Origin: Bacillota bacterium
GTDB taxonomy: Bacteria; Bacillota; Sulfobacillia; JAJZYS01; JAJYTV01
Length of the DNA stretch: 64,000 nt
Reading direction: 5' to 3'
Assembly: GCA_021847575.1 (NCBI GenBank)
Contig: JAJZQO010000003.1
Location: forward strand, 14,411-78,410
The translations under genes and the position numbers were made by a program. Below, one piece after another: positions 1 to 64,000 of the stretch; positions within the stretch are counted from its first letter, which is position 1, and each line of letters opens with the position of its first letter. The notes beneath the pieces were generated by a model. The model was given only the letters and a program-made list of their open reading frames with translations. It ran no database searches and had not been told where the DNA came from.

Positions 1-174
1 CTGCTGGTCGCGCTGTCGGATGCGCTGCCATCCACGTACGGCGTCAGACTTATCCTTCACTTGCTGACAGGGCAGGCCGGCTCTCTCGCCTGGCTCGTCG
101 ACGGATCGATGCTGCTGCTTTTCTCGGTGCTGCTGTTCCTTGCCGTGGATCGGCTGAGCTATCGGACGGGCTGA
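1..174 (+). CDS. C-terminal end of a membrane permease (ABC-2-type-like), partial at window edge
   Basis: Frame 1 is open from base 1 to TGA at 172-174. The translation LLVALSDALPSTYGVRLILHLLTGQAGSLAWLVDGSMLLLFSVLLFLAVDRLSYRTG is hydrophobic and resembles an ABC-2 permease tail. No start codon is visible. Confidence 0.4.
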   Translation: MLVALSDALPSTYGVRLILHLLTGQAGSLAWLVDGSMLLLFSVLLFLAVDRLSYRTG

Positions 175-252
175 AGGAACGGTGGTGGCAGGAGCCTGGG
201 CGCGTGGGAAGAATGAGAGGGGGCGACCTCGGACTGCCCTGAACTGGGAGAG

Positions 253-636
253 ATGCACATGCGTATCCTGCACACGCGCATCCGCGTAAGGGACCTCGAA
301 AGGTCCATCGCCTTCTATCGCGACGTGCTCGGTCTCGAGGAGGCCGGGCGCCAGACGTCCCCACGCGGCAACAAGCTCGCCTTCATGCGGGATGGCGAGT
401 CGGGACACGAGATCGAGCTGTGTCTGCAGCCGGACGCGGGTGATTTCGAGTTCCCCGAGGACATCTTCCACATCGCCCTGGCCGTCCGGGACCTGCGGCA
501 GGTGGGCGAGGAACTGGGCAAGCGCGGCATCCCGTTCACCGACGGGCCGCACTTCAGCGAACGCGGCTCCGCGCTCGCGTTCATCGACGACCCGGACGGC
601 TACGAGATCGAGCTATTGCAGGAGCCGCCGGCCTGA
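253..636 (+). CDS. VOC/glyoxalase I family protein (lactoylglutathione lyase-like)
   Basis: 127 aa. Begins HTRIRVRDLERSIAFYRDVLGL and ends FIDDPDGYEIELLQ, typical of the glyoxalase/bleomycin-resistance fold. Its stop overlaps the next start (TGATG). Confidence 0.8.
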   Translation: MHMRILHTRIRVRDLERSIAFYRDVLGLEEAGRQTSPRGNKLAFMRDGESGHEIELCLQPDAGDFEFPEDIFHIALAVRDLRQVGEELGKRGIPFTDGPHFSERGSALAFIDDPDGYEIELLQEPPA

Positions 637-1412
637 TGACCTTCGAGGACGATTTCTGCGACATCATTCGCAAGGCGCGCTCGGGCCACGGCCTCTCGAT
701 CGAGACCGTCGCCGCGGACGCCGGCATCCCGGCCCTCCGCCTGCAAGCGCTGGAGACGGGTCAGTTGCCCGCCTCGGGCGAGGTCGAGCGCCTGGCGCAG
801 GTGCTCCACCTGCGCCAGGCGCCGCTGCGGGACATCGCCACGGGCCGGGTCGAGCCGCCGTCGGTCACTCCGCCGCGAGCGATGGCCGTGACGAGTGTCT
901 TTGCCGCCGACGTCGGCGCGTTCGCCTATGCCGTGCGGTCCACCTACGGCAGGATCATCGTCGACTGCGGCGGGGGCGTGCCGCAGCTCCTGCGCGCGCT
1001 CGGCGGCGCGGCAGAGGCTGTGCTCCTGACGCATGGCCACTCAGATCACGTCGCTGGTCTTGGCGACATGCCTCAGGGTGTGCCGGTCTTTGCCCACCCT
1101 GAACTCAGCCGGCGGCTCCCCGGAGCCCGTCCGCTCGCGGACGGCGAGACGGTGTTTGGCCTCGCGGCCATGCACGCACCCGGCCACAGCCCCGATATGC
1201 TGGCGTTCCATGCCGACGGCGTCGCGTTCGTCGGCGACACGATCTTCGCCGGTTCCCTCGGACGCGCGAGCTCTTCCGGCGCCTACCAAGACCTGCTCGC
1301 GAGCGCGCGGCGCATTCTCGCGCTGGCGCCCGAGACTGTGGTCTACTGCGGCCACGGCCCAGCCACGACGGTCGCCTGGGAACGCGTGCACAACGCGTTC
1401 CCAGTGGAGTAG
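636..1412 (+). CDS. HTH (XRE-like) domain fused to an MBL-fold metallo-hydrolase (glyoxalase II-like)
   Basis: N-terminal segment IIRKARSGHGLSIETVAADAGIPALRLQALETGQ looks like an HTH. It is followed by the metallo-beta-lactamase motif THGHSDH, then APGHSPD, VGDTIF and CGHGP. Translationally coupled to the upstream glyoxalase I-like gene. Confidence 0.75.
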   Translation: MTFEDDFCDIIRKARSGHGLSIETVAADAGIPALRLQALETGQLPASGEVERLAQVLHLRQAPLRDIATGRVEPPSVTPPRAMAVTSVFAADVGAFAYAVRSTYGRIIVDCGGGVPQLLRALGGAAEAVLLTHGHSDHVAGLGDMPQGVPVFAHPELSRRLPGARPLADGETVFGLAAMHAPGHSPDMLAFHADGVAFVGDTIFAGSLGRASSSGAYQDLLASARRILALAPETVVYCGHGPATTVAWERVHNAFPVE

Positions 1413-1417
1413 CGGCC

Positions 1418-2266
1418 GTGTCGGAGGCGAGGCGCGCCGTTGGCCATGGTCAGATCCGGATCTGGCGCGGTGAAGTTGTGCGGCAGGCCATCGGTCGGTC
1501 GCTGGGACCCGGCGCGATCGTCGCCGGGCGGCCGGGCATGCCGAGCCAGAGCTGGCTTGCGGGTCTGCCGTTCGGTCCGGACCAGTTCTTCCTGGGCAGC
1601 GCGGCCGGAGAGTTGGGCCTCGAGGATCTCCCGGCGCTCCTCGCGGCGCTGCTGCCCGAACTGCCGAGGCACGTACGCCGCGTCTACCATTACGATGCGA
1701 CCTGGCTTGGCGCGGTGGGACGCGCCTACCTGGGCCAGGGCTTCGTGGACTTTGTGCACCGCTACAGCATGCAGCGGCGCCTGCCTGCTCCGCAGGCGCC
1801 GGAGGAACGCCTTGAGCTTGTGCCGCTGGCGCGCGGCAACGAAGGTCTCTTCGCCGACACGTACGCGCGCTGCCTTGTGGATTGCCTCTCGCCGATGTCG
1901 CTCGAGGACACCCAGGACCCAGCCGCCGCGCTCGGCTTCCAGATCGCTCAGGATCACGGGCCGGACGGGCGGCGCTGGTACCTCGGGCTGCGCGCGGACG
2001 GCACCCCGGCAGGCATGGCCCTCCTGGACCGCTACGGCCCGGCTCCGAGCGACTGGGTGGTGAGCTTTCTCGGTACGGTGGCGGATGCGCGTGGCCAGGG
2101 CTACGGCCGCGAGCTGCTGTTGCGCGCAGCGGCGGAAGCCACCAGAGCCGGAGCGCGCAGGCTGCATCTGGCCGTCTGCCACGCGAACGAGCCAGCGCTG
2201 GGGCTCTATCGCAGCGCGGGTTTCCGCGCCGAGGAGACCTACCGGGTGTTCAGACGCGTGCGCTGA
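1418..2266 (+). CDS. GNAT family N-acetyltransferase (C-terminal GNAT domain); start uncertain
   Basis: C-terminal segment ARGQGYGRELLLRAAAEATRAGARRLHLAVCHANEPALGLYRSAGF matches the acetyl-CoA binding region (Q/RxxGxG/A). The N-terminal ~150 aa are unassigned. Confidence 0.6.
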   Translation: MSEARRAVGHGQIRIWRGEVVRQAIGRSLGPGAIVAGRPGMPSQSWLAGLPFGPDQFFLGSAAGELGLEDLPALLAALLPELPRHVRRVYHYDATWLGAVGRAYLGQGFVDFVHRYSMQRRLPAPQAPEERLELVPLARGNEGLFADTYARCLVDCLSPMSLEDTQDPAAALGFQIAQDHGPDGRRWYLGLRADGTPAGMALLDRYGPAPSDWVVSFLGTVADARGQGYGRELLLRAAAEATRAGARRLHLAVCHANEPALGLYRSAGFRAEETYRVFRRVR

Positions 2267-2269
2267 TGT

Positions 2270-2578
2270 TCAGGCGTGGTGCCGATTGACGTATTCCGCC
2301 AGGCTTGCGAGCGAAGTCAGGGCCCCGACCACCATGAACTCGGTCGTTGCGGCGGAGTGATGGAGGAAGGGCATGCCGACAAGCGCCAAGCCGAAAATGC
2401 CCGAGGCGACGAACGGCCAGCGATCGGGTGTGAGGTTCGCCGCAACGCCGGCCAGAACGATGAGGAGGCCGAGCAGCACGGAAATCTGGGCGATGAGCGG
2501 ATCGCTGATATGCAGGGCGTAGCTTGACGAGAGCTGCCACACACCCAGCACGAGGATGAGCCAGCGCCATAGCCGCAT
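2270..2578 (-). CDS. small integral membrane protein (3-4 predicted TM segments)
   Basis: 102 aa. Hydrophobic stretches LILVLGVWQL, ISVLLGLLIVLAGVAA, ASGIFGLALVGMPF and FMVVGALTSLASL. No confident family assignment. Confidence 0.5.
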   Translation of the reverse strand: MRLWRWLILVLGVWQLSSSYALHISDPLIAQISVLLGLLIVLAGVAANLTPDRWPFVASGIFGLALVGMPFLHHSAATTEFMVVGALTSLASLAEYVNRHHA

Positions 2579-2624
2579 CTGACGTTCCTCCTTTCGCCCA
2601 GGGAGAAGCCGGGCTGCCTCTACG

Positions 2625-3284
2625 TTACGCGCCTGCGGGCCGTACGAGTAACCGCATCGCGACCTCGAGGGAGATGCGCAGCTCCCGCTCCCCGATGCGG
2701 CAGGTCAGGCCGTCGGGGGCGTTCGTCAGCACCTGCACCTCCGTGCCGGGCACGAGACCGAGCTGCTGCAGCTGCTGCAGAAACTCGCCGAGCCCTTCCA
2801 CCTGTTCGAAGACGCGGTCGACGACCACCTTCTTGCCGTGGTCGGTATCGGCGAGTGTGGGCAGAGCCACCGTTTCGCTCGGGGCGAGTCCGGGGATCGG
2901 ATTGCCGTGCGGGCATGTCGTCGGCCGGGCGAGGCTCTGCCAGAGGCGTTCCTCGATCAGCGGCGTCAAGGCATGCTCAAGGTGATGGGCCTCCCTGTGG
3001 CACGCGCTCCAGTCGAGACCGAGCACGTCGTAGGCCCAGCGCTCGGCCAGACGGTGTCGTCTGACGACCTTCTCGGCCTCCTGCAGTCCCTTGGGGGTAA
3101 GCCGGATTGCCTTCGCTCCGTCGTCTTCCACGAGTCCGTCCCGCCGCAACCGGCGCATGGCCTGCGTTACGCTGGGAGGCGACACTCCCAGGTACTCGGC
3201 GATGCGGGCGCCGAAGGGGTTGCGGGTCTCCACGGAGAGCACGTAGATGGCTTCGAGGTAGTGTTCCACATTACTGGTAGCCAA
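2625..3284 (-). CDS. DtxR/MntR-family metal-dependent transcriptional regulator with C-terminal FeoA-like domain
   Basis: Contains VEHYLEAIYVL, ARIAEYLGVSPPSVTQAMRRLRRDGLV, RHRLAERW and HALTPLIEERL, plus an SH3/FeoA-like tail. The track ORF (to 3647) is trimmed to TTG at 3284, which is preceded by AGGA. The resulting 219 aa fits the family size. Confidence 0.8.
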   Translation of the reverse strand: MATSNVEHYLEAIYVLSVETRNPFGARIAEYLGVSPPSVTQAMRRLRRDGLVEDDGAKAIRLTPKGLQEAEKVVRRHRLAERWAYDVLGLDWSACHREAHHLEHALTPLIEERLWQSLARPTTCPHGNPIPGLAPSETVALPTLADTDHGKKVVVDRVFEQVEGLGEFLQQLQQLGLVPGTEVQVLTNAPDGLTCRIGERELRISLEVAMRLLVRPAGA

Positions 3285-3433
3285 GGCATCACGTCCTGTT
3301 CGGGCCTGGGGCGGGCTCGAACTGCAGCATGTCGCGCAGCACGAGCGGCCGGGCGAGAAGTTCTGCCCGACCGCTCGTATTCTCCTGCTGCGGACCCAAC
3401 CGCAGTCGAAATTGCGCCGGGATCTCCCTGTGA

Positions 3434-4396
3434 CTACTGCCGCCAGAGGCTGCGCAGCACGAAGCCGAGGTTCGCCGGCCGCTCCGCGAGGCGCCGCATG
3501 AAGTAGGCATACCAGTCGGTGCCGTAGGGTACGTAACAGCGCACCTTGTATCCAGCCGCGGCCAGTTCGCGCTGCCGGGCGGAGCGGATGCCGTAGAGCA
3601 TCTGGAACTCGAAGCGGTCGCGCGGGATCTGGCGTTCCTTGACCCACGCCTCGATCGCGCCGATGATCGCTTCGTCGTGGGTGGCGATGGCGACCGGGTG
3701 CCCAAGCTTCAGGCAGGTGTCCACGAGTTCGAGGTAGCTGCGGTCCACGTCGGCCTTCTGGGGGAACGCCACGCTCTCGGGCTCCAGATAGGCGCCCTTC
3801 ACGATGCGAACCGGGATGCCCGCGGCGATCAGGCGCTCGAGGTCGCTCTTGGTGCGGTAGAGGTAGGACTGCAGCACCGTGCCGATCCTCTCGTAGTCGC
3901 GGCGCAAGGCGAAGAGCACGTCGAGCGTCGCATCCACATGGTGCGAGTCCTCCATGTCGATGCGGATGAAGTTACCGCTGACCCTGGCCGCGTCCACGAT
4001 GCGGCGCATGTTTGCAAGGCACTCTTCGCGTCCCACGTCGAGGCCCATCTGCGTCAGCTTGATCGATACGTTGGCGGCCACCTTGGCGTCGGCGATGGCG
4101 TGCAGCACGTCGACGTACGCGTCCGCCTGAACCCTCGCCTCCTCGACGTTCGTCACGCTTTCGCCCAGATGGTCGAGCGTCGCGACGATGCCGACCGCGT
4201 TGAGCTGGCGGATGGTTCTGATCGCGTCTGCCAAAGTGGGGCCGGCGAAGAAGCGGCGCGCCCCGAGCGTCTTGTCGTGCCTGTGCACAAAGCGGGAGAC
4301 GGAAGGGGAACCCGCGAAACGGAGAATCGATTGACGCAAGAATTGCGTACTGTCCAATGCACGTCGCCCTTTCTCGCGCGCATGCTGCGGAGGCAA
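3434..4396 (-). CDS. proline dehydrogenase (monofunctional PRODH)
   Basis: 320 aa with VSIKLTQMGL, IRIDMEDS, GTVLQSYLYRT, VRIVKGAY, FQMLYGIR and RRLAERPANL. These motifs are typical of bacterial proline dehydrogenase. Confidence 0.85.
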   Translation of the reverse strand: MPPQHAREKGRRALDSTQFLRQSILRFAGSPSVSRFVHRHDKTLGARRFFAGPTLADAIRTIRQLNAVGIVATLDHLGESVTNVEEARVQADAYVDVLHAIADAKVAANVSIKLTQMGLDVGREECLANMRRIVDAARVSGNFIRIDMEDSHHVDATLDVLFALRRDYERIGTVLQSYLYRTKSDLERLIAAGIPVRIVKGAYLEPESVAFPQKADVDRSYLELVDTCLKLGHPVAIATHDEAIIGAIEAWVKERQIPRDRFEFQMLYGIRSARQRELAAAGYKVRCYVPYGTDWYAYFMRRLAERPANLGFVLRSLWRQ

Positions 4397-4726
4397 TCCG
4401 ATCCGGCGAACATCATAACACCCGCTGCAGCGTGCAACTACGTGGTCTCAACAGCAGGCCGATGTGCCGGACCCGACATCTGCTGTTCGTGTCGACCCGG
4501 TACCGGCTCAGGCCGGTTGTTCTCGGAACCCGCTTGCCCGAGTGCCGACCGTGCTCGCGTATGAGACATGGCAGGCATGCCACCTGGGAGCAGTCCCATG
4601 CCGCTGGTTGCCAAACGATGTCGGGTTTTGTCGCGGGAAGCGGCAGGAACATGCGAGCCCTTCGACGTATTGGAAAAAACCGCCTGTAGAAGGAGGAGCA
4701 TCCTCACCAGGAAGGCAGGGGCAGTC

Positions 4727-6061
4727 ATGGGGTTCCCAACGTGGGACGGCCGATCGACAGAGATTGGTGCAGGAGGCGAGGAGGAGGCCACCACCAGCGT
4801 CGCGCTCTCGCGGGATGTCCGGATCGCCATAGGCAGGCGCGTTCGTGCGATGCGCCTTGCGGCCGGCTGGACCCAGGCGGAACTTGGCCGGCCTTTCTCG
4901 AAGGGCTACATCAGCCAGATCGAAAGCGGGCGCGTGGCGCCATCGCTCGCTCTGATCTCCGTCATTGCCGCGCGGCTGGACACGTCGATTCAGCAGTTGG
5001 CTCCGGAGATCGAGACCGGCAGCCGCCCCGAGGACGTGGGACGCCTGTGGAATGCGGCCGAGAGGCTTGAGCGGCACGGCGAGCGGGAGAGCGCCCTTGA
5101 ACTGCTCGAGCAGTCGACGCGGCTCGCGGCGGCGAGCGAGGACCCAAGGCTGCGTGCGCAGTCCCTCTTGCGCTACGCAGAGGCTTTGCGTCGGGCCGGG
5201 CGCACCTCGGAGACGCTCGAGATGACCACAGGGGCCTTCGAGGTCTACAGCAGCGCGGGTCCCCAGCGCCAGCTCGGCCAGTGCTACCATGTGGCCGCAT
5301 TGGCGCACGGTGACCGCGGGGACCTCGAGCGGGCGAAGAGCTGCTTTGAGAAGGCCCTGCGCCACATCCCGCGACGAGAGGTCGGGCATAGCCGCGTCCT
5401 GATCGGGCTGAGCCGCATCCTGCTCCGCGGTGGGCTGGCGGAGGAGTCGGCGCGCCGCGCCCGCCAGGCGATCACGGTGAGCCACCAGCACGGCGACGCG
5501 GGCGAGGAGGGGAGGGCGCGACTGCTCCTTGCCGAGATCATGCGTGAACAGGGCAAGCCGCAGGAAGCGTTGGCCGAACTCGATATGGCGCGCCGGGTCG
5601 TGTCCGGCCTCGAGGACGTCCGGCTCTCGCTCTGGCTGCGGGCTCTCGAAGCTCTGATGAGCGCCTCGGAGGTCGGGGACGAACTCGAGAGGTGCCTCTG
5701 GGCGGCGCAGGCAGCCGGCGAGGATGAGATCTGTGTCACGCTCTGCTCGGCCCTCGTCGAGCGGCAGCTTGCCTCCGGCTCAGGAGATGAGGCGGCCCGT
5801 ACGGCAACGATCGGCATCGAGCACGCGATGCGGGACCGGGATCTGCAGCGCGTCGCATGGCTTTACGCGCGCCAGGCGCTTGCGTTCGCCATGAGTGGGG
5901 GAACGGCCGACGCAGCCGTTGCCCTTGTCCGCTCGCGCGACGCCTACATCGCCCTGCGTCGGCCGGACGCCCTCACGGCCGCACTGCAGGACATCCGCGA
6001 GCGCATTTCGGCAGCTGCCATGCCGCTCCTGCCTCTTTTGGAGACACCGCCAGCGCTTTAG
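4727..6061 (+). CDS. XRE-family HTH regulator with long C-terminal TPR-like repeat region
   Basis: IGRRVRAMRLAAGWTQAELGRPFSKGYISQIESGRVAPSL is a Cro/C1-type HTH. The remaining ~350 aa are helical and Ala/Leu/Arg-rich with TPR-like periodicity. Start set at ATG 4727, preceded by AGGAAGG. Confidence 0.7.
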   Translation: MGFPTWDGRSTEIGAGGEEEATTSVALSRDVRIAIGRRVRAMRLAAGWTQAELGRPFSKGYISQIESGRVAPSLALISVIAARLDTSIQQLAPEIETGSRPEDVGRLWNAAERLERHGERESALELLEQSTRLAAASEDPRLRAQSLLRYAEALRRAGRTSETLEMTTGAFEVYSSAGPQRQLGQCYHVAALAHGDRGDLERAKSCFEKALRHIPRREVGHSRVLIGLSRILLRGGLAEESARRARQAITVSHQHGDAGEEGRARLLLAEIMREQGKPQEALAELDMARRVVSGLEDVRLSLWLRALEALMSASEVGDELERCLWAAQAAGEDEICVTLCSALVERQLASGSGDEAARTATIGIEHAMRDRDLQRVAWLYARQALAFAMSGGTADAAVALVRSRDAYIALRRPDALTAALQDIRERISAAAMPLLPLLETPPAL

Positions 6062-6196
6062 GCGTGCCAGGTTCGCACGGCTGATCTACGCGCAAGATTG
6101 CAAGGCAAGAGGCCCGAGGGAAAGAGGGACCCCAGCCCAGCGAGGCCTGGCAGGTTGCCAGGAAACGCGTCGCCGCCTGCTCGAAGGCAGCGGTCG

Positions 6197-6736
6197 TCAG
6201 AGGTCTGCCTGCGGCAGCCTGAAGCGCCAGGCGCAGGCGTAGTCGCGCGGGTTGTCGTCTGGCGGGCAGGCAATGACCTCGGTCTTGATCCGCGGGTCGA
6301 TTGTCTCCGCAAAGCCACCGTATTCGACGATCCCGACCGGTTTGCAGGGGAAGTCCGGCAAGCCCTTGCGCCGCCGCGCCTCCTGCACGCGGCAAGTGCG
6401 CATGCGAAATACGAGGGCGTCGTCACCTTCGCGCTCCATTTCCTGCTCGTTGATCAGGGCGTAGAGCCGGAAGCGCAGAGCCCGCTCCAGGAGGTCCAGG
6501 CCACCGCCCCGCTCGGCGCCGAGGAGGCGCAGGATGCGCTGGGCCTCATTGCGCGTCATGCCGTGCCAGGCCTCCGCATCGAGCCGGATGGCCTCATCCA
6601 GGCCATAGGCCCGCTCCACCGCCTGGAACCAGAGACCATCGTGGGCGAGCCAGCGCTTGGCCATGTCCGCGACGAGTTCCCGGAGCTGCTCCTGCGACAA
6701 ACTAGCCATGTCCCGCGGGAAGTCCAGGTGTTCCAT
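6197..6736 (-). CDS. hypothetical protein, DUF6125-like (family recalled from memory, not searched)
   Basis: ATG at 6736 is preceded by a perfect AGGAGG. Contains RWLAHDGLWFQAVERAYGLDEAIRLDAEAW. The track ORF extends to 7033, but that extension overlaps purE and looks like non-coding translation. Confidence 0.5.
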   Translation of the reverse strand: MEHLDFPRDMASLSQEQLRELVADMAKRWLAHDGLWFQAVERAYGLDEAIRLDAEAWHGMTRNEAQRILRLLGAERGGGLDLLERALRFRLYALINEQEMEREGDDALVFRMRTCRVQEARRRKGLPDFPCKPVGIVEYGGFAETIDPRIKTEVIACPPDDNPRDYACAWRFRLPQADL

Positions 6737-6833
6737 GTGGGCTCTCCTCCTGCGGATCCGCACGTCCAGCCAAGCGTACTCCTGTTTCGCCCGACGCCGA
6801 ACGGACAAATGGAGCAAACAGACCGCGCGACGA

Positions 6834-6877
6834 AAACCCGAACGAAACCTGTTAAGTGTCTCGTAATGTTCGGTTTT
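6834..6877. promoter_or_regulatory. pair of inverted PurBox-like sites (PurR operator) upstream of purE
   Basis: Bases 6865-6877 on the reverse strand read AAAACCGAACATT, a 13/13 match to the B. subtilis PurBox consensus AWWWCCGAACWWT. Bases 6834-6846, AAACCCGAACGAA, match 10/13 in the opposite orientation. The gap between the two boxes is 18 nt. Confidence 0.5.
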
Positions 6878-6880
6878 GCA

Positions 6881-6909
6881 TTGACCTGTGCATGGTCGCG
6901 CGCTAGTGT
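6881..6909 (+). promoter_or_regulatory. putative sigma-A promoter of the pur operon
   Basis: TTGACC (6881-6886), a 17-nt spacer, then TAGTGT (6904-6909). SD GGAGGG lies at 6916-6921 and the purE ATG at 6928. Confidence 0.4.
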
Positions 6910-6927
6910 GGACATGGAGGGATCGCG

Positions 6928-7446
6928 ATGCAGCCTCTCGTGCTCGTCCTGCTCGGCAGCGATTCGGATCTGCCGCGCATGCAAGGCCTCCTTTCCGTGT
7001 TCGAGGACCTCGAGGTGCCCTTCGAGATGGCATTTGCGTCGGCCCACCGCGATCCGGAACGGGTTGCGGAGCTTTCGGGCAGCGCCGCGCAGCGCGGGAT
7101 CCGCGTGATCGTGGCGGCCGCGGGCATGGCTGCGCATTTGGCAGGGGCCGTCGCCGCGCGCACCCTGCTGCCGGTAATCGGCGTCCCGCTCAGTGGCTCG
7201 GCGCTTTCGGGCGTCGACGCGCTCTACAGCACTGTGCAGATGCCAAAAGGCATGCCGGTCGCTACCGTCGGCATCGATCGCGGCGACAACGCCGCCTATC
7301 TGGCTGCGCAGATCCTTGCGCTCGGCGACACGGCACTTGCCCAGCGCCTTCTCGTGTTGCGGCAAGCGCAGAAGGCTCAGCTCCAGGAGCGCGACCGACG
7401 CCTGCAGGAGCTGGGACCGCAGGGTTATCTCGAGGTGACGGGATGA
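6928..7446 (+). CDS. purE: N5-carboxyaminoimidazole ribonucleotide mutase (class I PurE)
   Basis: 172 aa with GSDSDLP, ASAHR (class I SAHR motif) and AAGMAAHLAG. Confidence 0.95.
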   Translation: MQPLVLVLLGSDSDLPRMQGLLSVFEDLEVPFEMAFASAHRDPERVAELSGSAAQRGIRVIVAAAGMAAHLAGAVAARTLLPVIGVPLSGSALSGVDALYSTVQMPKGMPVATVGIDRGDNAAYLAAQILALGDTALAQRLLVLRQAQKAQLQERDRRLQELGPQGYLEVTG

Positions 7447-8753
7447 TCGAACGTTACGCGCGCCGGGAGTTCGCGCAGTTCTTCAGCCTCGAGGCCCAGT
7501 ACCGGCGCTGGCTCGAGGTGGAGCTCGCCGTTCTGGACGCCCTCGCGGACGCGGGGGTCGTGCCCAGGGACGCGGTATCTGAAATCAGAAGCCGCGCCGT
7601 GATCGATGTCGACCGCATCCTTGCGATCGAGGCGACGGTGCGGCACGACGTCGTCGCCTTTACGCAGGCCGTGGCCGAGAGTGTCGGTCCCGCCGCGCGC
7701 TACCTGCACTACGGCCTCACCTCTTCGGACGTCGTCGACACGGCGTGGGGCATGACCCTGCGCGAGGCGAGCGATGTCCTGCTTGCCGACATCGACGGCC
7801 TGTTGGCGGTTCTTGCGCGGCGCGCCTGGCAGGAGCGCCGCACGCCGGTGGTCGGCCGCACCCACGGCATCCACGCGGAGCCGACGAGCTTCGGCCTGAA
7901 GCTCGCGCTCTGGCATGCCGAACTGGGCCGGGATCGCGACCGCCTCATGCGGGCGCGTGAGGCGGTCGCGGTCGGCAAGATCGCCGGCGCCGTAGGCACC
8001 TACGCGGAGCTTGCCCCGGCTGTCGAGGCGCAGGCGCTGGGGGCCCTCGGTCTCGTACCGGAGACGGTGCCTACGCAGATCGTGCAGCGTGACCGCCACG
8101 CCGAGTGGCTTTTCAGCCTGGCGATCCTCGGCGCGACACTCGAGAAGATGGCCACAGAGGTGCGATCGCTGCAGCGCAGCGAGATCCGTGAGCTGGAAGA
8201 GCCGTTCGCACGGGGCCAGAAGGGGAGCTCCGCGATGCCGCACAAGCGCAATCCCGTGGTTGCGGAGCGCGTCTGCGGGCTCGCGCGCCTTCTGCGCGGC
8301 TACCTCGTCGCGGGACTTGAGGATGTCGCGCTCTGGCATGAACGCGACATCTCGCACTCGTCCGTGGAGCGGGTCGCCTTGCCGGACGCGGCGCTTCTCG
8401 CGGACTTTCTCCTGCGCGACATGACCTGGCTCGCGGATGGCATGAAGATCGACCGCGAGAATATGGAGCGCAACATCTGGCGCAGCGGCGGACTCGTCTT
8501 CTCCCAGCGCGTCCTGCTCAGGCTGGTGGAGACGGGGCTCAGCAGGGAGGACGCCTACGCCATCGTGCAGGGCCACGCGATGGCGGCACTCACGGAGGGC
8601 GGCGACTTCCGCAAGGCGCTTGGCAGCGACGAGCGGGTCGCGGCGCGCATCTCCCCTGAGGAACTGGCAGCCCTGTTCGACGTGCAGGGCTACCTCGTGC
8701 ATGTGGATGAGATCCTGATACGCGCGGGCATTACCGGGGAGGGAACGAGATGA
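7443..8753 (+). CDS. purB: adenylosuccinate lyase
   Basis: Begins MIERYARREFAQFFSLEAQYRRWLEVE and contains the signature GSSAMPHKRNP. Its ATG overlaps the purE stop (ATGA). Confidence 0.95.
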   Translation: MIERYARREFAQFFSLEAQYRRWLEVELAVLDALADAGVVPRDAVSEIRSRAVIDVDRILAIEATVRHDVVAFTQAVAESVGPAARYLHYGLTSSDVVDTAWGMTLREASDVLLADIDGLLAVLARRAWQERRTPVVGRTHGIHAEPTSFGLKLALWHAELGRDRDRLMRAREAVAVGKIAGAVGTYAELAPAVEAQALGALGLVPETVPTQIVQRDRHAEWLFSLAILGATLEKMATEVRSLQRSEIRELEEPFARGQKGSSAMPHKRNPVVAERVCGLARLLRGYLVAGLEDVALWHERDISHSSVERVALPDAALLADFLLRDMTWLADGMKIDRENMERNIWRSGGLVFSQRVLLRLVETGLSREDAYAIVQGHAMAALTEGGDFRKALGSDERVAARISPEELAALFDVQGYLVHVDEILIRAGITGEGTR

Positions 8754-9463
8754 GCCGTGGCGAGTTCGTTTACGAGGGCAAGGCCAAGCGCATCTACCGT
8801 ACCGATGAGGCGGGCGTGTTCTGGATGGAGTTCAAGGACGACGCGACGGCGATGAACGGACTCAAGCGCGGCACGATCGGCGACAAGGGCGTCGTGAACG
8901 CGGAGGTGACGCGCCGTGTCTTCCAGCACCTCGAGGCGAACGGCGTGCCGACGCACCTGCGGGGGCAGGTGGGCGAGCGCGACCTTTTGGTGGACGGGCT
9001 CGAGATGCTGAAGCTCGAGGTCGTGATGCGCAACATCGCGGCGGGCTCGCTCGTGAAGCGCCTGGGCCTCGAGGAGGGGCGGGCGTTTAGGGAGCCGATT
9101 TGCGAACTGTACCTGAAAGACGACGACCTGGGCGACCCCCTGATCAATGACGACCATGCCCTGGCGCTCGGACTCGCCAGCCAGGCGGAGATCGATCAGG
9201 TGAAGGCTCTCGGGCGGCGCGTGAACGCCCTCTTGCAAGGGTACTTCGCGGCTGCCGACCTGGTCCTCGTCGACTTCAAGCTCGAGTTCGGCCGCCGCGC
9301 CGGCGAGATCGTGCTCGGCGACGAAGTGACGCCCGACACCTGCCGGCTCTGGGACCGCGAGACGCGCCGGAAGCTGGACAAGGACCGCTTCCGCCAGGAC
9401 CTCGGCGGTGTCGAGGAGGCCTACCAGGAAGTCCTGCGCCGACTGGTGGCCGCGCATGCCTGA
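8750..9463 (+). CDS. purC: SAICAR synthetase
   Basis: 237 aa with YEGKAKRIY and LVDFKLEFG. ATGA overlap with purB. Confidence 0.95.
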   Translation: MSRGEFVYEGKAKRIYRTDEAGVFWMEFKDDATAMNGLKRGTIGDKGVVNAEVTRRVFQHLEANGVPTHLRGQVGERDLLVDGLEMLKLEVVMRNIAAGSLVKRLGLEEGRAFREPICELYLKDDDLGDPLINDDHALALGLASQAEIDQVKALGRRVNALLQGYFAAADLVLVDFKLEFGRRAGEIVLGDEVTPDTCRLWDRETRRKLDKDRFRQDLGGVEEAYQEVLRRLVAAHA

Positions 9464-9707
9464 GTTCCACGCGCAGCTCAGGGTCCGGCTGAGGCCAGGC
9501 GTTCTCGATCCGGCAGGTCAGGCCGTCGCCCACTCCCTGAAGGATCTCGGTTTTGCGGCGCGCGAGGTGGCCGTCGGCAAGCTGCTCGAACTGACCCTGC
9601 CCGCACCGACGGCCGAGGCGGCGGAGGCGGAGGTGCGCAGGATGGCGGCCGAGCTGCTTGTCAATCCGGTGCTCGAGGACTTTGAACTCGAAATCTCGGC
9701 CCGATGA
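9456..9707 (+). CDS. purS: FGAM synthase PurS subunit
   Basis: 83 aa. The segment VRLRPGVLDPAGQAVAHSLKDLGF and the NPVLEDFELEI tail are typical of PurS. Overlaps the purC end by 8 nt. Confidence 0.9.
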   Translation: MPEFHAQLRVRLRPGVLDPAGQAVAHSLKDLGFAAREVAVGKLLELTLPAPTAEAAEAEVRRMAAELLVNPVLEDFELEISAR

Positions 9708-10411
9708 GAGCCGACATTCTCGTGTTCCCCGGATCCAATTGCGACATCGATACGGAGATCGCGCTCAAGAGCGCCCTGCCGGGGTGGCGCGTCGAGCGCC
9801 AGTGGCACGACGGCGCCGACCTTTCCGGGACGCAGTTCTGCGTCCTGCCCGGCGGGTTCGCCTACGGCGACTACCTCAGGGCCGGCGCGCTCGCCGCCAG
9901 GTCTCCGGCCATCGCCGAACTCCGGGCGCTCATCGGGCGTGGCGGTCTCGTGCTCGGCATCTGCAACGGCTTCCAGGTGCTGGTTGAGGCCGGTATCCTG
10001 CCGGGCGCGTTCCAGGCCAACACCGTGCAGCACTTCGTCTGCCGCGATGTCCACCTGCGCGTGGAGTCCAGGGGCTCGCCCTTCCTCGAGGCATTCCGGG
10101 AGGGGCAGGTGCTGCGCCTGCCGATTGCGCACCAGGAGGGCAACTACCGGCTGAGCGAAGACGAATACCGGCGCCTGCGGGATGAGGGGCGCATCGCTTT
10201 CACCTATTGCGGTCCGAACGGCGAGATCGGCGACGAGCGCAATCCGAACGGGTCGTATGCCGGTGTCGCCGGCGTTCTGGCGGAAGGCGGGCGCGTCCTG
10301 GGCATGATGCCGCATCCCGAGCGCGCTGCGTGGCCGGCCATCGGCAGGGCGGACGGCCTCGGCATCCTGGCTGCCTCTTTCGGCTCCGTCCTCGAGGGAG
10401 GGAAGCTCTGA
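9704..10411 (+). CDS. purQ: FGAM synthase glutaminase subunit
   Basis: 235 aa with LVFPGSNCD, the GICNGFQ nucleophile elbow and MMPHPER. Confidence 0.95.
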   Translation: MRADILVFPGSNCDIDTEIALKSALPGWRVERQWHDGADLSGTQFCVLPGGFAYGDYLRAGALAARSPAIAELRALIGRGGLVLGICNGFQVLVEAGILPGAFQANTVQHFVCRDVHLRVESRGSPFLEAFREGQVLRLPIAHQEGNYRLSEDEYRRLRDEGRIAFTYCGPNGEIGDERNPNGSYAGVAGVLAEGGRVLGMMPHPERAAWPAIGRADGLGILAASFGSVLEGGKL

Positions 10412-12555
10412 TGCCGAGCGACGTGGAGGTTGAGGGCCTGACGCCCGCCGAGGTGCGGGAGGCTCGCCGGCGTGCCGGACGGGATCTCACCGCGCTCGAA
10501 TGGGCGATCCTCGCCGTGCAGTGGTCCGAGCATTGCGCCTACAAGCATTCGAAGGCGCTTCTCCGCACGTTGCCCAAGGAAGGGGCGGCCGTGCTCGCGG
10601 GACCCGGCGCGAGCGCCGGCGTGCTGGACCTGGGAGAGGGCTGGGCCTGCGCCGCCAAGATCGAGTCGCACAACCATCCGTCCGCGGTCGAGCCTTTGCA
10701 GGGCGCCGCCACGGGCCTCGGTGGCATCATGCGCGATGTGCTGGCGATGGGGGCGCGTCCGGCCGCCTTTCTCGACGCCCTGCGCTTCGGTCCGCCGGAC
10801 GATTCCCGCAGTGCCTTCCTGGCGCGCGGCATCGTTGCCGGCGTCGGCCACTACGGCAACTGTGTGGGCGTCCCGACGGTGGGCGGTGACGTCTACTATC
10901 ATCCGAGCTATCAGCGCAACCCGCTTGTGAACGCCATGTGCGTCGGCTTTTTGCGCCATGGCGAGATGCGCAGCGCGGCCGCGTCGGGCGAGGGCAGCGT
11001 CTTCCTGCTGCTTGGCGCGTCGACGGGGCGCGACGGCATCGGCGGCGCGGCTTTTGCGTCCGTGGAACTGCAGGCTGACGCCGCGCAGGACCGGCCGCGC
11101 GTGCAGGTCGGCGACCCGTTTTTCGGCAAGCTCCTGATCGAGGCGACGCTCGAGATCCTGCGCGATCTGGACGTCATCGCGATCCAGGACCTCGGCGCCG
11201 GCGGACTCGCGGGCGCGGCGATCGAGATGTGTGCGCAGGGCGGGGTCGGCGCCGAGATCGAGCTTGCGGACGTGGTGCTGCGCTCGCAGGATCTCCGGCC
11301 GCACGAGATCCTGCTTTCGGAGAGCCAGGAGCGCATGCTGCTCTGTCTGCGGCCGGAAGACGCGCAACCCGCTCGGGAGGTGGCCCGCCGCTACGGCATC
11401 GAGGCGGCGGTCGTGGGCCTCATCACCCGGCGCGCGACCATGCGCTTCCTCTACAAAGGCGAATGTCTTTCGGAACTCCCGACCGCGATCTACGCCGATG
11501 CGCCAGAGGCCGAGCTGCCCGAGGGCCACTGGCCTGTCGAGGCTGCGGGCGACCCTGGCGCCTGTGCGGTGCGGCGCGATGATCTCCCCGCGCTTCTCCA
11601 TCTGCCTGACCTGTGCGACCGCATGCCGATCTACGCCACCTTCGACCAGGATGTCGGGCTGCGCACCGTCGTCCGGCCGGGCCTCGACGCGGCGGTGCTG
11701 CGCGCGGCCCCCGGCGCGCCGGGCGTTGCCGTCTCGACCGACCAGAATCCCCGGCTTTGCCAGATCTCGCCGCGGCTCGGCGCGGAGCACGCGGTGGCCG
11801 AGTCGGTGCGGAACGTGCTGGCGCGGGGCGCCCGGCCGATCGGCCTGACGAACTGCCTCAATCTGCAAAGCCCCGAGCAGCCCCTCGGTGCGGCGGCCCT
11901 GCGCGCGGTGGTGGCGGGCATCGGCCACGCCGCGCGCGAACTGGGGATTCCCGTGACCGGCGGGAACGTCAGCCTGTACAACGAGGCGGACGGAGTGGCG
12001 ATCGTGCCGACACCGGTGATCGGCATGATCGGGGCCGTCCCGGACCCGGAAGGGGCGATCGGCGTCCTGGCGCCCGAAGCTGGGCTTTCGCTGCTCCTGC
12101 TCGGCGACTTCGCCGAGAACCTTGCCGGCAGCGTCTATGCGGAATTCAAAGGCCTCAGGGTGGCGGCGCCCCCGCCGCCGGATTACGCCGGACTGCGGCG
12201 CCTTGGCACCTTCGTCACCACGGCCGAGGTGGTGGAGGCGCTCGCCCTGCTGCACGACGTGGCCGACGGTGGCCTCCTCGTGGCGCTCGCGGAGATCGCG
12301 CTCACGACTGGCCTTGGCCTCGACCTCCAGTTGCCGCAGGGCGACGCAGCCGCCCTCTTCGGCGAACCGAGCGCCCAGTTCATCGCGGTGGCGCGGGATG
12401 CGGATGTCGTCGCAAGCCGCGCCGCCGCTCTTGGTATCGCATGCCTGCCCATCGGCCGGACGACGTCGGACGGTCAGTTCGCGCTCCGGGCGCCGCAAGG
12501 CGATCTGGCCTACAGTCTCGGCGAACTCCAACGCGCGTGGAGGCGGGAAGCATGA
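10411..12555 (+). CDS. purL: FGAM synthase large subunit
   Basis: Contains WSEHCAYKHSK, ESHNHPS and GGIMRDV. Its ATG overlaps the purQ TGA. The upstream part of track ORF 10207.. is an out-of-frame artefact of purQ. Confidence 0.95.
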   Translation: MPSDVEVEGLTPAEVREARRRAGRDLTALEWAILAVQWSEHCAYKHSKALLRTLPKEGAAVLAGPGASAGVLDLGEGWACAAKIESHNHPSAVEPLQGAATGLGGIMRDVLAMGARPAAFLDALRFGPPDDSRSAFLARGIVAGVGHYGNCVGVPTVGGDVYYHPSYQRNPLVNAMCVGFLRHGEMRSAAASGEGSVFLLLGASTGRDGIGGAAFASVELQADAAQDRPRVQVGDPFFGKLLIEATLEILRDLDVIAIQDLGAGGLAGAAIEMCAQGGVGAEIELADVVLRSQDLRPHEILLSESQERMLLCLRPEDAQPAREVARRYGIEAAVVGLITRRATMRFLYKGECLSELPTAIYADAPEAELPEGHWPVEAAGDPGACAVRRDDLPALLHLPDLCDRMPIYATFDQDVGLRTVVRPGLDAAVLRAAPGAPGVAVSTDQNPRLCQISPRLGAEHAVAESVRNVLARGARPIGLTNCLNLQSPEQPLGAAALRAVVAGIGHAARELGIPVTGGNVSLYNEADGVAIVPTPVIGMIGAVPDPEGAIGVLAPEAGLSLLLLGDFAENLAGSVYAEFKGLRVAAPPPPDYAGLRRLGTFVTTAEVVEALALLHDVADGGLLVALAEIALTTGLGLDLQLPQGDAAALFGEPSAQFIAVARDADVVASRAAALGIACLPIGRTTSDGQFALRAPQGDLAYSLGELQRAWRREA

Positions 12556-13943
12556 GCGGCGAACTGCACGAGGCCTGCGGCGTCTTCGGCATCGTCGGGC
12601 GCACGGATGCCGCAGCGCTGACCGCGGAAGCGCTTTTTTCCCTGCAGCACCGCGGCCAGGAGAGCGCGGGCATCGCCGTGCTGGACAACGGCGCCATCCA
12701 TCTGCGCAAGGGCATGGGCCTTGTGCACGAGGTGTTCCACGCCGACGACGTGAACCGGCTGGGCGGCCTCGCCGCCATCGGCCACGTCCGCTATTCCACG
12801 ACCGGCGCGTCGCGGCCCGAGAACGCACAGCCGCTCTTCGTGCGGGCGCACCTCGGCCCCTTCGCTCTGGCCCACAACGGCAACCTGGTGGACGCTCTGG
12901 CGGCCCGCGACCGGCTTGAGCGCCAGGGGGCGATCTTTCAGACCACGACCGATACCGAGGTGGTGGCGCACCTGATGGCCAGGTCGCATGCGACAAACCT
13001 GGCCGGGGCCTTCCAGGACGCCCTCGGCCAACTGAGCGGCGGCTACGCCTTTGCGGTGCTCACCCCGGATGGCGTGCTTGGTGCGCGCGACCCCTTCGGC
13101 ATCCGTCCGCTCGTGCTGGGAGACCTCGGGGGTATGCCGTGCATCGCTTCGGAGACGTGCGCGTTCACAGCCATCGGGGCCGACTTCGTGCGGGAGGTTG
13201 AACCGGGCGAGGTCCTCCTGCTCGCTGCAAAGTCCGGCGTCACTGTCCTCGCGGGCGGCGATCCCAGCCGGGACAAGCTCTGCGCGTTCGAATTGATCTA
13301 CTTTGCCCGCCCGGACTCCCGCTTCGGCGGGGAGTCGATCTATCAGGCGAGGAGGCGGCTCGGCCAGCAGCTCGCGCGGGAGGCGCCCGCGCCGGCCGAT
13401 GTCGTTCTGGGCGTCCCGGACTCCAGCCTGCCGGCCGCGGAGGGCTTCGCCGCCGAGCTGTCGCTGCCGCAGGAACTCGGCCTCGTCAAGAGCCGTTACG
13501 TCGGGCGCACCTTCATCAATCCAGGCCAGTCGAACCGGGAGAGCGGCGTCCAGCGCAAGCTGACCGTGGTCCCCGAGGTGGTGCACGGACGGAGCGTCGC
13601 GCTGATCGACGATTCGCTCGTGCGCGGCACGACGATGCGGCACCTGACGCGCCTCCTGCGCGAGGCAGGCGCGACGGAGGTCCACGTTCGCATCGCTTCG
13701 CCGCGCTATCTGCACCCGTGCCACTACGGCATCGACACATCGAACCGCGACGAGCTGATCGCGGGCGTCACGCGGGAGGACGAGCTGCGGCAGCTGATCG
13801 GAGCCGACAGTCTCAAGTTCCTCTCGGCGCAGGGCGTGCTCCGCGCGACGGGACGCCCGGACCATTGCCTCGCCTGCTTCACGGGCGAGTATCCCGTGCC
13901 CGTGGATGAAGAGGAAGCGGGGGGAGCCACGCGAGATGAGTGA
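12552..13943 (+). CDS. purF: amidophosphoribosyltransferase
   Basis: Begins MSGELHEACGVFGIVG, with the N-terminal Cys nucleophile, and contains the PRTase motif VALIDDSLVRGTT. Overlaps the purL stop. Confidence 0.95.
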   Translation: MSGELHEACGVFGIVGRTDAAALTAEALFSLQHRGQESAGIAVLDNGAIHLRKGMGLVHEVFHADDVNRLGGLAAIGHVRYSTTGASRPENAQPLFVRAHLGPFALAHNGNLVDALAARDRLERQGAIFQTTTDTEVVAHLMARSHATNLAGAFQDALGQLSGGYAFAVLTPDGVLGARDPFGIRPLVLGDLGGMPCIASETCAFTAIGADFVREVEPGEVLLLAAKSGVTVLAGGDPSRDKLCAFELIYFARPDSRFGGESIYQARRRLGQQLAREAPAPADVVLGVPDSSLPAAEGFAAELSLPQELGLVKSRYVGRTFINPGQSNRESGVQRKLTVVPEVVHGRSVALIDDSLVRGTTMRHLTRLLREAGATEVHVRIASPRYLHPCHYGIDTSNRDELIAGVTREDELRQLIGADSLKFLSAQGVLRATGRPDHCLACFTGEYPVPVDEEEAGGATRDE

Positions 13944-14946
13944 GGCGTACCGACGGTCCGGGGTCGACCTCAGGGCCAAGGAGCAGCTGCTTGGCAGGCT
14001 GAAGGCGATCGGTGTCACGGCGTCCCGGCCTGAGGTGCTGGCCGGCATCGGCGGGTTCGGCGGCCTGTTCCGGCTGCAGGGCTACAAGGATCCGGTGCTG
14101 GTGGCGGGCGCGGACGGTGTCGGCACGAAGCTGATGCTGGCGCAGAGCCTGGGCGACCTGACGAAGGTCGGTCAGGATGTTTTGGCGATGGTCGCGAACG
14201 ACGTGCTCTGCCAGGGCGCCGAGATGCTTTTCTTCCTCGATTACATAGGTGTCGGCCACCTCGACCCCGCGCAGGTGGCGGAGGTGGTGGCGGGCGTCGG
14301 CAGGGCGTGCAGGGCCATCGGCTGCGCCTTGCTCGGCGGTGAGACCGCGGAGCTGCCTGAGCTCTTTCCCGCCGGCGGACTCGACCTCGTCGGCTTCGGT
14401 GTCGGCGCCGCAGAGCGCGACCGGGTGCTGACGGGGGAGGCGGCAAGGGCGGGCGACATCCTGATCGGCCTGCCGTCCGACGGTGTGCACAGCAACGGTT
14501 TCAGCCTCGTGCGGCGCATCGTGCAGGAGCGCTCCCTCGACCTCACCGCCGCCTATGACCTTGAGGCGCCGCTCGGCGAAGTGCTCTTGCGGCCGACCCA
14601 TCTCTACGGTCCCGAGGTTCTGCCTGCCCTCGAACTGGGCGGTGTGCACGGTATCAGCCACATCACGGGCGGCGGCATTCCCGGCAATGTGCCGCGCATG
14701 CTCGGTCAGGGCCTGATGGCTCGCTTCGACCGGAGCACCTGGCAAGTGCCGCCAGAGCTCGAGCTGATCCTCAGGCAGGGGGACGTGCCCCGCGGGGAGG
14801 CGTTCGAGGTTTTCAACATGGGCCTGGGTCTTGTGCTCGCCGTGGATCCCGCCGAGGCCCAGCGCGTGCTTGATGATGTCGCGGCAGCCGGCGGCCGGCC
14901 GCGGGTGGTTGGAGAGGTGGCCCCGGGGGAGGGTGTCGACCTTTGA
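13936..14946 (+). CDS. purM: AIR synthetase
   Basis: Contains YRRSGVDL, GIGGFGGLF, DGVGTKL and GGETAE. The start was chosen at ATG 13936, which overlaps the purF end. Confidence 0.95.
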   Translation: MSEAYRRSGVDLRAKEQLLGRLKAIGVTASRPEVLAGIGGFGGLFRLQGYKDPVLVAGADGVGTKLMLAQSLGDLTKVGQDVLAMVANDVLCQGAEMLFFLDYIGVGHLDPAQVAEVVAGVGRACRAIGCALLGGETAELPELFPAGGLDLVGFGVGAAERDRVLTGEAARAGDILIGLPSDGVHSNGFSLVRRIVQERSLDLTAAYDLEAPLGEVLLRPTHLYGPEVLPALELGGVHGISHITGGGIPGNVPRMLGQGLMARFDRSTWQVPPELELILRQGDVPRGEAFEVFNMGLGLVLAVDPAEAQRVLDDVAAAGGRPRVVGEVAPGEGVDL

Positions 14947-15545
14947 TGCGTCTCGCAGTGCTGGCCTCCGGTCAGGGCACGAACCTCATGGCGCTTGCCG
15001 CCGCCATCGCGTCCGGCGAGGTGCCGGCCGAGATCGCGATCGTGGGAGGCGATCGGGAGGCTCCGGCGCTTGCGTGGGCGCGGGAGCGCGGCATCGCGAC
15101 CTTCTTCGCGCCGGCCCGCGAAATCGGCATGGCCCAGTGGGAGCGGCGCCTTCTCGCGACCATGACGGACGCGGGCGTCGACGCGGTTGTGCTGGCGGGC
15201 TTCATGCGTGTGCTGTCCGGTGCGTTTGTCGCGCTGTTTCCCGAGCGCATCCTCAACGTCCACCCATCGCTGCTCCCTGCGTTCCCGGGCCTGGATGCGA
15301 TCGGCCAGGCCTTGGCCCATGGTGTCCGCGTCACGGGGGTCACCGTTCACTTCGTCGACCAGGGTCTCGACGAGGGACCGATTATCCTGCAGGAGGCCCT
15401 GCCGGTCCGGACTGGCGAGGGGAGGGACGAACTGGAGGCGCGCGTCCATGCGGTGGAGCATCGCCTGCTGCCTGAGGCGGTGCGCCTGCTGAGCCTCGGC
15501 AGGCTGCAGGTTCGGGGCCGCATCGTGGACATCATGGAGGGATGA
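14946..15545 (+). CDS. purN: GAR formyltransferase
   Basis: Contains LASGQGTNL, NVHPSLLPAFPG and HFVDQGLDEGPII. Confidence 0.9.
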   Translation: MRLAVLASGQGTNLMALAAAIASGEVPAEIAIVGGDREAPALAWARERGIATFFAPAREIGMAQWERRLLATMTDAGVDAVVLAGFMRVLSGAFVALFPERILNVHPSLLPAFPGLDAIGQALAHGVRVTGVTVHFVDQGLDEGPIILQEALPVRTGEGRDELEARVHAVEHRLLPEAVRLLSLGRLQVRGRIVDIMEG

Positions 15546-15548
15546 GAG

Positions 15549-17036
15549 ATGCCGACTGCGCTCCTTAGCGTCCGGGACAAGGCGGGACTCGTCGAATTCG
15601 GCAAGGCACTCGTCGCACGCGGCTTCGACCTGCTCGCGAGCGGTGGCACCGCGGCGGCCCTGCGCTCAGGGGGCCTTGCCGTGCAGGAAGTGGCCGACTA
15701 CACGGGGTCGCCCGAGATCCTGGGCGGGCGGGTCAAGACACTGCACCCCTCGGTGCACGGCGGCATCCTCAGCCGCCAGAGCCCGCAGGACAGGCAGGAC
15801 CTCGGCAGGATCGGTGCGCGCCCGATCGACGTGGTGGCCGTCTCGCTCTACCCCTTTGTCGAGACGGTGGCGTCGGGCGCCGAGCGCATGCAGGTCATCG
15901 AGGAGATCGACATTGGCGGCGTCGCATTGCTGCGTGCGGCGGCGAAGAACCACGACCGCGTTTGGGTGGTGCCGGGGCCGGCGTACTACGCCGAGGCCCT
16001 CGCGGGACTCGACCAGGGCGACCCCGAGGCGAGACGTCGTCTCGCGGCGGCGGCTTTCCGCGAGACGGCCAGATATGACGCCGCGATCGCGGAGTATCTC
16101 ACGGGCGGGGACTGGCCAGCGTTTCCCGTGTCAGGTGCCGTCTTCTCGCACGCTCTGCGCTATGGCGAGAATCCGCACCAGGTCGCTGCGCTCTATAGGT
16201 CCCCAGGGCCGGGTGTCGCCGCGGCAGAGGTGGTCCAGGGCAAGGAGCTGTCCTACAACAATCTCCTCGACGCGGACGGTGCCTGGCGGCTGGCCCTCGA
16301 CCTGCCTGCACTGTCCGCCTGCGTCATCAAGCATCAGACTCCGTCCGGCGCCGCCCGCCTGCCGGTCCTCATGGACTCGCTGCGCGCGGCGGTGGGCGCG
16401 GACGATGAGGCGGCCTTCGGTGGGGTGATCGCGCTACGGGGGCAGATCGACCGGGAGATCGCCGAGTACGTCACCTCACGTTTCTTCGAGGTGGTGGTCG
16501 CGGAGGGTGTGACCGCGGAAGCGCGCGAGATCCTCTCTCGCAAGCCGAACCTGCGCGTACTGGCCCTTCCCGCCGAAAAGCGGCAGGGTTTCGACGTCAG
16601 GGCGATCGGCGGTGGCCTTGTCGTGCAGTCGACAGACGCGGAACTCGTCCCCCCGGGCGGCTGGCGGCACGTGGCGGGTCCAGCCGCGGCGGACTTCGAG
16701 GATCTCGAGTTCGCGTTCACGGTGGTCAAGCATGCGCGCTCGAACGCGATCGTCATCACGAAGGACGGCGTGACACTCGGCATCGGTGGCGGGCAGGTGA
16801 GCCGCGTGCGCGCCGCGCAGGCAGCCTTCGCCCAGGCCGGCGCCCTGGCGAGGGGTGCCGCGCTGGCCTCCGACGCCTTCTTCCCGTTTGGAGACGTACT
16901 GCAGCTCTGCGCCGACCACGGCATCGCCGCCGTGGTCGAGCCGGGCGGGTCCGTGCGCGACGAGGAGTCCAAGGATGTGGCGCAGGCGAGCGGCATCGCG
17001 CTCTACTTCACTGGCGAACGCCACTTCCGCCACTGA
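15549..17036 (+). CDS. purH: bifunctional AICAR transformylase / IMP cyclohydrolase
   Basis: Contains ALLSVRDKAGLVEFGK, GGRVKTLHP and YGENPHQ. Ends with the tail GERHFRH. Confidence 0.95.
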   Translation: MPTALLSVRDKAGLVEFGKALVARGFDLLASGGTAAALRSGGLAVQEVADYTGSPEILGGRVKTLHPSVHGGILSRQSPQDRQDLGRIGARPIDVVAVSLYPFVETVASGAERMQVIEEIDIGGVALLRAAAKNHDRVWVVPGPAYYAEALAGLDQGDPEARRRLAAAAFRETARYDAAIAEYLTGGDWPAFPVSGAVFSHALRYGENPHQVAALYRSPGPGVAAAEVVQGKELSYNNLLDADGAWRLALDLPALSACVIKHQTPSGAARLPVLMDSLRAAVGADDEAAFGGVIALRGQIDREIAEYVTSRFFEVVVAEGVTAEAREILSRKPNLRVLALPAEKRQGFDVRAIGGGLVVQSTDAELVPPGGWRHVAGPAAADFEDLEFAFTVVKHARSNAIVITKDGVTLGIGGGQVSRVRAAQAAFAQAGALARGAALASDAFFPFGDVLQLCADHGIAAVVEPGGSVRDEESKDVAQASGIALYFTGERHFRH

Positions 17037-18256
17037 TGCGCGTACTGGTGCTCGGCAAGGGTGGCCGTGAACACGCCCTGTGTTGGTCCATCGCAGCGGG
17101 CGGCGCGGAGGTGTTCGCGCTGCCCGGCAGCGACGGCATCGCGAGCATCGCGACCTGCGTTCCCGGCGACCCGGGTGACGCCAGCACCGTCTTCGCGGCG
17201 GTCCGCGGGCTCAAGATCGATCTCGTGGTACCAGGACCCGAGGAACCACTCGTCAGCGGCATTGCGGAGGATCTCAGGGCGCAGGGTGTGCAGGTGTTCG
17301 GCCCGGATCGCCAAGGCGCTCAGATCGAGGCGAGCAAGGCGTACGCCAAGACCTTGATGCGCGCAGCCGGCATCCCGACCGCCGCCGCGTCGCTCTGCCA
17401 GGACTTCGGTGCCGTCGAGCAGACATTGGCAGTCCACCCGGATCGCACTGTGGTCAAGGCCGACGGACTGGCCGCCGGCAAGGGTGTGATCGTCGCGGAC
17501 GATGTTGCCGGGGCGCGTCGCGCCGCGAGGCGGCTCTTGCAGCAGCACGCGAGCGTGCTGCTTGAGGAGCGGGTGCGCGGACCCGAAGTATCGCTGATCG
17601 CACTCTGCCACGGACGGGACTACCGTCTTCTTCCGTTCGCGCGCGACCACAAGCGCCTCCATAGCGGCGATCTCGGACCGAACACGGGAGGCATGGGTGC
17701 GTTTTCGCCCGTCACGGACACCGGAGTCGGGGCGGAGGAGTGCGCCGAGCGGACCATTGCGCCGCTTCTGGCGTTGTTGGCCGACAGGGGTGCGCCGTAC
17801 ACCGGAGCGCTCTACGCCGGCCTGATCCTCACCGCGCAGGGACCCGTGGTGCTCGAGTACAACGTGCGGTTTGGCGACCCCGAGACGCAGGCCCTTCTCC
17901 CCGCGATTTCGGGCTCCATTCTGCCCTGGCTGGCGGGAGCGGCCGAAGGCCACCTGCCGGAGCAGTCGCCACAGGCGGTCAGGCACGCGCTCGGCGTCGT
18001 GCTGGCCGCGGCCGGCTATCCCGAGGCGCCCGAGACCGGCGCGGTCATCCGCGGGCTCGACGCGGCAATGGCGAGTGGGGCCCTCGTGTTCCACGCCGGC
18101 ACGCGCAGAGTGTCGGGAGGATGGCAGGTCGCGGGTGGGCGCGTGCTCACCGTTGTGGGGCAAGGCCAAAGCCCTGGCGCGGCGCGCGATCTAGCGTATC
18201 GCGCTGCTGCCAAGATCGAGTTTGCCGGCAGGCAATTGCGCGACGACATAGGCTGA
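17036..18256 (+). CDS. purD: GAR synthetase
   Basis: Begins MRVLVLGKGGREHAL and contains an ATP-grasp core, GPNTGGMGA, and EYNVRFGDPE. Confidence 0.95.
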   Translation: MRVLVLGKGGREHALCWSIAAGGAEVFALPGSDGIASIATCVPGDPGDASTVFAAVRGLKIDLVVPGPEEPLVSGIAEDLRAQGVQVFGPDRQGAQIEASKAYAKTLMRAAGIPTAAASLCQDFGAVEQTLAVHPDRTVVKADGLAAGKGVIVADDVAGARRAARRLLQQHASVLLEERVRGPEVSLIALCHGRDYRLLPFARDHKRLHSGDLGPNTGGMGAFSPVTDTGVGAEECAERTIAPLLALLADRGAPYTGALYAGLILTAQGPVVLEYNVRFGDPETQALLPAISGSILPWLAGAAEGHLPEQSPQAVRHALGVVLAAAGYPEAPETGAVIRGLDAAMASGALVFHAGTRRVSGGWQVAGGRVLTVVGQGQSPGAARDLAYRAAAKIEFAGRQLRDDIG

Positions 18257-18409
18257 CAGCTGCCGAGTGATGCCGCCGTGCCGCTCCGGGCCTTCGCCTG
18301 GACTGCGGCGCGGCGGCTTTCGTTCGCGCAGCGCAGGCGATGGGCCGATGTCTCAGCAGGGCAAGTGGGCATTCTAGTCGTGAACGCTAGCAGGGCAGGT
18401 GGTGGCATC

Positions 18410-19054
18410 GTGCGCAGGCTGGTTCCTCTTTTGGCCCTGACGGTGCTGCTCGGCGGGTGCACGCTGCACATGGGCAGCAGCGAGCCGGCGCCGATGGGCG
18501 GCTCCGCGACGGGCATCGTGTCAGGTGAAAAGGGCATGACTGGCGCCGGGTCCAGCCAGGGTACGGAAAGTGGCGGCGGATCTTCCGGCGGCGGGTCGTC
18601 GTCGCAGGGTCAGTCCGGCAGCAGCGGTTCGTCGGGAGGCGGAGGTGGTTCGTCGTCCATGGGCGGCGGCGGGAGCAGCAGCGGGGGCAGCAGCGGGGGC
18701 AGCAGCGGGGGCAGCAGCGGGGGCAGCAGCGGGGGCAGCAGCGGGGGTTCCTCCAGTGGCGGGTCGTCTTCCTCCGGCGGCGCCTCTTCCTCGCTCCAGT
18801 CTGCCTTGTCGACGCCAACGGGGCAGCAGGCCCTTGAAGCCTCGATGGAAAAGATCGTGCAGTCGCCGCGGATGTCCCAAACCATTTCGGCGGCAGTGCG
18901 TCAGGCGCTTATGCAGCTTCTTTCGGGTGGCTCCTCCTCAGGTGGCGGCAGCAGCAGCGGCGGTGGCAGCAGCAGTGGCGGCGGTGGCAGCAGCAGTGGC
19001 GGTGGCGGCAGCAGCAGCAGCAGCAGCGGCGGTGGTGGCGGCGGAGCAGCGTAG
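18410..19054 (+). CDS. Gly/Ser-rich predicted lipoprotein
   Basis: GTG at 18410 follows GGTGG. The signal peptide and lipobox read RRLVPLLALTVLLGGC. About 70% of the mature protein is G/S low complexity, flanking one ~45-aa helical segment (LQSALSTPTGQQALEASMEKIVQSPRMSQTISAAVRQALMQLL). Confidence 0.6.
   Translation: MRRLVPLLALTVLLGGCTLHMGSSEPAPMGGSATGIVSGEKGMTGAGSSQGTESGGGSSGGGSSSQGQSGSSGSSGGGGGSSSMGGGGSSSGGSSGGSSGGSSGGSSGGSSGGSSSGGSSSSGGASSSLQSALSTPTGQQALEASMEKIVQSPRMSQTISAAVRQALMQLLSGGSSSGGGSSSGGGSSSGGGGSSSGGGGSSSSSSGGGGGGAA
18677..18748 (+). repeat. tandem 12-bp repeat (AGCAGCGGGGGC) x6 inside the lipoprotein gene
   Basis: Five perfect copies and one near-perfect copy, read directly from the sequence. 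They encode (SSGG)n. A second, less regular GGC/AGC tract lies at about 18940-19045. Confidence 0.9.
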
Positions 19055-19338
19055 CGCGAGGGAGCTGAGGGTATCGGTGGGATCCATCGGCTACCGCACC
19101 CTCACCCAATGAGCCTTTGGTGATCAGGCGCTGGCAGGTGGGGCGAACCGTCTTGCAGGTGCAGAGCCGTGAAGACGGGATTGAACTGCTCTGCCGGTAC
19201 AGCAGCCAGGGCGTGGCGGATGACTGCGTCGCCGCGCACCGGGCCCCGCTGGCGCGGCGGTGCGCGCTGTCATGACACCGATGTGGACAAAGGAGACCGC
19301 TACCTGCGCGTCGAATCGCCGCCCTGGAGGCGAGGCCA

Positions 19339-20868
19339 TTGAGCAGGCGAGCGGCGGACATGCAATACGGTCTTGCCGTGGCTGGCCTGTTTGTCACTGG
19401 CGTCCTTGTCGCGTTCGCGGTCTTGCTTCTGCCGGGAGCGGTGCCAAGGCCCAACTGGCCGTGGCTGATCGCGTCTGTGGCTGTAGGCTTGGCGGCGGCC
19501 GTGGCCGCCTACTTGCGTCCCAAGCTGATGAAGCGCTTCGATCCGACCTACCTGGGCCTCGTGTTGACGGCGGTCAGCGTGCTGGCGACCGGTGGTCAGG
19601 ACTCACCGCTTTGGCCGTTCTACTTCCTCGCCGTGGTCGGTGCTGCGATGTTCTCGCCGTTCCGGCGGGTGCTTTTCGTAGCGGTCGCCGCAGCCGTGCT
19701 CAGCTTGGCCCCGGCCCTGCTTGGCCCTCTTACCATGCGCTTTATCGCGCAGGACTTCGTCATGATCATCGCTTTGGGCGTGATCGGCTATCTTTCGGCC
19801 TTTCTTTCGGCCGCGGCAAGGGAGCAGCGCAAGGTCCGCGGCCTGCTCGAGGACATCTTTCGCGCGAGCAGCTTCGAGCGGGGCGACGAACTGGGCTCGA
19901 TGCTGGGCGGAGTCGTAGCCGTGCTGAGGCGCCTGACAAAAGCCGACTACGTCATCTGCTACCTCCTGGCGGAGGACGGCCAGCAACTGATACCGGAGGC
20001 ATCGGACATCTCCCCGGGCGTGCCCGACGACGAGGCCATGGTGCTCCGCTCCTGGCCCGTCCCGATCGGCCAGGGGGTGACGGGCCATGTCGCCCGCTCG
20101 GGTGAACAGGTCCTGACCGGGGATCTGGAGCATGACCCGCGTTCGGTGATGATTCCAGGCACGCCGGACCTGTCCACGTCGGCCATTTTCATCCCCCTGA
20201 AGCTTGACGAGCAGGTGGTTGGCGTCCTGCGGGTGACGCACCGCGGGACCAACTTCTTCAGCGAGGCGGACCTCAGCATGGCGGAGGTCTTTGGCAGGCA
20301 CGCGGCCTTCGCAATCCAGAATGCCCGCCTCTATGCGGAGACGAGGCACCTTTACAGGAAGATGCGCGTGCTCAGCATCACGGATGGTCTGACAGGCTTG
20401 CACAACCAGCGCTACCTGGCGGAGGAGGCCCCGCGCCTCCTTGCCGAGGCACGAGCCGTGGGCCAGCCTCTCTCGGTGCTGATGATCGATTCCGACTGTC
20501 TCAAGTCCGTCAACGACCAGTTCGGCCACGCCTTCGGCGACGAGTTCCTGCGCGAACTGGCCGCGGTGATCCGCCGGGAGGTGCGCAGCGCCGACGTCGT
20601 CGTACGCTATGCCGGGGATGAATTCATCGCGCTGCTGGTGGACGCGTCAAGCGAGGCGGCGCGGCAGGTGGCGGAGCGCATCCGGCTTGCGGTGCAGGCC
20701 ATGCAGATCGGCATCGATGTACCTCTGGCTGTCAGCATCGGCATCGCAACGTTTCCCGACCATGCCGATGATCTCGACAGGCTGCTCCGTGCAGCCGACC
20801 AGGCGCTTTACGTCAGCAAGGGCGCCGGGCGCAACCGCAGCACCATCTTCACGCTGGCGGCCAACTGA
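19339..20868 (+). CDS. membrane-anchored GAF-GGDEF diguanylate cyclase (AGDEF variant)
   Basis: N-terminal ~5 TM segments, then a GAF domain (GQGVTGHVARSGEQVL), then a GGDEF domain (GLTGLHNQRYL ... RSADVVVRYAGDEF). The RSAD motif sits at the position of the RxxD inhibitory site. Confidence 0.85.
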   Translation: MSRRAADMQYGLAVAGLFVTGVLVAFAVLLLPGAVPRPNWPWLIASVAVGLAAAVAAYLRPKLMKRFDPTYLGLVLTAVSVLATGGQDSPLWPFYFLAVVGAAMFSPFRRVLFVAVAAAVLSLAPALLGPLTMRFIAQDFVMIIALGVIGYLSAFLSAAAREQRKVRGLLEDIFRASSFERGDELGSMLGGVVAVLRRLTKADYVICYLLAEDGQQLIPEASDISPGVPDDEAMVLRSWPVPIGQGVTGHVARSGEQVLTGDLEHDPRSVMIPGTPDLSTSAIFIPLKLDEQVVGVLRVTHRGTNFFSEADLSMAEVFGRHAAFAIQNARLYAETRHLYRKMRVLSITDGLTGLHNQRYLAEEAPRLLAEARAVGQPLSVLMIDSDCLKSVNDQFGHAFGDEFLRELAAVIRREVRSADVVVRYAGDEFIALLVDASSEAARQVAERIRLAVQAMQIGIDVPLAVSIGIATFPDHADDLDRLLRAADQALYVSKGAGRNRSTIFTLAAN

Positions 20869-20886
20869 CGAAAAGGGGTGGATAGC

Positions 20887-21231
20887 ATGGCGGATGGTGA
20901 ATTTCGCCCGCACAGCCTGGACTTGCTGACGCGGGTGCTGGCATCGTGTCGCGACCCCAAGGAATTGGAGAACCTGCTCAGGGAGGTCTGGACGCCAGGG
21001 GAACTCCGCGACGCAGCGCAGCGCGTCGAGGTGGCCGCACAACTCCTGGAGGGCAGCACCTACGAGACGATCGCCCAGCTGACGGGGGCGTCGACCGCCA
21101 CGATCAGTCGCGTCCGGCGCAGCATCGAACGCGGCGAAGGCACCCTTGAGCGGAGCCTCATGCGGGTGGGTCGCGGTGAGGGTGGACGCTATCGTCGACG
21201 CTCTTGGGTTGCAGGAGGAACGATTGAGTAA
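20887..21231 (+). CDS. yerC: TrpR-like YerC/YecD family protein
   Basis: Contains LLTRVLASCRDPKELENLLREVWTPGELRDAAQRVEVAAQLLEGSTYETIAQLTGASTATISRVRRSI, which matches the family well. ATG 20887 follows GGGGTGG. Confidence 0.75.
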   Translation: MADGEFRPHSLDLLTRVLASCRDPKELENLLREVWTPGELRDAAQRVEVAAQLLEGSTYETIAQLTGASTATISRVRRSIERGEGTLERSLMRVGRGEGGRYRRRSWVAGGTIE

Positions 21232-21800
21232 TGACTTCCACCCCCGTTGATGAGGCCGTGCGGCAACGCCGCACGGTCTACCGTTTCCGTCCGGATCCCC
21301 TGTCCGCGGATTTGCTCGAGGAGATCCTCTCGGCTGCGCGCTACGCGCCGAACCACAAGCACTCGCAGCCGTGGCGCTTCGTTGTGGTGCGCGGCGATGC
21401 GCTTTCGCGTCTCGCCGACCTCCGGGTGGAACTGCAGCGGCGGCGGGCTGCCAAGGAGGGCAAACCTCCAGGCGACCTGGGCCTGTTCCGGGCGGAGGTG
21501 GCGGAAGCGGCTGCCGCCGTCTATGTGGTGCAGGATCTGGCGCAGGACGAAAAGCGCAGGAAGGAGGACTTCGCGTCCTGCGCGATCGTCGCGTACATCG
21601 TGCAGCTCGTCGCCTGGGAACGCGGGGTAGGCGCGCGCTGGAACACGGGCCAGATCGCCCTCGCCGGCGATGTCCGGGATTTCCTCGGCCTCTCGGACGA
21701 CCAGGAGGTCGCAGCCTGCCTGTTCCTCGGCTACCCGGAGCAGATCCCCCCCGACTGGGTACACCGGCCGGTGGAGGAGGTAACCCGCTACATCGAGTAG
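21231..21800 (+). CDS. nitroreductase family protein
   Basis: Contains RRTVYRFRPDPLSADLLEEILSAARYAPNHKHSQPWRFVVV. Confidence 0.8.
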   Translation: MTSTPVDEAVRQRRTVYRFRPDPLSADLLEEILSAARYAPNHKHSQPWRFVVVRGDALSRLADLRVELQRRRAAKEGKPPGDLGLFRAEVAEAAAAVYVVQDLAQDEKRRKEDFASCAIVAYIVQLVAWERGVGARWNTGQIALAGDVRDFLGLSDDQEVAACLFLGYPEQIPPDWVHRPVEEVTRYIE

Positions 21801-22531
21801 CCACCGTCGACGGGCAGCGTGCAGCCGCTGATGTAGGACGCGTCGTCCGAAAGCAGGAAGGCGACGGCTGCGGCCACATCGTCCGGGTCAGCGAGTCTGC
21901 CCATGGGAATCGCCGTGCGCAGCGCGTCCCGCTCCGCGTCTTTGAGGCGGGAGAGCATCGGCGTCTCGACAGCACCGGGCGCCACCACGTTCACGGTGAT
22001 GCCACTGCGGCCGACCTCGTTCAACGTGGCTCGCGCAAGCGCGCCGAGCCCCGCCTTGGCTACCGCATAGCCAGCTTCCATTGCGCCGCCGCGCTGGCCG
22101 TAGATCGAACCGACCAGCACGATCCTGCCGAAGCGACGGCTGATCATGCCCGGCAGGAATGCGGCGAGCAGGCGGTAGGCGGCTCCGACGTGGACATCCT
22201 GCAAGTTCCTCCACATGGACAAGGGAAGGTCCTGCACGAGGGCGAACTGACTGATACCCGCCGCATGCACCACGCGGTATGGCGTGCCGACCCTGACGAG
22301 GACCTCCGCTGCGAAGCCGTCCACTGCGGCGAGATCGGTGAGGTCCGCCTGCAGGGGAATCGGCTGGGCGCCGCGTGCGTCAATTTCGGCGGCGAGTGCA
22401 TCGATTCGTGCCTGCTGCATGTGATAGTGCAGGACGATCTTGGTGCCGGGTAGCGCCAGACGGCGCGCGATCGCGGTACCGATGGCTCCGCTGGCGCCGG
22501 TGATGAGGATCGTGGACATCTTCTTGGGCAC
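21788..22531 (-). CDS. short-chain dehydrogenase/reductase (FabG-like)
   Basis: Contains ILITGASGAIGTAIARRL (TGxxxGxG), the YAVAKAG catalytic YxxxK, and NVVAPGAV. Confidence 0.8.
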   Translation of the reverse strand: MPKKMSTILITGASGAIGTAIARRLALPGTKIVLHYHMQQARIDALAAEIDARGAQPIPLQADLTDLAAVDGFAAEVLVRVGTPYRVVHAAGISQFALVQDLPLSMWRNLQDVHVGAAYRLLAAFLPGMISRRFGRIVLVGSIYGQRGGAMEAGYAVAKAGLGALARATLNEVGRSGITVNVVAPGAVETPMLSRLKDAERDALRTAIPMGRLADPDDVAAAVAFLLSDDASYISGCTLPVDGGYSM

Positions 22532-22574
22532 CTCCGGCCGGCGAGCTGGGCAATGGGAAGGAAGGTTAGACCTG

Positions 22575-23432
22575 ATGCTGATCTATCTGAACGGCAAGTA
22601 TCTCGACTACACGCAAGCTCAGGTGCCCGTGGACGAGCGGGGACTACAGTTCGCCGACGGCATCTACGAGGTGGCGCTCATCTGGGGTGGCCAGTTCGTC
22701 GACCTCGACCGGCACCTCGAGCGCTTGGAGCGGTCCGCGGCGGGCATCGAGCTTGACATGCCGCTCTCGCGCAGCGAAATTCGCGAAATCGCCGCGGAGC
22801 TCCTACGGCGCGAGCCGCAGAAACAGGCAGCCCTTTACCTGCAGATCACGCGCGGCGTGGCACCGCGTGACCATCGCTTTCCCGACCAGGCGAAGCCGAC
22901 CGTGATCGCCTACATCAAGGATGCGCCGGTCGATCACGTGGCACTGCAACAGGGCGTCAAGGCCATAACCGAACCGGACCTGCGCTGGTTGAGGTGCGAC
23001 ATCAAGTCCGTGTCGCTGCTGCCCAACGTGCTTGCGCGCCAGCACGCGGCGCAACGCGGTGTGCGCGAGGCGATCCAGGTGCGCGCAGGCGTCGGTGTGA
23101 CCGAAGGGTCTGCCACGAACATCTGGATGGTGCACCAGGGCAGCATCGTCACCGCCCCCGCGAGCAACTGGATCCTCTCGGGCATCGTGCGCAGCGTGGT
23201 GCTGGAGCTCGCCCGGGCCGAGAAGCTGCCCGTGGCGGAGCGCTTTGCGTCCGCCGAGGAGCTCTTCCAGATGGACGAGGTGTTCCTGACGAGCACCACG
23301 TCGTTCGTCATGCCGATCATCGAGATCGATGGCAAGAAGGTCGGGGACGGGGAGCCGGGTCCCGTGACGCTGCGATTGCAGGAACTCTACCTCGAACGGC
23401 TCGACCAGATTGCGCACGTGACGCTGGGCTGA
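22575..23432 (+). CDS. class IV aminotransferase (D-amino-acid / branched-chain type)
   Basis: Begins MLIYLNGKYLDYTQAQVPVDERGLQFADGIYEV and contains DIKSVSLLPNVLA and EGSATNIW. ATG 22575 follows GGAAGGAAGG. Confidence 0.8.
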   Translation: MLIYLNGKYLDYTQAQVPVDERGLQFADGIYEVALIWGGQFVDLDRHLERLERSAAGIELDMPLSRSEIREIAAELLRREPQKQAALYLQITRGVAPRDHRFPDQAKPTVIAYIKDAPVDHVALQQGVKAITEPDLRWLRCDIKSVSLLPNVLARQHAAQRGVREAIQVRAGVGVTEGSATNIWMVHQGSIVTAPASNWILSGIVRSVVLELARAEKLPVAERFASAEELFQMDEVFLTSTTSFVMPIIEIDGKKVGDGEPGPVTLRLQELYLERLDQIAHVTLG

Positions 23433-23504
23433 CTCGCCCGCCAGACCTTTTGAGGCCCGCCATCTCTCCGCCGCATATGCCATGGGCGGGAGGTGGCGGG
23501 CTTG

Positions 23505-23804
23505 GTGTCTATGCGGCCCGTGGCGTTCGAGGGCGGGACGGCGGTCGGAGTCGAGGTGGAACTGCCGCGCACGCACCTGGTGGTGATCAAGGCCGAGCAT
23601 GGTTTCCTGATGTGCGGCGCCCTTGATGTCGGCCTCCTCTCCACCAGGTTGGCCGCGCGCGAGATCGTCGCAGCCAGGGCCGTTGGCGTGCGCAGCATCG
23701 ATGAGCTCCTTGGGGCACCGGTCGAGTCCCTTACCCCGGCTGCGGAAGCTCGCGGCGTCCGCGTGGGTATGCCAGGAAGCGAGGCGCTCCGCTACATGAC
23801 GTGA
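23505..23804 (+). CDS. DUF1805 (YunC-like) protein
   Basis: Contains VELPRTHLVVIKAEHGFLMCGALDV. The start is ambiguous between GTG 23505, ATG 23511 and GTG 23493. Confidence 0.7.
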   Translation: MSMRPVAFEGGTAVGVEVELPRTHLVVIKAEHGFLMCGALDVGLLSTRLAAREIVAARAVGVRSIDELLGAPVESLTPAAEARGVRVGMPGSEALRYMT

Positions 23805-23970
23805 AGGGTCGGGAAGGGTGACGAGCACCGTCCCGTCTCCTTCCCCGCCGGGTTCCCTGGCGTCAAGGCACAGCCAAACCAGGACGGCCCCGTGCGATGG
23901 CGGGGCTTCTCAGCCGCGCTGCGGCTGGGGTCCCGCCGGGGCTCGAAAGCCGGGCTGGCGTGCGTTGCGG

Positions 23971-24330
23971 TCAGGAGGGATCCCGCGTCAGATCGCGGTA
24001 GATCCCCGCGCCGTAACCTGGCATCAGCCGGTCTGGCAGCCAGAGCAAGGGGCGGCGCAGCGACAGCGGGTCCTTGAGAAGCCGGTCCAGCACCTCGCCT
24101 TCCGCAAGGGAGACGAGGTCGACGCCCTGCGCCCGCCAGTGCTGGCCGCGCAGCGCTACGAGATCTCGCACCCCCCCGGGCAGCAGCTTGGCCATTTCAA
24201 CGAGTTCGGTGCGATCGGGCGCCTCTTTCGGGAGACGTCGTTCCGTTACCGGGAAGCCTATCTGCGAGAGCTCCGCCCTCGCCTTGCGGCAGGACGTTCA
24301 GCCTGGGTACCAGAAGAAGACTGCAGGCAA
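23971..24330 (-). CDS. ArsC/Spx/YffB-family thiol oxidoreductase-like protein with in-frame TGA at codon 11 (candidate selenoprotein, alternatively a nonsense pseudogene)
   Basis: TTG start at 24330, 8 nt after SD GGAGGTG. Translation: M-PAVFFWYPG-[TGA 24298-24300]-TSCRKARAELSQIGFPVTERRLPKEAPDRTELVEMAKLLPGG...LLKDPLSLRRPLLWLPDRLMPGY. The TGA sits where Spx has the first Cys of CTSCRKA. The track shows only the 74-aa tail (23971..24195). Confidence 0.6.
24264..24282 (-). other. SECIS-like hairpin downstream of the in-frame UGA
   Basis: The mRNA reads GCGAGGG-CGGAG-CUCUCGC: a 7-bp stem including one G.U pair and a 5-nt apical loop with G at positions 2-3. The stem starts 15 nt after the UGA. 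Confidence 0.3.
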
Positions 24331-24411
24331 AACTTTCGCACCTCCACGAGCCAAGTCTATCATGGAGGCCAGGTGCGCAGAGGCGACAAGTGACGACAGG
24401 AGGCCGACCCT

Positions 24412-25386
24412 TTGGCGAAGGCGTTTTCCGGCATTCAGCCCACAGGTGAGATTCACCTGGGCAACTACATCGGGGCGCTCAGGAACTGGCGCCCTGACGA
24501 AGGCTCATACTACTGCGTCGTCGATCTGCACAGCATGACAATGCCCTGGGACCCCGACGAGATGCGCCGCAACACGCGGGCCACGGCGGCGCACCTGCTC
24601 GCTTTGGGGCTGGGCGAACCTTCCCGCGTCTTTGTCCAGAGCCAGGTACCGGAGCACGCCGAGCTCAGCTGGATCCTCACCTGCCTCGGCCGCATGGGCG
24701 AGCTCGGGCGGATGACCCAGTTCAAGTCCAAGGGCCGTGGCAGACAGGACGTGTCCGTAGGGCTTTTCGCCTACCCACTGCTCATGGCGGCCGACATCCT
24801 GCTCTACCGGGTGCACGAAGTGCCTGTCGGGGAGGATCAGAAGCAGCACATCGAGCTCACCCGGGATCTGGCCCTGCGCTTCAACAGCCGCTTCGGCCCG
24901 GTCTTCACGGTGCCGGAGCCGCGCATTTCGGAAGTGGGGGCGCGCGTGCTCTCACTGCGCAACCCGACAGAAAAGATGTCGAAGTCGGATCCCGACCCCA
25001 ACAGCAAGATCCTCCTCACAGATCCGGACGACGTGATCCGCAAGAAGATCATGACGGCCGTGACCGATTCCGGCCGCGAGGTCTACTACGATCCAGAGCA
25101 GAAGCCCGGCATCGCGAATTTGCTCGAGATCGCCTCCACCCTCTCGGGCGTGTCCGTGGAGGAGATCGCCACAGTCTACCGCGACAAGGGCTATGGCGCG
25201 TTCAAGGGCGGTGTGGCGGACATCGTCATCGCGGCCGTTCATCCGCTGCGCGAGCGCGTGCTCGAGCTGCTTGGGAATCCCTCCGAGATCGATCAAGCCC
25301 TCGAGAGCGGCCGCGAGCATGCCCACGCGGAGGCCAAGCCCCTGCTCGACGCGGTCAAACAGGCGGTCGGGCTCCTGGTGCCTTAA
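24412..25386 (+). CDS. trpS: tryptophanyl-tRNA synthetase
   Basis: Contains SGIQPTGEIHLGNYIGA (HIGH-type) and KMSKS. TTG start follows GACAGGAGG. Confidence 0.95.
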   Translation: MAKAFSGIQPTGEIHLGNYIGALRNWRPDEGSYYCVVDLHSMTMPWDPDEMRRNTRATAAHLLALGLGEPSRVFVQSQVPEHAELSWILTCLGRMGELGRMTQFKSKGRGRQDVSVGLFAYPLLMAADILLYRVHEVPVGEDQKQHIELTRDLALRFNSRFGPVFTVPEPRISEVGARVLSLRNPTEKMSKSDPDPNSKILLTDPDDVIRKKIMTAVTDSGREVYYDPEQKPGIANLLEIASTLSGVSVEEIATVYRDKGYGAFKGGVADIVIAAVHPLRERVLELLGNPSEIDQALESGREHAHAEAKPLLDAVKQAVGLLVP

Positions 25387-25958
25387 CGGGATTCCGCAAG
25401 GTACGGTTGCATGATGGCGAGGAGCTGAGCGAGCGCCTCTGTCAACCGGCCGTTGTCGTTGGTGACGACTGCGTCGCATCGGCTCTGCTGGGCGAATTCC
25501 ATCTCCACGCGCTCGAGGCGGCGCTCGAGATCCTCACCAGGCGTGTCGCCCCGCGCGACCAGCCTGCGCCTCAACTCCTCCGGCGACGAGGGGCGGACAA
25601 AAATCGACGTGCTGCCTTCGGGAAATGCGGCCTTGACCGCAATTCCGCCCAGCACGTCGATCGACGTTATGCCGAGTACGCCACCCTCGATCGCCTCCTC
25701 GAACCGCTGGCGCGACGTGCCGTAGCGGTTGCCGTGGACCCACTGCCACTCGAGGAGATCGCCGCGGGCGATCAGGGCGTCGAATTCCTCGTCGCTGGCG
25801 AAGAAGTACTCGCGTCCGTGCAGCTCCCCGGGGCGGGGCGTGCGCGTCGTCGTGGTGGGGATGAATCGCACGGTCGGCACGACCTTGCGCACTTCCTGGA
25901 TCAGGGTGGTCTTGCCGCTGCCGCTCGGGCCGATGAGCAAAAAGATGTGACCCTGCAT
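25383..25958 (-). CDS. guanylate kinase family protein
   Basis: Contains the P-loop LIGPSGSGKTTL, then TTTRTPRPGELHGREYFF and GNRYGT. Confidence 0.8.
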   Translation of the reverse strand: MQGHIFLLIGPSGSGKTTLIQEVRKVVPTVRFIPTTTTRTPRPGELHGREYFFASDEEFDALIARGDLLEWQWVHGNRYGTSRQRFEEAIEGGVLGITSIDVLGGIAVKAAFPEGSTSIFVRPSSPEELRRRLVARGDTPGEDLERRLERVEMEFAQQSRCDAVVTNDNGRLTEALAQLLAIMQPYLAESR

Positions 25959-26301
25959 GATACACTCCTTGCCCTAAGGCGACTCGGCGCCAAGAGACCT
26001 TTTCCCCAGACTGCCAAGCACCTGTGCAGGTGTCAAGCCGACGACGTGCCTAGAAAGTAAAGTACTCGAAGTGGGATCGTTGTCTCAGCAAGCAATGGTA
26101 GGCGAAGGGATGGCTGTCCCCGGAACGCGAAGCGATCAGCAGACCTGCCTCGAAGGGAGGAATGGGCGATGTCTCGGCCGTTCAAGGAAGCGCCCAGCCG
26201 CAGGAACTCCCCTACGTGCCATGGTTGATCCAGGTGTCGGGGAGAACGCCAACAGTCGGCTGCTGGACATGCTTGCCCCAGCCGAGCTCACAGGTCGGCG
26301 C

Positions 26302-26850
26302 ATGCACCTGATCCGCCATGCGCAGCCGGAGATCGAGCCGGATGTGCCGCCGGAAAGCTGGCGACTCGCGCCGGAGGGTCAGCGCGATGCTCTTCGTCTC
26401 GCGGACAACTTGAGGCGCAACGCTCCAGCCCGGATCTGGAGCAGTCGCGAACCCAAGGCTATGGAAACGGCCCGGATCCTCGGGAGAGCTCTGGCATGTC
26501 CCATCGCCATGCACGACGGACTGAGCGAGGTGACGTTCGCGGCGGGATTTCTGACCCAGGCGGAGTTCGGCAGGCGTGTCGCATCGTTCCTCGAGGGCGA
26601 GGCCGATCCCGCGTTCGAGCCGTACGAAGAGGCACGGCGGCGCATCGTCGGGACGCTCGCGGAGGTTTGCCGGTACGAAGCCGGGGACATCGCTGTCGTC
26701 TCGCATGGGCGGATCCTGACGGTTCTACTCGCGGAGCTGCTGGGTCGCAGACTGGGTGCGAGCGCCTGGCGCAGGATCCCCATGCCGGGGTGGACGCTCA
26801 TCGATCTCGAGCACGGCACCGCGCTCGCCGGCTTCGCGCGGCAGTTCTAG
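26302..26850 (+). CDS. histidine phosphatase (phosphoglycerate mutase-like) family protein
   Basis: Begins MHLIRHAQPE (RHG-type motif) and contains VVSHGRIL. The start is uncertain; the track ORF begins at 26071. Confidence 0.7.
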   Translation: MHLIRHAQPEIEPDVPPESWRLAPEGQRDALRLADNLRRNAPARIWSSREPKAMETARILGRALACPIAMHDGLSEVTFAAGFLTQAEFGRRVASFLEGEADPAFEPYEEARRRIVGTLAEVCRYEAGDIAVVSHGRILTVLLAELLGRRLGASAWRRIPMPGWTLIDLEHGTALAGFARQF

Positions 26851-27737
26851 GGGCGGACCGCCTTCTTGGCGTCAGCCCGCAGGCGTTCGAGCTGTGCCTG
26901 GCCATAGCGGTAGGTCCGCCCGCAGAAGTGGCAGCGCAGTTCCGCGCTGCCGTCGTCGATCAGTTCCCCCAGTGCCTCGGGACCGAGCAAAAGCAGTGAG
27001 CGGCTTGCGCGTCCCCGTGAGCAGGTGCAGCGCAGGCTCAGGGGATCGGGCGGGGCGACGCGCACATCGGAAAAGCCTTGGAGCAGGTCATGGAGAAGCC
27101 CGTCCGATCCGGCAACGTGCACGGCCCTTGACGAGATGGGGCCCAGCGCCTCCACGCGCTCCGCGAGCTCCTGCGCAAATTCCTCGCCGCCGGGCAGCAC
27201 CTGCAGCAACAGCCCGCCTGCCGATTGGACGGTGCCGGTACGCCTGAGCAGAACGCCGAGAGCAACGGCGGACGGGACCTGCTCCGAGGTCAGAAGGTAG
27301 CTCGCGATGTCGTCGCCGATCTCGCCGCTGACGAGGGGCGCTGTCGTGGTGTAGGGCTGCGCGTCGCCCATGCTTCGGCTCAAGACGATGTTGCCCTGTC
27401 CGACGGCGCGCCCGACGTCAAGCTTGCCGTTGGCCTTGATCGGCAGCGCGACGTGCGGATTCTGGACATAGCCGCGGACTCCGCCTTCGGCGTCGGCATC
27501 GGCGATCACCGCGCCGATGGGGCCGTCGCCTAGCAGGCGCAGCGTCAGACGGTCCGGCGCCTTGAGAGAGGCTGCCGCCAAGAGGGCGGCGCCCATCATG
27601 GCACGGCCCAGAGCCGCGGTGGCGACGGGAAACGTGCCGTGCCGACGCCGAGCCGACTCGACAAGCGCCGTGCCGACCACGGCGATGGCCCGGATGCGGC
27701 CGCCCTCGGCCGTTGCGCGCGCAAGGGTATCCTTCAT
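26847..27737 (-). CDS. hslO: Hsp33 redox-regulated chaperone
   Basis: ATG 27737 follows AAGGAGG. The C-terminal zinc centre reads CTCS...CHFCG, and the family core (GRAMMGAALL, VPSAVALGV) is present. Confidence 0.9.
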   Translation of the reverse strand: MKDTLARATAEGGRIRAIAVVGTALVESARRRHGTFPVATAALGRAMMGAALLAAASLKAPDRLTLRLLGDGPIGAVIADADAEGGVRGYVQNPHVALPIKANGKLDVGRAVGQGNIVLSRSMGDAQPYTTTAPLVSGEIGDDIASYLLTSEQVPSAVALGVLLRRTGTVQSAGGLLLQVLPGGEEFAQELAERVEALGPISSRAVHVAGSDGLLHDLLQGFSDVRVAPPDPLSLRCTCSRGRASRSLLLLGPEALGELIDDGSAELRCHFCGRTYRYGQAQLERLRADAKKAVRP

Positions 27738-27959
27738 CTCGGGCCTCCTTTGTACAGAGTTCGGCCGGGTGCCATAGGACGATGGGTTCAATCGTAGCAC
27801 CACCGGATGAAGCCCTGCACCCTTTACGCGCCGAGACGCCTCCAGCATGATATGGACGGGAGCTTCGAAGGCCGGTGCCGGCGGCGTCGCTTCCGCCGCC
27901 GGACCATCGCGGAGGGAGGGTGACCGCCTGCCCCGGGGCGCTGGCCGCGGCCGGACGGG

Positions 27960-28553
27960 GTGAGTCAGACCATACACAGCTACGGCATCGGTTATCCTCT
28001 GCTCTACTTCTTTCTCCTGATCGAATCCGTAGGCATTCCTTCTCCCAGCGAAGCCTCGCTGATTTACGCAGGCGTGCTGGCGGCGCAGGGCAAGCTGTCC
28101 TTTCCTCTCGTCGTCGTTGTCGGAGCACTCGGCTCTCTCACGGGGGCGAACATCGCCTACTGGGTCGCCCGCCGCGGTGGACGCGTGCTTATCGTGCGCT
28201 ATGGCATGCGCGTTGGCCTGACCGAGGCGCGACTCGAGCAGGCCGAGGCGTTTTTCCGCCGGCGCGGGGATATCGCGCTCCTGATCGGGCGCCTCATCTC
28301 CGGCGTGCGCGCGCTGATCTCATACCCGGCGGGTCTTTTCGAAATGCCGTATCCGCGCTTCCTCGCCTTCACGGCAATAGGTGCCATGATTTGGCCGCTC
28401 ATCGCGGCGGGCGCCGGTTTTCTCGTCGGACCGCACTGGCATGTGCTGCTCACGTGGCTGGGACGACTATGGATCGGCGTCATCGTTGCGCTCGTGGCCG
28501 CCGTTGTCGGCTGGGTCTACTGGCGGCGACGCGGCAGGAGGCCGCAGGTGTAG
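27960..28553 (+). CDS. DedA/SNARE-associated family membrane protein
   Basis: Contains FFLLIESVGIPSPSE, GANIAYWVARRGG and LIGRLISGVRALISYPAG. Confidence 0.85.
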   Translation: MSQTIHSYGIGYPLLYFFLLIESVGIPSPSEASLIYAGVLAAQGKLSFPLVVVVGALGSLTGANIAYWVARRGGRVLIVRYGMRVGLTEARLEQAEAFFRRRGDIALLIGRLISGVRALISYPAGLFEMPYPRFLAFTAIGAMIWPLIAAGAGFLVGPHWHVLLTWLGRLWIGVIVALVAAVVGWVYWRRRGRRPQV

Positions 28554-28640
28554 GCGCACGCCCTTTCTTCAGCCGTGGTGTCGTGCTACTCTCCAAACGG
28601 ATCAGTTGCCCCGTTTGCTGGCGGGGCCACATCTGGACAT

Positions 28641-28733
28641 GCGGGTCGCCGGTGGCGACCCAGGGCGGAGTACGCGGGTCGCCGGTGGCGACCCAGGGCG
28701 GAGTACGCGGGTCGCCGGTGGCGACCCAGGAGG
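28641..28733. repeat. three tandem 33-bp units, each carrying the palindrome GGGTCGCC-GGT-GGCGACCC
   Basis: Units at 28641-28673 and 28674-28706 are identical. The third (28707-) is identical for 24 nt. The palindromes lie at 28643-28661, 28676-28694 and 28709-28727. The last one abuts the lpd SD AGGAGGG (28728-28734). Confidence 0.95.
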
Positions 28734-28741
28734 GACGCAGG

Positions 28742-30160
28742 TTGGCGGAGGAAAAGATCGACGTACTATTCCTCGGCGGCGGTACCGGCGGCTATGAGGC
28801 GGCTATCCGGGCCGCGCAGTCGGGTCTCAAGGCCGCCGTGGTGGAGAAGGAAAAGGTGGGCGGCGTCTGCCTGCACAAGGGTTGTATTCCGTCCAAGGCG
28901 CTCTTGCGCACGGCAGAACTCATGGCGACCATCCGCGAGGCGTCGGACTTCGGCCTTGCGGTCGAGGCGCCGAAGCTCGACTTCCATCAGGCGCAGACGC
29001 GCAAGCAGAAGGTCGTGGACCAGCTTTACAAGGGCGTGCAGGGGCTTCTGAAGCGTGCGAACGTCACGATCTACGAGGGCGTCGGCACGTTGATGCCGCC
29101 TTCGATCTTTGCCCCGGCCGGCTCCGTGTCGGTCGAGAAGGCGAACGGAGAGCGCGAGCTCCTTTCCCCCGACCACATCGTCATCGCCACGGGATCTTCC
29201 GCCAGGGAGTTGCCGGGTCTGCCGTTCGACGGCGACCGCGTCATCTCAAGCGACCACGCCCTCGAACTCCAGGAGATTCCGCAGTCCGTCATCATCGTCG
29301 GCGCGGGAGCGATCGGCTGCGAGTGGGCATCGCTCTTCTCGGACCTGGGCGGTCAGGTCAAGCTTGTCGAGGCCCTGCCGCGTCTGCTGCCGCTTGAGGA
29401 CAAGGACATGTCGGACCAACTGCAGCGCATCTTCACGCGGCGCGGCATCGAATGCTATCCCGGCCACAGCGTCGACGTGCAGAGCTACCGCCCGACGGAC
29501 GACGGCGCCGAGATCACTATCGAGGGGCCCTCTGGCAAGAAGACCTTGAGCGCACAGAAGATCCTGGTCGCGATCGGCAGGAAGCCGAACAGCGACGGAA
29601 TCGGTCTCGAGAACTTCGACAAGGTCAAGCTGGAGCGAGGCTATATTCAGGTCGATGCAGAGATGCGCACGGGCGACCCGCGCATCTTCGCGATCGGCGA
29701 TGTCATCGGCCGGTTGCAGCTGGCGCACGTCGCGGTGCACGAGGGGCTGATCGCGGTCGACGCGATCCTGGGCAAGAAGCCCGAGACGATCGACTACGTC
29801 AAGGTGCCGCGCTGCACCTACAGCCGGCCGGAGGTGGCGTCTGTGGGCCTCGACGAGCAGGCCGCGCGCGACCAGGGTCACGAGGTGAAGGTCGGAAAGT
29901 ACTTCTTCAAGGCGAACGGCAAGGCGCTCATCTACGGCGAGTCCGATGGGCTCTGCAAGGTCGTCTCGGACGCTGCGACGGGAGATCTTCTCGGCCTGCA
30001 CCTGATCGGTCCGCATGCCACGGACCTGGTGGCCGAGGGTACGCTCGCGCTCCAGTTCGACGGGTCGCTTTTCGACCTGCAGGAAGTTGTCCACGCACAC
30101 CCGACGCTATACGAGATCATCAACGACGCCGCGCTGGCTGCCGACGGCAAGATGGCCTGA
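28742..30160 (+). CDS. lpd: dihydrolipoyl dehydrogenase (E3)
   Basis: Contains VLFLGGGTGGYEAAIRAAQSGL, GGVCLHKGCIPSK (redox disulfide), a second GxGxxG (IIVGAGAIGCE) and HAHPTL. TTG 28742 lies 7 nt after AGGAGGG. Confidence 0.9.
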   Translation: MAEEKIDVLFLGGGTGGYEAAIRAAQSGLKAAVVEKEKVGGVCLHKGCIPSKALLRTAELMATIREASDFGLAVEAPKLDFHQAQTRKQKVVDQLYKGVQGLLKRANVTIYEGVGTLMPPSIFAPAGSVSVEKANGERELLSPDHIVIATGSSARELPGLPFDGDRVISSDHALELQEIPQSVIIVGAGAIGCEWASLFSDLGGQVKLVEALPRLLPLEDKDMSDQLQRIFTRRGIECYPGHSVDVQSYRPTDDGAEITIEGPSGKKTLSAQKILVAIGRKPNSDGIGLENFDKVKLERGYIQVDAEMRTGDPRIFAIGDVIGRLQLAHVAVHEGLIAVDAILGKKPETIDYVKVPRCTYSRPEVASVGLDEQAARDQGHEVKVGKYFFKANGKALIYGESDGLCKVVSDAATGDLLGLHLIGPHATDLVAEGTLALQFDGSLFDLQEVVHAHPTLYEIINDAALAADGKMA

Positions 30161-30169
30161 GAGGCAGAT

Positions 30170-30202
30170 CCGCGGCCCCCGCACCATGTGCGGGGGCCGC
30201 GG
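30170..30202 (+). terminator. 14-bp GC-rich hairpin after lpd (no U-tract)
   Basis: CCGCGGCCCCCGCA-ccatg-TGCGGGGGCCGCGG. A perfect stem located 10 nt after the lpd stop. Confidence 0.4.
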
Positions 30203-30225
30203 CGTAGGTGGGGGGCTTGATTTCC

Positions 30226-31602
30226 ATGGACATCGAGCTTGAGGGCGGCTTTCAGGCCCTCGCTCCAGGCGGCGGCATCGTCGCATTTGGCGGCACGATC
30301 GGGGAACTGCTGGCGGCAGCCGCGCAGGCCGCACCTGCTCTGGGCAGGCGCGTGATGACTGCCACAGGGGCCCTGGCGCCTGAAGTGGATGTGCGGCTGA
30401 ACGGGATCGATGCGCGTCTCTGGGGCGGGCTCAGGGCCCTCGTGCGACCGGACGACCGGATCCTGGTGCGACCGTACCGGCCTGACCCCCTGTCGCCTGG
30501 ACAGGCTGAGCGCTACACCCGGCAGCTTATCCTGGTCGAGATCGGCCCCGCCGGCCAGGCGCGGCTCGGGGGCGCCCGCGTCGCCGTGATCGGCGCCGGC
30601 GGCCTCGGCTCACCGGCCGCCACCTATCTCGCTGCAGCCGGCGTCGGCCATCTCGTGATCATCGACGGCGACCGCGTCGAACGCTCGAATCTGCAGCGCC
30701 AGCCGATCCACCGCGACGAGGACGTCGGCGCGCCGAAGGCGGACAGTGCGGCGCGGACCCTGCGGGCGATCAATCCCGACATCGAGATTTCGGCGGTGAA
30801 CGGGTTTCTGACCGCTGAGAACGCCCTTGGGCTCCTGCGGGAATGCGACGTCATCGTCAACGGATCGGACAACTTCCCGACCCGTTACCTTGTCAGTGAC
30901 GCCGCGGTGCTGCTGCAAAAACCGCTGGTGGACGCCTCGATCCTGCGCTTTGAGGGGCGGATTTCCGTCCATCTTCCACGCCAGGGTTGCTACCGCTGCC
31001 TTTTTCCTTCACCGCCGCCGCCAGGCAGCGTGCCCAACTGCGCTGAAGCCGGTGTCGTAGGCGCGCTTGGCGGACAGATCGGTGCTATGCAGGCTCTCGA
31101 GGCCATCAAGCTGATCACCGGTGCGGGGGAGAGCCTCGGCGGGCGACTTCTGGTCTACGATGCGCTGAGCGGTGAGCAGCACCGCTTCACTCTGCCGCGG
31201 GACCCGGAATGCCCGGTCTGCGGCGACCACCCCAGCCAGGCCAGCCTGATCGACTACGAGGCGTTCTGTGGCGTCGGCGTGCCGCAGGAGCGCTCGGATC
31301 TTTTGGGCATCTCCGTCGCGGACGCCATGAGACTCAGGTCGGATCCCGCGGTGCAGTGGCTCGACGTACGGCCGCCCGGCGCCCTCGAGCGCCCCACGAT
31401 TCCCGGTGCCCGTCGACTGCCGCTTGAGGAGATCGGGGCAGGCGAGACACTCGAGCCGGGTAGACCCGTCGTCGTGTTCTGCGATATCGGTCGCCGCTCG
31501 CTCCTGGCCGCCGAGCGTCTCGCCCGCAGCGGCATCGATGCCCGCAGCCTTCAAGGCGGCCTCGTGGCCTGGCTGGCCGCGGGTCTCGAGCTCACCTCCT
31601 GA
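30226..31602 (+). CDS. MoaD/ThiS-like beta-grasp domain fused to a MoeB/ThiF-type E1 adenylyltransferase and a C-terminal rhodanese domain
   Basis: The N-terminal ~90 aa resemble MoaD (TIGELLAAAAQAAPAL ... VDVRLNGIDARLWGGLRALVRPDDRILVRP) but have no terminal GG. The E1 core has VIGAGGLGSPAA, RQ, CYRC and CPVC zinc motifs, and NCAEAGV. The rhodanese active loop is CDIGRRS. Confidence 0.85.
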   Translation: MDIELEGGFQALAPGGGIVAFGGTIGELLAAAAQAAPALGRRVMTATGALAPEVDVRLNGIDARLWGGLRALVRPDDRILVRPYRPDPLSPGQAERYTRQLILVEIGPAGQARLGGARVAVIGAGGLGSPAATYLAAAGVGHLVIIDGDRVERSNLQRQPIHRDEDVGAPKADSAARTLRAINPDIEISAVNGFLTAENALGLLRECDVIVNGSDNFPTRYLVSDAAVLLQKPLVDASILRFEGRISVHLPRQGCYRCLFPSPPPPGSVPNCAEAGVVGALGGQIGAMQALEAIKLITGAGESLGGRLLVYDALSGEQHRFTLPRDPECPVCGDHPSQASLIDYEAFCGVGVPQERSDLLGISVADAMRLRSDPAVQWLDVRPPGALERPTIPGARRLPLEEIGAGETLEPGRPVVVFCDIGRRSLLAAERLARSGIDARSLQGGLVAWLAAGLELTS

Positions 31603-31988
31603 TGCGGGCCGGGCCTGGCTTGCGCGAAGAGCTGCGGCGGACGGCCGAAAGGGCCCTGCCCAATGAGGCCTGCGGCCTGGTGGGCCTGAGGGAGGGGGAG
31701 CTTGTGCACTTCATCCCGTGCCGCAACGCGGCCGGGAGCCCTCGCCGCTACGCCATCGCGCCAGAGGAGGTGCTGGCGGCGCTCAAGGAGTTCGATCACC
31801 TGGACTTGGAGCTTGGGGCGATCTTTCATTCGCACCCCGCGAGCCCGGCATACCCGTCTCCCACCGATGTGGCGGAGGCGGTTCCGGGTGTGCTGCAGAT
31901 CATTCTCGGGGCTCCTCCGGACTGGACTTTGCGTTCCTTCTGGATCGATGACGCCAGGGTGCGCGAGGAGCCGATCGAGGCAGGTTGA
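31602..31988 (+). CDS. JAMM/MPN+ metalloprotease (Mec+-like)
   Basis: Contains NEACGLV and HSHPASPAYPSPTD (the E...HxH...S..D JAMM motif). Its ATG overlaps the E1 stop. Confidence 0.85.
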   Translation: MRAGPGLREELRRTAERALPNEACGLVGLREGELVHFIPCRNAAGSPRRYAIAPEEVLAALKEFDHLDLELGAIFHSHPASPAYPSPTDVAEAVPGVLQIILGAPPDWTLRSFWIDDARVREEPIEAG

Positions 31989-32049
31989 ATGGACGCCCCA
32001 GGCGCCGCTGCAGTCGGCAAGCGGCATCTGGGGCGAGATCGGGATAGGC

Positions 32050-32721
32050 TCAGAAGCTGGGCAAGAGATCCTGGAAATAGAAGCCGGCGCGTTCCACGGT
32101 CTCGCCGCGCTGCATCGATATCGGGGTGCGGAAGATCGGTCCTGCGTACACGAAGGTGTGGAATTCCCCGCGCTCGCCGCAGGGGTCGACGCCCGGCGGC
32201 AGGTCGGCGAGAAAGCCGAGGTCGTAATCGCGACCGACAAAGGACGGATCGAGCTGCTTCGGGTCGACCGTCACGACGATGGCCCGGAAGCCCTGCCGGA
32301 CAAAGTTTTGCGCAAGCTGTTTCGTGTCGAGGCCCCAGAGCGGAAAGACGGCCCTGAGATCGGAGCGTCCGAGCTGGCGCTCCCGGTAGTCGCGGATGTC
32401 CTGCAGGAAGAGGTCGCCGAAGGCGTAGCGCTCGACGCCCTCCTCCCTCAATGTGTCGGTCTCGCGCTGGAAGAGATCTTCGTAGATTTCGTTGGTGCAA
32501 CTTTCCGGGATGCGCACAACGCGCAGCGGCAGGCCGGCCGCCTTCGCCTGTGCCTCGAGCAATTCCTCGCGCACGCCGTGCATGCTGATGCGGCGATGCG
32601 GGTCGGTAACCGTCGTCAGGAAGGCGTGGACGTTCGCGCCGAATTGCCTAAGCGTTGCGAGAGCGAGGGCGCTGTCCTTGCCGCCGCTCCAGGAAAGGGC
32701 GATCTTGTCGCTCTGGGTCAT
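32050..32721 (-). CDS. PP-loop ATP pyrophosphatase, MJ0570/Dph6-like (DUF71) family
   Basis: Contains SWSGGKDS (PP-loop) and GERGEFHTFV near the C-terminus. Confidence 0.75.
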   Translation of the reverse strand: MTQSDKIALSWSGGKDSALALATLRQFGANVHAFLTTVTDPHRRISMHGVREELLEAQAKAAGLPLRVVRIPESCTNEIYEDLFQRETDTLREEGVERYAFGDLFLQDIRDYRERQLGRSDLRAVFPLWGLDTKQLAQNFVRQGFRAIVVTVDPKQLDPSFVGRDYDLGFLADLPPGVDPCGERGEFHTFVYAGPIFRTPISMQRGETVERAGFYFQDLLPSF

Positions 32722-32814
32722 GTGTCAGAATTCTCCCCTGACCGGTCGTTTGCGTTCGCGCGGGGTTGCTGCGCCAGACACGAAAGGATTCGCCTGCGGC
32801 ACAGAAGCCACCTG

Positions 32815-33390
32815 TCAGCTGTTCGCGAGGATTCCGGCCATCGCGTTCGCCAGCTTCTCGACGCGCCTGAGATGCTGGCGCAACCAGCGCAGGCGGTTCT
32901 TCGTCCTGGCGCTGGCCTCCGCGTCCCCTGCCATGATCTTTGCGTACGCAAGGGAGTAGTGGTGCTTACCTTCTTGGTACCGCGCGCGCAGAGCAGAGAT
33001 GCTCGGTTCGGCCTGTGCGGGGTTGCGCAGCAGGGTCTGCATCGCCTGCGGGACAACCTTCAGGGCGTCGTGCAGGGCCGTCAGCACCCCGTTGAAGTGC
33101 GGCTCGCCGTAGCTGCTCTCGCCGACGCCGGCTGCCTCGAGCGCCAGATCCTCGGTGACCATGTCTTCGAACTGGTCCAAAAGGTCGTCGAGCGCGTTGC
33201 CGAGGTAGTTGATGTCGCTACCCCCGAGCGGCGTGACGAGCGCCTCCCGCAGAGCGCGCTGGATCTCGGAGAGGATCTCGTCCCCGCGTTCTTCGCATTG
33301 GCCGATCTCCTCCGCAAGTCGGGGCGACGGTTGCCCGAGGTAGCTGTAGAGCAGGTCCATGGCGCGCTCTGCGAGCAGGGCCTGTTCCAT
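32815..33390 (-). CDS. DUF47 (PhoU-like) phosphate-transport accessory protein
   Basis: Family-like helical protein (ERGDEILSEIQRALREALVTPL ... RRVEKLANAMAGI). The first ATG is at 33390. Family-like residues (RDRVFQDLL) continue upstream to a CTG at 33459 that overlaps the pit stop, so the true start may lie upstream. Confidence 0.75.
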   Translation of the reverse strand: MEQALLAERAMDLLYSYLGQPSPRLAEEIGQCEERGDEILSEIQRALREALVTPLGGSDINYLGNALDDLLDQFEDMVTEDLALEAAGVGESSYGEPHFNGVLTALHDALKVVPQAMQTLLRNPAQAEPSISALRARYQEGKHHYSLAYAKIMAGDAEASARTKNRLRWLRQHLRRVEKLANAMAGILANS

Positions 33391-33455
33391 GAGGAGATCC
33401 TGGAAGACCCGGTCCCGCGGGCCGAGGACCTGGCGTACGCTTGCCCAGAGACGGC

Positions 33456-34382
33456 TCAGGCGTTGAGGAGCCGGACGGCGATCCACATGAATGCACCTCC
33501 CATCAGGAACGCGGCGACCGGCGTGACGAACCATGCGACCATCATGCGCCGGGCGACGCTCCAGCCGACATGCCGCGGGTTCTCGGCGGTACCGACCCCG
33601 ATCAGGCTCGCGTCTACCGTCTGGCTCGTCGACACCGGGATGCCGATCGCCGCGGCCGCGAGTACCGAGAGACCAGTGGCGGCCTGCGTATAGAGCGCCT
33701 CGGGAGGCCTCAGCCGCAGGATCCTGCTCGACACCGTTCGGGCGATGCGCCATGAGCCGAAGGCGCTGCCTACCGCGAAAGAGAGCGACGACAGGAGGAT
33801 GGCGCCCTGCGCACCAAGCCCGGAGAACTGCAGCAGTCCGATGGCCTTCTCGAGGTCGTTCGCCCCGTAGGCAAGCCCTTCGAGGAGGGCCGTGGCCATG
33901 AGGAGAACGCTCACGAGCGCGCCGCGCCTGAGCCGCCGCAGCAACTGGCGCCCGTAGCGGGCGGCGAGAAGTCCGAGCAGAGAGCCCATCAGAACCGTCA
34001 GAATGAAGCCTACGAGGGCCCGCAGGGCTCCGCCCCAGAGCACATGGCTACCGGCGACCGCGCCGCTCCCCGCCATGGCGCCGATCAGGGCCAGGGACAT
34101 CGAAGTCGGCAGACGTCCCCACCAGCTCACCAGAACGACGACAAGCGCAGACAAGATCGCGGGCGTGAGAATCGGCCCGAGGTCCGCCGGCGTGACGATG
34201 CGGCGCACGATCGTGTCGGCGACCGCCGTGCCTACGATGATCGGACCGAGGCTCACCACGACCGCTAGCCAGAGCCAGAGCAGGATCGGCCGCATGCGGC
34301 TCGGCAGGAGTGTCGCAAGCAGGTTACCGCCGTCGTTGAAGCCTGCGAGCAAATTGAAGCCCAGGATCAGCGCGACGGTCAT
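33456..34382 (-). CDS. inorganic phosphate transporter, PiT (PHO4) family
   Basis: Begins MTVALILGFNLLAGFNDGGN, contains a second GANDLEKAIG repeat, and has multiple TM segments. SD GGGAGGGG lies 8 nt upstream. Confidence 0.85.
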   Translation of the reverse strand: MTVALILGFNLLAGFNDGGNLLATLLPSRMRPILLWLWLAVVVSLGPIIVGTAVADTIVRRIVTPADLGPILTPAILSALVVVLVSWWGRLPTSMSLALIGAMAGSGAVAGSHVLWGGALRALVGFILTVLMGSLLGLLAARYGRQLLRRLRRGALVSVLLMATALLEGLAYGANDLEKAIGLLQFSGLGAQGAILLSSLSFAVGSAFGSWRIARTVSSRILRLRPPEALYTQAATGLSVLAAAAIGIPVSTSQTVDASLIGVGTAENPRHVGWSVARRMMVAWFVTPVAAFLMGGAFMWIAVRLLNA

Positions 34383-34426
34383 CTGGCCCGCCCCTCCCGC
34401 CGGCGCCTAGAGGTGTGCTTTCTAAC

Positions 34427-34930
34427 CTACGGGCTGCGCGCCAGGATTCCTGCACGATAGGGTACAGAAGCGAGCCCAGCGGAGCATACTCTGACAACCT
34501 GTTCGCCTGTCTTGGCTCCAAGGCGAGCACATAGCGGCCGGCTGCACCGATTTGCGCCCCCAGCAGAGCGAGTTCCTTGGCCCGTAACCCTCCGGGGGAC
34601 GCCAGGCGGACCTCGCGTACCAGGCTGCGACAATGCTCCCGCGGTAATTCCTGAGTTCGGTGTGGCGGAGCCGAGATGGCGCTGCGCTTTGCCCGGATCG
34701 AGCAGGGACATCGAAGGTGTGATGTGCTGCGGGATGGCTTCTGCGCGGATACCCGCGGCGCGCAGCGCCGGGGTCGCGCGGTCGGGGCGCAGGCGCGCGA
34801 CACGGGGGCCGAAGGGGTCCGCCGACCGCCCTCGGCTTAGGATGGTCACGACACGACCCGGCGCCGGAAGGTGCCAGACGAGACGCACGCCCGCGAACCG
34901 GGAGCCGCCGATCGCCAGGATCCGAGCCAT
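34427..34930 (-). pseudogene. probable decayed NAD-dependent epimerase/dehydratase (SDR) gene
   Basis: The N-terminus MARILAIGGSRFAGVRLVWHL..VTILSRGRSADPF is a Rossmann GxGxxG start. After ~60 codons the similarity is lost in this frame, and family-like fragments (FDV, GRYV) appear in the other two frames. The ORF is about half the normal length. Confidence 0.35.
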
Positions 34931-34976
34931 GGTCGGCACCGGAGCGTCCGAGCATCTCCCCAGAAGGGAGCAGAGA

Positions 34977-36431
34977 TCAGGTGGAGCGTGCCGGGGCGGC
35001 CTTGCCGCGCAGGGCCGACAGCACCGCAGCGACGAGCGACAGGATGGTCGACAGGGTAAACGCCTCGCCAAGGCCATGGGAAAATGCTGCGGAGCCCTTC
35101 GCAGCCCCATTTGCAGACATACCTGCGAGGAAGCCGGAAAGGTGGCCACCGCCCATCGTGGTGGACAGGATGGTGAAGGAGAGGGCGAGCGAGAAAAGCT
35201 GCCCCGCGTTGAACAGCAGGGTACGGGTACTGGCCGCGACGCCTCGGCGGTCCGGGGGCACGGCGCCCATTACGGCGCTTGTGTTCGGCGAATTGAAAAG
35301 ACCGTTGCCGATACCGGCGAGCAGCAGTGCGCAGGCGATGGGCAGGTAGGGGCCCGCCAAAGGAATGCGGGCGAGCATGGCGAGCGCGACGGCTGTCACG
35401 AGCAACCCGCCCGAGGACAGTTCGCGCGAGCCGAGCCGGTCCGAGAGGCGGCCCGAGATCGGCCCGACGACCATCATGGAGATGGTCAGGGGCAGCATCA
35501 GCAGGCCCGCGGTCAGAGGCGAGGCCCCGCGGAGCCCCTGGAAAGAGAATGTCATGAGAAACATGAGGGCGCCGCGTGCGAGCGCGTTCAAAAACAGAGA
35601 GGCGTTGCCGAAGGTGAAGATGCGCAGGGCGAACAACCGCAGGTCTATGAGCGGACTTCGCGCCCGGCGCTCGTAGAGGACGAAGGTCACAAGCGCCAGG
35701 CCACCCGCCGCGAGCAACCAGGGCACCGCCGGTCCCCCACCCTCGATGACGAAAGTCAGGCCGAGCAGCACGAGAAGGAGGCCTCCGACGAAGAACACCA
35801 TGCCGTAGGTGTCGAATGGCTCCCCCATATCGATCGAGGCGATCTCGTGCAGGGATGTGAAGGTCCAGATGGCGCCAAAGGCACCGATCGGCAGGTTGAC
35901 GAAGAAGATCCAGCGCCAGCCGAGAGCTGCTGTGATGAGGCCGCCCAGGAGCTACCCGCCTACGCTGCCGCTCAGTGCCGAGACCTGATTGATGCCCAGG
36001 GCGAATCCTCGGCCCTTGTCCGGGAACGCGTCTGTCAGGATCGCCATGGAGTTGGACCAGAGCAGGGCGGCTCCAACCCCTTGGATCAGCCGGCTGACAA
36101 GTAGGAAGACACCGTCCGTGGCGAAGCCGCAGAGTCCGGATGCCGCCGTGAAGACGATAAAGCCGATGCCGTACAGGCGGACGCGACCGTGCGTATCAGC
36201 GAGTCGCCCGAACGGCAGGAGCAGAGCGGTGATCACGACCGTATAGCCCATCATGATCCAGAGCATGAGACCTACGCCCGTATGCAGTTCGCGGGCGATG
36301 GTCGGCAAGCTTACGGTGAGGATCGACCCGTCAAGAGAAGCCATGAGTGAGCCGATCGTCGTGTTGATGAGCACAGTCTTCTGATGGCGCGCCTGCGCCG
36401 ATACGGCAGAGAAGGAACTGTTTTGGCGCAA
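34977..36431 (-). pseudogene. MFS (DHA2/EmrB-QacA-like, 14-TM) transporter interrupted by one in-frame TAG
   Basis: Track ORFs 35952..36659 (N-terminal half, LDGSILTVSLPTIAREL ... ALSGSVGG*) and 34977..35828 (C-terminal half) are in the same frame. The codons between them read LLGGLITAALGWRWIFFVNLPIGAFG, the conserved motif after TM6. TAG lies at 35952-35954. The likely start is TTG 36431, after GGGAGG. Confidence 0.7.
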
Positions 36432-36874
36432 GAGGCCGCCTCCCAAGATTCCTACCCAATCCAACTTATCGGAACGGGCCGCAATCTCCTGCCTGCCTTT
36501 CCGGGGGAGTACCGCAGCCAGCGACCGTCCTTCCGGTCCGCCGACCGACTCGACGAAGGTCAAGCGAAGCGCCATGGTGCTATGGCAGTTGGTCGATGGT
36601 CGCAACCGACCACAACAACGGACACCCGTGGCCGCGATGGCGCTGGCGGGGAGAACCATGGGACGCTCCCTCGGTCAGCCCACGTACCCCGGCATGCCGA
36701 GCCGATCACGCCTGACCGGGGAGCTCCTCATCGCCTTGGCACAGCCGCCTGTGCCGCCGTCGAAGTGCGACCCGATGCGAGGTCTCGAATCCGGATGCTC
36801 CAGCGCCACGCGAAGGGGCGTACAGGGGCGCCGTGAGCACCCTGCACGCCCCTTCGCGGCGAGACTTGGCGGGG

Positions 36875-37822
36875 CTACCGGTTCACGCTTGCCGAGAGCC
36901 GCCTGCTGCGCGCGATGCTGACATCACCGGTCATGGTGCGGATCTTGAGCGAAACCAGAGGGGATGCCGCATCCGACTCGTCCACCGCCGGCTCCGCAGC
37001 GAGGGGAATACGCGAGCGCAGGTCGCCGGTGCGGGTCTCGGTATCCACCGACACCCTGGATCCCGGCGAGACCCCGATCTGCACGTCACCCGACATGGTT
37101 TCGATGTCCAACTTGCCTTCGCGCACGGACTCGACTTCCACGTCGCCCGATCGGGATGCGATGCGGCATTCGCCGCGAGCCTCCCGTAGCGTCAAGTCCC
37201 CTGACGCTGTGGCCGCATCGAGCGTTCCGGCCAGGCTGCCGACCTGTATGTCGCCCGATGCCGTATGGAGCCGCGCCTCGCGTTCGCTGGCACCGACTTC
37301 GATGTCGCCGGACTCCGACTCGAGTATCAGCTGTCCCGACGCCAGGCGTACCGAGATGTCGCCTTTGGCGGTACGGATCTTGAGGCTGCCGTCCGCCTGC
37401 GCGACCGCGACGTCGCCGCTGACGGTGGCGGCCGACGCGTCGCCCGACGCATGGTCGACCTCGATGTCGCCGGAAGCGGTCTGGAGCTTGCCGCCACGGA
37501 AGCGCCCCTGCGCGAACAGGTCCGCCGAAGCGCCCGTCAACTCGAGATAGGCATCCTCGGGAACGCCCACATGAACCTCCACCTCATGATTGCCCGGCCA
37601 AGACCGGCCTTCGGGAGCGGGGACGTCGACGGTAACGCGGTACTCGCCCGACTCTTCTTTGCAGTCGATGCGGGTGAGCGCCGCACGCTCCTCCGCCCTG
37701 CGGTCCAGCGCCCGCACCTGCACCTCTGTTGTGGCCGAACTGCGCGCGACAACACTGATCGCCCCGATTGCGTTCCTGGCGACCAGACGCACGGCACCTG
37801 GGGTGTCGAACTGGCGCATCAC
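36875..37822 (-). CDS. DUF4097 beta-helical repeat protein
   Basis: About 10 repeats of the x-SGD[IV]x[VL] type (ASGDIEV, VSGDVAV, AKGDISV, ESGDIEV, ASGDIQV, ASGDLTL, RSGDVEV, MSGDVQI, RTGDLRS). Confidence 0.75.
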   Translation of the reverse strand: MMRQFDTPGAVRLVARNAIGAISVVARSSATTEVQVRALDRRAEERAALTRIDCKEESGEYRVTVDVPAPEGRSWPGNHEVEVHVGVPEDAYLELTGASADLFAQGRFRGGKLQTASGDIEVDHASGDASAATVSGDVAVAQADGSLKIRTAKGDISVRLASGQLILESESGDIEVGASEREARLHTASGDIQVGSLAGTLDAATASGDLTLREARGECRIASRSGDVEVESVREGKLDIETMSGDVQIGVSPGSRVSVDTETRTGDLRSRIPLAAEPAVDESDAASPLVSLKIRTMTGDVSIARSRRLSASVNR

Positions 37823-37852
37823 CCAACATCGCCTCCCATGATGAGGAACCTT

Positions 37853-38305
37853 TTACGCCTTGCCGTACCCGCGGAGCTGGCGGCCAACGTTGCGGGCACG
37901 GCGGCCCACGGCCTCCGAAAGTTGGCTCACGACCCACGCGTTGAGGGACATGCCGGAGGCTTCGGACGCGGCTTCCGCCTGCTCCTTCAGGCCCTGTGGC
38001 AAGCGGAGCGTGAGTCTTGCGAGTTCGCCCTCATCACCTGCCGGCACGACCGCCTGGGTCTCTCGCTCGATGAACACGAGCTCCAGGCTATCTGCTGAAG
38101 CGAGGCGCACCTCCACCCGCCCGGATGGCAACGCTTTGGACAGTTCGGCCGACAGGACCGTGAGCAGCGCTAGGAGACGCACCGAGACAACGCTTGCCGT
38201 GACGGGCGCTAGGCGGGTCAGCCGCGCTGCTAGGTCGGAGTCGATCGCCTGGACCGTCGCCACCAATCCGTCCAGCAGTTCCTGCGTCATAGTTGACAGT
38301 TCCAT
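37853..38305 (-). CDS. protein with C-terminal ribbon-helix-helix (HicB/CopG-like) segment
   Basis: The C-terminal segment ARLTLRLPQGLKEQAEAASEASGMSLNAWVVSQL follows the RHH pattern. It is co-oriented with, and 30 nt upstream of, the DUF4097 gene. Confidence 0.6.
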   Translation of the reverse strand: MELSTMTQELLDGLVATVQAIDSDLAARLTRLAPVTASVVSVRLLALLTVLSAELSKALPSGRVEVRLASADSLELVFIERETQAVVPAGDEGELARLTLRLPQGLKEQAEAASEASGMSLNAWVVSQLSEAVGRRARNVGRQLRGYGKA

Positions 38306-38309
38306 GGCG

Positions 38310-38328
38310 TCACAATGACATCACAATG
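38310..38328. promoter_or_regulatory. direct repeat TCACAATG-aca-TCACAATG just upstream of the RHH-protein start
   Basis: Two exact 8-mers with 11-bp periodicity, 5 nt from the ATG (38303-38305, minus strand). A role as an operator is inference only. Confidence 0.25.
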
Positions 38329-38630
38329 GCGAAAAAGCAAGTGGCGAAGGCATCGGGACACGCGCAGATACACCGCGAGGCCCCATGCCGCCGGCAGGGG
38401 AAGGGGCTCATGGCTGCGGATGTCCTGGATTTCGTAATGCACAATCGGGCGCAAGGGGGGCGAGAGGGGGGTGCGGAAACCGGCCCGCAGGCAAATGCAG
38501 ATTGTGCCGTTGCCGACTTGCCTTGCGGAACGTGGGCCTCGGGTGGGTCAGTTCCTAAAACGACGCCAGTGGGGTGCAACCCGGCGTTGACACTCGCGAC
38601 GGCGCGGAGTGCCGTGGCACCTGCTGGCAG

Positions 38631-38658
38631 CGGCTGGCGGCGACCTCGCCGCCAGCCG
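38631..38658. other. perfect 12-bp hairpin in a 0.5-kb ORF-poor gap
   Basis: CGGCTGGCGGCG-acct-CGCCGCCAGCCG. Confidence 0.5.
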
Positions 38659-38831
38659 ACCCGGCGCCCTGCCTGCTGCGACCGGGAGTCCGGATTGACC
38701 TGCTCCCGTGGCCGCCGGCCCCGGCGCCAGCAGCCCATGGGCATGCCGGTTCGGCCCAAGAGGCCTTCGGCTGGCCATAACTCAAGTGTGCGGGCGCGCG
38801 GTCTTCGTGACGTCCCTCCGCGGGGCTGCGC

Positions 38832-39995
38832 TCAGGCTTGCACAGGCTGCGGGGAGGCCTGCAGCTGTTCGCGCGTCGCCGCTACGGTGCCGAGATCGCG
38901 CGCGAGCGCTGCCACAGCGCGTTCAATGCGTCGTAGGTCCGATGTCCTGAGACGGGCCCGTTCCACGAGCCGCCAACGCAGGACGCCTGCTTCGTCCCTG
39001 CGGGCATCAAGCTCCGCCAAAAGATGCCCGTCCACCATTACCGGCATGCCATATGGCCCGACTTTCCGCTTGACGGCGGGCGTGTAGGCTTCCCACGTGT
39101 AGGAGAAGGCGAAGAGGTCTCGCAGGCGCTGGCGGTCCCATAGCAGGTTGTCGAGCGGGGAGAGAAGCTGCACGCCGCGGATGGGCGGGGGATCTGCGCA
39201 AAGCTCCGCGAACACCCTGGTGCAGAGGTAGCCGCGGTGAACCCCGGTGATCTCCAGTTCCTGCCATTCGCCGGCGGCACAAAGTTCCTGCACGAGCGCG
39301 CGCCGTGCCGCCCTCTCGCTCCTTGGGCTTCGGATCCAGCCGAGATAGGGATCGGACGGCAGGAAGATGCCCATGGTCCTGCCGTAGTGCAGGGCTGCCG
39401 CAAGGCGGGTGCGGGCGGGATCCGCGATCGTTTGCTCCCATTCGGGGAAGAGCCGCTCCGGCAGATCGTAGCGTCTCTCGCCGCGTCGACGACCGGTGAC
39501 AATCACTCGGCCCTCCTCGGAAAGGATGTCGAGGGCCATCGTCGTCGCCTTCATGCTTTTGGGGTCCTCATCCCAGAAACTCGCTACGCGATGCTCGCTC
39601 ACAAGTTCACGGCTGTAGCGCGGGCTCCGCTCAAGGGTTGCGAGGAGGCCACGCGCGATTTGCGTCAGCCCGCGCCCTTCGAGCAGATTCATGGCGCGAA
39701 TGCGATGGAACTCGGCAACCGCTGCGGGGAGGTCTTGGGCGGCGACAAGGCAGCGTTCCTTGATGCGCGCCTCAAGGACGCCACCTGTGCCAAGCGCCCG
39801 CGAAAGGACGGTTTCCGTTGTGGGGCCGCGTCGCAGGCGGACGGTCAGCAGGTGCGCCTGTGCCACCACGCGCATGGGGTCCATCTGGACCGCGCCGAGA
39901 TCGGCAACCGTCTGCGCAAAAGGCTGGCGTACGCGCCCGGAAAGGCCCAGGTATGCGACCAGGGCACGACGGACGGCCTGCGGGTGGGTACGCAT
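38832..39995 (-). CDS. winged-helix YcaQ/AlkZ-like (DUF1006) protein, putative DNA glycosylase family
   Basis: The C-terminal signature reads LLSPLDNLLWDRQRLRDLFAFSYTWEAYTPAVKRKVGPYGMPVMVDG. ATG 39995 follows GGGAG; the track ORF starts at 40070. Confidence 0.75.
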   Translation of the reverse strand: MRTHPQAVRRALVAYLGLSGRVRQPFAQTVADLGAVQMDPMRVVAQAHLLTVRLRRGPTTETVLSRALGTGGVLEARIKERCLVAAQDLPAAVAEFHRIRAMNLLEGRGLTQIARGLLATLERSPRYSRELVSEHRVASFWDEDPKSMKATTMALDILSEEGRVIVTGRRRGERRYDLPERLFPEWEQTIADPARTRLAAALHYGRTMGIFLPSDPYLGWIRSPRSERAARRALVQELCAAGEWQELEITGVHRGYLCTRVFAELCADPPPIRGVQLLSPLDNLLWDRQRLRDLFAFSYTWEAYTPAVKRKVGPYGMPVMVDGHLLAELDARRDEAGVLRWRLVERARLRTSDLRRIERAVAALARDLGTVAATREQLQASPQPVQA

Positions 39996-40317
39996 CGCTT
40001 CACTCCCGGCGCAGAGATTGCCGCTCCGCCCGACCGCAGGCGGAGGGGGATACATGCGTTCACAGCACAAATGTTCTTGATTCAGCCAGGGCCTCCTGCA
40101 AGTGGTCTCAGCTTCGTTGCGTGGTACCGTGCAGCCAGCGCGCCGGTGTCGCGGGTTCGGCGAGGGTCAGCACCTTGCCGCCACCAACTGCTTGGACGTG
40201 TGCCACAGTTCCACGGTAGTATACAGGCAATGCGGAGACCTTTCAGGGCGGGTCGAGTACGGGCCGCAGGCCAGTCCGCGGCTGACGCAGCATCCGTTGG
40301 GGGAGGAGTGACCCTTG

Positions 40318-40917
40318 ATGTCAGAAAGGCAAACGAACCCGAAGGTTGACGAGTTCATAAGGAGATCCAGGCAGTGGCAGGAAGAATACAAGCGACTGAG
40401 GGATATTGCTCTTGATTGCGAACTGAAAGAAGAGTTCAAGTGGATGCATCCCTGTTACACCTTTGAGGACAAGAATGTTGTCTTGGTTCATGGATTCAAG
40501 GAGTATTGCGCCATATTGTTTCCCAAAGGTGCGTTGCTGACAGACGCGCAGAGGATTCTCGTCCAGCAAACAGAAAATGTGCAGGCTGCCCGTCAGGTTA
40601 GGTTTAGGGGTATTGAAGAGATAGTCGGAATGGAAAAGGTTCTGAAGGACTATATCCTTGAGGCGATCGCAATCGAACAATCCGGCAGGCAAGTCGAACT
40701 CAAGAGAACGAGCGAGTACGCTGTTCCTGCAGAACTCCAGGAGAAATTTGACCAGATGCCAGATCTCAAGGTTGCTTTCCATGCCTTGACCCCGGGGCGG
40801 CAGAGAGCATACCTGCTGCATTTCTCGGCACCGAAACAGTCCAAGACCCGCACCGCAAGGGTTGAGAAGTCTGTGCAGCAGATTCTCGCAGGCAAGGGAT
40901 TGGACGATGCGCATTGA
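40318..40917 (+). CDS. YdeI/OmpD-associated family protein (DUF1801 N-terminal domain plus YdeI C-terminal domain)
   Basis: Contains KVDEFIRRSRQWQEEYKRLRDI and ALTPGRQRAYLLHFSAPKQSKTRTARVEK. The local GC content is clearly lower than in the flanks. Confidence 0.75.
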   Translation: MSERQTNPKVDEFIRRSRQWQEEYKRLRDIALDCELKEEFKWMHPCYTFEDKNVVLVHGFKEYCAILFPKGALLTDAQRILVQQTENVQAARQVRFRGIEEIVGMEKVLKDYILEAIAIEQSGRQVELKRTSEYAVPAELQEKFDQMPDLKVAFHALTPGRQRAYLLHFSAPKQSKTRTARVEKSVQQILAGKGLDDAH

Positions 40918-41111
40918 GCTGCTGCACCCGCGGCTGAGGGGTTAAGCCCCACGCCCCGAGATCGCCTGGAAAGGTCCTCCCTTTGCGGAGCAAATCATGG
41001 GGGAGAGCGGACCGAACGGCCGTCGAGCTCCACGCCAGCCCGTTAGGCAAGCGCGCGACCGGAATCGTCTGTCCGTCAAGGCCGCGCGGATCATAATGGG
41101 AGAGCGGCTGT

Positions 41112-42914
41112 TTACTCCACCGTTACGGACTTGGCGAGATTCCGCGGCTGATCGATGGGGCAGCCTCGCGCCTCCGCCACATCGACGGCGAGCAACTGCA
41201 GTGGCAGGGCCCCAAGCAGGTAGGCCCCGATACGCTCCTTCAGCGGCAGCGAAAGCTGAAGCGTTGCGCCCAGTTCGCTGCCTATCGCCACCCCGTAAGC
41301 ACCGCGAGCGGTCGCTTCGGCGAGTGAACTCCGAAGCTTTACGGCATGCCGCGGGTCCGTCGCGCAAACGATTACCGGCACACGCTGGTCAACGAGGGCC
41401 AGGGGCCCATGCTTCAATTCTCCCGCGGCGAATGCCTCGCTCCACACGTAGGAAAGCTCCTTGAGCTTCAGCGATCCTTCGCGCGCCAGACTGAGATCCT
41501 GGCCGCGCCCGAGGAAAATTACTCCCGGTGCGGCTGCGCAGGCGTCGATGAGGTCCTTCGGCAGTCTGAGCGCCGACAGGAAGTCTTCAGCCACCGTTGG
41601 TACGGCTCTCAGGGCTTGCAGATCGGCAGGGGGCAGCGGGCGCTGTCTTGCCTGGGCAAAAGCAGCGGTAAGCAGTTCCAGTGCGATCACCTGCGTGGTG
41701 AAGGCCTTGGTGGAAGCGACGGAGATCTCGAACCCTGCTCTGAGGTCGAAGACGTAGTCGCTCTCGCGCGCGATGGTCGACCCGGGCGCGTTGACTAGCG
41801 CGAGGACGTTCGCGCCCAGTTGTCTCGCATGACGCAGCGCGGCAAGGGTGTCGATGGTTTCGCCGGATTGGCTCACGGCAACGGCCAGCGTGCCCGGCTC
41901 GAGAAAGTTGCGGGTGTCGCGGAATTCACTCGCGAGTTCCGCCTGCGCGGGCAACGCCACGACGTCGGCAAGCCGCTCAACCGCCATCTGGCAGGCGTGC
42001 AGCGAAGAACCCATCGCGAGAAAGACAACGCGCTGCACCGCTCGCAGCAGATTTTCTTCGATCCCGTCCTGGCTCAGGTCGACTTGCCCCAATTCGTCAA
42101 GTCGTCCAGCCATTACGCGGCGCCAGGCGATAGGCTGCTCCATGAGTTCCTTGCGGTAGAACGTGCCGTGTTCGCCTGCGTCGGGCATTGCGCCGTCTCC
42201 CTCGATGGGATGCAGCGTCTTGGCGATGGGCTGCAGGTCTTCGAGCCGGAAGACCTCGATCTTGCCCGGACGGATGTCCGCGATCTCGCCGTCGTCGAGA
42301 TAGATGCACTCGCCGAGCCATGGCGCCAAGGCGATGGCTCCGGAGGCCACAAAGGCTTCGCTCTCCGTTGCGCCGATCGCGATCGGACTGGTGCGACGCA
42401 CCGCCACGAGACGATCGGGCTGGTGGACGTCCATCACCAGCAGCGCGTAGGCACCCTCGCAGCGCCGTGCGACGTCGCTCAACCGTGCCCGCAGGTCGCC
42501 TTTGCCATGCTCGAGCATATGGGCGACGAGCTCGGAATCGGTCTCGGAGCGCAGAATGTGGCCCTGGGACAGGAGTTCCAGCCGCAGGTCGTCCGCGTTT
42601 TCAATGATGCCGTTGTGCACGATGGCGATCTCGCCACTGCAGTCCGTGTGGGGATGCGCATTGTGGTCCGAGACGCCGCCGTGCGTCGCCCAGCGCGTAT
42701 GGCCGATACCCATGTGGCTCACGGGCGGCGGCGACTTCGCGAGCGCCTCCTCGAGAACGCGCAACGCGCCGGCCTTCCGCTGCAAGAAGATGGAACCGTC
42801 ATCAGCAAGTGCGATGCCCGCGGAGTCATAGCCGCGGTACTCGAGGCGCTTGAGTCCCCCGAGCAGTACCTCCGCCGCCGGTTTGGGCCCCACGTAGCCC
42901 ATGATCCCGCACAT
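41112..42914 (-). CDS. glmS: glutamine--fructose-6-phosphate aminotransferase
   Basis: Begins MCGIMGYVG (Cys nucleophile directly after Met), has two SIS domains, and ends with the tail AKSVTVE. Confidence 0.95.
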   Translation of the reverse strand: MCGIMGYVGPKPAAEVLLGGLKRLEYRGYDSAGIALADDGSIFLQRKAGALRVLEEALAKSPPPVSHMGIGHTRWATHGGVSDHNAHPHTDCSGEIAIVHNGIIENADDLRLELLSQGHILRSETDSELVAHMLEHGKGDLRARLSDVARRCEGAYALLVMDVHQPDRLVAVRRTSPIAIGATESEAFVASGAIALAPWLGECIYLDDGEIADIRPGKIEVFRLEDLQPIAKTLHPIEGDGAMPDAGEHGTFYRKELMEQPIAWRRVMAGRLDELGQVDLSQDGIEENLLRAVQRVVFLAMGSSLHACQMAVERLADVVALPAQAELASEFRDTRNFLEPGTLAVAVSQSGETIDTLAALRHARQLGANVLALVNAPGSTIARESDYVFDLRAGFEISVASTKAFTTQVIALELLTAAFAQARQRPLPPADLQALRAVPTVAEDFLSALRLPKDLIDACAAAPGVIFLGRGQDLSLAREGSLKLKELSYVWSEAFAAGELKHGPLALVDQRVPVIVCATDPRHAVKLRSSLAEATARGAYGVAIGSELGATLQLSLPLKERIGAYLLGALPLQLLAVDVAEARGCPIDQPRNLAKSVTVE

Positions 42915-42959
42915 AGACAAAAACACACCCCTTCATGCAGGTTGACGCGAAGCACGCGT

Positions 42960-43140
42960 GCAGGCCATGCAGAAAGAGGGGTGCGCTCATCGCGACCCTC
43001 ACCTGCCGACCCTTTTCCCCCAAGGGATCGCTCCCTGGCTTTGTGAGGTCTTTGACGGTCCAGGCGAACCGGGGGTCACCCGCCGAAAATTCCGAGATCC
43101 CCCACCTCGTCCACTCGCCTTGCGACGAGTGCTGGCGCTT
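42960..43140 (-). ncRNA. glmS ribozyme (GlcN6P-responsive self-cleaving leader)
   Basis: The minus strand reads A-AGCGCCAG-CACUCGUCGCAAGGCGAGUG-GACGAGG-UGGGGGAUCUCGGAAUUUUCGGCGGGUGACCCCCGG.... This matches the conserved core blocks AGCGCC, GACGAGG, UUUUCGGCGG and CCCGG, directly upstream of glmS. The 3' boundary is approximate. Confidence 0.85.
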
Positions 43141-43299
43141 GTATATTGTGCATGGCGATGCGTTGCGATGAGTCGCGCACGCTCACTGGACCGAGTGTCG
43201 CACGCGAGGGGTCGCCGCGCAAGTGCCGGTCGCTGGCTCGTGTGCTATACTGTACGCACTCGGATCGCGGAAGTGCCGCGGCCAAAGGGGCGAAAGCGC

Positions 43300-43494
43300 T
43301 TGGATATCCTATCGCCGATCCACCTCGTCATCATCCTGGCGCTCGCCCTGCTCCTCTTCGGGCCCAAGCGACTGCCTGAGATCGGACAGGGGCTTGGCAA
43401 GACCATTCGCGAGTTCCGGAAGGCCATGCAGGATGGTTCGGACGCTGCGGACAAACCCGCCGCGCCGCCTACCAAGGAGGAAGAACTGCGCTGA
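43300..43494 (+). CDS. tatA: twin-arginine translocase TatA/E
   Basis: 64 aa containing LVIILALALLLFGPKRLPEIGQGLGKTIREFRKA. TTG start. Confidence 0.8.
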   Translation: MDILSPIHLVIILALALLLFGPKRLPEIGQGLGKTIREFRKAMQDGSDAADKPAAPPTKEEELR

Positions 43495-43510
43495 TGCTCC
43501 TCCGGTCCCG

Positions 43511-44107
43511 ATGACGACCGGGCACCTGCGTGACCTTCTGTCTCTATATGGCTACCCTTTGCTGCTTCTCGTGAGCACGATCGAAGGCACCGGCATGCCG
43601 GGCCCGATCGAGCTGTTTTTCGTTGCTGCCGGCGTGCTGATCTCGCGGGGCGAGATGTCGTTTGCGCTGGTCTGGCTCGTTGTCACCTTAGGCAACGTTG
43701 CGGGCAACCTGATCGGCTACGGCGTCGGATGGATCGGCGGCCGGCCGTTGCTCAATCGGGTGGTGAAAAGCCTTCGTATACCGCCGCAGGCGATGCAGCG
43801 CGTAGAGGACTGGTTTCAACGTTATGGCCCCCTTGCCCAGGCTATCTCCCGCTGGATCGGTGTGACACGGACACCGGCGATCCTGAGCGCCGGCGTAATG
43901 CGTGCCCCAGTGCTGCCGTACCTGTTGGCCTCGTTCATCGGAGACGGGATCTGGGCTCTGTTCTGGTCCCTGCTGGGCATGGGCATCGGCAAAGGCCTCG
44001 CAAGCCTGGTCGAGCATCGCGCCCTGGTGATCGTCATAGCGGCGGTGGGAGCGGCATTGGTCGCTGCCGTTTGGTGGTGGATTGCCAAACGTCTGCGCGG
44101 CGCCTGA
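43511..44107 (+). CDS. DedA family membrane protein (second copy in window)
   Basis: Contains LLVSTIEGTGMPGPIE, GNLIGYGVGWIGG and RWIGVTRTPAILSAG. Confidence 0.8.
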   Translation: MTTGHLRDLLSLYGYPLLLLVSTIEGTGMPGPIELFFVAAGVLISRGEMSFALVWLVVTLGNVAGNLIGYGVGWIGGRPLLNRVVKSLRIPPQAMQRVEDWFQRYGPLAQAISRWIGVTRTPAILSAGVMRAPVLPYLLASFIGDGIWALFWSLLGMGIGKGLASLVEHRALVIVIAAVGAALVAAVWWWIAKRLRGA

Positions 44108-44295
44108 TGCGCATAAGCGCCAGAAAGCAACCTGCAGGCGTGGCGCAGCGGAGGTGCGGCCACGCCTGTCGCCGCTTCGACACCGTGCCGACGACGGGCG
44201 GACGGATGGAGTTTAGTGGGGGACAATCGGGTTTAATGTCTTGTCCTGCGTGACGGCTCCAGAGCATACTCGCCTCCTGCGGAGGCGATGGCGCG

Positions 44296-44445
44296 TTGAG
44301 GGTAACGGTCGGCAAGGACGGATCCGTCGAGATTCCCGCGGAGATTCGGGAAGCCTTGGGCATGACGCCCCGAACGTACTGCCGGATCCTGCAGCGCGGA
44401 GACAGCGTCATCCTGCAGCGACTCGAGGATGTCCACGTGCATTGC
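44296..44445 (+). other. SpoVT/AbrB-like domain coding segment with no stop of its own (runs in frame into groES)
   Basis: TTG 44296 follows GGAGG. The translation [44 protein letters not shown] fits the AbrB/MazE looped-hinge-helix pattern. The same frame stays open through the groES promoter and CIRCE (track ORF 44296..44811). Confidence 0.3.
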
Positions 44446-44474
44446 TTGACGCTGGAGATGGGCCTAGATACAAT
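44446..44474 (+). promoter_or_regulatory. sigma-A promoter of groESL
   Basis: TTGACG (44446-44451), a 17-nt spacer, then TACAAT (44469-44474). Confidence 0.65.
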
Positions 44475-44485
44475 ACATTCCGCTA

Positions 44486-44512
44486 GTAGCACTCACCCTA
44501 AGCGAGTGCCAA
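44486..44512 (+). promoter_or_regulatory. CIRCE element (HrcA operator)
   Basis: GTAGCACTC-N9-GAGTGCCAA compared with the consensus TTAGCACTC-N9-GAGTGCTAA. It lies between the promoter and the groES SD. Confidence 0.85.
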
Positions 44513-44529
44513 CAAGGAGGAGGGATTCT

Positions 44530-44811
44530 GTGCTCAGGCCGCTAGGTGACCGCATTGTGGTCAAGGTTCTCGAGGCAGAGGAGAAGACGGCGGGGGGCAT
44601 CATCCTGCCGGACACGGCCAAGGACAAGCCGCAGGAAGGCGAAGTTGTCGCGGTCGGGTCGGGACGCGTGCTCGAAAACGGCAGTCGCGTGGAGCCTGAG
44701 GTCAAGGTGGGCGACCACGTCATCTTCTCGAAGTACGGTGGAACCGAGGTCAAGGTTGGCGACGTGGAGTACCTGATCGTCCGCGAGCAGGATCTGCTCG
44801 CGATCAAGTAG
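44530..44811 (+). CDS. groES: co-chaperonin GroES
   Basis: GTG start follows AAGGAGGAGGG. Contains [42 protein letters not shown]. Confidence 0.95.
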
Positions 44812-44827
44812 GCACGCGAAACTTTAG

Positions 44828-46477
<1,650 letters not shown>

Positions 46478-46497
46478 ACCTCCGGAGGTCTCGTTGG

Positions 46498-46527
46498 GCC
46501 CCCGCCTTGTGCGGGGGCTCACTGTTT
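46498..46527 (+). terminator. intrinsic terminator-like hairpin after groEL
   Basis: GCCCCCGC-cttgt-GCGGGGGC followed by TCACTGTTTGCTG. A smaller palindrome, GACCTCCGGAGGTC, lies just upstream. Confidence 0.55.
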
Positions 46528-46585
46528 GCTGCCTTCGCAGGACGCCCGCTATCATGGGAACGAAAAGCAGCATGTTTAGGAAGGA

Positions 46586-47812
46586 ATGCCTTTGTCTTCG
46601 CCGCGGGGTTTTACCATCCGGGAAGCCTTCGATCGCTTTGTCGCCGGCCTCGAGCCTGTCGAAGCGGAAGATGTCATTCTCGAACAGGCCGTTGGGCGGG
46701 TGTTGGCCGGGCCAGTGCTGGCGGGACGCCTTGTCCCTGACTCGCCGCGTTCCGCTGTGGACGGCTGGGCCGTACGTGCGGCCGACCTGGACAGCGCCTC
46801 GCCTGACCAACCTGTGCGACTGCGCGTGGCTGGTACGGCCCTGGCGGGGCACCCGTCCGACCAAGTCATCGCGAGCGGCGAGACCGTACGCATCACCACG
46901 GGAGGCGTCGTGCCGGAAGGGGCCGACTCCGCCGAATACCAGGAGGTTTGCCGCTTCGAGGGAGAGAGCGTGATTTTCAGCCGGCCCGTCGCGCCAGGCG
47001 CCAACGTCCGCCCAGCGGGTGAGGACATGCGCCCTGGGCAGGAACTGCTGCCGGCGGGTACCCGCGTGCGCCCGGAAGTGGCGGGACTCCTGGCGACCCT
47101 CGCGCAAGTGAAGGTTTCGCTGCGTCGCCGGCCGCGGGTGCGGCTTGTCTCGACGGGCGATGAGATCTTCCCGCTTGGTGTGGCGTTGCCCCCGGGTGGG
47201 ACCTACGATTCGAACAGTCTGCAGATCGCCGCGCAACTGCGGGCATTGGGCGCGGAAGTGCAGCTGCGCGGGCCCATGCAGGACACAGCGGAGGCCATAG
47301 CCGAAGCCTGCATGGGTGACGATTTCGATTTTCTCGTCACGTCCGGCGGGGTGTCGGTCGGCCCTGCCGACCGCATTGGCGAGGTGGGGCGCATGCTCGG
47401 GGCGTCGGTGGTTTTCCACTGGGCCCGAATGCGTCCGGGCGCCCCAACCATGGGGCTGCGGCTGGGCGGCCGGCCGTGGCTCGGCCTGTCAGGCAACCCG
47501 CTTTCCGCCCAGGTCGGCTTCGACCTCTTCGGTCGGGCCGCGATCGCGCACCTGCTCGGTACAAGGAACAGCCTGGCGCGGGTGCAGGCCACTCTCGCGG
47601 AGGAATTTCGCGCCAAGGCCCCCGACGCGCCTCGCTTCCTGCGAGCCAATCTGGAACGCAAGGATGGCATGCTCGAGGCGCGTGTCCATCCGTACCAGTC
47701 CTCCGGTGGTGTGCGCGCCATGGCGCAGACGAATGGCTATGTCCTGCAGCCGGAGGGCGTCGGCACCTTGCCGGCCGGCAGTCTCGCCGAGGCGTTCGTC
47801 ATCCTTTGTTGA
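46586..47812 (+). CDS. moeA: molybdopterin molybdenumtransferase
   Basis: 408 aa. Contains PRSAVDGWAV, the MoCF-binding domain motif LVTSGGVSVG, and a C-terminal MoeA domain. Confidence 0.85.
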   Translation: MPLSSPRGFTIREAFDRFVAGLEPVEAEDVILEQAVGRVLAGPVLAGRLVPDSPRSAVDGWAVRAADLDSASPDQPVRLRVAGTALAGHPSDQVIASGETVRITTGGVVPEGADSAEYQEVCRFEGESVIFSRPVAPGANVRPAGEDMRPGQELLPAGTRVRPEVAGLLATLAQVKVSLRRRPRVRLVSTGDEIFPLGVALPPGGTYDSNSLQIAAQLRALGAEVQLRGPMQDTAEAIAEACMGDDFDFLVTSGGVSVGPADRIGEVGRMLGASVVFHWARMRPGAPTMGLRLGGRPWLGLSGNPLSAQVGFDLFGRAAIAHLLGTRNSLARVQATLAEEFRAKAPDAPRFLRANLERKDGMLEARVHPYQSSGGVRAMAQTNGYVLQPEGVGTLPAGSLAEAFVILC

Positions 47813-47841
47813 ACCGCGGTAGCCGTTTGGGGGTCTGACCG

Positions 47842-48564
47842 TTGACCGATCAACCCATGCCACTCGCTGATCACCTGCGAGAGTTGCGCAACCGGCTGAT
47901 CGTCTATCTCGTCTTCCTGATTCCGGTGGGCGTCTACGCCTTTATCAAGGCTCGTTTGATCGTGCGGTTCCTGCTACTGCCCACGCATGGCGCGGTGCAC
48001 AGCCTCATCGTGCTCAGCCCGACCGAGGGACTGTACACGTTTATCGAACTGGCGATCGCGGCTGCGTTCGTCATCACCTCGCCCGTCCTCATCTACGAAG
48101 CGGCCGCCTTCGTACGACCCGCATTGGCGCCGACTGAACGGCGCCTGGTGGCCGTCTACGCGCCCGTCGTGCTCTTCCTCTTCCTGCTCGGCATCGCGTT
48201 CGGCTACTTCGTCTTCTTGCCGGTTGTCCTGCACTTTGTCCTGCAGTTCGCCACAGCGCCCTTCCAGGCATTCATCAGCCTCGGCAAGTACATTGGCTTC
48301 ATCGTTAACCTGACACTGCCGTTCGGGTTGATCTTCGAGCTTCCGGTCCTGGTCTACGCGCTGGCCCGTGCGGGAGTCCTGAAACCCGCTTTCCTGCGCA
48401 AGCAGCGGCGCATCGCCATCCTGGTCATCTTCGTCGTGGCGGCTGCGGTGACACCGCCGGACGCATTTTCGATGCTGGTCATGGTCGCGCCGATGCTGGT
48501 GCTTTACGAGGTGTCGATCCTGGTGGCAGATCTCGCCGTTCGCAGACACCCGCCTATGGTATAA
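47842..48564 (+). CDS. tatC: twin-arginine translocase TatC
   Basis: Contains PLADHLRELRNRL, six TM segments, and PPD near the C-terminus. Confidence 0.9.
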   Translation: MTDQPMPLADHLRELRNRLIVYLVFLIPVGVYAFIKARLIVRFLLLPTHGAVHSLIVLSPTEGLYTFIELAIAAAFVITSPVLIYEAAAFVRPALAPTERRLVAVYAPVVLFLFLLGIAFGYFVFLPVVLHFVLQFATAPFQAFISLGKYIGFIVNLTLPFGLIFELPVLVYALARAGVLKPAFLRKQRRIAILVIFVVAAAVTPPDAFSMLVMVAPMLVLYEVSILVADLAVRRHPPMV

Positions 48565-48571
48565 TGCGCGC

Positions 48572-48667
48572 GGGAACAGACGGCCTGCTGGTGCAGCCCC
48601 TGGACTTCAAATCCAGCCGGCGGGCTTTACGGTCCGCGGTGGGTTCGATTCCCACCTGCTCCCGCCA
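48572..48667 (+). tRNA. selC: tRNA-Sec (anticodon UCA)
   Basis: 96 nt. The anticodon arm CUGGA-CUUCAAA-UCCAG is identical to that of E. coli selC. The acceptor stem has 8 bp (GGGAACAG/CUGCUCCC, with one A.C mismatch) and the T stem has 5 bp (GUGGG/CCCAC, loop UUCGAUU). There is a long variable arm (GCGGGC...GGUCCGC), a G discriminator base and an encoded CCA. Confidence 0.85.
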
Positions 48668-48744
48668 AACTCGTTTGTGCATGCGGGCGGCGTCGGCTGC
48701 CCGCACATTACGCTCCTGGCCGTGCTGGGAGGAAGATCTTCGCA

Positions 48745-49371
48745 ATGGAGGATCCGGTGCGCCATTCTGTCTGGCGTCTCTTGCGCCAGTATTTCCTGAC
48801 AGGGCTGTTTGCGTTGCTGCCTCTGGCTGTAACCCTTTACATTGCGTACCGCATCTTCACGATGTTCGATGCGCTCGGCCAGATGCTCCACGTGAACGTC
48901 CCGGGCTTCGGGCTACTCGTTACACTGGTGCTCATCACACTGTTCGGCCTGCTCGTCTCGAACTTCCTTGGCCAGCAGTTAGTGACGTTCTACGAGTGGG
49001 TGTTCGCGCGCGTGCCGGTGCTGCGCACGGTGTACGACGCCGTGAAGCAACTGGTGACCACCTTTACCGACCATAGCGACGGAACGTTCCAGAGCGTCGT
49101 GCAGGTGCCCTATGGCGGCGGCGGCGGCCGTTCCTTCGGCTTCGTGGTGCGCGATACCACCGAGGATGGCAAGGTTGCCGTTTTTGTGCCGTTTTCGCCG
49201 CCTACCGGTGGCCTTCTGGTGCTCTATCTGCCCGAGGACGTGGAACACGTGGATCTGACCGTGGAGGAAGCCATGAAGATCGTTCTGTCCGGCGGCACCG
49301 TCCTGGCGAACGGCAATGGCGGGTTGCGGTCCAAGGTGGGGCATGAGGACAAGGAGAGTGGCGTCGAGTGA
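48745..49371 (+). CDS. DUF502 family membrane protein
   Basis: Contains RQYFLTGLFALLPLAVTLYI and ARVPVLRTVYDAVKQL. The SD is GGGAGGAAG. Confidence 0.75.
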   Translation: MEDPVRHSVWRLLRQYFLTGLFALLPLAVTLYIAYRIFTMFDALGQMLHVNVPGFGLLVTLVLITLFGLLVSNFLGQQLVTFYEWVFARVPVLRTVYDAVKQLVTTFTDHSDGTFQSVVQVPYGGGGGRSFGFVVRDTTEDGKVAVFVPFSPPTGGLLVLYLPEDVEHVDLTVEEAMKIVLSGGTVLANGNGGLRSKVGHEDKESGVE

Positions 49372-50429
49372 TCACGCGAGAGCAGGTCTTGGGTCGCCTG
49401 GCTTCCGTGATGGACCCGGAGATACACAAGCCGATCACGGAGCTCGGCATGGTGGAATCGGTAGAGGTTAACGGCGGCCAGGTGCAATGCGGCATCAAGC
49501 TGACGGTCGCAGGCTGTCCTCTCAGCTCCCGCATCGAGCAGGACGTCCGGGCCGCCGTGGCCGCATTGCCCGGCGTCGAGAGCGTGAGCGTGCGTCTTGA
49601 CGTCATGACGCCGCAGGAGCGCGAGGATCTGGCGAACCGGCTGAGGCCCCGCCACGTCTCGACCATCACCCAGAAGGACTCCAAGGTCCGGGTCCTGATC
49701 TGCGGGTCTGGCAAGGGCGGCGTCGGCAAGTCCACGGTCACCGTGAACTTGGCGGCGGCACTGCAAAGCATGGGTCGCGCGGTTGGCGTGCTTGACGCCG
49801 ACGTCTACGGCTTTTCGGTCTCTCGCATGCTCGCTGCGCGCCAGCAGCCCGTCGTGTTGGGCGACGGGGTGATCGTGCCCGTCGACGTGCACGATCTCAG
49901 GGTCATCTCGATGGGGATGCTCGTGGACGAGAACACGCCAGTGATGTGGCGCGGCCCGATGCTGCACAAGCTTGTCGACCAGTTTTTGAACGAGGTTGCC
50001 TGGGGTGAGCTCGAATACCTGATCATCGATGCGCCGCCGGGCACCGGCGACGTGGCCATCTCGCTTGCGCAAGAGTTGCCGAAGGCCAGGGTGCTCCTGG
50101 TCACCACGCCGCAGGAGGCTGCTGCGCGGGTGGCCGGAAGAGTTGCGCAGATGGCGGGCAAAGTTGGGCAGGAAGTCGTCGGCGTCGTTGAGAACATGGC
50201 CTACTTCCGCTGCCCGAACTGCGGCGAGGCGCACGAGATCTTCGGGCGCGGCGGTGCGCAACGCCTCGCGCGGGAACTGCATGTCCCGCTGCTCGGCCAG
50301 GTGCCGATCGATCCCGCTCTGCCGTCCGGCGGCGACCTCGGCGAACCGATCGTCTGGAGCCGACCCGAGACTGAGACCTCGCGCGTCTTCTTCGGGATTG
50401 CAAAGGCGGTGGAGCAGGCAGGCTGGTAG
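49368..50429 (+). CDS. Mrp/NBP35 (ApbC) Fe-S cluster carrier ATPase with N-terminal DUF59 domain
   Basis: DUF59 segment: VMDPEIHKPITELGMV. Deviant Walker A: SGKGGVGKST. Also contains the CPNCG motif. Confidence 0.9.
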   Translation: MITREQVLGRLASVMDPEIHKPITELGMVESVEVNGGQVQCGIKLTVAGCPLSSRIEQDVRAAVAALPGVESVSVRLDVMTPQEREDLANRLRPRHVSTITQKDSKVRVLICGSGKGGVGKSTVTVNLAAALQSMGRAVGVLDADVYGFSVSRMLAARQQPVVLGDGVIVPVDVHDLRVISMGMLVDENTPVMWRGPMLHKLVDQFLNEVAWGELEYLIIDAPPGTGDVAISLAQELPKARVLLVTTPQEAAARVAGRVAQMAGKVGQEVVGVVENMAYFRCPNCGEAHEIFGRGGAQRLARELHVPLLGQVPIDPALPSGGDLGEPIVWSRPETETSRVFFGIAKAVEQAGW

Positions 50430-50613
50430 GCAGATCCCTCAGGGGGGGTCGAGCGAACCCCCGGTCCCTGAAACTATGAGAAGGTCATGCGACCCCGAGG
50501 TCCTGGGCAAACTGCCGTAAAAATGCATAACATCCGAGATGCACAGGGCGACATCAGACGTGATCGGATGGACGGGTGAAACGGTCCATCCGGACCAACT
50601 GCGGTCAGGTGGT

Positions 50614-50642
50614 TTGACTGGGTCTAGGCCACCAGATAGAAT
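50614..50642 (+). promoter_or_regulatory. putative sigma-A promoter of the Rieske/cytochrome b operon
   Basis: TTGACT (50614-50619), a 17-nt spacer, then TAGAAT (50637-50642), about 55 nt upstream of ATG 50698. Confidence 0.5.
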
Positions 50643-50697
50643 TGGGTGCGTATTTTGGACGGGGCCTCATGGTGTACTAATTGGGGGGAACCGAGGC

Positions 50698-51222
50698 ATG
50701 CGGTGCCGGATCTGCGGACACGAGACAGGCAACGACACAGATCTCTGCGAGGAGTGCGTCGAGCGCGCCTCCGACAGAAAGGAGATCAGCCGCCGGCGTT
50801 TCCTCGGTTGGGGAGCCGTCGCGGTAGGTGGACTTGTAGGCGTCAGCTACCTTGGTTCCGCGCTGCGGATGCTCTATCCTTCGTCGACCGGCGCGGGCAA
50901 GCTGCAGGACATCGGCGCGGTGAGCAATTTTCCTGTCGGCAATTATATCTTGACCTCATACACGGGCGACGGCTACGACGACGGCGTCTATGTGATGAAC
51001 CAGGGGGGCGGCAAGTTCATCGCCCTCGACTTCCACTGCACCCATCTTCAGTGCCCTGTGCAGTGGTTCCCGGCCCCGCTCGAGAAGTTCATGTGTCCGT
51101 GCCATGGATCGCAGTACAACAAGCTGGGCGAGCACATAGCCGGACCGGCCCCGCGTGGCCTCTTCCACCATGAGATCGCGGTGCAGAACGGACGCGTGAT
51201 GCTTGGAGGTCAGATCTCGTGA
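50698..51222 (+). CDS. qcrA: Rieske [2Fe-2S] subunit of a menaquinol:cytochrome c reductase-type complex, with extra N-terminal 4-Cys motif
   Basis: Rieske boxes CTHLQC and CPCHGS. Tat motif SRRRFLGWG. The N-terminus reads MRCRICGHETGNDTDLCEEC. Confidence 0.85.
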   Translation: MRCRICGHETGNDTDLCEECVERASDRKEISRRRFLGWGAVAVGGLVGVSYLGSALRMLYPSSTGAGKLQDIGAVSNFPVGNYILTSYTGDGYDDGVYVMNQGGGKFIALDFHCTHLQCPVQWFPAPLEKFMCPCHGSQYNKLGEHIAGPAPRGLFHHEIAVQNGRVMLGGQIS

Positions 51223-52619
51223 GCGCGGAGAAGCGGCCCCGCCAAACATTCATGGACTGGCTGGACGAGCGAGTCGGCATCAAGCCGCAGCTCAATGAGC
51301 TCCTTTATCACCGTGTCCCGCGTGCTGTGAACCCGCTCGACTTCCTTGGCCTTGCCACGCTCTTCGTCTTCATCAACCAGGCGGTCACCGGAACGCTCCT
51401 GGCGATGTTCTATCAGGCCTCGTCCGCGACGGCATACCAGAGTATCCAGTACATCATGACCAAGGTGCCCCTTGGCTGGGTGATCCGGGACCTGCACTAC
51501 TGGGGCGCCAACGCCATGGTGGTGCTCGTCGCGGCGCACATGCTCCGCGGGTTCTATGTCGGCGCATACAAGAAGCCGCGCGAGATTACCTGGGTCACGG
51601 GTGTCGTGCTGCTCTTCATCACGATCCTGTTCGCGTTCACGGGCTACCTGCTGCCGTGGGACCAGCAGTCCTACTGGGCGACCATGGTCGGCACGTGGAT
51701 GCCATTCTACACCCCGTTCATCGGTCTCTACATCGCGTACCTCGCGCGCGGCGGCGCATACATCTCTGGACTGACCCTGACCCGCTTCTACGCGTTGCAC
51801 ATGCTGGTTCTGCCGGCGCTTCTGCTCGTCTTCTTCGGCATTCACTTCGCCATGGTGCTGAAGAACCAGATGCTCATCGTGGAAGAGGCCGAGCGCAAGC
51901 CGAAGGGCACCAAGGGTCTTGTGACCTTCTATCCCTACACCGTCTTCCAAATGACGATGCTGATCGTCGTGGTGGCGGCCATCCTGCTCTTCCTGGCGCT
52001 GTCCTTCCATGCGCCACTCCTGGCCCCGGCGGATCCGCTCAACAAGGCTCACTACACGCCTGTGCCGCTCTGGTTCTTCTACTCGATCTACCAGATGCTC
52101 AAGTACATCCCGCCTTCGCTCGACCCACTCGGGATCATCGGCGTGCCGCTCGTTGCGGTGATCGTGCTTGTCGGCCTGCCGTTTTTCGACAAGAACCCGC
52201 GGCGTGAACCGCGTCGGCGCCCGCTTGCGATGAGCCTGGCGGGAGTGGTTGTCGTCGCCGTCCTCGGCCTCACCTACCTCGGTGCCGTGCAACAGGGCGT
52301 GAGCACTGGGGGCGCAACGCCGTCGACGTCGTCGGTGGTCGCGAAGCCGTCGTTCAGCGCCGATATCGAGCCGATCTTCCAGCAGCACTGTGCCACCTGC
52401 CATGGACCGTCCACGAAATCGGGTGGTTTGGACTTGACGTCGTACGCCAGCATTGCGAGCATGAAGGTTGCGACACCCACGAACTACAAGCAGGCCTTGC
52501 TGTGGCAAAAGCTCACTGGCGCGGCCCAGCCGCGGATGCCGCTCGGTGGACCATATCTGCCGAAGTCGACGGTCCAGACGATCGCCAACTGGATCGCGGA
52601 AGGGGCTCCCAACAATTGA
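51219..52619 (+). CDS. cytochrome b6-like / subunit IV-like / c-type cytochrome (PSCyt1-like) fusion protein
   Basis: Bis-His pairs occur in two helices (LHYWGANAMVVLVAAHM and LHMLVLPALLLVFFGIH). A subunit IV-like region follows (PLWFFYSIYQMLKYIP). The C-terminal ~95 aa carry CATCHG plus GGLDL...MPLGG...IANWIAEGAP. Confidence 0.85.
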   Translation: MSAEKRPRQTFMDWLDERVGIKPQLNELLYHRVPRAVNPLDFLGLATLFVFINQAVTGTLLAMFYQASSATAYQSIQYIMTKVPLGWVIRDLHYWGANAMVVLVAAHMLRGFYVGAYKKPREITWVTGVVLLFITILFAFTGYLLPWDQQSYWATMVGTWMPFYTPFIGLYIAYLARGGAYISGLTLTRFYALHMLVLPALLLVFFGIHFAMVLKNQMLIVEEAERKPKGTKGLVTFYPYTVFQMTMLIVVVAAILLFLALSFHAPLLAPADPLNKAHYTPVPLWFFYSIYQMLKYIPPSLDPLGIIGVPLVAVIVLVGLPFFDKNPRREPRRRPLAMSLAGVVVVAVLGLTYLGAVQQGVSTGGATPSTSSVVAKPSFSADIEPIFQQHCATCHGPSTKSGGLDLTSYASIASMKVATPTNYKQALLWQKLTGAAQPRMPLGGPYLPKSTVQTIANWIAEGAPNN

Positions 52620-52948
52620 TCGATTCCGATCAAGAAGAACCGTCTGAACACGCCGGGCACGAATGGCACCTCCACAGTGGCGTGGTGCGTCGCGACAAGT
52701 TGGATCTGCAGCAGCGCCTGAACCGCATCGAGGGGCAGGTTCGCGGCATCCGGCGGATGGTCGACGAGGACCGCTACTGTCCGGAAGTGCTGACGCAGAT
52801 TGCGGCTGTGCGCGCGGCCCTCGATCGTGTCGGTCTGATCCTCCTCGAGGATCACACGCGAGGCTGCATCGTCGACTCGGTTCAGGCGGGTCACCCGGAT
52901 GAGGCGATGACGGAACTCATGGGCATCCTCCGGAAGTTCCTGCCGTGA
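52616..52948 (+). CDS. csoR: CsoR/RcnR-family metal-sensing repressor
   Basis: Contains LNRIEGQVRGIRRMVDEDRYCPEVLTQIAAVRAALDRVGLILLEDHTRGC (C-H-C ligand pattern). The TTG start overlaps the cytochrome b stop (TTGA). The start remains uncertain. Confidence 0.75.
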   Translation: MIDSDQEEPSEHAGHEWHLHSGVVRRDKLDLQQRLNRIEGQVRGIRRMVDEDRYCPEVLTQIAAVRAALDRVGLILLEDHTRGCIVDSVQAGHPDEAMTELMGILRKFLP

Positions 52949-52954
52949 TCCGTC

Positions 52955-52982
52955 GGGCCTGCGCCGCATGCGGCGCAGGCCC
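52955..52982 (+). terminator. perfect 28-nt palindrome/hairpin between csoR and ccmE
   Basis: GGGCCTGCGCCG-catg-CGGCGCAGGCCC followed by TT. It may act as an attenuator or partial terminator. Confidence 0.35.
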
Positions 52983-53032
52983 TTGGGAATCCTGGGGCGC
53001 GTGTGGCCCTCTGCTCGAAAGGGGAGGTACCG

Positions 53033-53461
53033 ATGCGGCGCAAGACACGCCTTTGGATCGCGGCGGCCGTCGTCGTCGTCGCGCTTGCCTTCCTTATGGT
53101 AAACGGCCTGCGGCACTTCACGGAGTACTATCTGACGGTGCCGCAGTTGACTGCCCAGCGTGCCATTGTGGGAGGCTCCGAGGTAAGGGTCTCGGGTACC
53201 GTGGAGGGGAAGACGGTGGTCTACGATCCCCAGCGGCGCTTTCTAAGTTTCGTGCTGCGCGGCGGCGGCCAGACGATCAAGGTGGTCTATCGTGGCGTGG
53301 AGCCGGACACGTTCGGCGCGCCCAACGTGCAGGCGATCGCGGACGGGCACCTGCAGGTCGACGGGACGTTTCTCGCGCAGAATCTTCTCATGAAGTGCCC
53401 TTCACACTATCAGCCTGCAACGCCGACCCAGGCAGGCGCCAGTCATGGCAAGCAGGGCTAG
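53033..53461 (+). CDS. ccmE: cytochrome c maturation heme chaperone CcmE, CxxxY variant
   Basis: ATG follows AAGGGGAGG. It has an N-terminal TM anchor and an OB-fold core. The heme-binding site reads LLMKCPSHY where canonical CcmE has LAKHDENY. Confidence 0.85.
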   Translation: MRRKTRLWIAAAVVVVALAFLMVNGLRHFTEYYLTVPQLTAQRAIVGGSEVRVSGTVEGKTVVYDPQRRFLSFVLRGGGQTIKVVYRGVEPDTFGAPNVQAIADGHLQVDGTFLAQNLLMKCPSHYQPATPTQAGASHGKQG

Positions 53462-54059
53462 GTTCTGGGTTGCGGCGGTGCTTATAGGGCTGACGGCTGT
53501 CCTGGCTTCGCCCGCCGCGGCGGCGGGATCGTCCCGGCCGTTCGCGATGGCTGTCGTGGATCAAGCGGGCAGCGGAGCCATCTCGGTGACGGAGACTGTT
53601 TCGCAACCGGGCAACGGACAGTTCACCGTGTGGCCCGGCGCCTACGGGACCAGCGTTCCTGCAGGCCTCGCCGCATTGGTGCGCAACCGCTTCACCATAC
53701 CGGCCGGCGTTGGTTCAGCCCAGGTCAAGTTCTACGTTCGCATGCCCACGGACGGCCTTACCGTGCGCTGGTACTTTCCGACGAAGGTCGGCGTTCTCTG
53801 GATCCTGGTCGGCAAGGGTCTTACGCTGCCGGTTGTGCTGAACCAGAAGTTTTCCCCGAACCCGCCCACGGTGTGGAACGGCAGCGACTACTCCGTCTAC
53901 AGCGCGAAGAACGTCGCAGGCAACCTGGTGCTCAACCTTCAGCACCGGCAACCGACAGGCAGCCCGTGGCAGGGCGTCCTGCCCTGGCTGTGGCTGGTTC
54001 CGGTCGTCCTGGTGGCCTACGTCGTCCTCCGGCGTCTGCGCTGGCGCTCCCATGCTTGA
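53445..54059 (+). CDS. uncharacterised exported, C-terminally membrane-anchored protein within the ccm operon
   Basis: Signal peptide MASRARFWVAAVLIGLTAVLASPAAAAG and C-terminal TM LPWLWLVPVVLVAYVVL followed by RRLRWR. It has no Cys or His-rich motif. It overlaps ccmE by 17 nt and ccmA by 8 nt. Confidence 0.6.
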   Translation: MASRARFWVAAVLIGLTAVLASPAAAAGSSRPFAMAVVDQAGSGAISVTETVSQPGNGQFTVWPGAYGTSVPAGLAALVRNRFTIPAGVGSAQVKFYVRMPTDGLTVRWYFPTKVGVLWILVGKGLTLPVVLNQKFSPNPPTVWNGSDYSVYSAKNVAGNLVLNLQHRQPTGSPWQGVLPWLWLVPVVLVAYVVLRRLRWRSHA

Positions 54060-54762
54060 AGCGCGGGACCTTCGCCTTCAACTCGGTGCTCGCCGCGTGC
54101 TGCGCGGGGTGTCGTTTTCCTTGCGGCCGGGCCGCTGTCTCGCTCTGTTCGGGGCCAACGGCGCCGGCAAGACATCTCTTCTCAGCCTTCTTTCCCTGCA
54201 GCGGTCACCTGCCGGAGGCAGTCTCAGGATGTTTGGAGCCGAGGCTGCAGTGGACGACCTTGCGCTGCGCAGGCGCCTGGGCTACCTTGGGCACGAACCC
54301 GGAGTGTTCCTCGGCCTTACGGGGCTCGAAAACCTGCTCCTCTATGCGCGTCTGTACCAGCTCGAAGCCCCGGGTGAGCTGGCGCTGGAGTATCTGCGCA
54401 GGGTCGGCCTCGCGGCCTTCCGCCACACCCTGGTACGCAGCTATTCCGCCGGCATGCGACAGCGGCTGGGTCTGGCAAGGACCCTCCTGCACCAGCCCGA
54501 GCTGCTCCTTCTGGACGAGCCGCACCAGAGCCTCGACCGGCGAGGACAGGAGCTCCTTGACCAGCTTGTACGGCGGCACTGCAGTATGGGTGGTGCGGCC
54601 GTGGTCGCGAGCCATGAGACCGAGCGTGCGCTCGGTCTGGCGACCGACGTGATGGTTCTGAGCCGCGGCAAGGTGTCCTATTTCGCCCCGCTCGCCGAAA
54701 CGTCACGCGACATGTTCGACAAGGCGCTGGGGGAAGCGCTCGGAGGCGGGGGGCTTTGCTGA
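54052..54762 (+). CDS. ccmA: heme exporter ATP-binding protein CcmA
   Basis: Walker A GANGAGKTS, signature YSAGMRQRL, Walker B LLLLDEP. Confidence 0.85.
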   Translation: MLEARDLRLQLGARRVLRGVSFSLRPGRCLALFGANGAGKTSLLSLLSLQRSPAGGSLRMFGAEAAVDDLALRRRLGYLGHEPGVFLGLTGLENLLLYARLYQLEAPGELALEYLRRVGLAAFRHTLVRSYSAGMRQRLGLARTLLHQPELLLLDEPHQSLDRRGQELLDQLVRRHCSMGGAAVVASHETERALGLATDVMVLSRGKVSYFAPLAETSRDMFDKALGEALGGGGLC

Positions 54763-55418
54763 AAGCGGCCGTTTGGCTGTTCTGGAAGGATCTCAGCCTT
54801 GAGCTGCGTGGCCGAGAACTCCTGTTGCCGGCTGGCGTGTTCGGACTCATCATAGCGATGCTCTACGGCTTTGCCTTCAACGGCGGCCAGCAGGTGCTGC
54901 GCCCGATGTTCCCCGGACTGCTTTGGCTGGGGATCTTCTTTTCAAGCTTCCTGGCGGTGGGCAGGGCGTTCGGCGTCGAGGCCGAAGCAGGCCGACAACT
55001 GCTGATGGCGCCGATCGACCGCGGGTCGATCTTTCTCGCCAAACTGGCGCTGAACGTTCTGCTCACGCTGGTGCTCACGGCCGTTCTGACACCGGCCTTT
55101 TCGCTGCTGCTCGGAGCGCCGCTGCCGAGCGCAACTTGGCTCTTCATCTGGACCCTCATTCTCGGCGTGGTGGGTTTCGCCGCTGCCGGCAGCGCCATGG
55201 GGGCCCTTACGGCCCAGACCCGCCTGCGGGAACTGCTTCTGCCCGCGCTGCTGCTGCCGTTTACTTCGCCCCTGCTGCTCGGAGCCGTCAACGCCACTGG
55301 CGCGCTATACACGCGAGACATCTCCCCGGCCGGAAGCTGGCTATGGCTGATGGCAGTGTTCGACGGCATCTTCATCCTGGTGCCGCTCTTGCTGTTCGAG
55401 TACCTGACGGAGGTGTAG
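54756..55418 (+). CDS. ccmB: heme exporter permease CcmB
   Basis: 220 aa with six TM segments. Its position between ccmA and ccmC, and its FLAKLALNVLL-type helices, support the call. Confidence 0.8.
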   Translation: MLKAAVWLFWKDLSLELRGRELLLPAGVFGLIIAMLYGFAFNGGQQVLRPMFPGLLWLGIFFSSFLAVGRAFGVEAEAGRQLLMAPIDRGSIFLAKLALNVLLTLVLTAVLTPAFSLLLGAPLPSATWLFIWTLILGVVGFAAAGSAMGALTAQTRLRELLLPALLLPFTSPLLLGAVNATGALYTRDISPAGSWLWLMAVFDGIFILVPLLLFEYLTEV

Positions 55419-55421
55419 GAT

Positions 55422-56099
55422 ATGCGCTACCTGCGCTGGCTGGCCCTCCCGCTTTGGCTGGTGGGTCTCTACCTAGCGCTGATCTGGGTTCCTGACGTCC
55501 GCTCGCTCGGGGTTTCGTACCGCATCTTCTACATCCACCTGGGCATGGCGTGGACGGCTCTGCTCGCCATGACCGCAAACTTCGTCCTGTCCCTGCTCGT
55601 GCTGGTCCGCCGCAAGGGCAAGGAGGAGACCGACCGCTTCGCCCAGGCCTCGGCGGAGGTCGGTATCCTGATGACAACGGCGACTTTGGCTTCGGGTATG
55701 CTCTGGGCCCGCGTGGCGTGGGGGGCCTTCTGGACCTGGGACCCCCGTCTGACGACGACGGCGATCATGTGGTTCCTCTACATCGGGTATATCCTGCTGC
55801 GACAGGCCATCGACGACGACGCGCGACGGCGGGTGTACAGCGCGGTGTACGCTCTTATCATCTTCATCGACGTGCCGATCGTTTATCTGAGCGTCCGCTG
55901 GTGGCGCACCATCCACCCGGTGGTGTTTACGGAGACAGGCATGAACATAACGCCGCAGATGTTCATCGCGGTGATCGTCTTCTTCTTCGCTACTTTGGTT
56001 CTCGCGCTCGATCTCATCTATTTGCGGGCCTTCCAGGAGAAGTTGCACCGCGAGCTCCAGAGGCGCAGGGAACGTCGTCTGGGACGCCTCGGCTACTGA
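55422..56099 (+). CDS. ccmC: heme exporter / heme lyase component CcmC
   Basis: Contains the W-rich motif WGAFWTWDPRLTTT and conserved His residues (IHLGMAW and RTIHP). Confidence 0.9.
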   Translation: MRYLRWLALPLWLVGLYLALIWVPDVRSLGVSYRIFYIHLGMAWTALLAMTANFVLSLLVLVRRKGKEETDRFAQASAEVGILMTTATLASGMLWARVAWGAFWTWDPRLTTTAIMWFLYIGYILLRQAIDDDARRRVYSAVYALIIFIDVPIVYLSVRWWRTIHPVVFTETGMNITPQMFIAVIVFFFATLVLALDLIYLRAFQEKLHRELQRRRERRLGRLGY

Positions 56100-56117
56100 A
56101 CGGGGAGGGACTAGAGG

Positions 56118-56279
56118 GTGGCAGTGGAGAAGCAGTTTCTGGAGTACGTGTTCTTCGCGTACTCGGCGGTGTTCATCCTTATCTTTCTGTTCGTAACCAA
56201 TGTCTGGCACCGTACGCGTGGCCTGCAGCAGCAGATTGACGCCATGCGGGACGACGAGGAGCCGGAAGGGGAGTCCTGA
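56118..56279 (+). CDS. ccmD: small single-TM protein, CcmD-like
   Basis: 53 codons, below the track's size threshold: VAVEKQFLEYVFFAYSAVFILIFLFVTNVWHRTRGLQQQIDAMRDDEEPEGES. Position and topology fit CcmD. GTG follows GGGGAGGG. Confidence 0.5.
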   Translation: MAVEKQFLEYVFFAYSAVFILIFLFVTNVWHRTRGLQQQIDAMRDDEEPEGES

Positions 56280-56282
56280 GGC

Positions 56283-56948
56283 ATGAAGGGCCGGCAGACG
56301 TGGGGCATGATCGGCATGCTGCTCCTTCTGGGCATTCTGCTCGGCGTGCAGTTCCGGGTGGATCGCGGCGTACCGGCAGTAGGGCCGGAGAACGTTGGCG
56401 ATATGGCGGTGCTGTTGCAACGTGCGGAACAGCAGAACCACCAGCTGGCCAAGGAACTCGCTTCGCTCAAGGCGCAGATCCTGCGCCAGGATCAGGGTGC
56501 CGTTCGCTACAAGGCCCTCGTCCAGCAGCTGGACCTTGCCAGGGCGGAAGCGGGACTGACGACCGTGTCGGGCAAGGGCGTGGAGGTGGTCGTGTCCGAG
56601 CCGAGCGGCGGCCTCGGCAGTCAGGCGATCTTCGCCATCCACGACACCGACGTGCTCAGCATCCTGAACGAGCTGCGTGCGGCGGGAGCCTACGCCCTCT
56701 CGATCAACGGGCAGAGGGTTGTGGCGACGACCGAGGTGCGCGAGGCAGGCTCGATCTTCTCGATCAACAACACGCCCGCAGCGCCTCCCTTTACCATCGT
56801 GGCCCTGGGTGATCCGACGACCATGCGCCAGGCCCTCCTGCTGCGCGGCGGCGTGATCGACACGCTTCAGGCAGTCGGCATCGGCATCAAGATCAGGACC
56901 GCCGCGGATCTGTCGGTACCGGCCTACCAGGGAGCAGACCTTCCGTAG
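56283..56948 (+). CDS. DUF881 family protein
   Basis: N-terminal TM, a coiled segment, then GKGVEVVVSE...DTDVLSILNELRAAGAYALSINGQRV...INNTPAAPPFTIVALGDP. Confidence 0.75.
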   Translation: MKGRQTWGMIGMLLLLGILLGVQFRVDRGVPAVGPENVGDMAVLLQRAEQQNHQLAKELASLKAQILRQDQGAVRYKALVQQLDLARAEAGLTTVSGKGVEVVVSEPSGGLGSQAIFAIHDTDVLSILNELRAAGAYALSINGQRVVATTEVREAGSIFSINNTPAAPPFTIVALGDPTTMRQALLLRGGVIDTLQAVGIGIKIRTAADLSVPAYQGADLP

Positions 56949-57015
56949 TAGTCCTGACCTTCCTTCGGGCTGGCCGATCGGTCATGGGGCGACTGGGTCC
57001 AGTTGACCCAAATGC

Positions 57016-57047
57016 CGCCTGTCCGGAGGCGCTTCGTCTTTTTTTCT
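57016..57047 (+). terminator. weak intrinsic terminator after the ccm/DUF881 operon
   Basis: 5-bp GC stem CGCCT-gtccgg-AGGCG followed by CTTCGTCTTTTTTTC. Confidence 0.4.
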
Positions 57048-57057
57048 TCCGAACCGG

Positions 57058-57066
57058 TGGTACAAT
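57058..57066 (+). promoter_or_regulatory. extended -10 element upstream of citrate synthase
   Basis: TGgTACAAT lies 60 nt upstream of ATG 57127. No good -35 element is present. Confidence 0.35.
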
Positions 57067-57126
57067 GAACGACGGAGCGGGACCAACCGGCTGAATCCCC
57101 TGTGATCCGGGAAGGGATGGTCGAGC

Positions 57127-58254
57127 ATGGCAGAGACTGGCTTCAAAGCGGGCCTCGAAGATGTGGTGGCCGGGACTTCCGATATTTGTTTCATCGACGG
57201 CAAGGAAGGTCGGCTCGTATATTCAGGTTACGACATTCACGATCTCGTAAAGCACGGCAGCTTTGAGGAGACCGTGTATCTCCTTTGGCACAACCGCCTG
57301 CCAAGTCGCGCGGAACTCGAGACGCTCGAGCAGACGCTGACGAGCCAGGCCGCGGTGCCGGAGCCTGTCATCAGCATGTTGGAAGCCATGCCCAAGGGCG
57401 CGGAGCCAATGGAGATGCTGCGCACGGCAGTATCGGCCATGTCGGTCTACGACCCTGACGACCACGACAACAGCTACGACGCGTCGGTGCGCAAGGCCGA
57501 GCGTCTGGTCGCCCGGTTCCCGACGCTCGTCGCGGCGATCGGCCGCATCATGCAGGGCGATAAGGCGATTCTGCCGCAGCACGGTCTCAACGTGGCGCAG
57601 AACTTCCTTTACATGCTGACCGGCAAGGAGGCCGACGCGCGCAACGCGCACCTGTTCGACCTGTGCCTAATCATGCACGCCGACCACGAGTTGAACGCAT
57701 CCACCTTCTCCGCCCGGGTTACCGCCGGCACGCTGAGCGACATCTACTCCGCGATCACGTCGGCCGTGGGCACCCTGAAGGGACCCTTGCACGGTGGCGC
57801 CAACGAGCAGGTCATGCGCATGCTGCTGGAGATCGGCGAAGTGGCGAACGCGGAAGCGTGGATCAAGGACGCCCTGGCGAACAAGAAGAAGATCATGGGC
57901 TTCGGCCACCGCGTCTACCGCACGGAAGACCCACGCGCAACCCACCTCCGCCAGTTCAGCGAGGAGGTCGGCAAGAAGGCCGGCGACACGCGCTGGTATG
58001 AGATGTCTCGCATCGTCGAGCGTGTCGTGCTGCAGGAGAAGGGCCTCTACCCGAACGTCGACTTCTTCTCTGCCTCGACCTACTACATGATGGGCCTGCC
58101 GATCCCTCTCTTCACACCCATCTTCGCGCTCAGCCGGGTCTCCGGCTGGACAGCCCACGTTCTCGAACAATACCGCAACAACCGCCTGATCCGCCCGCGT
58201 GCGGAATACACTGGACCCGAGCGCCGGGAGTACGTCCCACTCGCCGACCGTTAG
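57127..58254 (+). CDS. citZ: citrate synthase
   Basis: 375 aa with [18 protein letters not shown] and GFGHRVY. Confidence 0.95.
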
Positions 58255-58325
58255 TGCGCCGTCGCTCCCCGGTGGGGTTCCGACCCCGCCGGGGGCGTTT
58301 TTGGAAACAGGAGGGTAGCCGTACA

Positions 58326-59543
58326 TTGAAGAACGCCGAGGGTGAGAAGATCCGGTTCACCGATGGACGCCTCGAGGTACCCGACAACCCAGTGCTCCCG
58401 TACATCGAAGGCGATGGTACGGGCGTCGACATCTGGCCTCCCTCGCAGGCGGTTCTGGACGCGGCGGTTCGTCTTGCCTATGACGGCCAGCGCAAGATCT
58501 CGTGGCTGCAGGTTTACGCAGGCGAGGCTGCCTTCCAGAAGTTCGGCTCGTGGATGCCCGATGAGACCCTCGAGGCCTTCCGCGAGTACCGCGTGGGCAT
58601 CAAGGGCCCCCTGACCACACCCGTCGGCGGCGGCATCCGCTCGCTCAACGTCATGCTCCGGCGGGAACTCGACCTGTACGCATGCGTGCGCCCTGTGCGC
58701 TACTTCGAAGGCGTACCCTCGCCACTCAAGCACCCCGAGCGTACCAACATGGTGATTTTCCGCGAGAACACCGAGGATGTCTATTCGGGTATCGAGTGGC
58801 CCGCGGGCACGGACGAGAACACGCGGCTCGCCAGTCTGCTCAAGGAGTTCGGCCGTCCCATCCGGGAGGGCTCCGGCATCGGCATCAAGCCGATTTCGCC
58901 GTTCGGCACGAAGCGGCTCGTGCGCAAGGCGATCCAGTACGCGATCGACCAGGGCCGCAAGAGCGTAACCTTCGTGCACAAGGGCAACATCATGAAGTAC
59001 ACGGAGGGCGCCTTCCGCGAGTGGGGCTACGAACTGGCCAAGGAGGAGTTCGGCGACAAGACGATCACCTGGCAGGAGATGCAGGATAAGGGTGGCAAGC
59101 AGCCCGAGGACAAGATCCTGATCCAGGACGTCATCGCGGACAACATGTTCCAGCAGATCCTGCTGCGGCCGCAGCTCTACGACGTCATCGCGACGATGAA
59201 CCTGAACGGCGACTACCTCTCCGACGCGCTCGCGGCGCAGGTCGGCGGCATCGGCATCGCTCCGGGCGCCAACATGTCGGACGGCTACGCCATTTTTGAA
59301 GCGACGCATGGCACGGCGCCGAAGTACGCCGGCCAGGACAAGGTGAACCCGGGCTCCGTCATCCTCTCCGGAGTCATGATGCTCGAGTACCTGGGCTGGA
59401 ACGAAGCCGCCGCACTCGTGGTCAAGGGCATGGAGGAGACGATCAAGGCGGGCAAGGTGACCTACGACCTTACGCCTGACCGCTCTGTGGGCATCAAGTC
59501 GTCCGAATTCGGTGCGGAGATCATCCGCCGGATGGAGGGCTAA
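58326..59543 (+). CDS. icd: NADP-dependent isocitrate dehydrogenase
   Basis: TTG follows AGGAGGG. Contains [31 protein letters not shown] and [10 protein letters not shown]. Confidence 0.95.
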
Positions 59544-59546
59544 AGC

Positions 59547-60473
59547 ATGCGCGAAAAGGTCACGATCATCGGCGCCGGCAATGTCGGCGCCACCACGGCC
59601 CACTGGCTCATGGCCCGCAACACCTGCGACGTCGTCCTGGTCGACGTCGTCGAGGGAATCCCGCAGGGCAAGGCGCTCGACCTGTACGAGGCGACGCCAG
59701 TGGCCGGTGCCTCGGTCAAGGTCGTCGGCGAGCAGGACTACGCCGCAACGGCGGGATCTTCCGTCGTGGTCGTCACCGCCGGGTTTGCCCGCAAGCCGGG
59801 CATGAGCCGTGACGACTTGCTCAACATGAACAACGATGTCGTGACGCAGGTCGTCAAGAAGGCGGTAGCCGTCTCGCCGGACGCCATCTTCATCGTCGTC
59901 ACCAACCCGGTCGACGTCATGACCTACGTGACGTGGAAGGCCTCCGGGCTGCCGGCTGAGCGCGTCATGGGCATGGCGGGCGTCCTCGACTCCGCCCGCT
60001 TCAGGACATTCCTGGCGATGGAGCTCGGCGTCTCGCCCAAGGACGTGGTCGCGTTCGTCATGGGCGGCCATGGCGATCAGATGGTGCCGCTCACGCGGTA
60101 CTCCTCGGTCGGCGGCATCCCGGTCGAAAGCCTGATCTCGAAGGAACGTCTCGACGCCATCGTCAAGCGTACGCGCACCGGCGGCGGCGAGATCGTCAAT
60201 CTGCTCAAGAGCGGCAGCGCCTACTTCGCGCCCGGCGCATCGTCGGCGGAAATGGTCGAGGCCGTTCTGGGCGACCAGAAGCGCCTGCTCCCTGTCATCG
60301 CCCACCTGAACGGCGAGTACGGCGAGAAGGATGTCTATGTCGGTGTGCCGGCCCTTATCGGCCGTGGCGGCGTCGAGAAGATCTTCGAAATCGAATTCAC
60401 CAAGGAAGAGGCCGAAGCGTTCCGCAACTCCGTGCAGGCAGTGCGGGAGCCACTTTCGGTTCTGGGGTTTTAG
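59547..60473 (+). CDS. mdh: malate dehydrogenase (LDH-like type)
   Basis: Contains [31 protein letters not shown] and MGGHGD. Confidence 0.95.
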
Positions 60474-60476
60474 ATC

Positions 60477-61715
60477 ATGAGGTTGCGTGAAGAGGCACTC
60501 GAGTACCACCGCGTCCACCACGGCAAGATCGAGATCACGAGCCGCGTTCCGCTGAACGACCAGCAGGACCTTTCGCTGGCGTATACCCCGGGCGTCGCTG
60601 AGCCGTGCAAGCAGATCCAGATCGAGCCGGATTCCATCTTCGAATACACGAACCGCGGCAACCTGGTTGCCATCCTGACAGACGGCTCCGCCGTGCTGGG
60701 CCTGGGCGACATCGGCCCAGGCGCGGGCCTGCCCGTCATGGAAGGCAAGGCGGTTCTGTTCAAGGCCTTCGGTGGTGTCGACGCCTTCCCGGTGCTCGTC
60801 AACACCCAGGATGTCGACAAGATCGTCGAGGTCATGAAGCTGATCGAGCCGGGCTTCGGCGGCGTCAACGTCGAGGACGTGTCGGCTCCGCGCTGCTTCG
60901 AGCTCGAGCGCCGCCTGAAGGAAGAACTCGACATTCCCGTGTTCCACGACGACCAGCACGGCACGGCCATCGTCGTGGGCGCGGCCTTCCTGAACGCTCT
61001 CAGGGTAGTGCAGAAGAAGATCGAAGACGTCCACATCGTGTTCAACGGCGCGGGGGCTTCAGGCATCATGGTCTCCCGCATGCTGCGCGATCTGGGCGCC
61101 AAGGACATCATCCTCTGTGACCGTCAGGGCACCATCTACGAAGGGCGCCCCGGTCTCAACCCGGAGAAGGAGGTCGTCGCCCGCGAGACCAACCCGCGCA
61201 AGGTCCAGGGTACGCTCGCGGACGCGCTGGTCGGCGCCGACGCCTTCGTGGGCCTGTCTTCGGCAGGCGCGGTGACCATGGACATGCTGCGTCCGATGAA
61301 CAAGGACGGCATCGTGTTCGCGCTCGCCAACCCGGTGCCAGAGATCTGGCCGGTGCAGGCGGTCGAGGTCGGCGCGGCCGTGGTCGGCACGGGTCGCTCG
61401 GACTTCGCCAATCAGATCAACAACGTGCTCGGCTTCCCTGGCGTGTTCCGCGGTGCGCTCGACGTGCGCGCACGCAGGATCACGGAAGGGATGAAGCAGG
61501 CGGCGGCCCGCGCCATCGCAGGTCTCATCTCCGACCAGGAGCTGCGGGCGGATTACGTCATCCCGGCTCCGCTCGACCGGCGTGTCGCTCCGGCCGTGGC
61601 GCGCGCGGTGGCGGAACAGGCCATCAAGGAAGGGCTCGCCCGAAGGGTCGTCGACCCCGCAGAGGTCGAGCAGCACTGCATCGACCTCACTCGCGGGAAG
61701 GAAGGCCAAGCGTAG
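60477..61715 (+). CDS. NAD(P)-dependent malic enzyme (short form)
   Basis: Contains LSLAYTPGVA, TDGSAVLGLGDIG, FHDDQHGTA and FNGAGASG. Confidence 0.9.
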   Translation: MRLREEALEYHRVHHGKIEITSRVPLNDQQDLSLAYTPGVAEPCKQIQIEPDSIFEYTNRGNLVAILTDGSAVLGLGDIGPGAGLPVMEGKAVLFKAFGGVDAFPVLVNTQDVDKIVEVMKLIEPGFGGVNVEDVSAPRCFELERRLKEELDIPVFHDDQHGTAIVVGAAFLNALRVVQKKIEDVHIVFNGAGASGIMVSRMLRDLGAKDIILCDRQGTIYEGRPGLNPEKEVVARETNPRKVQGTLADALVGADAFVGLSSAGAVTMDMLRPMNKDGIVFALANPVPEIWPVQAVEVGAAVVGTGRSDFANQINNVLGFPGVFRGALDVRARRITEGMKQAAARAIAGLISDQELRADYVIPAPLDRRVAPAVARAVAEQAIKEGLARRVVDPAEVEQHCIDLTRGKEGQA

Positions 61716-61728
61716 AAAGGACAGTGGC

Positions 61729-62841
61729 ATGAAGCTCTACGAGTATCTCGCGAAGGGGCGCCTCAAGGCGCATGGTATCCCTGTGCCCCCCGGCACGCTC
61801 TGCCGCACGCCGGACGAAGTCGCCAAGGCCCTCGAGGAGATCTGCCCTGCCGCCGTCAAGGCGCAGGTGCTCGTCGGCGGCCGCGGCAAGGCTGGCGGCA
61901 TCAAGTTCGCCCAGAATCCCGAGGAGGGGCGCAAGGTCGCTTCCGAGATCCTCGGCATGAACCTCAAGGGCTACACTGTCGAACAGGTCTACGTCGAAGG
62001 CAAGATCGACGTAGAGCGCGAGTTCTACGTGTCGGTCACGGTCGACCGCAACGCTCGCAAGCCTCTCGTGATGGCTTCGGCGCACGGCGGGGTCGAGATC
62101 GAGGACGTGGAGGACAAGTACATCGTCCGTCGTCATGTCGATGAGGCCTTCGGCATGCAGGGCTACCTCGCCCGTGACATCGCCGCGGAGATGGGCCTCG
62201 AGGGCGACATCGCGAGGCAGGTCGCCGCGATCCTGCAGCGGCTCTACGAGGTGTTCCGCACGGAGGACGCCGAACTCGTGGAGATCAACCCCCTGGTCGT
62301 CTCTGGCGGTCAGGTGATCGCCGCGGACGCCAGGCTGAACATCGACGACGCCGCCCTCTTCCGTCACAAGGGACTGCCGGATGTGGAGGAGGGCACAGAG
62401 CTCGAGCGCCGGGTCAAGGAGATCGGCCTCGCCTTCGTGCAGCTCGACGGCGACATCGCCGTGATGGCGAACGGGGCGGGCATGGCCATGGCCACGCTCG
62501 ACGCGCTGCAACACTTCGGCGGGCGTCCCGCGAACTTCCTCGACGCCGGCGGCGGTGCTTCGGTCGAACCTACGGCGCAGGCCATGGGCGTCCTCGTCTC
62601 GATGAAGCCCAAGGCGATCTTCGTCAACATCTTCGGCGGCATCACCCGCTGCGACGATGTTGCGAACGCGATCGTGCAGGTGAAGAAGACGCAGGGCATC
62701 CCGGTGCCGCTCGTCGTCCGCCTGGTCGGCACCAACGAGCAGCAGGGCGTGGAGATTCTGCGGCAAGAAGGCATCGAGGCGTTCCGCGAGATGAGCGAGG
62801 CGGCCAAAAAGGCCGTCGAGCTTGCCGGGGAGGTGCGCTAG
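61729..62841 (+). CDS. sucC: succinyl-CoA synthetase beta subunit
   Basis: Begins MKLYEYLAKGRLKAHGIPVP and contains GGRGKAGG and NIFGGITRCD. Confidence 0.95.
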   Translation: MKLYEYLAKGRLKAHGIPVPPGTLCRTPDEVAKALEEICPAAVKAQVLVGGRGKAGGIKFAQNPEEGRKVASEILGMNLKGYTVEQVYVEGKIDVEREFYVSVTVDRNARKPLVMASAHGGVEIEDVEDKYIVRRHVDEAFGMQGYLARDIAAEMGLEGDIARQVAAILQRLYEVFRTEDAELVEINPLVVSGGQVIAADARLNIDDAALFRHKGLPDVEEGTELERRVKEIGLAFVQLDGDIAVMANGAGMAMATLDALQHFGGRPANFLDAGGGASVEPTAQAMGVLVSMKPKAIFVNIFGGITRCDDVANAIVQVKKTQGIPVPLVVRLVGTNEQQGVEILRQEGIEAFREMSEAAKKAVELAGEVR

Positions 62842-62842
62842 C

Positions 62843-63709
62843 ATGGCGATCATCATCAACGAGGAGACCCGCGTCGTCGTGCAGGGCATGACCGGCAACC
62901 AGGGCAGCTTCCACACGGGGCAGATGGTCAAGTACGGGACGAACGTCGTAGCTGGCACCTCACCGACCAAGGCCGGTCAGGACCACGAGGGCATTCCGGT
63001 CTTCGCGTCGGTGCGCGAAGCTGTGCTCGAGCGAGGCGCGAACGCTTCGATCGTGTTCGTGCCGGCCGCCTTCGCCAAGGACGCCGCGTTCGAGGCGATC
63101 GAGGCCGGCTGCAAGGTGGTCGTGATGATCCCCGAGCACATCCCTGTGCAGGATTCGATCCTGATCGTCGAGTATGCGCACTTCCACGGCGCGAAGGTCG
63201 TCGGCCCCAACACATACGGCCTGATTTCGCCTGGCAAGGCCAAGATGGGCATCATGCCGAACCACATCTACGCGCCTGGCCCGGTGGGATTGGTCGCCCG
63301 GTCCGGAACCCTCTCCTACGAAATCGCCGCCGCGCTGACCGAGGCAGGGCTCGGGCAGTCGACGGCCATCGGCATGGGTGGCGATCCGGTAGTCGGCCAG
63401 GTCTTCAACGACGTGCTGCACCAGTTTGAGAAGGACCCAGAGACCAAGGCCTGTGTGCTCGTCGGCGAGATCGGCGGCAGCGCTGAGGAAGAGGCGGCCG
63501 AATTCATCAAGACGATGACGAAGCCGGTCGTGGCCTACCTTGCAGGCCGCGCGGCGCCTCCTGGCAAGCGTATGGGTCACGCAGGAGCCATCATCGAGCG
63601 CGGCCGCGGCACGCTGGAGAGCAAGCGCAAGGCGCTTGAGGCGGCTGGCGTGACGGTCGTCGAGATGCCCTGGGAAGTGGCACCGGCAGTGAAGAAGCTG
63701 CTCGGCTGA
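62843..63709 (+). CDS. sucD: succinyl-CoA synthetase alpha subunit
   Basis: Contains [23 protein letters not shown] and MGHAGAII (phosphohistidine loop). Confidence 0.95.
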
Positions 63710-63718
63710 CGGAGGAAA

Positions 63719-63756
63719 CAAGGGTGCGGCAGCCTGCAGGGGCGGCCGCACCCTTG
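63719..63756. terminator. 12-bp hairpin between convergent sucD and the downstream minus-strand gene
   Basis: CAAGGGTGCGGC-(14 nt)-GCCGCACCCTTG followed by CTGTCTT. Confidence 0.5.
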
Positions 63757-63818
63757 CTGTCTTGGTAGGCAATCGCGAGAGCCATGAGCGGACCTGTCCG
63801 CCGCACAGGACCCTGCCT

Positions 63819-64000
63819 TCAGTAGGTCATGACGCGCCCCCAGAGGCTCTTCGTGCCCCAGATTCCCTGGCGCAGGCATTCAAGCTGGATGATCTGGCTG
63901 TGGTCGACGAAGAGATTGACTTCGGGACCGTAGTTCTTGACGTACCACGGGAAGACCTCGGGATCGGCGGCTTCGAACATGATGCGCTCGATGCCGAGTT
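63819..64000 (-). CDS. 3' end of an unidentified gene (partial, runs off the window)
   Basis: The minus frame is open from the window edge to TGA (63819-63821): ...LGIERIMFEAADPEVFPWYVKNYGPEVNLFVDHSQIIQLECLRQGIWGTKSLWGRVMTY. The composition looks coding, but I cannot assign a family. Confidence 0.4.
   Translation of the reverse strand, partial: LGIERIMFEAADPEVFPWYVKNYGPEVNLFVDHSQIIQLECLRQGIWGTKSLWGRVMTY

Follow-up and report, generated by a model that had tools for sequence, protein, structure and literature searches.

Among bacterial selenoproteins, UxxC thioredoxin-fold proteins, ArsC-like ones included, are the commonest type. One such family, "Arsenate reductase 2" (cd03032, UxxC), was reported by Zhang & Gladyshev (2008; PMC2398784) in the Global Ocean Sampling selenoproteome and was later named "arsenate reductase-like protein, UxxC" (PMC9312934, PMC13188914). 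In Bacillota, the regulator Spx binds RNA polymerase and carries a CxxC redox switch (PMC8501982, PMC2801614); its family signatures are CXXC, G52, and RPI (PMC8501982). For bacterial SECIS (bSECIS) elements, the published criteria are a loop of 3–9 nt, a stem of 4–16 bp, a G in the first two loop positions, a spacing of 16–37 nt, and a minimum free energy (MFE) of −7.5 kcal/mol or lower (PMC13188914).

Here, we describe a gene for an ArsC/Spx-like protein in the window, that is, the whole 64-kb stretch of contig JAJZQO010000003.1 that was analyzed (Table 1). With a probability of about 0.86, the sequence comparisons below point to a genuine selenoprotein, a 119-residue protein with the ArsC/Spx-superfamily thioredoxin fold in which UGA at codon 11 is read as selenocysteine (Sec). 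Translation would begin at the TTG after GGAGGTG, and the hairpin located 15 nt past the UGA would serve as a bacterial SECIS, with a (Y)GGA(K) apical loop 22–23 nt from the UGA. By analogy with established bacterial Sec biology, the hairpin would recruit SelB-GTP with Sec-tRNA(Sec), the product of selC, and Sec would be inserted at the UGA in place of termination. Sec11 and Cys14 would then occupy the places of the Cys10-x-x-Cys13 redox switch of Spx and would be expected to cycle between the selenol/thiol and selenenylsulfide states. UxxC ArsC/Spx-like selenoproteins have been catalogued since 2008; the present gene adds a mis-called member and does not overturn current understanding.

Table 1. 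Coordinates of the Spx-like gene, its putative expression signals, and the tRNA-Sec gene in the window
Feature	Position	Strand	Basis
Predicted CDS of UxxC ArsC/Spx-fold selenoprotein	23971..24330	−	Translation, Pfam ArsC, Spx alignment, orthologues
Start codon TTG	24328..24330	−	Position kept 6–8 nt past the Shine-Dalgarno sequence in all orthologues
Shine-Dalgarno sequence GGAGGTG	24339..24345	−	Invariant across all orthologues
Intergenic motif CATGATAGACT	24354..24364	−	Conserved in orthologue alignments
In-frame TGA, predicted Sec codon (residue 11, first position of U-T-S-C)	24298..24300	−	Orthologues and distant clades
TGC codon, Cys14, resolving Cys of UxxC	24289..24291	−	Invariant C14 column; aligns with Spx Cys13
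Predicted bacterial SECIS hairpin	24264..24282	−	bSECIS criteria, synonymous freezing, cross-clade covariation
tRNA-Sec (selC, anticodon TCA)	48572..48667	+	ARAGORN; Rfam RF01852

Gene structure, leader, and database annotation

Translation of the minus strand gave a frame of 119 sense codons and a stop (TGA, 23971–23973), with a single internal TGA. An earlier reading of this DNA, made from the sequence only (hereafter, the sequence-only reading), had described such an ArsC/Spx-like frame with one TGA, and all of its coordinates agreed with the sequence. The predicted peptide begins with M/L-PAVFFWYPG, followed by the internal TGA and TSCRKA...LLKDPLSLRRPLL. The gene is accompanied by trpS, a DUF1805 gene, and a class IV aminotransferase gene, and this synteny is conserved.

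The GGAGGTG sequence had been proposed to lie 8 nt ahead of a TTG start upstream of the internal TGA. This spacing and the coordinates were verified, and both elements are kept in all orthologues, with GTG in place of TTG in two of them (L006 and L012). GGAGGTG is retained even in an orthologue clade with a different upstream leader. A 2-nt indel between the Shine-Dalgarno sequence and the start codon in relatives indicates that the leader is non-coding. An in-frame ATG at 24361–24363 was considered as an alternative start and was rejected, because it has no Shine-Dalgarno sequence and the 2-nt leader indel puts it out of frame in most orthologues. The intergenic motif CATGATAGACT may be the extended −10 element (TGnTAGACT) of the Spx-like gene, a promoter role suggested by its sequence. 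It overlaps, on the opposite strand, the −10-like TATCAT of the divergent trpS, where a promoter-like TTCGCA-17-TATCAT occurs at 24335–24363 on the plus strand.

In the public record, the Spx-like gene is an unnamed 74-aa fragment, and every homologue in the databases is a call of 69–101 aa truncated at the N terminus, with differing starts. The downstream starts chosen by gene callers, with their 69–101-aa products, are consistent with a reading in which the TGA is a real stop, so that a 10-residue leader peptide is followed by a re-initiated product in which both the first strand and the leading redox residue are missing. This reading is very improbable. The downstream starts are not the same among orthologues, which leaves no conserved alternative start; the codons preceding the TGA are conserved as a coding beta-strand that aligns with beta1 of Spx; and loss of beta1 and the U/C residue would deprive such a product of its active site and of the thioredoxin-fold core. 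In at least five further Spx/MgsR-like clades, the proteins are cut short at this UxxC site, and a dedicated model would correct the whole set of mis-called UxxC genes.

The internal TGA and the downstream hairpin

The sequence-only reading had placed the TGA at the first cysteine of the CxxC motif and had suggested that orthologues be aligned to see whether TGA or TGC stands at this codon. In the alignment, TGA occupied the identical codon in 13 of 13 distinct orthologous sequences (61–95% identity), and neither TGC nor TGT was found there in any of them. The TGA aligned with Cys10 of Spx and with the cysteine of full-length distant homologues, and the homologues P0015, P0020, P0021, P0023, and P0030–P0032 have CTSC, CTSS, CTTA, or CGTC at the UxxC site. 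Five further clades with approximately 29–41% identity carry TGA at the same U-x-x-C site, and this recurrence in orthologues and distant clades places the observation beyond chance. The frame FFWYPG-U-T[ST]CR is retained in all 13 orthologous sequences, the FFWYPG codons vary at third positions only, and purifying selection was evident on both sides of the internal TGA.

These data bear on the possibility that a single TGC/TGT-to-TGA nonsense mutation inactivated an ArsC/Spx-like gene. A pseudogene would agree with an otherwise intact frame holding one in-frame stop and with the 74-aa fragment in public gene calls. It is effectively excluded by the conservation of the TGA in the orthologues, down to 61% identity, and in the five distant clades; the selection flanking the stop and the conserved start codon and Shine-Dalgarno sequence also argue against it. 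The variant in which all copies derive from one recent mobile pseudogene is countered by the synteny with trpS, the DUF1805 gene, and the class IV aminotransferase gene. Thus, the comparative data (conserved TGA, start, Shine-Dalgarno sequence, and N-terminal beta-strand) decide in favor of recoding over decay, as had been argued from the single sequence.

TGA terminates 8 of 18 confident genes in the window, the Spx-like gene included; as it is an ordinary stop for these genes, genome-wide reassignment of TGA was rejected. Other in-frame TGA candidates in the 64-kb window were junctions of adjacent genes and were discarded as selenoproteins.

Downstream of the internal TGA, a 15-nt spacer (24283–24297) is followed by a hairpin consisting of the arm GCGAGGG (24282–24276), the loop CGGAG (24275–24271), and the arm CTCTCGC (24270–24264), which form a 7-bp stem (GCGAGGG/CUCUCGC). 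The hairpin noted earlier at this distance from the UGA was thereby verified. Its loop, C-GGA-G, lies 22–23 nt past the UGA with a G within the first two loop positions, and the MFE of the hairpin alone is −11.9 kcal/mol. All 13 orthologous sequences fall within the bSECIS limits given above.

An invariant run of 41 nt in the orthologue alignment begins with GGC-TGA and takes in the hairpin; within it, 11 of 13 third positions were invariant, compared to 22 of 91 elsewhere (Fisher p = 4e-5). The stem relies on a minority arginine codon, AGG or AGA, that is kept in all orthologues; AGR accounts for 14% of arginine codons locally and for 1 of 14 within the Spx-like gene. The change from AGG to AGA converts a G.U stem pair to A-U.

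The five distant TGA-carrying clades also have a hairpin loop 22–23 nt downstream of the TGA. Across the TGA-carrying clades, compensatory double changes were observed in three of eight stem pairs. In the cross-clade stem alignment, 98.8% of cells pair, compared to 34–68% when the partner is slid, and the covariation score was 0.247 versus 0.121 ± 0.033 in shuffles, none of 500 shuffles equaling it. The covariation that had been suggested as a check on the hairpin was thus found across clades; no double compensatory change was seen in the immediate lineage, where the stem hardly varies. The fold energy of the hairpin region did not differ significantly from that of shuffles (z = −1.26), and it is conservation and covariation, rather than stability, that make the hairpin significant. 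As this locus shows, a bacterial SECIS can be validated by synonymous freezing in one lineage together with covariation among distant Sec-containing paralogous clades where close orthologues alone give no covariation.

tRNA-Sec and the selenocysteine machinery

The tRNA-Sec gene reported in the same window was borne out by ARAGORN and by Rfam RF01852, for which it scored 68.7 bits against a gathering threshold of 47. A tRNA-Sec was matched in seven of nine relatives carrying the Spx-like gene, in the same syntenic slot (tatC-selC-DUF502-mrp), and 93–96 of 96 nt are identical between related genomes. The proposed recoding of the UGA to Sec at the first CxxC position is hence supported by the conserved TGA, the Cys-containing homologues, the bSECIS hairpin, and the co-occurring tRNA-Sec.

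Neither the 64-kb window, where NCBIfam and Pfam annotation covered essentially all large ORFs, nor the 10 kb beyond either window end, examined by exact-protein look-ups, yielded selA, selB, or selD, approximately 84 kb being covered in all. PurL and PurM gave weak sub-threshold matches to SelD and were rejected as candidates, the similarity reflecting the shared AIR-synthase fold only. Around the tRNA-Sec genes of the relatives, whose neighborhoods are syntenic with the window, no sel genes were found. Contig and protein searches with a SelA query from another high-GC Bacillota MAG (L021) yielded no SelA tied to the lineage of JAJZQO010000003.1; the matches were shortlisted by high-GC-like amino-acid composition, two were inspected, and the search did not reach this lineage.

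The result for SelA, SelB, and SelD within the approximately 84 kb covered is compatible with read-through of the UGA without Sec, either by near-cognate Trp, Cys, or Arg or by Cys via tRNA-Sec under selenium limitation, with the hairpin acting as a generic read-through stimulator. Downstream structures can in general stimulate read-through, which also fits such a mechanism. We nevertheless consider both read-through without Sec and this role of the hairpin improbable. The codon lies exactly at the redox Cys position, a classic site of Sec/Cys exchange, and a SelB-type bSECIS geometry, with a G in the loop and a spacing of 22–23 nt, is present in six independent clades. In addition, a strongly conserved tRNA-Sec accompanies the gene, and a distant relative (L158) adjoins a peroxiredoxin gene whose active site is likewise interrupted by an in-frame TGA.

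Protein family, cellular role, and comparison with known systems

The protein matched Pfam ArsC (PF03960) over residues 6–111 with 41.5 bits (gathering threshold, 24). The best-scoring NCBIfam family was Spx/MgsR (TIGR01617), yet the scores of the window protein and of two orthologues, 53.8, 70.4, and 56.3 bits, respectively, were below the cut-off of 75.05. The best matches belong to the Spx subfamily, whose CDD model we take to be cd03032. The seleno-ArsC model NF041106 gave 20.1, 28.7, and 24.2 bits for the window protein and the orthologues against a cut-off of 85; pipelines using NF041106 would therefore miss the gene, in keeping with the 74-aa call. The score for glutaredoxin-dependent ArsC (TIGR00014) was 24.2 bits against a cut-off of 106. 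An identity as R773-type ArsC, for which catalytic Cys12 with Arg60, Arg94, and Arg107 and an ars operon would be expected, was rejected, as the identity was 21%, the alignment stopped before R107, and R60 was unaligned in the gapless alignment. None of arsR, arsB, and acr3 was found near the Spx-like gene.

Among PDB entries, Spx structures were the best matches (E = 4e-16 to 8e-14), and the alignment was gapless over 110 residues with 27% identity. The Spx signatures are invariant in the family alignment as U11-T-S-C14, G53, and R93-P94-L/I95. Of the DNA-contact residues of Spx, T11, S12, R14, R60, R91, and R92 are conserved and K62 is replaced by Q or R. The contacts to the alpha-CTD of RNA polymerase are changed at L46 (to A), L76 (to E/D), and Y80 (to L/M), and G52, V71, M74, and L79 are retained or conservatively replaced. 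The window contains no rpoA. The protein ends at residue 113–119, compared to 131 in Spx, and the C-terminal tail of approximately 15 residues is absent.

We somewhat favor a cellular role as a thiol/selenol-disulfide oxidoreductase or redox carrier. The closest characterized relative is a transcription regulator and not an enzyme, and a true Spx-type regulator, a redox-sensing partner of RNA polymerase whose selenenylsulfide switch would control alpha-CTD and promoter DNA binding, is possible, albeit unlikely. The best PDB and NCBIfam matches, all of them Spx, the gapless alignment, the conserved signatures, and the kept DNA contacts argue for this role. The sub-threshold TIGR01617 scores, the replacements at alpha-CTD contacts and K62, and the missing tail argue against it. 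Enzymatic ArsC likewise has R60, R94-P95, and a neighboring Gly, and these residues are therefore not discriminating for Spx. Moreover, distant Sec-containing relatives adjoin TrxB-like and Sec-peroxiredoxin genes, and to our knowledge Sec is otherwise found almost only in catalytic redox sites.

On the strength of the relationship to Spx and of the retained CXXC, G52, RPI, and most DNA contacts, the gene could be read as the first Sec-based Spx-type transcriptional redox switch, an RNA polymerase-binding regulator sensing oxidants via a Sec11-Cys14 selenenylsulfide; this further step is doubtful. If true, the switch would be a faster or lower-potential stress sensor for this high-GC Bacillota lineage. 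Without Sec insertion the regulator would not be made, so that a global stress regulon would be tied to selenium availability. The protein, whose closest characterized relative is a regulator, offers a natural test case for whether redox sensors ever use Sec and for what it provides beyond Cys in a CxxC switch.

Compared with described selenoproteins, the protein resembles "Arsenate reductase 2" in its ArsC-superfamily thioredoxin fold, in Sec at the first position of UxxC, and in the existence of Cys homologues. That family is from marine metagenomes, whereas the present clade is from high-GC (~67%) Bacillota MAGs, and the two are likened by description only. The present clade is very small: among 1.8 billion representatives, only two lie below 1e-10. 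The NCBIfam entry NF041106, titled "ArsC family (seleno)protein" (ArsC_rel_Se_1), is likewise a curated ArsC-family model that allows Sec in UxxC (PMC13188914), but the present protein and its orthologues, at 20–29 bits versus 85, are non-members.

The hairpin is similar to the bSECIS model (bSECISearch; PMC13188914), whose archetype is E. coli fdhF, in its location in the coding sequence immediately past the UGA, in the upper stem of 7–8 bp with a small G-[G/U] loop at 22–23 nt, and in an MFE of −7.5 kcal/mol or lower. Its sequence is unrelated to that of E. coli fdhF, with a GGA loop closed by C-G (or U.G, U/U), and we infer SelB binding. With respect to Spx (PDB 1Z3E, 3L78, and 7F75), the protein differs in Sec for Cys10, in its score below the TIGR01617 cut-off, in the altered alpha-CTD contacts, and in the lack of the C-terminal tail, whereas U11/C14 correspond to C10/C13, and G52, R60, R91-R92-P93, and G104-Y105 are conserved.

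The in-frame TGA and its conservation among orthologues

The frame, its TGA, the Shine-Dalgarno (SD) sequence with the TTG start, the hairpin, and the tRNA-Sec gene, all described in a sequence-only reading of this region, were reproduced at the same coordinates. With Cys substituted for the stop, the product, (M)PAVFFWYPG-[TGA]-TSCRKARAEL...LLKDPLSLRRPLL, scored 41.5 bits against Pfam ArsC (gathering score, 24). In public records, the gene is present only as an unnamed 74-aa fragment.

Features of the target gene and other elements in the window
Feature	Position	Strand	Remarks
Target CDS, ArsC/Spx-type	24330->23971	-	119 sense codons + stop, one internal TGA
In-frame TGA, codon 11	24298-24300	-	only internal stop of the frame
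Shine-Dalgarno GGAGGTG	24345-24339	-	8 nt 5′ of TTG
Start codon TTG	24330-24328	-	
Hairpin GCGAGGG-CGGAG-CTCTCGC	24282-24264	-	starts 15 nt after TGA
Spacer between target and trpS starts	24331-24411		~80 nt, divergent starts
Motif CATGATAGACT	24354-24364		conserved in most orthologues
Hsp33; dihydrolipoyl dehydrogenase	26847-28319; 27851-30160	-; +	2.5-4 kb from target gene
DHA2/EmrB-family MFS transporter	34977-36674	-	in-frame TAG at 35952-35954
glmS	41112-42932	-	
glmS ribozyme RF00234	42997-43150	-	73.4 bits, upstream of glmS
tRNA-Sec (selC)	48572-48667	+	ARAGORN; Rfam RF01852, 68.7 bits vs gathering score 47

All 14 close homologues in the protein database (14/14) were N-terminally truncated calls of 69-101 aa, as gene callers give on meeting a conserved in-frame stop. 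Orthologous DNA from nine Bacillota/Clostridia MAGs and several metagenome contigs (loci L001-L016) yielded 13 distinct sequences with protein identities of 61-95%. The codon position of the TGA was identical in 13/13, in the context FFWYPG-TGA-T[ST]CR, and neither TGC nor TGT occurred at codon 11 in any of the 13. GGAGGTG was followed 6-8 nt on by TTG or GTG, also in 13/13. Third positions alone varied in the FFWYPG codons (TAC/TAT; CCA/G/T/C), and a 2-nt indel between the SD sequence and the start separated relatives, indicating that the leader is non-coding. An upstream ATG (24361-24363, minus strand), 11 codons 5′ of the TTG and in frame in the window (130-residue product), is unlikely to be the conserved start, because it has no SD sequence and this indel puts it out of frame in most orthologues. 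Synteny was kept across the orthologous loci: trpS lay ~80 nt upstream in divergent orientation, and genes for DUF1805 and a class IV aminotransferase lay downstream. The alternative raised at the outset was a single-base nonsense mutation, which would make the gene a pseudogene and for which the codon carried by relatives had been named as a check. A decaying pseudogene cannot yield joint conservation of the TGA, SD sequence, start, pre-TGA codons, and synteny, and that reading is therefore effectively excluded; the 13 orthologous sequences support recoding instead.

With so short a distance between the target and trpS starts, a T-box leader would not fit; the motif there could provide overlapping -10 elements for the two genes, TGnTAGACT (minus strand) for the target and TATCAT (plus strand) for trpS. 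The gene for Hsp33, a redox-regulated chaperone, occupied the same position in at least one orthologous locus (L006). The MFS transporter gene was split by its TAG (...SGSVGG-TAG-LLGGLITAALGWRWIFF), and the halves matched TIGR00711 profile positions 4-134 and 145-409. This stop is probably a nonsense mutation, pseudogene, or sequencing error and, being TAG and not TGA, is unrelated to Sec. A glmS ribozyme upstream of glmS is ordinary for Bacillota.

The hairpin after the UGA and its covariation

The bacterial SECIS (bSECIS) model has a loop of 3-9 nt with a G in its first two positions, a stem of 4-16 bp, and a UGA-to-loop distance of 16-37 nt with an MFE of <= -7.5 kcal/mol (PMC13188914, Fig. 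2A). The proposed hairpin was kept in every TGA-bearing orthologue, and all four properties were within these ranges in 13/13, with stems of 7-8 bp, loops of (C/U)GGA(G/U), spacings of 22-23 nt, and hairpin-only MFEs of -9.8 to -12.8 kcal/mol. Within the lineage, an invariant 41-nt run extended from GGC-TGA through the 3′ arm of the hairpin. Of the third positions in the 39 nt that follow the TGA, 11/13 were invariant, versus 22/91 in the remaining gene (Fisher p=4e-5). Across orthologues, the UGA-to-stem spacer was constant in length and variable in sequence. Arg18 must be encoded by AGG for the 5′ arm to form, and all orthologues retained AGG or AGA, the change to AGA in two lineages converting a G.U pair to A-U; AGR accounted for 14% of the Arg codons in the window and 1/14 in the target gene. 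No double compensatory change was found in the stem within the lineage, where 6/7 pairs never varied, and the regional fold energy was unremarkable relative to shuffles (z=-1.26).

Among 1.8 billion representatives searched exhaustively, 2 fell below 1e-10, showing that the immediate family is very small; the weaker matches comprised both full-length and truncated proteins. In the full-length distant homologues, the aligned residue was Cys (CTSC, CTSS, CTTA, CGTC). DNA was fetched for five truncated ones (proteins P0022 and P0024-P0027; ~29-41% identity); in 5/5, an in-frame TGA preceded by a hydrophobic in-frame strand was found at the same U-x-x-C position, and each had a hairpin loop 22-23 nt after the UGA. 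Three of these loci aligned with the window without gaps, with stems GGGAGGG/CUCUCCC (L156) and GGGAAGG/CUUUCCC (L157) and the hairpin GCGAGGGG-GUU-CCUCUCGC (L158); the stems of L159 and L155 were unrelated, their loops AGUU and GUG lying at the same UGA distance. In the gapless alignment of the window lineage with L156, L157, and L158, 3/8 stem pairs showed pairing-preserving changes on both arms, and 98.8% of cells were pairing versus 34-68% when the partner was slid. The covariation score was 0.247 versus 0.121+-0.033 for shuffles, with 0/500 shuffles reaching 0.247. The co-variation looked for in the hairpin is thus found across distant clades, one level beyond the lineage. From these loci there is evidence for a putative Sec at this site in several further Spx/MgsR-like clades.

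tRNA-Sec and the selenocysteine machinery

The presence of tRNA-Sec in the window was confirmed by both ARAGORN and Rfam. An exact-pattern scan detected a matching tRNA-Sec in 7/9 MAGs with the target gene, always in the context groEL-moeA-tatC-selC-DUF502-mrp and intact by ARAGORN wherever a contig end did not cut it. The tRNA was identical at 93-96 of 96 nt across genomes beside flanking proteins that were 60-90% identical, which places selC under strong purifying selection. Since TGA ended 8/18 confident window genes, UGA is not reassigned genome-wide. No selA, selB, or selD gene was found in the window and its 10-kb flanks, together only ~84 kb of a multi-megabase genome, and none of the matches from searches seeded with SelA from another high-GC Bacillota MAG was traceable to the window lineage. 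The source locus of that query, L021 (244-3222; groundwater MAG), contained a compact selC-selA-selD cluster, and its SelD is itself a predicted selenoprotein because an in-frame TGA precedes the selD ORF (...SFASKAG-TGA-AAKLGPEDL).

The UGA at the redox-Cys position, the co-varying bSECIS-type hairpin, and tRNA-Sec are all conserved. We predict from these sequence features, with a probability of about 0.86, that the target is a genuine Sec-encoding gene. SelB-GTP with Sec-tRNA(Sec) would bind the hairpin and put Sec at codon 11, and Sec11, at the N-terminus of helix alpha1, would be the attacking residue that forms a selenenylsulfide with Cys14.

Relationship to Spx, arsenate reductases, and known selenoproteins

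In a search of all PDB sequences with the family profile, the six best matches were Spx regulators (E=4e-16 to 8e-14); uncharacterised ArsC-like proteins ranked next, and true arsenate reductases appeared only at E ~1e-3. The target was 27% identical to Bacillus subtilis Spx over 110 gapless residues; in this alignment, U11/C14 coincide with the Cys10/Cys13 redox switch, and the residues before the TGA fall on strand beta1. The Spx signatures CXXC, G52, and RPI (PMC8501982) are invariant in the target family as U11-x-x-C14, G53, and R93-P94-L/I95, and the DNA-contact residues T11, S12, R14, R60, R91, and R92 are conserved. In contrast to Spx, the target family has A, E/D, and L/M at the alpha-CTD contacts L46, L76, and Y80 and Q or R at K62, and it lacks the C-terminal tail (~15 residues). 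Scores on NCBIfam TIGR01617 (Spx/MgsR) were 53.8-70.4 bits, below the cut-off of 75.05. The Spx signature discriminates poorly because R60, R94-P95, and a nearby Gly occur in enzymatic ArsC too. Assignment as an arsenate reductase was rejected (TIGR00014, 24 bits vs 106; R107 unaligned; no ars context at the locus), as was membership of the curated seleno-ArsC family NF041106 (20-29 bits vs 85).

The target protein probably acts as an oxidoreductase or redox carrier. A role as an Spx-like RNA polymerase-binding redox sensor is possible but rather doubtful, a selenocysteine-based Spx-type transcriptional redox switch is unlikely, and the remaining probability for its role falls to others. Gene context in the distant clades gives weak hints that lean to a redox carrier or reductase role. 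L156 (1043-3306) and L157 (62-2584) share the order DUF2203, U-x-x-C ArsC-like, HAD hydrolase, and Pyr_redox_2; the last, at ~312 residues a flavoprotein of thioredoxin-reductase (TrxB) size, may be a reductase partner in that clade. Directly downstream of the Sec-containing ArsC/Spx-like gene in L158, a peroxiredoxin (AhpC-TSA; 714-1175, plus strand) was called as two fragments whose junction is an in-frame TGA in the peroxidatic site (FYPFDWSPG-TGA-TKEMPALE), suggesting that two adjacent predicted selenoproteins form a redox couple. In L155 (419-1818), a UxxC (U-M-T-C) Spx/MgsR-like gene, whose truncated call already scored 76.3 bits on TIGR01617, was divergent from genes for Se_S_carrier (PF11823) and TusA/DsrE and thus stands in a setting of selenium/sulfur trafficking.

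The model cd03032 is presumably that of the Spx subfamily. A 2006 paper reported ArsC-like selenoproteins (PMC1794560), the GOS selenoproteome lists 'Arsenate reductase 2, cd03032, UxxC' (PMC2398784), and an 'arsenate reductase-like protein, UxxC' (NF041106) and a UxxS-type ArsC appear in reviews of 2022 and 2026 (PMC9312934, PMC13188914), so this kind of selenoprotein is established. The novelty lies in a separate orthologous group, lineage-restricted within high-GC Bacillota, which the curated models now in use do not capture.
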